Source: a virus
Taxonomy: Duplodnaviria > Caudoviricetes
IMG/VR virus record: IMGVR_UViG_3300025103_000132
Coordinates: 1 to 26,591 of that record
Length of the DNA: 26,591 nucleotides
Direction: 5' to 3' (one strand)
Part shown: positions 1 through 26,591 of the stretch, in pieces
Position numbering within the stretch: position 1 is the first letter of the stretch
How the letters are laid out: every line of letters begins with the position of its first letter
The notes under the pieces: model-generated
Databases searched by the model: none
Told to the model about the DNA's origin: nothing
Seen by the model: the letters and a program-made list of their open reading frames with translations, nothing else
Program-made: the position numbers and the translations under genes

Positions 1-1698
1 CTTGTAACAATTAATCATAGCTTGTTTTGTTTGATCAGCGGCAGATCCTTGGATCAATCTATTTAAGGCTTTGTAAGTAAAAGCCCTCCTGATGTTATTT
101 CCATAAATTGCCTTAGCCTCCTCATATTGCATAGCCTTGTTCATTCCGAAGGTAGCAGGCTCCCACATGTCAAATCGGCATTTACGGCCCCCTATCGTCC
201 GAATAAACCCATATTTTGAGGCAGAGCTAGATACATCTGTAGCTAATTTTTTAACAAAAGGTACTCTTTCACCATATTGTCTTAACAAAGCTTCAGCTCT
301 ATCTTTTGTAATACCTAATTCTTTACCTAATTTAGCTTTACCCATTCCATAAAATAATCCTAAATTAATTGTTTTGGCCTGAGTTCTTGTAATTCCCGCC
401 ATGTCAGCAACTATTTGATGAAAGTCAGCTGATTCATTTTTATAGGCTTCGATAAACTCCGCTGCACCTTCAAAGTTATCATTGACCGATGCAGCGTAGT
501 GAGCAACAAGCCTAGGCTCCTGTTGTGAGTAGTCGAAACTACCCCATTGCCTACCTTCTTCAGGTAGAAACAAGCTTCTAATTTTGTCACCAAACTCTTT
601 GTTCCTTGCAGGAATTTGTTGTAGGTTTGGATTTGAATATGATAAACGTCCAGATACAGTTCCACCTTGGTCAGATCTTAACTGATTTATCTCAGAGTGA
701 ATTCTGCCTTTGTGAACATACCTTTGAATGGAGTCTATAAATGTTGAATGAAATTTATTTATTTCTCTTGCTTGTCTTATTAGTTGCGCTATTGGGTTAT
801 TACAATTTACTAACCAGTTTTGTGTAAAGCTTGGTTCATCAGTTTTTGCTGTACGTGGGTAGTCAACACCTATTCGGTCAAACACTTGAGCAACAGATCG
901 AGCAGCCCAGATATCTACATCAAGTGTGGTCTGAGATTTTATACTTGATAAAACCTCAGACTCTTTTTGTTTGAATTCTTTTTTTAGCAGAGAAGCCTTC
1001 TCTTCGTCAACTCTTATTCCTCTTCGTCTAGTATCTATCAAAATAGGCAGTAATTCCATCTCCATTTCCCAAACATCGTGTAGAGACTGCTTAGATACCT
1101 CTGTTTTAAGCCGATCCCATAAACGTAAGGTTAGGCCTGCATCTTGCTCAGCATAGAAGCCTACGTAGCCCGCAGGCAGCTTCCACATGTCAGCTTTTGG
1201 GTCAATTCCCCATTCTTTGGCTTTTTCATTTAAAAATGTCTCATTCTTGATTTCACCTAAATAATCTTTAGCACATGCATTTAAACTAAAACTAAATCTG
1301 TTTTCATTGATCAATGCTGCTGCAATCATAGTGTCAACTATCTTACCTCTAATCTCAAATCCATTTACAAGCAACCAACCTACATCATAACTTGCATTGT
1401 GAAATATTTTTGTAGCATTTGTTTTTAAAACATCTTGCATCCATGCGCAGGTTATCGATAGATCCATATTCCCACCAGCATCATGAGCAATAGGGAAATA
1501 CCATTGTTGTCCAAGAGCAGCAACTGCAAAACCTACTATGTGTCCATCAAACGTTGCCCAACCTGGTCCTTTAGTTTTTATGTTTGGATCCTTAGTTTCT
1601 AAGTCAATTGCAATCTCTGTTGCTTTTGATAAATCTGGATACTCTGCTGGAGCTATCCAATCACTATCGTTGTAAATAAAATTTAATTGATGGGTCAT
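1..1698 (-). CDS. polA: Family A DNA polymerase with N-terminal 3'-5' exonuclease domain (C-terminus beyond window edge)
   Basis: Hand translation from ATG at 1698 (AGGA upstream): MTHQLNFIYNDSDWIAPAEYPDLSKATEIAIDLETKDP (ExoI DLET), motif A FDYSQQEPRL, motif B RTQAKTINLGLFYGMG, then YKALNRLIQGSAADQTK. All these segments are in one frame that reaches base 1. Absent from the ORF track, presumably because its stop lies outside the window. Confidence 0.96.
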   Translation of the reverse strand, partial: MTHQLNFIYNDSDWIAPAEYPDLSKATEIAIDLETKDPNIKTKGPGWATFDGHIVGFAVAALGQQWYFPIAHDAGGNMDLSITCAWMQDVLKTNATKIFHNASYDVGWLLVNGFEIRGKIVDTMIAAALINENRFSFSLNACAKDYLGEIKNETFLNEKAKEWGIDPKADMWKLPAGYVGFYAEQDAGLTLRLWDRLKTEVSKQSLHDVWEMEMELLPILIDTRRRGIRVDEEKASLLKKEFKQKESEVLSSIKSQTTLDVDIWAARSVAQVFDRIGVDYPRTAKTDEPSFTQNWLVNCNNPIAQLIRQAREINKFHSTFIDSIQRYVHKGRIHSEINQLRSDQGGTVSGRLSYSNPNLQQIPARNKEFGDKIRSLFLPEEGRQWGSFDYSQQEPRLVAHYAASVNDNFEGAAEFIEAYKNESADFHQIVADMAGITRTQAKTINLGLFYGMGKAKLGKELGITKDRAEALLRQYGERVPFVKKLATDVSSSASKYGFIRTIGGRKCRFDMWEPATFGMNKAMQYEEAKAIYGNNIRRAFTYKALNRLIQGSAADQTKQAMINCYK

Positions 1699-1868
1699 TG
1701 TATTTTCCTACTTAGGTTTGCATCTTCAATAGATATTGCTTTTTTAAAAGGTACGGCTAAATCAAACAAAGCACAGTCTGCACAGTAATAACTGTATTCA
1801 TGTACAATTACAGCCACTACTTCATCACAGTGTTCACACATTACTAGTTTATTTCTTCTTTTTGGCAT
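1695..1868 (-). CDS. Small Cys4 zinc-finger/zinc-ribbon protein (57 aa; alternative start 1841)
   Basis: MPKRRNKLVMCEHCDEVVAVIVHEYSYYCADCALFDLAVPFKKAISIEDANLSRKIQ*. Two CxxC pairs; fills the gap exactly; stop overlaps the polA start as ATGA. Confidence 0.8.
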   Translation of the reverse strand: MPKRRNKLVMCEHCDEVVAVIVHEYSYYCADCALFDLAVPFKKAISIEDANLSRKIQ

Positions 1869-2100
1869 CTTTTAAATGTTCTATTTCTAAATCACAATAA
1901 TGTTTAATTTTTTCTAAATCTTCTATTTGTTTTCCTTTGAATAAATACCTACAAACATATTTTATTACATTTGCTTGAAATGGATTTAAACCATTCTTTC
2001 TTATAAATGTCCAAGGTTGAATTTCAAAATGTTGGTAGTGGGATCCTCCGATTTGTCTGTCTTGCGGAAATGCTTCATCGAACATACTTTTATCTGACAT
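1849..2100 (-). CDS. DUF3310 family protein (T7 gp1.7-like putative nucleotide kinase)
   Basis: QIGGSHY...IQP...F..ANVIKYVCRY..K...EDLEK..HY signature. GAGG 6 nt upstream of the ATG at 2100 favours this start over 2112. Confidence 0.85.
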   Translation of the reverse strand: MSDKSMFDEAFPQDRQIGGSHYQHFEIQPWTFIRKNGLNPFQANVIKYVCRYLFKGKQIEDLEKIKHYCDLEIEHLKDAKKKK

Positions 2101-3703
2101 AGTTAGCCTCATATTGTTTATAATACTTTCCTAATGGAAAATTATATTGATGGTAAGTGCCTAACAAATGTAATGTGCTTTTAGATCTAGTGGCACCTGT
2201 ATACCAAACCCTAAGCTCTTTTACTTTTTCTGCTAAATTCTTTTTTTCGTAATGAGATGGAAAGTTACATTTGCTGGCCAGGACAACATTATCTGCTTCA
2301 CCACCTTTTACTTGGTGTATAGTATCTATAATTATTTTAGGAGGTTGTGATAAATCTACACCTTCACTCATAAGTTTTTGAAAATATTGTTTATCTTTAT
2401 CTTTAAATTTTCTTTTAAATACTTGATTCCACAGACCTTTTTCATCACGCATACCACACCTTAAATGTAATTCATCAAATGTAAACACTTGATTTGGATG
2501 TGCAAAACTCCATTTTTTACTATCCTGTGACCGGTAGCCGTGGTCAATGTTTAATAAGAACTCATACATTGTTGTGGCTTCCTCTCTAGTAATACTACCA
2601 CCCTCACAAATCTTCTCCCAATAATTAATTGCTGCAAATTGATTAGGGTCAAAAGACTTATTATTTTTTTGATCTTGATAGTACAGGCCAAGGTTTCTTG
2701 CCTCTTGTTGTAATTCTTTTTTCACATCATTAATTCTAGCCAACACCATCCAACTACCTTCCATACCCCAAGGTACTTTCTTTAAACCATTCCACCTATG
2801 TACCGAACCCTCTTTACCATTAGAGTAAAATTCTTTTTTAATACGATTATCACCCATAGAGTTAAGTAAACATTTAGAAAAAAAATGTATATTTTTATTA
2901 AGTCTTACACTTTTTTTAAGCACTAATGATTTACCTGGAAATGTTTGAAACAAATTAACATCCGCACCATTCCATTCATATATTGCTTGGTCATCGTCTC
3001 CTGCAATATAAACTCTCTCTACTGCTTGAGCTATCTTAACAACCATGTCCCACTGCAAAGGTGTGAGATCTTGAGCTTCATCTACCATTAAAACTTTAAA
3101 AGGTACTACTAAACCATCATTAACAAATTTTTCTACCATATCAGTAAAATCTAATCTGTCCGGTGTTCGTTGTCCTGTCTCCATCTCCATTGTTTTAAAT
3201 TGTTGATACCCTGCAATAATAGATTTAAATTGTTGTAGCCTAACTGTTTTTCTTGTTTGTTGTTTGTACAACCACACAGGATCTACTTTCATGTTTCTTG
3301 CCCTGTCATAAATTTGAAGCGACCAATTATTATATACTTTTTGATCATCCCAAGTATCTTTGTAACCCACCTTGACAGTGCCATATTGTGTATGAAACAT
3401 CAGCAGGTCTGCCTTTGGATCTAATACGGGAATTTCAGCAAACTGTTGTCTGGCCAGAGAATGTAGTGTTCTAAAATATGAAAAAGCATCTTCATCATAA
3501 CCTTTAAACTTTTGTCTGACTCTTGCAACACATTCATTTACAGCTTTGTTAGTAAAGGATACGTAACAAATCTCATCGGGAGAGTAACCTTTTTCTAAAT
3601 AACGTTTTACACGTTTTAGAAGGTTCTCTGTTTTACCTGTACCTGGTGGTCCAAATATTTTAATTGTCTTCCCACGCAGCTTTTGCTTTATTAAATTTGA
3701 CAT
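2090..3703 (-). CDS. UvrD/Rep-like superfamily 1 DNA helicase
   Basis: Walker A GPPGTGKT, SFTNKA, RTLHSLA, DFTDM, VDEAQDL, AGDDDQAIYEWNGA, TIHQVKGGEAD, YTGATR. Confidence 0.93.
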   Translation of the reverse strand: MSNLIKQKLRGKTIKIFGPPGTGKTENLLKRVKRYLEKGYSPDEICYVSFTNKAVNECVARVRQKFKGYDEDAFSYFRTLHSLARQQFAEIPVLDPKADLLMFHTQYGTVKVGYKDTWDDQKVYNNWSLQIYDRARNMKVDPVWLYKQQTRKTVRLQQFKSIIAGYQQFKTMEMETGQRTPDRLDFTDMVEKFVNDGLVVPFKVLMVDEAQDLTPLQWDMVVKIAQAVERVYIAGDDDQAIYEWNGADVNLFQTFPGKSLVLKKSVRLNKNIHFFSKCLLNSMGDNRIKKEFYSNGKEGSVHRWNGLKKVPWGMEGSWMVLARINDVKKELQQEARNLGLYYQDQKNNKSFDPNQFAAINYWEKICEGGSITREEATTMYEFLLNIDHGYRSQDSKKWSFAHPNQVFTFDELHLRCGMRDEKGLWNQVFKRKFKDKDKQYFQKLMSEGVDLSQPPKIIIDTIHQVKGGEADNVVLASKCNFPSHYEKKNLAEKVKELRVWYTGATRSKSTLHLLGTYHQYNFPLGKYYKQYEANYVR

Positions 3704-5231
3704 CTTTATTTTTATGCTCTGTTTGTTGTGGTAGTGCTACAACCCAATGCCTACTACTAATGTTTTGAAACTTCTTCTTAGGCAAAGCTTTTCCCTGCTC
3801 AAGAAAACTTGTACATTCTTTTTCATTCCAATTATACCCTACTTTTTTCATGAATGATTTAAATGTTTCTAACTTAAATCTCATCTCACTTTCGTCTTTC
3901 CAAATGTTACCAGAATCTATCTGATCAAATTCAGTAGTATCTTCAACATCTTCTAAGAACCTAGTCATTCTAGAATTAAATACGTCTTGTCTTTCCTCAC
4001 CAGAATCAAAACCTTCCATGTCTTGTTTATTTTGTATTAACTCATCAAGCCAATCTCTGTAAGGATCTGGATCTCGTTTAGAGGGTTTTAATGGTCTCCA
4101 AACAATATCATAATTTAATAACTGTTCTCCCAACAACTGCTGTTGGTATAATTGTTTTGTAGAAAGTCTTATAGATTTACCTTGTATGGGTAGTATCCAA
4201 TAAGGTTCTGGATAAGAGTTAACTTTAATAAGTTTTCCAACTTCTGGTAAAGCTTCATTTGCTCCAATACCTAATTTTCTTTTTACACATGTGCTAGATA
4301 CACAATGCATTCTTGCAATAGATGTTTTACATTTATAAGTGTACTCTTTGTTTTCAACTCCCTTAAATATATTTTGTAATTCCTTTGGGTGAAGTTTTTC
4401 ACTACAAACCTTAGTCATCATATCTCTTGTCCACTCTTCATACATTACTGGATCTGGATTAATCTTCTTTGCTAAGACAGCCACGTTAAACATAGCATCA
4501 TTACGACCTTCACCTTTTTGTACTTTATTTTTCATAAAGTTAACTACACAAGGAGGATAATCTTTTGTCTCATCATCTTGAAATATTTTTAATTTTTTAA
4601 AAGACTCAGGAGTTAATCTAAATTTAGATACAAATTTATATAGATCTTCTATTTTTATTGACTGACATTGGTCGTCCATAGCGACCCTTGTAGGAAGTTT
4701 TGCGTTTTGGTAAGGTAGGTTTACAAAGTTACCTTTTCTTTTGTCATCCCAATTATCAGGTGTCAAATCAACTTGATCTTGTGCAGGAAATATATCTGTA
4801 GTGGTGTCGTTGATTCCTAAATCTGAAGCGATCTCAATTAATTTTTTTCTCATCGCAGATGCTGCAACAACACCTTTGATAAAAATAATTAAATGGAGTC
4901 CGTTGGATTTTGATCTGAATGGGACGAGTGGGTATTTCCTTTTCCGTATAACCGATATAACGTCCTGATGCTGTATATTATAACGATCAACATCGATGAC
5001 CCCCCAACTGCATGTATTATCATCTCGAATGGGAACTGATCCATAGTAAGCTTCTCCTTTTAAGTGTTGAACCCAATGATCTTTTGTCATCGGTTTAGGT
5101 TCAACCCAATGTTTAAATTCTGATTTGCCCTTAGAGTTTTTATTTCCAGTAGGTGCAGAACATCCAAAATATGTAGAAGAGCCCTGGAAGAGTTCTACAA
5201 ACTCTCCCAGGGTGTTGTCAAGTAGGTCCAT
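3660..5231 (-). CDS. Archaeo-eukaryotic primase (prim-pol) family protein with C-terminal Cys-rich domain
   Basis: AEP motifs WGVIDVD (DxD), RSKSNGLHL and NLPY, followed by PPC, GEGRNDAMF and C-x8-C-x4-C. Located in the replication cluster. Confidence 0.8.
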   Translation of the reverse strand: MDLLDNTLGEFVELFQGSSTYFGCSAPTGNKNSKGKSEFKHWVEPKPMTKDHWVQHLKGEAYYGSVPIRDDNTCSWGVIDVDRYNIQHQDVISVIRKRKYPLVPFRSKSNGLHLIIFIKGVVAASAMRKKLIEIASDLGINDTTTDIFPAQDQVDLTPDNWDDKRKGNFVNLPYQNAKLPTRVAMDDQCQSIKIEDLYKFVSKFRLTPESFKKLKIFQDDETKDYPPCVVNFMKNKVQKGEGRNDAMFNVAVLAKKINPDPVMYEEWTRDMMTKVCSEKLHPKELQNIFKGVENKEYTYKCKTSIARMHCVSSTCVKRKLGIGANEALPEVGKLIKVNSYPEPYWILPIQGKSIRLSTKQLYQQQLLGEQLLNYDIVWRPLKPSKRDPDPYRDWLDELIQNKQDMEGFDSGEERQDVFNSRMTRFLEDVEDTTEFDQIDSGNIWKDESEMRFKLETFKSFMKKVGYNWNEKECTSFLEQGKALPKKKFQNISSRHWVVALPQQTEHKNKDVKFNKAKAAWEDN

Positions 5232-5232
5232 A

Positions 5233-6024
5233 CTAGAATGGAGTTTTTTCTACTTGTTCTTCCTTGCCATGGTTAACTCTGACAGCACCTTTTTTACATG
5301 ATTCGTAAAACTCAAAAGCTGCTTTGATTGTGTCTTCGCTCCCCACTGTACCTGTGTGTTCGATTTCCCAACCGTACCACGAACCTAGATTGTTCTTTTC
5401 TAAAACAGTTTTGATTGTGTATTGTTGAGTAAATGGCGCAGGTCTAAAGAAACCCTTACCATCTTTTCTTTTCTGTCTCAAAGACATCATCATTGAATTC
5501 CATTTTTTGGATTTCTTTCTTTGAGTAGATTTCATAGTAATCATAGCTGTAGAAGATTTGTCCTCTTGCACTATCATAACGTAGTGTGAAGCTGTCTCTT
5601 CTATGTAATTACCATTCTCAAGCCTATCCTTACCATCGTCACCTCTGGTAGTTTTAGTCATGATATCCGAACCAGAAGAATAAACATTTACAGGAGCAAC
5701 AGCACCTTTTTCTCTGTCTCTCCACTCAATGTATTCTAATTTATAATAGCAAGGTATAACTGTTATACCTCCTGCACCATCATAAAGTTCATCTGTTACG
5801 GTGTTATAGATCATTCCAGGTCTTGCTTCAGGGTTAAACTGACTGTCACCTTGAGTTACTTGTGGTGACAACTGTCCCAGAACTTTTAGAAATGGTAATG
5901 CTAAACTCTTTGAATCTACATTATCAAATCCAGCATCAGCAAATTGCTCTAAATCAATATTAGCAACTGCACCAGCCTCTTCTTTAATCGATACTTGGCC
6001 CGATTGTCCGTCTTTTATTTTCAT
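5233..6024 (-). CDS. Putative single-stranded DNA-binding/recombination protein
   Basis: Phage replication-cluster protein (LPFLKVL...SPQV, YIEW, GSWYGW) with an SSB-like C-terminal tail EEQVEKTPF. Function is inferred. Confidence 0.55.
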   Translation of the reverse strand: MKIKDGQSGQVSIKEEAGAVANIDLEQFADAGFDNVDSKSLALPFLKVLGQLSPQVTQGDSQFNPEARPGMIYNTVTDELYDGAGGITVIPCYYKLEYIEWRDREKGAVAPVNVYSSGSDIMTKTTRGDDGKDRLENGNYIEETASHYVMIVQEDKSSTAMITMKSTQRKKSKKWNSMMMSLRQKRKDGKGFFRPAPFTQQYTIKTVLEKNNLGSWYGWEIEHTGTVGSEDTIKAAFEFYESCKKGAVRVNHGKEEQVEKTPF

Positions 6025-6035
6025 ATTATTACCTA

Positions 6036-6575
6036 TTATTTGTTAGTTATTTTCGTTTTATTTGCGATGTACACACCGAACAAATCAAAAGGAAGTTCTT
6101 TACCACCCTCGACTTGCTCTTTAACAAAAGCCTTAAGAGTCATAGGCTCAACTTTTTCTTTTTTATTATAGTTGAATCCATGGTCTTCACAGACTTTTAT
6201 TAATTCAGAGACTTCGTTGTCTTGACCTCTATTGAATGAAGCGGTTACGGTGTTCTTGATTATATCTTCGAACCCCTTACCTCTTAACCAACTGAAGGCT
6301 TCCTCTACACGTGATTCAGGAATTTTTGCTGCATAGAATGGTTTAACTTCTACAGTAGAACCATCACTTAATTTCAACAAAGATACACCTGCTTCCTGCA
6401 TCATCTCTGGAATTATTCTCTCTTCCATATCTCTAGCTTTATGCTTAAGAAGTGAAAGACTTTCTTCATCTTTTTCTATTTGTTTTCGTAACGTATTTAA
6501 AGAATTGCATTTGTCAGAAATAGATTTTACACTATCTTGACTAATGTCAATGTTTGACATTTTCTCAATATCCAT
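6036..6575 (-). CDS. Phage replication-module hypothetical protein (N-terminal coiled coil)
   Basis: 179-aa ORF with a strong SD (GGAGG, 6582-6586); first gene of the leftward replication operon. Confidence 0.8.
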   Translation of the reverse strand: MDIEKMSNIDISQDSVKSISDKCNSLNTLRKQIEKDEESLSLLKHKARDMEERIIPEMMQEAGVSLLKLSDGSTVEVKPFYAAKIPESRVEEAFSWLRGKGFEDIIKNTVTASFNRGQDNEVSELIKVCEDHGFNYNKKEKVEPMTLKAFVKEQVEGGKELPFDLFGVYIANKTKITNK

Positions 6576-6593
6576 ATTTTTCCTCCTGCAGGT

Positions 6594-6638
6594 CTCTTAA
6601 ATTATTCATTTGATCTTTGCAAGAAAAAAATATAAAAA
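6594..6638. promoter_or_regulatory. Candidate overlapping divergent sigma70-type promoters
   Basis: Minus: TTGCAA(6622-6617)-N17-TAAGAG(6599-6594). Plus: TTGATC(6610-6615)-N17-TAAAAA(6633-6638). This is the only divergent intergenic region in the window. Confidence 0.5.
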
Positions 6639-6646
6639 CTTTTAAG

Positions 6647-8074
6647 ATGTCGAAATACCCCTATAAGACCAAGCCGTACGAGCACCAGAGAAATGCTTTG
6701 TCCGAATCAGCAGAAAAAAATTCATGGGCATATTTTATGGAAATGGGTACAGGTAAAACAAAAGTTACTATAGATAATATTGCTTATCTTTATTTACAAA
6801 GAAAAATTAACTCTGTTTTAATTATTGCGCCTAAGTCTGTTTATACAAATTGGCAATCTGAGATAGAAACCCATATGCCAGATGTATTAAAATATAAAAT
6901 ATATAAATGGAATTTAGATAAACCTAAAGATTATTATAAGTTAAGCGAATCACCAGATCTTAAAATATTTTTAATTAACGTAGAAGCTTTATCAACTAGA
7001 AGGGGATTTGAAGCGTGTGTTGATTACCTTAAAAAAAATAAATTAAATTTTGTAGCGTTGGATGAATCAACCACAATAAAAAACCGATCAGCAAAAAGAA
7101 CAAAAAACATTTTAGGATTAGGAAAATTATCCCATATAAAGCGTATACTAACAGGATCCCCAATAACAAAATCTCCATTAGATCTATTTACACAATGTGC
7201 ATTCTTAAGTCCAGAATTATTAGGTTTTAATAGTTATCTTGCCTTTAGAAATAGATATGCTGAGATGACAGATATCCCTGTAGGTTCTGGAAGGTTTGTA
7301 AGTGTACCTAAATATTACAAAAGATTAGAAGAACTAGAAGAAAAAATGAAGAGTTTTGCTACCAGAATACGTAAAGACCAATGTTTAGATCTTAAACCTA
7401 AGGTTAGATCTAAGAGATATATAGAATTAGAAGGTGAGGGTAAAAAAATATATGAAAGACTACGAACTCATGCACTTGCTATTGTAGAAGATAGTACAAT
7501 ATCTTTTTCTAACAAACTTACAGAAATTATTAAACTACACCAGGTATGTAATGGTTTTACCAAAGATGATGATGGAAAAATATTACAACTACATAAATCC
7601 AAACTTTCTGCTCTCGAGGAGACATTAGATGAAACTGATGGTAAAGTTATTATCTGGGCTAATTATTTATATAACATTCATGAAATTAAAAACTTTCTAA
7701 TAGACAAGTATGGCCCAGAATCCACAGTAAGTATTTATGGAGAAGTTAGTGTTGAGGATAGAAAAAATGCTGTTGATCGTATTCAAACAGATGACAAATG
7801 TCGTTTTTTAGTTGGTAATCCTACTACCGGTGGCTTTGGTCTCACTCTCACTGCTTGCAATACTGTTATCTATTTTAGCAACAGTTATAACTTAGAAGTC
7901 CGAATGCAATCAGAAGACCGTGCTCATAGAATGGGCCAAAAAGGTACTGTTGTTTATATTGATATTGTAGCCAGAGGTACATTAGATGAAGCTATCATGA
8001 AGTCTCTTACCAGTAAAGGTAAGCTTGCTGCTAAAACTTTAGGAGAAGAAGATCTTAAGAGTTGGTTGCTATAA
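6647..8074 (+). CDS. SNF2-family (SF2) helicase/translocase
   Basis: PYEHQ, MEMGTGKT, IIAPKS, LDESTTIKN, LTGSP, KLHQVCNGF, GGFGLTLT, QSEDRAHRMGQ. ATG at 6647 preferred over the TTG at 6617. Confidence 0.93.
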   Translation: MSKYPYKTKPYEHQRNALSESAEKNSWAYFMEMGTGKTKVTIDNIAYLYLQRKINSVLIIAPKSVYTNWQSEIETHMPDVLKYKIYKWNLDKPKDYYKLSESPDLKIFLINVEALSTRRGFEACVDYLKKNKLNFVALDESTTIKNRSAKRTKNILGLGKLSHIKRILTGSPITKSPLDLFTQCAFLSPELLGFNSYLAFRNRYAEMTDIPVGSGRFVSVPKYYKRLEELEEKMKSFATRIRKDQCLDLKPKVRSKRYIELEGEGKKIYERLRTHALAIVEDSTISFSNKLTEIIKLHQVCNGFTKDDDGKILQLHKSKLSALEETLDETDGKVIIWANYLYNIHEIKNFLIDKYGPESTVSIYGEVSVEDRKNAVDRIQTDDKCRFLVGNPTTGGFGLTLTACNTVIYFSNSYNLEVRMQSEDRAHRMGQKGTVVYIDIVARGTLDEAIMKSLTSKGKLAAKTLGEEDLKSWLL

Positions 8075-8723
8075 GTTTATTGTATTGTTCAACTCTTTCT
8101 AAAAATTTATCTCCATATTCTTTTAAATCAGATTCGTTTAATTTAAATTCTTGATACATGAGATCTCTAGTGCAAATTGATATTACACCTTGTTCAATTG
8201 GCCCATAATTTTTAGTATGTGCTAAGTAGTAAGCTCCTAGTTGATATTTATAATCTTCAACCCACTCTTCTTTTTTAGGTCTGTTAGATTGTTTCCAGTC
8301 TACGATGCTCGGTTTCCCGTAAGCAACACAAGATAAATCTGCTGTACCTGCAAATTTATTTTCATATTCTAAACTTATTTCATTACCCCATACTTCATCT
8401 ATTTTAATATTATTTAAAATAGTTTTCGCCATCATCCTTGGCTTAGATCCTTCTTCCATAGCATTGTAATAACCTTGACCTGTTAAATGGTATTCTAATA
8501 CCTGGTGCATTTCAGTGCCAATAGTAGATGCTTGTTTCATTATTCTATCAGCTTCTGCGTCTCCTACCTTACGTCTCCAATTATCTAAAAAACGTTTGTC
8601 CTTGGTTGCAGAAAGTATGGTTGTGACACTCGGAACTTTAATATTATCTACTAAGTATTTACGTCCTGTTGTGTCTGAGAATCTATTATAATGTTTGTAA
8701 GGATACTTTTTAAGTAACTTCAT
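8055..8723 (-). CDS. PD-(D/E)XK exonuclease (lambda-exonuclease/Cas4-like fold)
   Basis: PSVTTIL, GTEMHQVLE, E..L......AGTADL, IVDWKQS, QLGAY. Confidence 0.88.
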   Translation of the reverse strand: MKLLKKYPYKHYNRFSDTTGRKYLVDNIKVPSVTTILSATKDKRFLDNWRRKVGDAEADRIMKQASTIGTEMHQVLEYHLTGQGYYNAMEEGSKPRMMAKTILNNIKIDEVWGNEISLEYENKFAGTADLSCVAYGKPSIVDWKQSNRPKKEEWVEDYKYQLGAYYLAHTKNYGPIEQGVISICTRDLMYQEFKLNESDLKEYGDKFLERVEQYNKLIATNS

Positions 8724-8735
8724 ACGTAGTTAATA

Positions 8736-8912
8736 CTACAAATGATTGGAAAGTACAGCCATAAATATTGCAAACATACCGCCTACAATAATTTTTTCTA
8801 TTCTATTTATACGTGCTTCCATCTTATCCATCTTTTCAAAGGTCTGTTTTTGCATTAGCTTACAAATTTTTTCGTGGTGATCTATTCTAGCTGCTGCAGA
8901 TTGTTTAGCCAC
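8736..8912 (-). CDS. Small membrane protein, XhlA/holin-like (58 aa)
   Basis: GTG start after GAGGAG: MAKQSAAARIDHHEKICKLMQKQTFEKMDKMEARINRIEKIIVGGMFAIFMAVLSNHL*. Coiled coil plus one C-terminal hydrophobic helix. Below the ORF-track cutoff. Confidence 0.75.
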   Translation of the reverse strand: MAKQSAAARIDHHEKICKLMQKQTFEKMDKMEARINRIEKIIVGGMFAIFMAVLSNHL

Positions 8913-11900
8913 GTTTAACTCCTCTTTGTGCTATTGCAGCTCCTGTCGGATCATTGGGAAACAAAGCTTGGAACTGTTGTGGATTTACTTGTCCGGTAGC
9001 CGGTGGTACTGGTGCTACAGGCGCTTGAGCTGTAGGATCTTCTAGTTGTAAGTCAGCCATAACCATTGTTTTTTCTTCTGCTTCAACTGGCGCTTCTTCA
9101 GTATCAACCATAGCTTCGTTCTGTGTAGCAGTAGATAACATTTCAACAGCATTAGTATCTGTTTGTAAGTTACCTGAGGTACCTGAAAAATCTTGTGCAA
9201 ACATTATTTCAAAATTATTTTTAGGAATAGTGTTTTCATCATAAATAGGTGCTGGAACTTTCGCATCCAACTGTCCCATTCTTTCAGTAATTTCTTCTGG
9301 TGTCACCGTTTTAGGATCTACTCTTGGAACATCTGCATCACTTTCATTTAAATAATTAACAAGTCTTGCAAATGCTTCTCTTTTTTGTGTTAGACCAAGT
9401 CTACCAACAACACCTGGCGATCTTAAAACATTAGCTGCTGTTTGTATATCTCTACCTTTAAAGTATCGTCTTCCTATACCTAAAACTCCTGGTACACCAT
9501 TACCTACTTTTTTACCCATTAATAGTCTAATTTGTTCATCAGGGTTAAGTGCATCATTGAAAGCTCGCATAGCTATTGGATCTGTAAGTATTTGACCTGC
9601 GCGTCTTCCAAGTAATATAAATAGTGCTGGTGCAAATGGGTTGACAGCTGCAGAACCTCCAAGAACTAAAGCTCCTGTAAATGAATTAAGTCCACCTAAT
9701 TGTAATCTTCTTTGCATAAAAGTAGAAGTATCAGCTATAGGGGTATCGGATATTGCTTTCATATAAGTTAAAAATTTTTCAAATTCTTTTGATTGTGCTT
9801 TACCACCTAAAATAGCTGTCATTTTATCTTGCCCTACATCATCAACAATATCACTTAAACCTAAATTTCTCATAAATTTATTTATGTTAAACATAGAAGT
9901 ATCTTTTGGGCTAAATCTAATTTTAGTTGCATCAAATATATTAGTTCCAGCTTTTACTTTATCTAAACTAAAATCTACAACATCACCTTTTTGAACCATA
10001 GATTCCATAACATCAACAGTTCCATTAATACCTGCTCTAACACTAGCCTCATTAGTAATTTCATCAATCATCGATCTACCTGGACGAGATGCTGCTGAAT
10101 CAAAACTTTTTATAAATGAGTTAAACATCCATCTTGCTTTTGCTGCATCATATAATGCTTCTCCACCACCTTTAGTAACACCTATTGCTCGTCCCGTTTT
10201 TTGTGATACTATTTTTTGAGCACCTAATAATTGCCTAAATTGCGTTATTCCTTCTGGAGTGCCGCTTGTAAATACATCGTTTGCTAAATCATTAAAAAAT
10301 TTTTGAGATTTTTTCTTTTGCATTGAACCAATTCCAGCCAAAGCTTTGTTAGTAAACGTAGTTGCACTATAATCTCTAAATATTTTGGTAGCGTTGGCAT
10401 TTTGATAAAAGTTCATTAATGTAGAGAAGGTGTCGTTTGCACTGTATAATTTATCTCTCAAACCTTCTGATGCTTTTATTTTTAATGCCATGTCTGCTTC
10501 TGCTGCAGCAGGATTTGTTTTCTTTAATGTTTCATAAGCAGCTTTTACTGTGTCATCTTTTAAAAATGTTTCTTTTGTTATAGCTCCACCAAATGAATTT
10601 AGATCATTTTCAAGAGCTTCTCTTATAGACCATAAAGTAGGTCTTATATTGTCATAAGTTGTGGTAGAAATAGCTCTGTTTAATGTTTCCATCATTCCTT
10701 TGTATTGTTTAGGAGTAACAAAATCATCAATACCGTTCATGTATCTAAAAAATAAAGCTAATGGATCTCCTGTACCCTGTAATTTAGCAATTTCTTTCAT
10801 GTCTATGTCACCTAAGGCATCCTGTGCATAAGATTTTAAACCGGGATATTTCATAGAAAGTTCATCTACATAATTTCTAGCCATAAATTTTACATGACCC
10901 GTAGGAATAACTTTAGGATTACCAATTGTATCCGCTAAAGTATCAAAAGCTTTGTAACTGGAATTAATTAAATTAGAATTTTGTTTAAAAGCTGCGTCTG
11001 CTTGTTTCCAAACAGTAGCTGATAACATTCCTGTTTTAATAAGTGGACCGTATTTAAGAACATCATTATTTAAATAATTTTTACCTGCTGCTTGTTCTGC
11101 TCCTTGTAAAGCTTCTTTACCAATACCATTAATAAAAGGCATGATACCAAGTACCTTAAAATACTTAGCAGCAAAACCACCAAGTAGACCTGTACCTTCT
11201 TGTGCAGTCATTACCATAGGTAGTGGCAATCCTTTATCTCTAGCAATGTTGACTAATTCTTTTGCATCTTTTGATTTTGCACCAATCATTAATCTACCAA
11301 CTTTACCTAAACCTTTTGTAATAACCGGTGTCAGTGTTGCAGCACCAGCGTTCCATGCTAAAGCTGTAAACATAGAATCTGCTGCGTTAGCCATCATATC
11401 TGTATTAACTTCTTTTGGACTCATGTTTTCCATGTCAGAAGCTATTGCATCCATTGCAGCAACCCCAACAGTTTCATTCAACATGTCGTAAGTAACTGAA
11501 CCAGCACCTGCTCCCGCAGTACCACCCAATACAGACATAACTTCTGCTTTTCCAAGAGGACTAGCTAAAACTCTGCCGATCGTTGGATCTGCTACTTTTG
11601 CAAGTAATTTTGTAAGACCACCTAATAATTTAAATCGTCCTGGTAGTCTTGCAGTTAGTTTATCTGAAAAATTACTAAACATTTTAGTTCTAGCAAATAA
11701 ACCTGTATTTTTATCTCCAGGTACTTTTGATTTAGCTGCACTAAATATTTTCTTTCTCATCATAACATAAGGTGTAATTGATCCTATTAGATCACCTGCA
11801 AGGACTGCTTCAGATCTACCATCTAATGAGCTTCCTTGTTGTTGTAGTTTTACACCAATAGGATTTTTAACTGCAGCATCAATAGTTGCTACATCTTTTG

Positions 11901-12060
11901 CTGCACCAGCTCTTTCGGATTGTAATTCATTCATTGAAGGACCTGTGATTAGTCCTCTTCTAATAGCTTCGTCTACTGCTTTTTTTTGTCTAGCATTTAA
12001 TTTACTTGGATCAAAAGTATTATTGTTAATTTGATCTTGAATATCTTTCAAGGAAGCCAT
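8905..12060 (-). CDS. Large putative internal virion/DNA ejection protein
   Basis: 1051 aa, helical Ala/Gly-rich segments (GGTAGAGAGS), last large gene of the virion module. No catalytic motif recognised. Confidence 0.65.
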   Translation of the reverse strand: MASLKDIQDQINNNTFDPSKLNARQKKAVDEAIRRGLITGPSMNELQSERAGAAKDVATIDAAVKNPIGVKLQQQGSSLDGRSEAVLAGDLIGSITPYVMMRKKIFSAAKSKVPGDKNTGLFARTKMFSNFSDKLTARLPGRFKLLGGLTKLLAKVADPTIGRVLASPLGKAEVMSVLGGTAGAGAGSVTYDMLNETVGVAAMDAIASDMENMSPKEVNTDMMANAADSMFTALAWNAGAATLTPVITKGLGKVGRLMIGAKSKDAKELVNIARDKGLPLPMVMTAQEGTGLLGGFAAKYFKVLGIMPFINGIGKEALQGAEQAAGKNYLNNDVLKYGPLIKTGMLSATVWKQADAAFKQNSNLINSSYKAFDTLADTIGNPKVIPTGHVKFMARNYVDELSMKYPGLKSYAQDALGDIDMKEIAKLQGTGDPLALFFRYMNGIDDFVTPKQYKGMMETLNRAISTTTYDNIRPTLWSIREALENDLNSFGGAITKETFLKDDTVKAAYETLKKTNPAAAEADMALKIKASEGLRDKLYSANDTFSTLMNFYQNANATKIFRDYSATTFTNKALAGIGSMQKKKSQKFFNDLANDVFTSGTPEGITQFRQLLGAQKIVSQKTGRAIGVTKGGGEALYDAAKARWMFNSFIKSFDSAASRPGRSMIDEITNEASVRAGINGTVDVMESMVQKGDVVDFSLDKVKAGTNIFDATKIRFSPKDTSMFNINKFMRNLGLSDIVDDVGQDKMTAILGGKAQSKEFEKFLTYMKAISDTPIADTSTFMQRRLQLGGLNSFTGALVLGGSAAVNPFAPALFILLGRRAGQILTDPIAMRAFNDALNPDEQIRLLMGKKVGNGVPGVLGIGRRYFKGRDIQTAANVLRSPGVVGRLGLTQKREAFARLVNYLNESDADVPRVDPKTVTPEEITERMGQLDAKVPAPIYDENTIPKNNFEIMFAQDFSGTSGNLQTDTNAVEMLSTATQNEAMVDTEEAPVEAEEKTMVMADLQLEDPTAQAPVAPVPPATGQVNPQQFQALFPNDPTGAAIAQRGVKRG

Positions 12061-14267
12061 TAGTTTATCCCTTCAATAATATTTTCTATCTCTTCTAAAC
12101 TTAAATCCCCTACCAATTGAGAAGCAACACCACCTTCACCTTCAAACACTTCAAAGTTTTTTAATCTTCTTAAATCTTTAAGTGTGCTTTCTAATCCACC
12201 AGCAACTGTATATAAACTTTCTTGTCTTCTAATATCTGATTCAAGTTGTCTTCCGATAGCTTCGATAGAAGCTCTTACGTCTTTAGAAGATCTCCCTAAT
12301 GAGAATATGTTTACAATTTCTTTAGCAGCATTAACGTCTCTTTGTGTTAATCTATCTTGATCTTTAAATGTATTTGCAAGTGCATAAGTTAATGTAACTT
12401 CTTGCACAGCAAGTTTTTCTTGTTCTTCTCTAGATAACCCAGATAACATTCCTCTACCTTTTAATCTAGCTTTAGCTTGTTTAATTAAATTTTTACTATC
12501 TAAATTTTTCTTAGCTGCTTCTTTACCTTCATCACTTAAATCAGGATCTCTATCTATTGCAGCATATTCGTCTGCTTGAAGTTCTGCTACTTTTGCTTCT
12601 AATGCATCTAATGACATTCCTGATACTTCAAAACCTAAAACTTCTTTTGCAACCCCACTTAATCTTCTAGTAAATTGATCAATAGATAATGCAGCACCAG
12701 CTTTTACAGTTTCACCAGACTCATCCATTTGATTTAATGTTTTTAATACATCTCTTGTTACAGATAGCGCATTGTATCTATTTCCAAGTACGTCTTGAAT
12801 ATCAAATAATCTTTTATCTACATTCTTTTGTGGTAAGAAATTTTCGTATTGACCAATAATTTGACCATTACTATCAGCAATTGGGCCTCCTTGATTTACT
12901 GGTACAAAAGTTTCTCTACCATCTTCACCAATACCTGCTGCAATCTGTTTAGTTCCATCTTTTAGAGAGTACCCTTTGTAATTTCTCAATCTACCATCAG
13001 CTCCTCTAATTTGAATTATTCCTCCGTCCCTTTCAGGTCTTTCAACTTCAGCATTTGCATTATCATTTACAAATTTCATATGATCTAATGCTGCATTTAA
13101 TGATGCTTCTCTGTTACTAGCTCTAAGCTCACCTTCTTTTAATTTTATTGTTGCGTAATTATTAACCGCAGGCCCTATTGCCTGACCAAACACTTCCATA
13201 GCTCCAGCAATACCAGATCTTCTTGTAGTACCTGTTAATAATCCTGATGCAAGATTAGCTAAAAAGACTAAGCCTGCTTGTGAACCTTCGTTTTTAAAAA
13301 CCTCTTCTTGATATTTTTTGGCAAGTGCTATTGTTTTATTAAACTCTACATCATCAGATGGTCCACCTAAAGTAATTTCATTGTTACCTTGAGCTGTGCT
13401 TTCAGATTTCTGTGCCTTCTTTTCTGGAGCAGTTAATAGTTCTTCCGCTTTTCTTCTTTCTTTATCTTCTTCTAAAGTGCTTGTGTAATTAGTAATACCA
13501 TCTTCATTTCCAGGAGGTGTTCCACCACCTAGTGAATTTTCTTGCACTGAATCTAAATTAGCTATGTCGTCTGAATTAGCTACGTTGTCCTGTAGCAATG
13601 GGTCGCCTTCAGCTTTTAATTCTTTTGATTGATTAAAACTTGGTCTTCCAGAACCAGGTTTACCTTTAATAATTTTTCTATCTTCTGCAACTTTTTCTTC
13701 AATTGGTTTTGGTTTAAATTTTCCAAACAAGTCTGCATCTGATACACCCTCTCCCATGTAACTAAATGCTTTGTTTCTATTTTCTATTTCGAAAGCTTTT
13801 CTTTCTTCAGGAGACATTGCATTTATTTTTTTTCTTAATTCTACACCTGCATCAACTCTATTTTTAAGACCTGCAATTCCTGCTAAACCAATTGTACTTG
13901 GAAGAAAACCTATTCCTGCTAAAGCAGGTAATGCTCTTGTAGCAGCGTAACCACCACCTAAACCAAACGCTGTTCTTCCAACAGGATCTTGTATACCTAA
14001 ACCTTCTGCAACTTTATCACCTGCATAATAACCAAGTACTCCAGGAATTTGAACTCCTCCCTTCACTAAGTTTTTTGCACCTCTTACTGGTCCACTTACA
14101 GACATTCTTTCCATAAATGTAGGTGGCTTTCTTAAAGCAGGGACTGGTGCTCCGGTGTACGGTTGCCCAACCATAATACCTGTGTTTGCATTAATAGTTT
14201 TAAGCACACCTTTTCTAAGTGCCTCTTTCCTAAACATGGGTCTGTTTAAAACTTTGTTAATCGACAT
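12060..14267 (-). CDS. Putative internal virion/DNA ejection protein
   Basis: About 735 aa; AGGAG 5 nt upstream of the ATG at 14267; Gly-rich hydrophobic N-terminal segment then coiled coils; stop overlaps the next start. Confidence 0.62.
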   Translation of the reverse strand: MSINKVLNRPMFRKEALRKGVLKTINANTGIMVGQPYTGAPVPALRKPPTFMERMSVSGPVRGAKNLVKGGVQIPGVLGYYAGDKVAEGLGIQDPVGRTAFGLGGGYAATRALPALAGIGFLPSTIGLAGIAGLKNRVDAGVELRKKINAMSPEERKAFEIENRNKAFSYMGEGVSDADLFGKFKPKPIEEKVAEDRKIIKGKPGSGRPSFNQSKELKAEGDPLLQDNVANSDDIANLDSVQENSLGGGTPPGNEDGITNYTSTLEEDKERRKAEELLTAPEKKAQKSESTAQGNNEITLGGPSDDVEFNKTIALAKKYQEEVFKNEGSQAGLVFLANLASGLLTGTTRRSGIAGAMEVFGQAIGPAVNNYATIKLKEGELRASNREASLNAALDHMKFVNDNANAEVERPERDGGIIQIRGADGRLRNYKGYSLKDGTKQIAAGIGEDGRETFVPVNQGGPIADSNGQIIGQYENFLPQKNVDKRLFDIQDVLGNRYNALSVTRDVLKTLNQMDESGETVKAGAALSIDQFTRRLSGVAKEVLGFEVSGMSLDALEAKVAELQADEYAAIDRDPDLSDEGKEAAKKNLDSKNLIKQAKARLKGRGMLSGLSREEQEKLAVQEVTLTYALANTFKDQDRLTQRDVNAAKEIVNIFSLGRSSKDVRASIEAIGRQLESDIRRQESLYTVAGGLESTLKDLRRLKNFEVFEGEGGVASQLVGDLSLEEIENIIEGIN

Positions 14268-14275
14268 CAAAGCTC

Positions 14276-15124
14276 CTATGCCTGTTTATTTTGGTTATAG
14301 CCTTGGAAAGCTGAGAATGCTCCTATACCAGTACCAACAGCTTGTGCTAATGGACTAGTTGATGGTGCTGTTCCCATTGTAATACCTGATTGTGATTTAG
14401 GACCTTGTGCATACAAGTTAGCTAAGAATTCAGCTCTTTGATATGGTTCGTATTGTTGTTGTAATGTAGATTGTCTTTGTGCATCAAGTGCTGATTGAGC
14501 AAGTTGTCTTTGAAGACCACCTGCAGCCATCAACTGATTTATATCTGACTGAGCCATTTGTTGTTGGCCTAATCCTAATTGACCTAAAAGTTGACCACCT
14601 TGCAAACCAACTCTTTGTTGGTTTTGTGCTGCTGATAATGCTGTATTAAAACCTTGTTGTTGTGCTGTACCCATAGCAGTCAAAGCTCTACCTTGAAGTT
14701 CTGCTTGTTGAACACCTTCTCTTCCACCACCAAAAGCTCCCGCTCCGATAGCTTTAGATCCAAGTTGATTCCCCATTATTTGTGCTTGTCTACCAATTTC
14801 GTCTGTTACATAACTTTGATATGGATTTAAATATTGATTTATTTGCGCTGCACCAATTGGAGCAGACGCTGCTTGTACTGAATTAATTCCTGCTTGTACT
14901 GTTGGAGCACCTATTCCAGATTGAATATTATTAATACCCTGTTGTTCTAAAGCACCTAAGCCTGCTACTTGGTAATCAGGTAAATCAATAGGTTTTTGTG
15001 CGACTTGTCTCGCAATGTCCATCAACTCTATTTTTCGTTCTTCTATACCTGGTGCTTCTCTAACGTAATTAGTAGTTGTTGATGGTGGAGCTGATCCACC
15101 TCCGCCTCCTCCGAAAAAACTCAT
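14276..15124 (-). CDS. Putative DNA transfer/pilot (ejection) protein
   Basis: Gln/Ala/Gly-rich, N-terminal FFGGGGGG, YLNPYQ..V and GAFGGGR motifs, hydrophobic Gly-rich C-terminus; follows the GNAT-like gene as in P22/T7-like ejection cassettes. Confidence 0.62.
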   Translation of the reverse strand: MSFFGGGGGGSAPPSTTTNYVREAPGIEERKIELMDIARQVAQKPIDLPDYQVAGLGALEQQGINNIQSGIGAPTVQAGINSVQAASAPIGAAQINQYLNPYQSYVTDEIGRQAQIMGNQLGSKAIGAGAFGGGREGVQQAELQGRALTAMGTAQQQGFNTALSAAQNQQRVGLQGGQLLGQLGLGQQQMAQSDINQLMAAGGLQRQLAQSALDAQRQSTLQQQYEPYQRAEFLANLYAQGPKSQSGITMGTAPSTSPLAQAVGTGIGAFSAFQGYNQNKQA

Positions 15125-15128
15125 ATTC

Positions 15129-15593
15129 TTATCCTATCCATTTTTCTAGTTGTACATGTTTTTTTTGCCATCCCCATTTCTTGGAAACTTTCTCCCATCC
15201 AGGTCTGGCCATTATGCTCATTCTTTTACATTTATTTGCTTTTGCAAATTCTGTAACTGAATTAATTAAATTGTCTTCCCATAATTCTCTTCTCTTTCCC
15301 GTGCATATTACAATCTCGTATTGATTGTAATTAGGCATTACACCAATTCTACCAACACAAATACCAAATACTTTATTCTCTTCAGATTCATCAGAACCAA
15401 ACATAATCCAACATTGCATCATATCTTTTTTTAGTTCGTTCATAACCCAAGAAGAGTCTGCATACTTGCCAGAGAAAGCTAATGCTTCCGCTACCATAAA
15501 TTCTGCTAAGGGCCAAAATCTTTCAATGTCCTTAGGCTCTAGTGGTAAAATACTTACTAGAGGTTTAATTTGTTTTTTGTTTGCTGTCGCCAT
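15129..15593 (-). CDS. GNAT-fold-like virion assembly protein (P22 gp14/T7 gp13 positional analogue)
   Basis: FAKANKCKRMSIMARPGWEKV resembles the degenerate acetyltransferase C-terminus seen in podovirus ejection cassettes; AAGGA SD. Confidence 0.6.
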   Translation of the reverse strand: MATANKKQIKPLVSILPLEPKDIERFWPLAEFMVAEALAFSGKYADSSWVMNELKKDMMQCWIMFGSDESEENKVFGICVGRIGVMPNYNQYEIVICTGKRRELWEDNLINSVTEFAKANKCKRMSIMARPGWEKVSKKWGWQKKHVQLEKWIG

Positions 15594-16551
15594 TTCTATC
15601 CTTTAATAAATCAAATACACGTTTGTATCTTTTTTGTTGTTCATAGAAATATACAGCACCTTTTTCACGCATGTCTTTCATGCTATTTGGATTAGCTCCA
15701 GCTATGATCCCAGCACCTAATACTCCATCTGCTCTTGTTACAAACTCTCCGTCTGCTAATTGAGCTAACATTGTATCCTCGTCTTTGTCTCCTACGCCTG
15801 CTCCGTCTTCTACATAACCTGATGCTCTAACATAATTGTTTGCATCGTTTTCATCATGAGAAACTTTTGATGGAAGATAGTTAATACCACCTTCATTAAA
15901 TTTTTTAATTTCAGCTAAACCACCTGTTCTTAAACCTTGTTTAACTAACGAGTATGGACCCATTCGTGGATCACCTTTTCCTGCTTCTTCAGGAGAGTAA
16001 ACTTTTTCATAAGCTTTTTCTTCACCTGTAGTTGGATCTATGTAAGTGTACCCAGGTCTATTTTCTTTCATGTCTAAATAATTCATATTGTAACCTGGCA
16101 TATAAATATCTGTAGGTTGTTGATCAAAGGCACCACTTAAATAAGATGCTCCAGCAATTGCAGCTGAAACTTTTCCTGGACTATAATTACCTTCTTTATT
16201 TTTTAAAATATCTAAAAGAGTTCCACCTTGTTGTTGATTATTTAAACCAGCAGCTCGTTCTTGTAGTAATTGATTTGATGGTACTGCTTGTTGAAAAGGT
16301 AAAGCACTTAAAGATGAATATTGATTTGCTAATTGACTATATGGTGTAAAAGCTGATTGTGCTGCTGAAAAACCTGGCACACCAACTGCACTTCCTGCAC
16401 CTAAAACTGTTTTACCACCGTAGTAACCTGCTGTAGCGCCTGTTATACCACCTAGTATCCTTCCAAGTCCTGATGCTCCTGAATCTTTTGCTCCTCTGTA
16501 TCCTTTGTAACCACCGTAAGCGGCCATTGCGTAGGGTAAAAACTGTAGCAT
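15565..16551 (-). CDS. Putative internal virion protein
   Basis: Gly/Ala hydrophobic N-terminus. C-terminal GAGVGDKDEDTMLAQLADGEFV resembles the G.G....D.I.A.LS.GEFV motif of phage tape-measure/ejection proteins. AAGGAG SD. Confidence 0.65.
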   Translation of the reverse strand: MLQFLPYAMAAYGGYKGYRGAKDSGASGLGRILGGITGATAGYYGGKTVLGAGSAVGVPGFSAAQSAFTPYSQLANQYSSLSALPFQQAVPSNQLLQERAAGLNNQQQGGTLLDILKNKEGNYSPGKVSAAIAGASYLSGAFDQQPTDIYMPGYNMNYLDMKENRPGYTYIDPTTGEEKAYEKVYSPEEAGKGDPRMGPYSLVKQGLRTGGLAEIKKFNEGGINYLPSKVSHDENDANNYVRASGYVEDGAGVGDKDEDTMLAQLADGEFVTRADGVLGAGIIAGANPNSMKDMREKGAVYFYEQQKRYKRVFDLLKDRNGDSKQKTN

Positions 16552-16586
16552 TAAATATATTCTCCTTTTAAGATCTTAAGTATGAA

Positions 16587-16615
16587 ATAATACCATTTAA
16601 CTACAATGGTTTCAA
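16587..16615 (-). promoter_or_regulatory. Sigma70-type promoter upstream of the internal-protein genes
   Basis: TTGAAA(16615-16610)-N17-TATTAT(16592-16587) with a TGn extended -10. Confidence 0.65.
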
Positions 16616-17467
16616 CTCATCGGCAAAACAACCTTCGTATTGGTGTTCTCCCACATGTATTATTGGGTCATTGATATAAACATAACATTTCCCCCCAATG
16701 TCCCTCCAAAGCTTACAAAATGAAAAATCCTCACCTAAAAATATCTTTGTTTCACTATCGTGTAATGTATCAAAAAAATTCCACATATGGGGTCTATCTA
16801 TGTACTCACCATTAATAACTGTCTTTTGCACTATTCCTTTGTCAGGATAAGCCTTTATCATTTTATCAAAAACACTTCTTTTAATTAACATACATCCTGT
16901 TGGACTATGGGTTACTTCCATAACTCCGTTATCTAACTTTATATCTTCTGGGTTTTCTACTTTCATTGGATAAGTATTTAAATACCTATGTATATCTTCA
17001 GGGCCCTTAACTTCACCATCGTTCCATTTTTTGTAAAGTTTATCCCACATCATTGTTTTTAAGGGATAGGGAATAGACATTAATTCTTTATCTTTCTTCA
17101 ACATTTTTAATATAGAATCTGCTCTGAAATATATATCCGAATCTACAAATAACATGTGAGTGCATTTAGATTCTAGAAAAGCTGATACACATAAGTTTCT
17201 ACCTTGAGTGACTAAAGAAGATTTTAACAATGTAAATGTAATTTTTATTCTATGTTTTATACATAGTTGTTGTAATTCAAGTAACGCTTGTGTGTAATGC
17301 ATAGCAACATTACTATGACAAGGTGTGCAAATCATAAGAAAAATTTCAGGTTTTGTTTCTTTTTTTCCGGTGTCCCGTTTCCACATAGGAAGACTAGCTT
17401 TCTCGTAAGGTGTTACCTCAACTTCTTTTAAAGTTTGATAAGTGTCTTCATTTATTGTTTCTTTCAT
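16601..17467 (-). CDS. GT-A fold (GT2-like) glycosyltransferase
   Basis: ICTPC, SSLVTQGRN, THMLFVDSDI (DxD), PTGCMLIKRSVF, LGEDFSFC, HVG. Confidence 0.82.
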   Translation of the reverse strand: MKETINEDTYQTLKEVEVTPYEKASLPMWKRDTGKKETKPEIFLMICTPCHSNVAMHYTQALLELQQLCIKHRIKITFTLLKSSLVTQGRNLCVSAFLESKCTHMLFVDSDIYFRADSILKMLKKDKELMSIPYPLKTMMWDKLYKKWNDGEVKGPEDIHRYLNTYPMKVENPEDIKLDNGVMEVTHSPTGCMLIKRSVFDKMIKAYPDKGIVQKTVINGEYIDRPHMWNFFDTLHDSETKIFLGEDFSFCKLWRDIGGKCYVYINDPIIHVGEHQYEGCFADELKPL

Positions 17468-18383
17468 TTAATGCTCCTTTCAAAAAGTTAGTCCACTCCA
17501 TACCTTTTTTGTCCCAACTATAAAATCTTTTGTAAAACTTTTGTTGTTCTTCTAGATGTTCTTGCATGAAATTTTCATGTAGGTAACTAGCTGCTATGTT
17601 AATAGCTCCTGCAGTATCTTGTGCCATTTGTTCATAATTTTTAGAATAATTAATGTATACAGGCCACTCTGCACATGTTTCATACAAAGCTCCAAAGTTA
17701 TTTGTTATTACATGCACACCAGATGCTAAAGCTTCAAGAGCAGAAGCACAAGATGTTTCTTCAAATATACTTGGATATACAAACATATCGTAGTTAGGCA
17801 TCATTTCTTTTATGTACTCATTAGGTTTATAACCTATGTAGTTTACGTTTGGTAATTTCTTAGCTTGTTCATATAACGCTTCAAAATCTTTTTCAGTATT
17901 ATCTGCAAATTCAGAACCATAAACTTTACAAGAACTATAAACATCTAATTCTATATTAGGGTTTTCTACATCTTGCATAGCTCTTAATAATACATTCAAA
18001 CCTCTCCAAGGAGTACAATGATGTATTAATTTAATAGGTGTACCTCTTTTGTATATTTTTCTAATTGGAAAATCTTCTACACCGTTCTTAATAACAACTG
18101 ATCTTTCTGTAGGTATATCAAACACCATTCTAAATTTTTCATAATTCCAATGACTGTTGAATACATACCAGTCATATTCAAAGTGTCTTTCTTTATTAGT
18201 AAAGAATTCTTGAAGGTTAGGTTGATCCCAAGAATTTTTTTGCCAAAGAATATTTAGTTTGTTAGGATCTATTGGGACTTTACCTGGTATAGATGTGCAT
18301 ATTTGTACTTGATCTAGAAGTTCTTTTGAAACATGCTTTTCAAGCATTTCCATTTGCAACTCAGTTGCGCCTCGAGGTTTCAT
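17448..18383 (-). CDS. GT-B fold (GT4-like) glycosyltransferase
   Basis: VFNSHW, VIKNG, PWRGL, YPSIFEETSCASALEALASG (EX7E), GALYET. Confidence 0.88.
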   Translation of the reverse strand: MKPRGATELQMEMLEKHVSKELLDQVQICTSIPGKVPIDPNKLNILWQKNSWDQPNLQEFFTNKERHFEYDWYVFNSHWNYEKFRMVFDIPTERSVVIKNGVEDFPIRKIYKRGTPIKLIHHCTPWRGLNVLLRAMQDVENPNIELDVYSSCKVYGSEFADNTEKDFEALYEQAKKLPNVNYIGYKPNEYIKEMMPNYDMFVYPSIFEETSCASALEALASGVHVITNNFGALYETCAEWPVYINYSKNYEQMAQDTAGAINIAASYLHENFMQEHLEEQQKFYKRFYSWDKKGMEWTNFLKGALNERNNK

Positions 18384-18580
18384 TATTCTTTTGTGGCAGC
18401 ACCCATAGAAACTTTAGTTACTTTGATTTCGAGGTCTTGTCTAAAATCATCCACAGAAGTGTCAGTATTGGGATCAGCAACATCATTATCAAAATCAATT
18501 TTACTAGCATATATTTTACCAGTTCTTTTGTGTTTAATAATTTCTTTTGCTTCAGCTGGTATTTTTATTATATCACTCAT
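18383..18580 (-). CDS. Small hypothetical protein (65 aa)
   Basis: Start and stop overlap both neighbours, in operon orientation. Confidence 0.75.
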   Translation of the reverse strand: MSDIIKIPAEAKEIIKHKRTGKIYASKIDFDNDVADPNTDTSVDDFRQDLEIKVTKVSMGAATKE

Positions 18581-18714
18581 TTTTGTCTACGTCCTTGTCT
18601 ATTGTATTTTTTATTATTCTGCAACTTCTTTTTTTTATTAGGGCTCTTACAATGTCTTCTAGGTCTCTTCCTAGGTTTATCTCTTTCAACAAAGTCTTTA
18701 AACTTTCTAGCCAT
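18577..18714 (-). CDS. Highly basic small protein (45 aa)
   Basis: MARKFKDFVERDKPRKRPRRHCKSPNKKKKLQNNKKYNRQGRRQK*. Fills the gap with overlaps at both ends (ATGA with the next gene). Below the ORF-track cutoff. Confidence 0.78.
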   Translation of the reverse strand: MARKFKDFVERDKPRKRPRRHCKSPNKKKKLQNNKKYNRQGRRQK

Positions 18715-19048
18715 TTTCTTGTGAACGATCTAACAAAGCATAAGAAATTATTCCTTGTATTTCATTTGCAGTGTCTGCAGTCATTTTTAATATATCACCT
18801 GCTTCTAAATTTAAGGTATTATTAATTACATCTATTGTTGTGGTAGCAGCAATTGATTGTTTAAATATTCTAAAGGTTGTAGTTGCTGAGGTGTCAGTAA
18901 ATTGAACTTCTAAACTTACAGCACCAGAATGCTCGTTACTTGCTTGAATTTGTTTTATTAAAATAGTTGCATCTGTTGGACAGGTAAGAACACTTGTACT
19001 TCCTGTTGTTGTTAAATTTATTCCTTGATTTTTATATTGTATTGTCAT
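18707..19048 (-). CDS. Putative small virion structural protein (beta-rich, 113 aa)
   Basis: Thr-rich beta pattern ending LNLEAGDILK; lies in the tail operon with an ATGA overlap upstream. Confidence 0.65.
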   Translation of the reverse strand: MTIQYKNQGINLTTTGSTSVLTCPTDATILIKQIQASNEHSGAVSLEVQFTDTSATTTFRIFKQSIAATTTIDVINNTLNLEAGDILKMTADTANEIQGIISYALLDRSQENG

Positions 19049-19209
19049 GACATAAAGTAATTAAACGAATCTTGTTCGTTTTTCAAGTCTTGTTGGTATG
19101 AAGTATTCAATTGGTTTTCAACAGTAGCTAAAGCTTGGTTAATCTGTCTAAAACCTTCAGTTGTGTATTCTTGTGGTGGTTCCGGTACATATACATTTAT
19201 TTTAGCCAT
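19045..19209 (-). CDS. Small putative tail-associated protein (54 aa)
   Basis: MAKINVYVPEPPQEYTTEGFRQINQALATVENQLNTSYQQDLKNEQDSFNYFMS*. GAGGAG SD upstream, ATGA overlap downstream. Below the ORF-track cutoff. Confidence 0.8.
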   Translation of the reverse strand: MAKINVYVPEPPQEYTTEGFRQINQALATVENQLNTSYQQDLKNEQDSFNYFMS

Positions 19210-19636
19210 GTAATGCTACTCCTCTCTCTGAAGAATCAAACCCACCTCTAGGTGAAGTACTTGGTGCACTTTGGTTTGCTCCACCAGGTCTATCTCCTCT
19301 GCCTCTATCACCTACAGAAGAATTTTGATTATTTAATCTTTGTTGTATTTGTTGTATTTGATTTTTATTTTGAGCAGCTATTAATTGTTTCTGCATTCTT
19401 TTGTCTTGTAAATAACTAGAAATTACGTTTCGTTTACCTACTAGAGCAGATATACCAATTAAAGGATTTATTGAAGTTCCTAACATAGTTGATCCTAAAG
19501 ATTCTAATCCAATTTTTTCACCAATTTTATTTAATGCAATATTTTTTATTACGTTTGTACCCATTGTTTTAAAATCTGGCAAAGTCATACCTTCATCTAC
19601 TAAAGGAGCTATGCCTTGAGGTTGTAATTGTTCCAC
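19202..19636 (-). CDS. Hypothetical protein with Gln/Asn-rich and disordered C-terminus
   Basis: GTG start overlaps the upstream TAG; fills the gap between the nozzle gene and the 54-aa gene. Confidence 0.65.
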   Translation of the reverse strand: MEQLQPQGIAPLVDEGMTLPDFKTMGTNVIKNIALNKIGEKIGLESLGSTMLGTSINPLIGISALVGKRNVISSYLQDKRMQKQLIAAQNKNQIQQIQQRLNNQNSSVGDRGRGDRPGGANQSAPSTSPRGGFDSSERGVALHG

Positions 19637-21771
19637 TATCTTCTACCATCTGGGTTTACATCAGCTCTGAAAGTTCCAAATCTCCAAGTTTCATCGACTG
19701 CTGTGTTTTGTATTTTTAAATTTGCCAATCTTCCTCTAGCTCTTGTATCTATTTTTTCTGTAGACGAGTTTATAGTAAAAGGACCTAATTGAGAAGAACT
19801 TCCAGCATCAATAGGAAAGTTTTTTAAGAATATTGTAACTATTGCGTTACCTTGTAGATTTTTAAAGTCTGGTAAAAACCTACTCACTCTTAGCATATTT
19901 TCTCCGTCTCCGTCTGTGGGTAAATCAAAATCTCCTGATTGAATGTATGCAGGTATAGCAGTCTCTGTACCATCTAAAGCTATTTCGTTAGTACCAACTT
20001 CCTGAGCAAAATATAAAGATGATCCGAAAGTATTTGTTGCTCCGCTTAAATTAGAAATTGTTGGAGTTGCAGTAGATGTGTATTCTGTTGCATAAGGCAC
20101 ATCATAGGTACTAGCATCTGCATAGGAACTTCTAGCTAAAGTCATTGTAGCCCAAGTATTTTCTACATAATTATAAACTACTGATCTATTGTTTTGTACT
20201 GCTGGACTACCTGAGGGGGTGCCTGCTGGGTAAAACCAAATTATTTCATTAAACAAAGAATTGTGTGAGCCATATATAATTTCATTAGATGAATAATTTA
20301 TACCTACATTTGATCCGGTGGTCGTGAATACAAAATCTTCTACAAGTGATGGAAGTAATTTAACTGTACCATCAAATACAAAAAACCCTCCACCTGCTCC
20401 CATCCAAAATACTTTACCATCCGCATATACGGTTGCGTGTTGACCAATACATCCACAGTTAGAACCAACTTGTCGTATAGAAAAAGTAAAGGGCGGGCCC
20501 ACAAACTGCATTGTATATGCTGCTTGGTCTGTTAAAATTAAGTTGTAATCTTTACCAGAAACTGCTGCAACGATTTTGTTTCCGGTGTCCAGTCTAAATG
20601 TACCTGCAGTATTTACAGAAGTTGGTTGATACACACTATAGTTTTCTTGATCACTAAATCTAATAAACATTGGATCTTGTGTAGTAGAATCTCCAATAGT
20701 TGTTTCAGTTCCAAAATGAACAACGTGTCTATCTCTATCTGATGTTATAGTTAATCTAGTTGCTGTTGGAGCACCAGACATAATTACTGCTCGTTGTTCT
20801 AATGGGTTTGATACACCAGGATTCCAAACAAATGTTTTACCATCTTTTACAGTAGCAATCAGTTGTTCCCCAAAATTATCAAGTGACCATGATCCAGGAT
20901 CTAGAATTAAAGAAGAAGTAGTAGTTCCTGATCCCCAAGTTAACCTACTCCAAGTTCCTGTGCCCCAACCATAACCATAAGTTTGAATTGTTGGCCCTAT
21001 TTCTTCATAAGGATTTATTGAAGCTCCACCTGCTGCGGACATTCCTGTACCTGTTTCAGTGGTAGTCATTTTAATAGTAAATGAATTCGTAGCTGTAGTT
21101 AATACTTCAAAAGTAAAACTAGTAAAATCTGTTGTGTTGTATCTTGTGACTGTTGCTTCTCTTACTGCTACACCACTTGAATGAGATGCTGCAGTTGTGC
21201 TGTTTGTACCTCTTGTGCATCCTGTTAAATCGTTCGAAGACTTTCCTGTATATGTAATTAGTTCATTACCAATTCTTACAGTGCCTGCCGAAGAAAAACC
21301 TGTGGAACTTGTAAGTGTAATAGTTGTAACAGAATCATTTATATCACCATTAAGCGTAGTAGCTTGTCCTGGTACAGTGACAGATGAAAAAGTAATATAC
21401 TCTCCAACTTCAAGAACGTGACTTGTTTTATTTACGGTTACAATATCTGATCCATTTGTTGATGTAAAAGTTGCACCTGTTATGGCTGTAGCCAAAGGTG
21501 TTACATCATAAAATTTGTCTTCATAATAAATATATAAAGCTTTAGATGTACCAAGTGCAGCATATCTTCTACCTTCTAAATCTGTCCAAGTGTGTTGGGC
21601 TCTTGTTGGCCCTGCAATTGTTTGTTGACCTATAGCTGTATAACCACCTATTTTTTCTGGTTGTCCATATCTAAATCTTACAAAATCTCCATCAATCCAT
21701 TGTCCTTCTGCTCCTGATGGGGTATCTGCTTTATTGAAACCTGGGGCTATTCTTACATTTGTTAAAGGCAT
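19636..21771 (-). CDS. Tail nozzle / tail tubular protein B-like (P22 gp10-like stabilisation protein)
   Basis: 711 aa beta-rich. VRFRYGQPEKIGG, WSLDNFGEQL, IRFSDQE, AGTFRL, EIIWFYP, TRARGR, WRFG are typical of podovirus nozzle proteins. Confidence 0.75.
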   Translation of the reverse strand: MPLTNVRIAPGFNKADTPSGAEGQWIDGDFVRFRYGQPEKIGGYTAIGQQTIAGPTRAQHTWTDLEGRRYAALGTSKALYIYYEDKFYDVTPLATAITGATFTSTNGSDIVTVNKTSHVLEVGEYITFSSVTVPGQATTLNGDINDSVTTITLTSSTGFSSAGTVRIGNELITYTGKSSNDLTGCTRGTNSTTAASHSSGVAVREATVTRYNTTDFTSFTFEVLTTATNSFTIKMTTTETGTGMSAAGGASINPYEEIGPTIQTYGYGWGTGTWSRLTWGSGTTTSSLILDPGSWSLDNFGEQLIATVKDGKTFVWNPGVSNPLEQRAVIMSGAPTATRLTITSDRDRHVVHFGTETTIGDSTTQDPMFIRFSDQENYSVYQPTSVNTAGTFRLDTGNKIVAAVSGKDYNLILTDQAAYTMQFVGPPFTFSIRQVGSNCGCIGQHATVYADGKVFWMGAGGGFFVFDGTVKLLPSLVEDFVFTTTGSNVGINYSSNEIIYGSHNSLFNEIIWFYPAGTPSGSPAVQNNRSVVYNYVENTWATMTLARSSYADASTYDVPYATEYTSTATPTISNLSGATNTFGSSLYFAQEVGTNEIALDGTETAIPAYIQSGDFDLPTDGDGENMLRVSRFLPDFKNLQGNAIVTIFLKNFPIDAGSSSQLGPFTINSSTEKIDTRARGRLANLKIQNTAVDETWRFGTFRADVNPDGRR

Positions 21772-21772
21772 A

Positions 21773-22714
21773 TTAATTTACTCTCAAAAATCTATATTGA
21801 ATTTCTCCATTACCACCTGCAGCTCCTAAACCGGTAACACTTTCAGTGCCGTATTGAGCACCTCCACCACCTCCACCTGATCCACGAGTTCCTGCAGTTC
21901 CACCAGTTGATCCACCTTGAGGTGATCCTGCACCTCCTGCAACATTACCTGAATAAGATGCACCACCAATAGATCCACCTATTTGACAGTTGTCTCCACT
22001 ACAGTTTCCATTGTTACCACCAACAACTCCATTACCTGATTGATTAAATGTTCCAACCGGCCCTGATGTCAAAGTTGTTACTGCTTTAGTTGATCCATCA
22101 CTATCTCTAAAATTTCCTGACGTAACAGCTGAGCCATTTATTGTAGCCGATCCAGCAGTTCCTGCAGTGTTTGTTCTTAAAGGTCCTTGTACTGCACCAC
22201 CTGTACCACTTGCTCCACCTCCAGCACCTAAAGTAAATAAAGATCCAGTTGAAGATCCAGAAAGAGTTGTATTAGTTCCAGCTGAGGCTGTTTTAGGATG
22301 ACCAAAATTAGATGTTTGATTTCCTGGTGCACCACCACCACCTATTCCATAAGAAATTGTTTCGCCTTCAGCAACAGTAAAGACTTTATCTGATACATAA
22401 GCTCCTGATCCTCCACCTGCTCCTGCAGATTCACCCCCTGCTTTATCGTAACTAACTCCACCTGCAGCTCCACCACCTCCACCAACAGAAGCCTGTATGT
22501 GAATTGCGTTAGCACCATCAGGCACTGTGAAAGTTCCTGATCCTGAACTTAATGTTTGAATTGAAGTTGCTTGAAAAGCTGCAAATACTAATTTCCAAAC
22601 ACCAGATACTTTTGCATATATTTCATCTGCTTCTTGCCAAGTACCCGATACTTTGCCATAAGCATTATCTATCTCTTGAAACGTTCCTGATACTTTGCCA
22701 TAGGTATTAGCCAT
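21773..22714 (-). CDS. Glycine-rich tail fibre/receptor-binding-like protein
   Basis: SGTFTVP..A..I....VGGGGG...GGGSG...GGNGEI glycine-rich domain pattern; N-terminal Y(G/A)KVSG repeats; AGGAG SD. Confidence 0.7.
   Translation of the reverse strand: MANTYGKVSGTFQEIDNAYGKVSGTWQEADEIYAKVSGVWKLVFAAFQATSIQTLSSGSGTFTVPDGANAIHIQASVGGGGGAAGGVSYDKAGGESAGAGGGSGAYVSDKVFTVAEGETISYGIGGGGAPGNQTSNFGHPKTASAGTNTTLSGSSTGSLFTLGAGGGASGTGGAVQGPLRTNTAGTAGSATINGSAVTSGNFRDSDGSTKAVTTLTSGPVGTFNQSGNGVVGGNNGNCSGDNCQIGGSIGGASYSGNVAGGAGSPQGGSTGGTAGTRGSGGGGGGAQYGTESVTGLGAAGGNGEIQYRFLRVN
22596..22702 (-). repeat. Three 42-nt (14-aa) tandem repeats Y(G/A)KVSGx(W/F)
   Basis: gatacttt occurs at 22605, 22647 and 22689; protein YGKVSGTFQEIDNA/YGKVSGTWQEADEI/YAKVSGVWK. 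Confidence 0.8.
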
Positions 22715-22722
22715 TTAAACTC

Positions 22723-23394
22723 CTATGAATATTTAAACCAAATGTCTCCATCACTACCTCCTGATGGGGAAGATGTACTTATTGTAAATTTTCTTTGTAG
22801 TTTTGCAGCAGTTATAGCATCGTTAGCAATTTTAGCCGTTGTCACATTTACGTTAGAAATGGCAGCGGTCAAAACAGCATTATCTGCTAGCTGTGCGCTT
22901 TGGATTGCATCGTCAGCAATTTTATCGTTGTTTACTGCATCATCAGCAATTGAAGCTGTTCCTATTGTACCACCTAATGTATCTAGTGATACTTCATTTA
23001 AGTTTGTACCATCAGCATATGCTGCATAAATTTTTGAAGAATCTAATGTAAATCCAGTTCCCGATGCAGTTTTAATCGTAAGGTTTGTTGGATTAGTAAT
23101 TAATCTGCAATCAAATATATAAAATTTTTCTATTGAGTCTGGTATAGTTACTGTCGTTGCGCCAGCTAATGTAATTGTCGCAAACTTAATTACCATATTT
23201 CTAGCAGTAGAAATAGATGCATTACTCATTACTAGTGCTGTAGTTGAACCGCTTGATAAAGTTATAGATTCAAAACCTGCTATTGCTTGTTGAACAAGTT
23301 CTAGATTTGTGTTTGTTTTAGTTCCCCATGTACCCGAGTTTTCACCCGTAGCCATTAGTTCTAATTTAAGATCTGATGAAAATGTTGATGCCAT
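22723..23394 (-). CDS. Putative proximal tail fibre protein
   Basis: N-terminal LELMATGENSGTWGTKTNTNL, internal 10-aa IADDA(V/I)xxxK repeats, C-terminal SPSGGSDGDIW motif. Confidence 0.7.
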   Translation of the reverse strand: MASTFSSDLKLELMATGENSGTWGTKTNTNLELVQQAIAGFESITLSSGSTTALVMSNASISTARNMVIKFATITLAGATTVTIPDSIEKFYIFDCRLITNPTNLTIKTASGTGFTLDSSKIYAAYADGTNLNEVSLDTLGGTIGTASIADDAVNNDKIADDAIQSAQLADNAVLTAAISNVNVTTAKIANDAITAAKLQRKFTISTSSPSGGSDGDIWFKYS

Positions 23395-23402
23395 AATTTT
23401 GT

Positions 23403-23431
23403 ATTATACCCTTTTTAAGCTGCTATATCAA
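23403..23431 (-). promoter_or_regulatory. Near-consensus sigma70 promoter, (near-)leaderless transcript
   Basis: TTGATA(23431-23426)-N17-TATAAT(23408-23403). ATG at 23394 is only 8 nt downstream, with no SD. Confidence 0.75.
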
Positions 23432-24293
23432 CTTCTGTCCAAGTATTAGAAACCCCTTTATTTACTTCAGTCCATGTGTTGGTCACATCTGGATCTACGT
23501 TAGACCAAGCAGTAATTAGTGGACCATTTATAGATCCAGTTAATTGAATACCTGTGACTGCAACCTCTACTCCAGGAACAGCTACTGCTGTACCAATAGA
23601 AGAGGTCAACTGAGAACCTGTAACATCTACAGGAGTATTTATATCTATGGTTTCTTCTCCTAAAGCAGCTGTTATTAGACTTCCAGTTACACTAACATTT
23701 GCATCTGCGGTAGTTGTTGCAGAACCTATTGACGTTTGTAATTGACTTCCTGTAACATCAACATCTTTACTTATTGCAATAGAAACTGAATTAACTGAGA
23801 ATGTAGCTTGACTTCCTGTAATACTTATATTTGCGTCACCTGTTACATCAACACTATTTGTTGACATAACCATGTCATGTTCAGTAACAATAACACTGAC
23901 ATTACCGTCAGCACTTACAGAATAAGTACCAAGTGATAAACCTAATTGTGAACCCGTAACTGGTACGTTTGCATTTCCTACAAGAGCTTCTTCTCCCATT
24001 GACATAGTCAATTGAGATCCAGTTACTGCAGCACTTGCTCCAGCTTGAGTAGAAGCACTTCCAATAGAACCTGTTAACTGAGAACCTGTTACACTTACAT
24101 TAGTGTTTATATCAATATTAGAATTTCCTAAAGACCCTGTTAATTGTAAACCTGTGACGGCTACATTTGCATTTGCAGTTACAGTTGTAGCACCGATAGA
24201 ACCTGTTAACTGTGAACCTGTAACGGCTACGTTGACACTAGTTCCTCCTAAAGAAGATATCGGGGACTGTGATAAAGCTGTAATACCTAACAT
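23415..24293 (-). CDS. Repeat-containing putative virion protein (about 11 x 22-aa VTGSQLT repeats)
   Basis: VxVTGSQLTxSIG repeated at a period of about 22 aa; Ser/Thr/Val/Gly-rich; C-terminal W-x10-W-x10-W; AAGGA SD 9 nt upstream. Confidence 0.8.
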   Translation of the reverse strand: MLGITALSQSPISSLGGTSVNVAVTGSQLTGSIGATTVTANANVAVTGLQLTGSLGNSNIDINTNVSVTGSQLTGSIGSASTQAGASAAVTGSQLTMSMGEEALVGNANVPVTGSQLGLSLGTYSVSADGNVSVIVTEHDMVMSTNSVDVTGDANISITGSQATFSVNSVSIAISKDVDVTGSQLQTSIGSATTTADANVSVTGSLITAALGEETIDINTPVDVTGSQLTSSIGTAVAVPGVEVAVTGIQLTGSINGPLITAWSNVDPDVTNTWTEVNKGVSNTWTEVDIAA

Positions 24294-24305
24294 ATAATAA
24301 AATCC

Positions 24306-24347
24306 TTAAAAGGAGACAGGGGGTATGTGGTGGTGCCCTGCCTCCAT
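24306..24347 (-). other. Candidate leaderless leader peptide MEAGHHHIPPVSF
   Basis: ATG GAG GCA GGG CAC CAC CAC ATA CCC CCT GTC TCC TTT TAA, starting 6 nt after a TATAAT box. Translation is not demonstrated. Confidence 0.4.
24308..24345 (-). terminator. GC-rich stem-loop followed by UUUU (terminator/attenuator or small RNA)
   Basis: GGAGGCAGGG / CCCUGUCUCC 10-bp stem (one G-U), 14-nt loop CACCACCACAUACC, then UUUU. Confidence 0.65.
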
Positions 24348-24353
24348 CTAAGA

Positions 24354-24362
24354 ATTATATCA
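24354..24362 (-). promoter_or_regulatory. Extended -10 promoter TGATATAAT
   Basis: Exact TGnTATAAT built from the upstream TGA stop codon; weak -35 (TTCCTT) at 17 nt. Confidence 0.65.
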
Positions 24363-25016
24363 TCGCTTAAACCACGAAGGAAGACCTAGATGAGGTCTTT
24401 TATCAAACATATTGTCCTTTGCACCTGGTGTTTTACGATTATTATAATGTAAAAAAACCTGTACGCATTCCTTACCTTTAAATTTATTTCTCCAATGCTC
24501 TAGTTCACACCCAGAGTAAACTAACATATCACCTTGTTTTAAATCTACTTTAATACCTTTAGCTTTGCTTTCAGCAGTTATTTTTCCCCCATTTGGTATA
24601 CCCACATTTTGATCAGGGCTAAGATATATAGGCCAAGGATCACCACCTAAATTCATAGTAGTAGATATCTCGCAACTAAATCTATCTTTGTGTCTTTTTA
24701 ATTCATCACCTTTTTTATATATTCTAGCATAAGTATATGCAGGATATAATTTAAGTCCTGTTGCTTCTTCCATTTTAGGAAGGCATTTTAATAATAAAGT
24801 TTCCATAGCCATATTTGCATATTGCGAATAAGTGTTTGGAATCTGTTCATCTTTACCTTCATAATACCCAATTATTGTCTCAAAAGGTGAGAAGTATCTT
24901 GATTGTTTACAGGTATCATAAACTTGTTTTTGCATACTAAAATAATTTGCAATAAAACTAGCTAAGTCTTTTGATATTGCTTGACGGATAACTGTATATT
25001 TTTTCTTTTTAAACAT
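24360..25016 (-). CDS. 2OG-Fe(II) oxygenase family protein
   Basis: YTYARIY..GDELKRHKDRFSCEIS (HxD), GDMLVYSGCELEHWR (distal His), QVFLHY. Start at 25016 (MFKKKKY) gives the usual short overlap, unlike 25082. Confidence 0.85.
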   Translation of the reverse strand: MFKKKKYTVIRQAISKDLASFIANYFSMQKQVYDTCKQSRYFSPFETIIGYYEGKDEQIPNTYSQYANMAMETLLLKCLPKMEEATGLKLYPAYTYARIYKKGDELKRHKDRFSCEISTTMNLGGDPWPIYLSPDQNVGIPNGGKITAESKAKGIKVDLKQGDMLVYSGCELEHWRNKFKGKECVQVFLHYNNRKTPGAKDNMFDKRPHLGLPSWFKR

Positions 25017-25641
25017 CTTTAGCCATTTCTTTTGGTACAGCTTGTATGTTCCAATGTATAAATCTGAAAGGCTCTTTACCAAAATCTACTGCAAATTCAT
25101 GTTCCAAAAACCCTGGAAAGATAATTAAAGTTCCAGGTGTAGGTTTAAAATGTATAAGTTCAGATCCACCCCACACACCTTTTTGATCTGGTTTCATTTT
25201 TAATTTTGTAGCTCTAGCACCAGTTCTCGGTTCGTGAAATACTGGAAAAGATGTTTTATCACTGCACTTTAAAAAATAAAAACCCGATACGTGTTGGTTC
25301 CAATGTATATGTGCACTGTGATGACCACCACCTTTTTTAGCAAACTCTTGTACCCATAATTCAGAAAACATAGTTGTGTATTGTTGCATATCAAAACCTT
25401 GATGATCTAAATACTCCCAAGACTTTTGACCAATGTAATTTCTAAAATCTAAAAAATTATTGTCTGCTGTAAGTGGTGTTGAATGATATGATCTTCCAAA
25501 GTCACCGTGTTCTTTTATAAATTTTTTTTCTCTGTTTCTTGCTTCTTTAATATATTTATTAGAAGCTTTGTTTAATGACTTTACAAACTCTGGTTTTTTC
25601 TCTGACCAGATAGTTGTATTAAAATAATTATTGATAAACAT
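25009..25641 (-). CDS. Putative 2OG-Fe(II) oxygenase (TIGR02466-like)
   Basis: LWVQ...GGHHSAHIH...VSGFYFL (HxH), F.EPR, P.PGTLIIFPGFLEHEF, RFIHWN. Confidence 0.85.
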   Translation of the reverse strand: MFINNYFNTTIWSEKKPEFVKSLNKASNKYIKEARNREKKFIKEHGDFGRSYHSTPLTADNNFLDFRNYIGQKSWEYLDHQGFDMQQYTTMFSELWVQEFAKKGGGHHSAHIHWNQHVSGFYFLKCSDKTSFPVFHEPRTGARATKLKMKPDQKGVWGGSELIHFKPTPGTLIIFPGFLEHEFAVDFGKEPFRFIHWNIQAVPKEMAKDV

Positions 25642-26270
25642 TATTTAAAAGGTTTTCCTAAATGCCAAACAACAAGACTATATCTTGTGCCTGATGTTAC
25701 GGGTTTAACTCTATGCCAAACAAAAGAAGGAAACACAATAATAGATCCTTTCGGTAAAATCTCTTTTGCTTTTACTAAATGTTTAGTTTCTTCTCTCATA
25801 TGTGGATCGTAGTTTCTAAAATCAAATTCTAATTCACCACCTTTATATTCTGAACCATCTGTTAATTGACAAGTCATAGATAGTTTTCGAATCTTACCAT
25901 TGTCAGGTCCTTCTTTTTCATAAGGTTTATCCCAACTATCACAATGCCAATCATAATATTGGTTGTGTTTATATTTTGTAAACTGACAAGATTCACTTCT
26001 TTCCCAATCAAAGTTCCAACCAGCTGCTTTATTTGCTTCGTGAACGTATGGGTGTAATTCTTTATATATCCAAGTATCATTTAACCAGACTAGATCAGAG
26101 TTTCTTCTTCTCTTCATATCTTTGACTTCTTCTTTTTTTAAATCTCTATCACCATACCCACCAGTTCTAGCCATTACTTCTTCTTGTTGATTAGCATAAG
26201 CTATAACATCATCACAAAATTTTGGTGTCAGAGCTTTAGGAAAATGCCAGTAGTAATTAGATAAATTCAT
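25641..26270 (-). CDS. 2OG-Fe(II) oxygenase, prolyl-4-hydroxylase/PKHD-like
   Basis: QFTKY...YYDWHCD (HxD), RKLSMTCQL, YKGGEL, FPSFVWHRVKPVTSGTRYSLVVW (distal His and RxS). Confidence 0.9.
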   Translation of the reverse strand: MNLSNYYWHFPKALTPKFCDDVIAYANQQEEVMARTGGYGDRDLKKEEVKDMKRRRNSDLVWLNDTWIYKELHPYVHEANKAAGWNFDWERSESCQFTKYKHNQYYDWHCDSWDKPYEKEGPDNGKIRKLSMTCQLTDGSEYKGGELEFDFRNYDPHMREETKHLVKAKEILPKGSIIVFPSFVWHRVKPVTSGTRYSLVVWHLGKPFK

Positions 26271-26589
26271 AAGTTATTGTTTGTACAAAATTTAAACTAT
26301 CTTTCTGATCATTTGTTACAGTATACATATTAGTAGATGGAAACATAACAAACATATTTTTTTTAAGTTCTATGTCCCAACTTCTTCCTTTACGTCTATT
26401 ATCATCGTAATGTATTTTTATCCAACACTTATCAACTTTAACTCCGTAAAGCATTGTAAAGTCAGGTGAGTTTCGAAGATCTACTGGATCAACATTTAAT
26501 AACGGTTTAGATACTTGACCAGGTTTATAAATATTTCCCCACGTTTTTTTGTTAATTAAATTTATAGCATACTCAAGACCAATAAAGTC
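26257..26589 (-). CDS. C-terminal part of a 2OG-Fe(II) oxygenase-like protein with degenerate metal ligands (start beyond window)
   Basis: Frame stays open upstream of the ORF-track Met to the window edge: DFIGLEYAINLINKKTWGNIYKPGQVSKPLLNVDPVDLRNSPDFTMLYGV...MFVMFPSTNMYTV. Confidence 0.7.
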   Translation of the reverse strand, partial: DFIGLEYAINLINKKTWGNIYKPGQVSKPLLNVDPVDLRNSPDFTMLYGVKVDKCWIKIHYDDNRRKGRSWDIELKKNMFVMFPSTNMYTVTNDQKDSLNFVQTITYEFI

Positions 26590-26591
26590 CC

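Follow-up and report, generated by a model that had tools for sequence, protein, structure and literature searches.

We focus here on a short element on the minus strand of a viral DNA fragment of 26,591 nucleotides, IMG/VR record IMGVR_UViG_3300025103_000132 (the window, by which we mean the whole stretch of DNA that was analysed). The fragment comes from a pelagiphage of the HTVC023P type: in an alignment of the region with HTVC023P, 80% of 901 bases are covered at 76% identity, and the genes follow the order gp65-gp72. The element lies at the junction between a cluster of 2OG-Fe(II)-oxygenase genes, whose last member carries the predicted promoter P1 in its final codons and TGA stop, and a gene for a 292-aa protein that heads a co-oriented run leading into the tail and virion genes. 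The features of the junction are as follows.

24360..25016, minus strand: upstream gene of the 2OG-Fe(II)-oxygenase cluster, last in the cluster, annotated 'ferrochelatase' (phrog_2954); homologue of HTVC023P gp67, 84% identical
24354..24362, minus strand: predicted promoter P1, extended -10 TGATATAAT, without a consensus -35 in the near clade
24347, minus strand: predicted +1 (A of an ATG), placed from spacing at the seventh base after the -10, two bases before the inner stem
24306..24347, minus strand: 13-codon ORF, translated as MEAGHHHIPPVSF and a stop; present here, unconserved
24336..24345, minus strand: inner stem, 5' arm; 10 bp with 24321-24312, including one G.U pair
24322..24335, minus strand: 14-nt loop with the core CCACC at 24333-24329; consensus (A/U)CCACCACA
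24312..24321, minus strand: inner stem, 3' arm, pairing with 24345-24336
24308..24311, minus strand: short U run (UUUU), a possible leaky 3' end
24294..24310, minus strand: outer stem, 3' arm, including the SD AAGGA (24307-24303); pairs with 24362-24347
23415..24293, minus strand: downstream gene of 292 aa in the position of HTVC023P gp68, without PHROG or Pfam family

The oxygenase cluster is described in PMC9599517, the covered part of which never uses the words promoter, hairpin or intergenic. The 'ferrochelatase' label of the upstream gene looks doubtful: no Pfam family matches the protein, and its PHROG is that of the adjoining oxygenase. Within the virion gene run, more consensus-like promoters are seen on the minus strand at 23403-23431 and 18567-18575, and the run is thus probably transcribed from several host-type promoters. 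The phage also encodes an AEP-type primase and Pol A.

Most of these features had been recognised in a first-pass annotation of the DNA, and they hold on re-examination. The extended -10 at 24362-24354, the TGA of which doubles as the oxygenase stop codon, does place the A of the ATG at the seventh base downstream, the +1 itself being a prediction; the frame from 24347 to 24306 does encode the 13-codon peptide; the GC-rich stem, the loop and the UUUU are where they had been reported, with 23 of the 34 nt of the stem-loop being G or C by direct count; and the ORF stop TAA does overlap the SD AAGGA of the next gene, 9 nt ahead of the ATG at 24293. Extended -10 sequences occur in the window at chance level (three observed, 2.57 expected). 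The hairpin, on the other hand, exceeds chance, with z-scores of -3.6 over 43 nt and -7.0 over 69 nt and none of 200 shuffles equally stable; the opposite strand of the hairpin region gives z -0.9. RNA initiated at P1 is predicted to fold as a single hairpin comprising 91% of the ensemble, in agreement with the earlier remark that no antiterminator pairing is evident. An outer stem of about 15 bp is predicted in addition (24362-24347 with 24310-24294, one mismatch), spanning the -10 box and the entire SD. This is the extension of the stem into the SD in read-through RNA that had been called before as CUUAGA/UUUAAG; covariation in the near clade supports it, and its extent had been under-called.

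Relatives of the locus were fetched by the downstream protein (79 loci), by the oxygenase (80) and by a diverged oxygenase (80), with more obtained by DNA patterns, and they are treated below as a near and a far clade. The 290 instances of the element reduce to 74 distinct hairpins, three false matches (L092 minus, L116 minus and the second in L141) having been removed before counting. The detector demanded CCAC, and the unbiased figure for the loop is therefore that of a motif-blind check on 160 oxygenase-fetched loci, in which the loop motif was not required: 142 have a strong hairpin behind the oxygenase stop, 11 have no hairpin and 7 are truncated, and CCACC lies in the loop of 141 of the 142, L146 being the exception. 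Among the loci fetched by the downstream gene, a strict detector finds the element in 34 of 79, 33 of these 34 having an oxygenase or a remnant of it upstream, and a relaxed scan adds a 35th (L067); the other 45 of the 79 show no oxygenase within the DNA examined. In two context-free scans of 120 matches each, 52 of the 54 hairpin-bearing matches sit at the same junction. Loose scans with the loop only return the element in 2 of 121 and 1 of 120 matches, almost all of the rest being chance.

The element is present in HTVC023P (44919-44992) and in 023Pt_psg01, with one copy per record; in four of five records and in the window, the count is one plus its own reverse-strand echo. It is also found on contigs of three Pelagibacteraceae assemblies and one other bin (four of five), which presumably are phage DNA. 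No element was found in HTVC033P or HTVC027P, the latter giving a weak match of 19 bits, without a CCACC loop, to the near-clade model R1; R1 was built on the near clade, scores at best 35 bits in the far clade and can miss far-clade copies in genome searches. The position upstream of tail and virion genes is fixed among relatives, and both flanking genes are variable. The unit persists where the upstream gene has been replaced (L067, L435, L441, L461, L479, L502, L514, L010, L774, L809 and L840) and likewise where the downstream gene has been replaced. In L010, a gene has been inserted behind the oxygenase, which there lacks the hairpin, and a duplicated promoter stretch keeps the unit before the virion gene. 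A partnership with the oxygenase enzyme was considered and rejected, as the unit stays after loss of the enzyme gene and leaves it upon gene insertion. The element is dispensable, given the 11 loci without a hairpin, the lack of CCACC in L146 and the absence of the element from HTVC027P and HTVC033P.

The stems of relatives are partly unrelated in sequence and covary, yet the CCACC of the loop is retained. Covariation across relatives, which the first-pass annotation had put forward as a check, is found in both clades, the counts being inflated by relatedness: in the near clade (59 sequences, 24 pairs), 91.8% of cells are paired, 14 of the 24 pairs show changes in both partners, and the covariation score reaches 0.325, where shuffled alignments give 0.146 and slid registers at most 0.096; in the far clade, where anchors were set without regard to pairing and chance matches were kept in, 22 of 35 arm pairs are fully paired (8/8), with 78% overall against a shuffled maximum of 71%. 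The 74 distinct hairpins have stems of 9-16 bp and loops of 7-19 nt. Loop positions +5 to +7 are A in 69, C in 63 and A in 67 of the 74, and G is nearly absent from the loops (13 of 1011 bases). Of 815 stem pairs, 122 are G.U, and in 63 of 74 hairpins the sense strand gives the better fold. Both observations argue for RNA rather than DNA, and we are highly confident that the hairpin is a functional RNA structure. A search of Rfam 15, also proposed earlier, gave no family match over the element in the window and 11 relatives at E up to 1 and 5.

The promoter is preserved along with the hairpin. Among 224 distinct contexts, the extended -10 is present in 168 of 170 from the near clade, and a TTG/TTT-17-TATA arrangement in 52 of 54 from the far clade, where the -35 is TTGACT in 20, TTGCCT in 11, TTTACA in 11 and TTGACA in 4, at 17 bp from the TATA box, a spacer to which the scoring gave an advantage of half a point. 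From the -10 to the start of the stem, the distance is 5-9 nt in every one of the 224 contexts, and 7-8 nt in 49 of the 54 far-clade and 152 of the 170 near-clade contexts. Furthermore, the promoter stretch is retained despite replacement of the upstream gene in L435, L441, L479 and L010. Many far-clade -10 boxes lack the last T, a form that is common in alphaproteobacteria according to the part of PMC7703639 used here. P1 is very probably a real promoter. One far-clade subgroup (L664:2130-2146 and loci akin to it) has a 6-bp inverted repeat, its centre 5 nt long, across the P1 -10 box; this is a possible operator.

The first-pass annotation had proposed an attenuator responsive to ribosomes, His-tRNA or metal, in which a leaderless His-rich peptide begins at the predicted +1. 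An ATG does stand at the stem base in 43 of the 74 distinct hairpins, with His-His-His encoded in 13 and HH in 20. However, 31 of the 74 have no ATG, including most of those from the far clade, and the 43 with an ATG take the loop in three different frames (His codons in 21, Pro in 18, Thr in 4), have variable stops and give ORFs of 13 to more than 40 codons; the loop of HTVC023P itself (L281) reads Pro-Pro. It had been suggested that an invariant loop with loss of frame would speak for RNA and synonymous CAT/CAC exchange for a peptide; the loop is near-invariant while ATG and frame are lost, and the answer on those terms is RNA. Amino-acid attenuators of the hisL type share with the element only the tandem His codons of this one genome and differ from it in having a conserved ORF, an alternative structure and a biosynthetic operon. 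With the single predicted fold of the P1 RNA leaving no antiterminator pairing, we consider a peptide attenuator sensing His-tRNA, ribosome speed or metal to be almost certainly wrong, and the 13-codon ORF is read as a by-product.

The GC-rich stem is also what an intrinsic terminator would present. A UUUU run follows the stem in 28 of 74 hairpins and at least five U within 8 nt in 14 of 74; 73 of 74 have a run of 1-4 U, never more than four in a row, and in 26 of 74 the run is absent or only 1-2 long. Intrinsic termination works poorly with loops as large as 11-19 nt. Together with the long loops, the short U run means that a discrete 3' end is not predicted by the sequence; a leaky end at the U run is possible, given that nearly all hairpins have one to four U. 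A terminator scan of the window, with a rule of a 3-8 nt loop and five T, omits the hairpin. An ordinary intrinsic terminator was thus rejected on the poorly kept U tract, the loops of 7-19 nt and the absence from the scan.

Downstream of the hairpin, two architectures are found. In the near clade, the gene follows the stem at a distance of 10-25 nt in 135 of 139 contexts. Of the 139 contexts with a called gene, 135 are without a second promoter, so that the gene must be read through the hairpin. In the far clade, on the other hand, 44 of 46 contexts have 29-84 nt between the stem and the next start, and 33 of 48 distinct stretches carry a second promoter-like site between hairpin and gene, which makes the hairpin unit look free-standing. 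In this second site (L651-L726, before a virion gene of the MLQKIGF type), the TATA box is often extended and is preceded by TTGA/TTAA at a spacing of 15 bp instead of 17; it is possibly a separate, activator-dependent promoter class, and the 15-bp-spaced form was found in none of four near-clade genomes.

The outer stem differs between the clades, with a mean of 10.9 of 12 positions paired in the near clade versus 4.2 of 12 in the far clade. In the window, the predicted cost of opening the ribosome site at 20 C is 14.9 kcal/mol in read-through RNA versus 2.2 kcal/mol in P1 RNA; over 90 near-clade contexts, the medians are 14.8 and 3.5 kcal/mol, and the two RNAs differ by at least 2 kcal/mol in 88 of the 90. 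Medians of the same two costs are 7.0 and 2.2 in 11 contexts of a subgroup without ATG, 12.0 and 3.0 in the far clade where a gene is close (two contexts), and 7.5 and 7.9 in the far clade where it is distant (42 contexts). On these modelled costs, the outer stem appears to occur where a gene follows closely, and we think it likely that it controls translation. In the near clade, the outer stem would form only in RNA read through from the oxygenase genes, hiding the SD of the 292-aa gene, and transcripts from P1, being without its 5' arm, would keep the SD accessible, in the manner of T4 gene e. The stem might also be opened by a ribosome halting at the oxygenase UGA, which provides the first base of the outer arm, and we therefore infer translational coupling as an alternative use of the stem.

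The arrangement is close to that of the T4 late-gene switches of e, soc, 49 and I-TevI as they are described in the portion of PMC3014915 considered, where the promoter likewise lies inside the 5' arm of an SD-hiding stem and its own transcript likewise lacks that arm. The pelagiphage promoter, on the other hand, is predicted to be of the sigma70 type, the outer stem occurs in some clades only, and it is built on an inner hairpin whose conserved loop stays in the short transcript. In HTVC027P, which is without the element, the oxygenase and the tail gene are both classed as late (PMC12753301 table S3, in the part seen), which makes an early/late role of the outer stem, as in T4, less plausible.

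The part common to both clades comprises the promoter, the inner hairpin and the loop core. Our leading explanation, held tentatively and with a little less than even confidence, is a hairpin RNA of about 40 nt with a docking loop and its own promoter. Where a second promoter is lacking, the next gene would be served by read-through. Whether the hairpin is a released small RNA rather than only a leader seems to us evenly balanced. P1 would be a sigma70 promoter starting at the stem base, and the base-paired 5' end of its RNA would confer resistance to decay, 5' secondary structure being reported to block RppH and RNase E in the section of PMC3997798 consulted. Some transcripts would end at the stem base or be trimmed to it, the G-free loop would pair with GGUGG-containing RNA or bind a protein, and the next gene would obtain its mRNA from transcription that continues beyond the weak U run. 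A promoter independent of both neighbours is present as far as sequence can tell. A stand-alone RNA of about 40 nt with an exposed C-rich loop had been the other option of the first-pass annotation; the RNA and its loop fit the conservation, but the conserved core is CCACC(ACA) and not CACCACCAC, which occurs in 28 of 74 hairpins.

A partner for the loop was sought at several levels. Of 181 contexts, only 2 have a GGTGG within 150 nt on the upstream side and 15 on the downstream side, no shared complementary site is found near start codons in four phage genomes with crude ORF calls, and the loop complement shows no excess in three partial host assemblies; with a seed of only 5-8 nt, these negatives are weak evidence either way. 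Searches for a pseudoknot partner in cis, for a phage mRNA as target and for a Chi-like role were likewise negative. The unit is never elsewhere in the genome (52 of 54 at the same junction), as expected of a cis element, which counts against a released small RNA. In a more specific reading, the hairpin RNA would be made from a host promoter and its CCACC(ACA) loop would work in trans, as a decoy or seed directed at a host component that recognises single-stranded C/A sequences of this kind, and some clades would have built a tail-gene translation switch around the hairpin. The motif presumably resembles tRNA 3' ends and the anti-SD core; three incomplete host assemblies yielded no 16S 3' end. 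The SAR11 host group is thought to use few small RNAs. We regard action in trans of this kind as rather unlikely.

The main rival is a cis-acting 5' leader, which we judge somewhat unlikely. The hairpin would stay on the mRNA of the tail/virion operon and protect its 5' end, while read-through or stability would be set by a protein of phage or host, bound to the loop in a nut/put-like or operator-like manner. It agrees with the constant position of the hairpin at the predicted +1 and ahead of virion genes, with the weak U run, with the missing second promoter of the near clade (135 of 139 contexts) and with the 5'-structure effect on RppH and RNase E in the same section of PMC3997798. The second promoter of the far clade, however, allows transcription of the operon without the hairpin, and stabilisation alone leaves the loop sequence unexplained, no candidate binding protein being at hand. 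A DNA-level site, such as a replication origin or primase hairpin or a packaging or Chi-like signal, with the promoter as primer source or incidental, would suit the single copy and the phage's AEP-type primase and Pol A, but the G.U pairs and strand bias favour RNA, the absence from HTVC027P and 11 related loci is unlike an essential origin, and the complement is not enriched in hosts; we hold it to be very improbable. Improbable too, though less so, is a module boundary similar to the PeSLs of T4-type phages, at which the hairpin terminates or attenuates transcription coming from the oxygenase cassette or is cut by RNase III, P1 restarts transcription, and the conserved stretch serves as a recombination linker between variable modules. 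As presented in the part of PMC2839356 drawn on, PeSLs join a sigma70-like promoter to a terminating stem-loop that can overlap the -10; those of RB49 and phi1 likewise combine an intergenic stop codon, a sigma70-like promoter, a G/C-tract stem-loop and an SD, and are likewise placed between variable genes. Here, too, both flanking genes vary, and the extended stem reaches about 25 bp with a 1x1 mismatch. However, the PeSLs of that source are multi-copy, terminate upstream transcription and mediate shuffling, whereas the pelagiphage unit occurs once per genome and lies downstream of the +1, where its conserved core would stop P1's own transcript. The fixed CCACC loop is needed by no known terminator, most far-clade loci do without the long stem (on average 4.2 of 12 positions paired, versus 10.9), and in L010 the unit stays with the duplicated promoter stretch, the oxygenase being followed by an inserted gene without the hairpin.

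As far as we have checked, the element is real, conserved and undescribed in the literature examined; the parts of that literature covered here, including PMC2864571, PMC2704228, PMC12379486 and bioRxiv 10.1101/2019.12.14.876532, yielded no description of it. It is akin to a C-rich-loop small RNA or a leader hairpin, onto which some clades have probably built a T4-like switch. 6C RNA, an Hfq-independent sRNA with C-rich loops, likewise exposes a single-stranded C-rich loop on a stable stem in the account of PMC6486639, as far as it was drawn on; the pelagiphage element differs in being one hairpin of about 40 nt with the core CCACC, phage-encoded and without an Rfam match. Fremin et al. 2023 (PMC10690425) list IMG/VR-based candidate viral RNAs, with 44 rows having Pelagibacterales hosts; among the 22 of these 44 rows considered, several candidates are 38-69 nt long. 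The two tables of PMC10690425 that were compared contain none of the motif strings, and the pelagiphage hairpin may be among the unnamed candidates of that study. The presence of a defined, single-copy RNA element with a near-invariant five-letter loop in the cultured HTVC023P makes it testable in HTCC1062, and identifying the loop's partner would reveal how gene regulation is achieved in a streamlined host by a phage for which no RNA polymerase of its own is known.

Two further observations were made along the way. In cyanophage tRNA clusters (L922:872-925 minus; L983:600-640, Synechococcus phage Bellamy), a covarying hairpin with a similar ACCACC-rich loop sits between tRNA-Arg and tRNA-Gly, with a consensus promoter ahead of it in L922; it has no Rfam match. 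In HTVC027P, the gap between gp34 and gp35 (L412:7700-8200) holds a non-coding, GC-richer stretch of 548 bp with several long inverted repeats, adjoining genes that are reported in a separate expression cluster.
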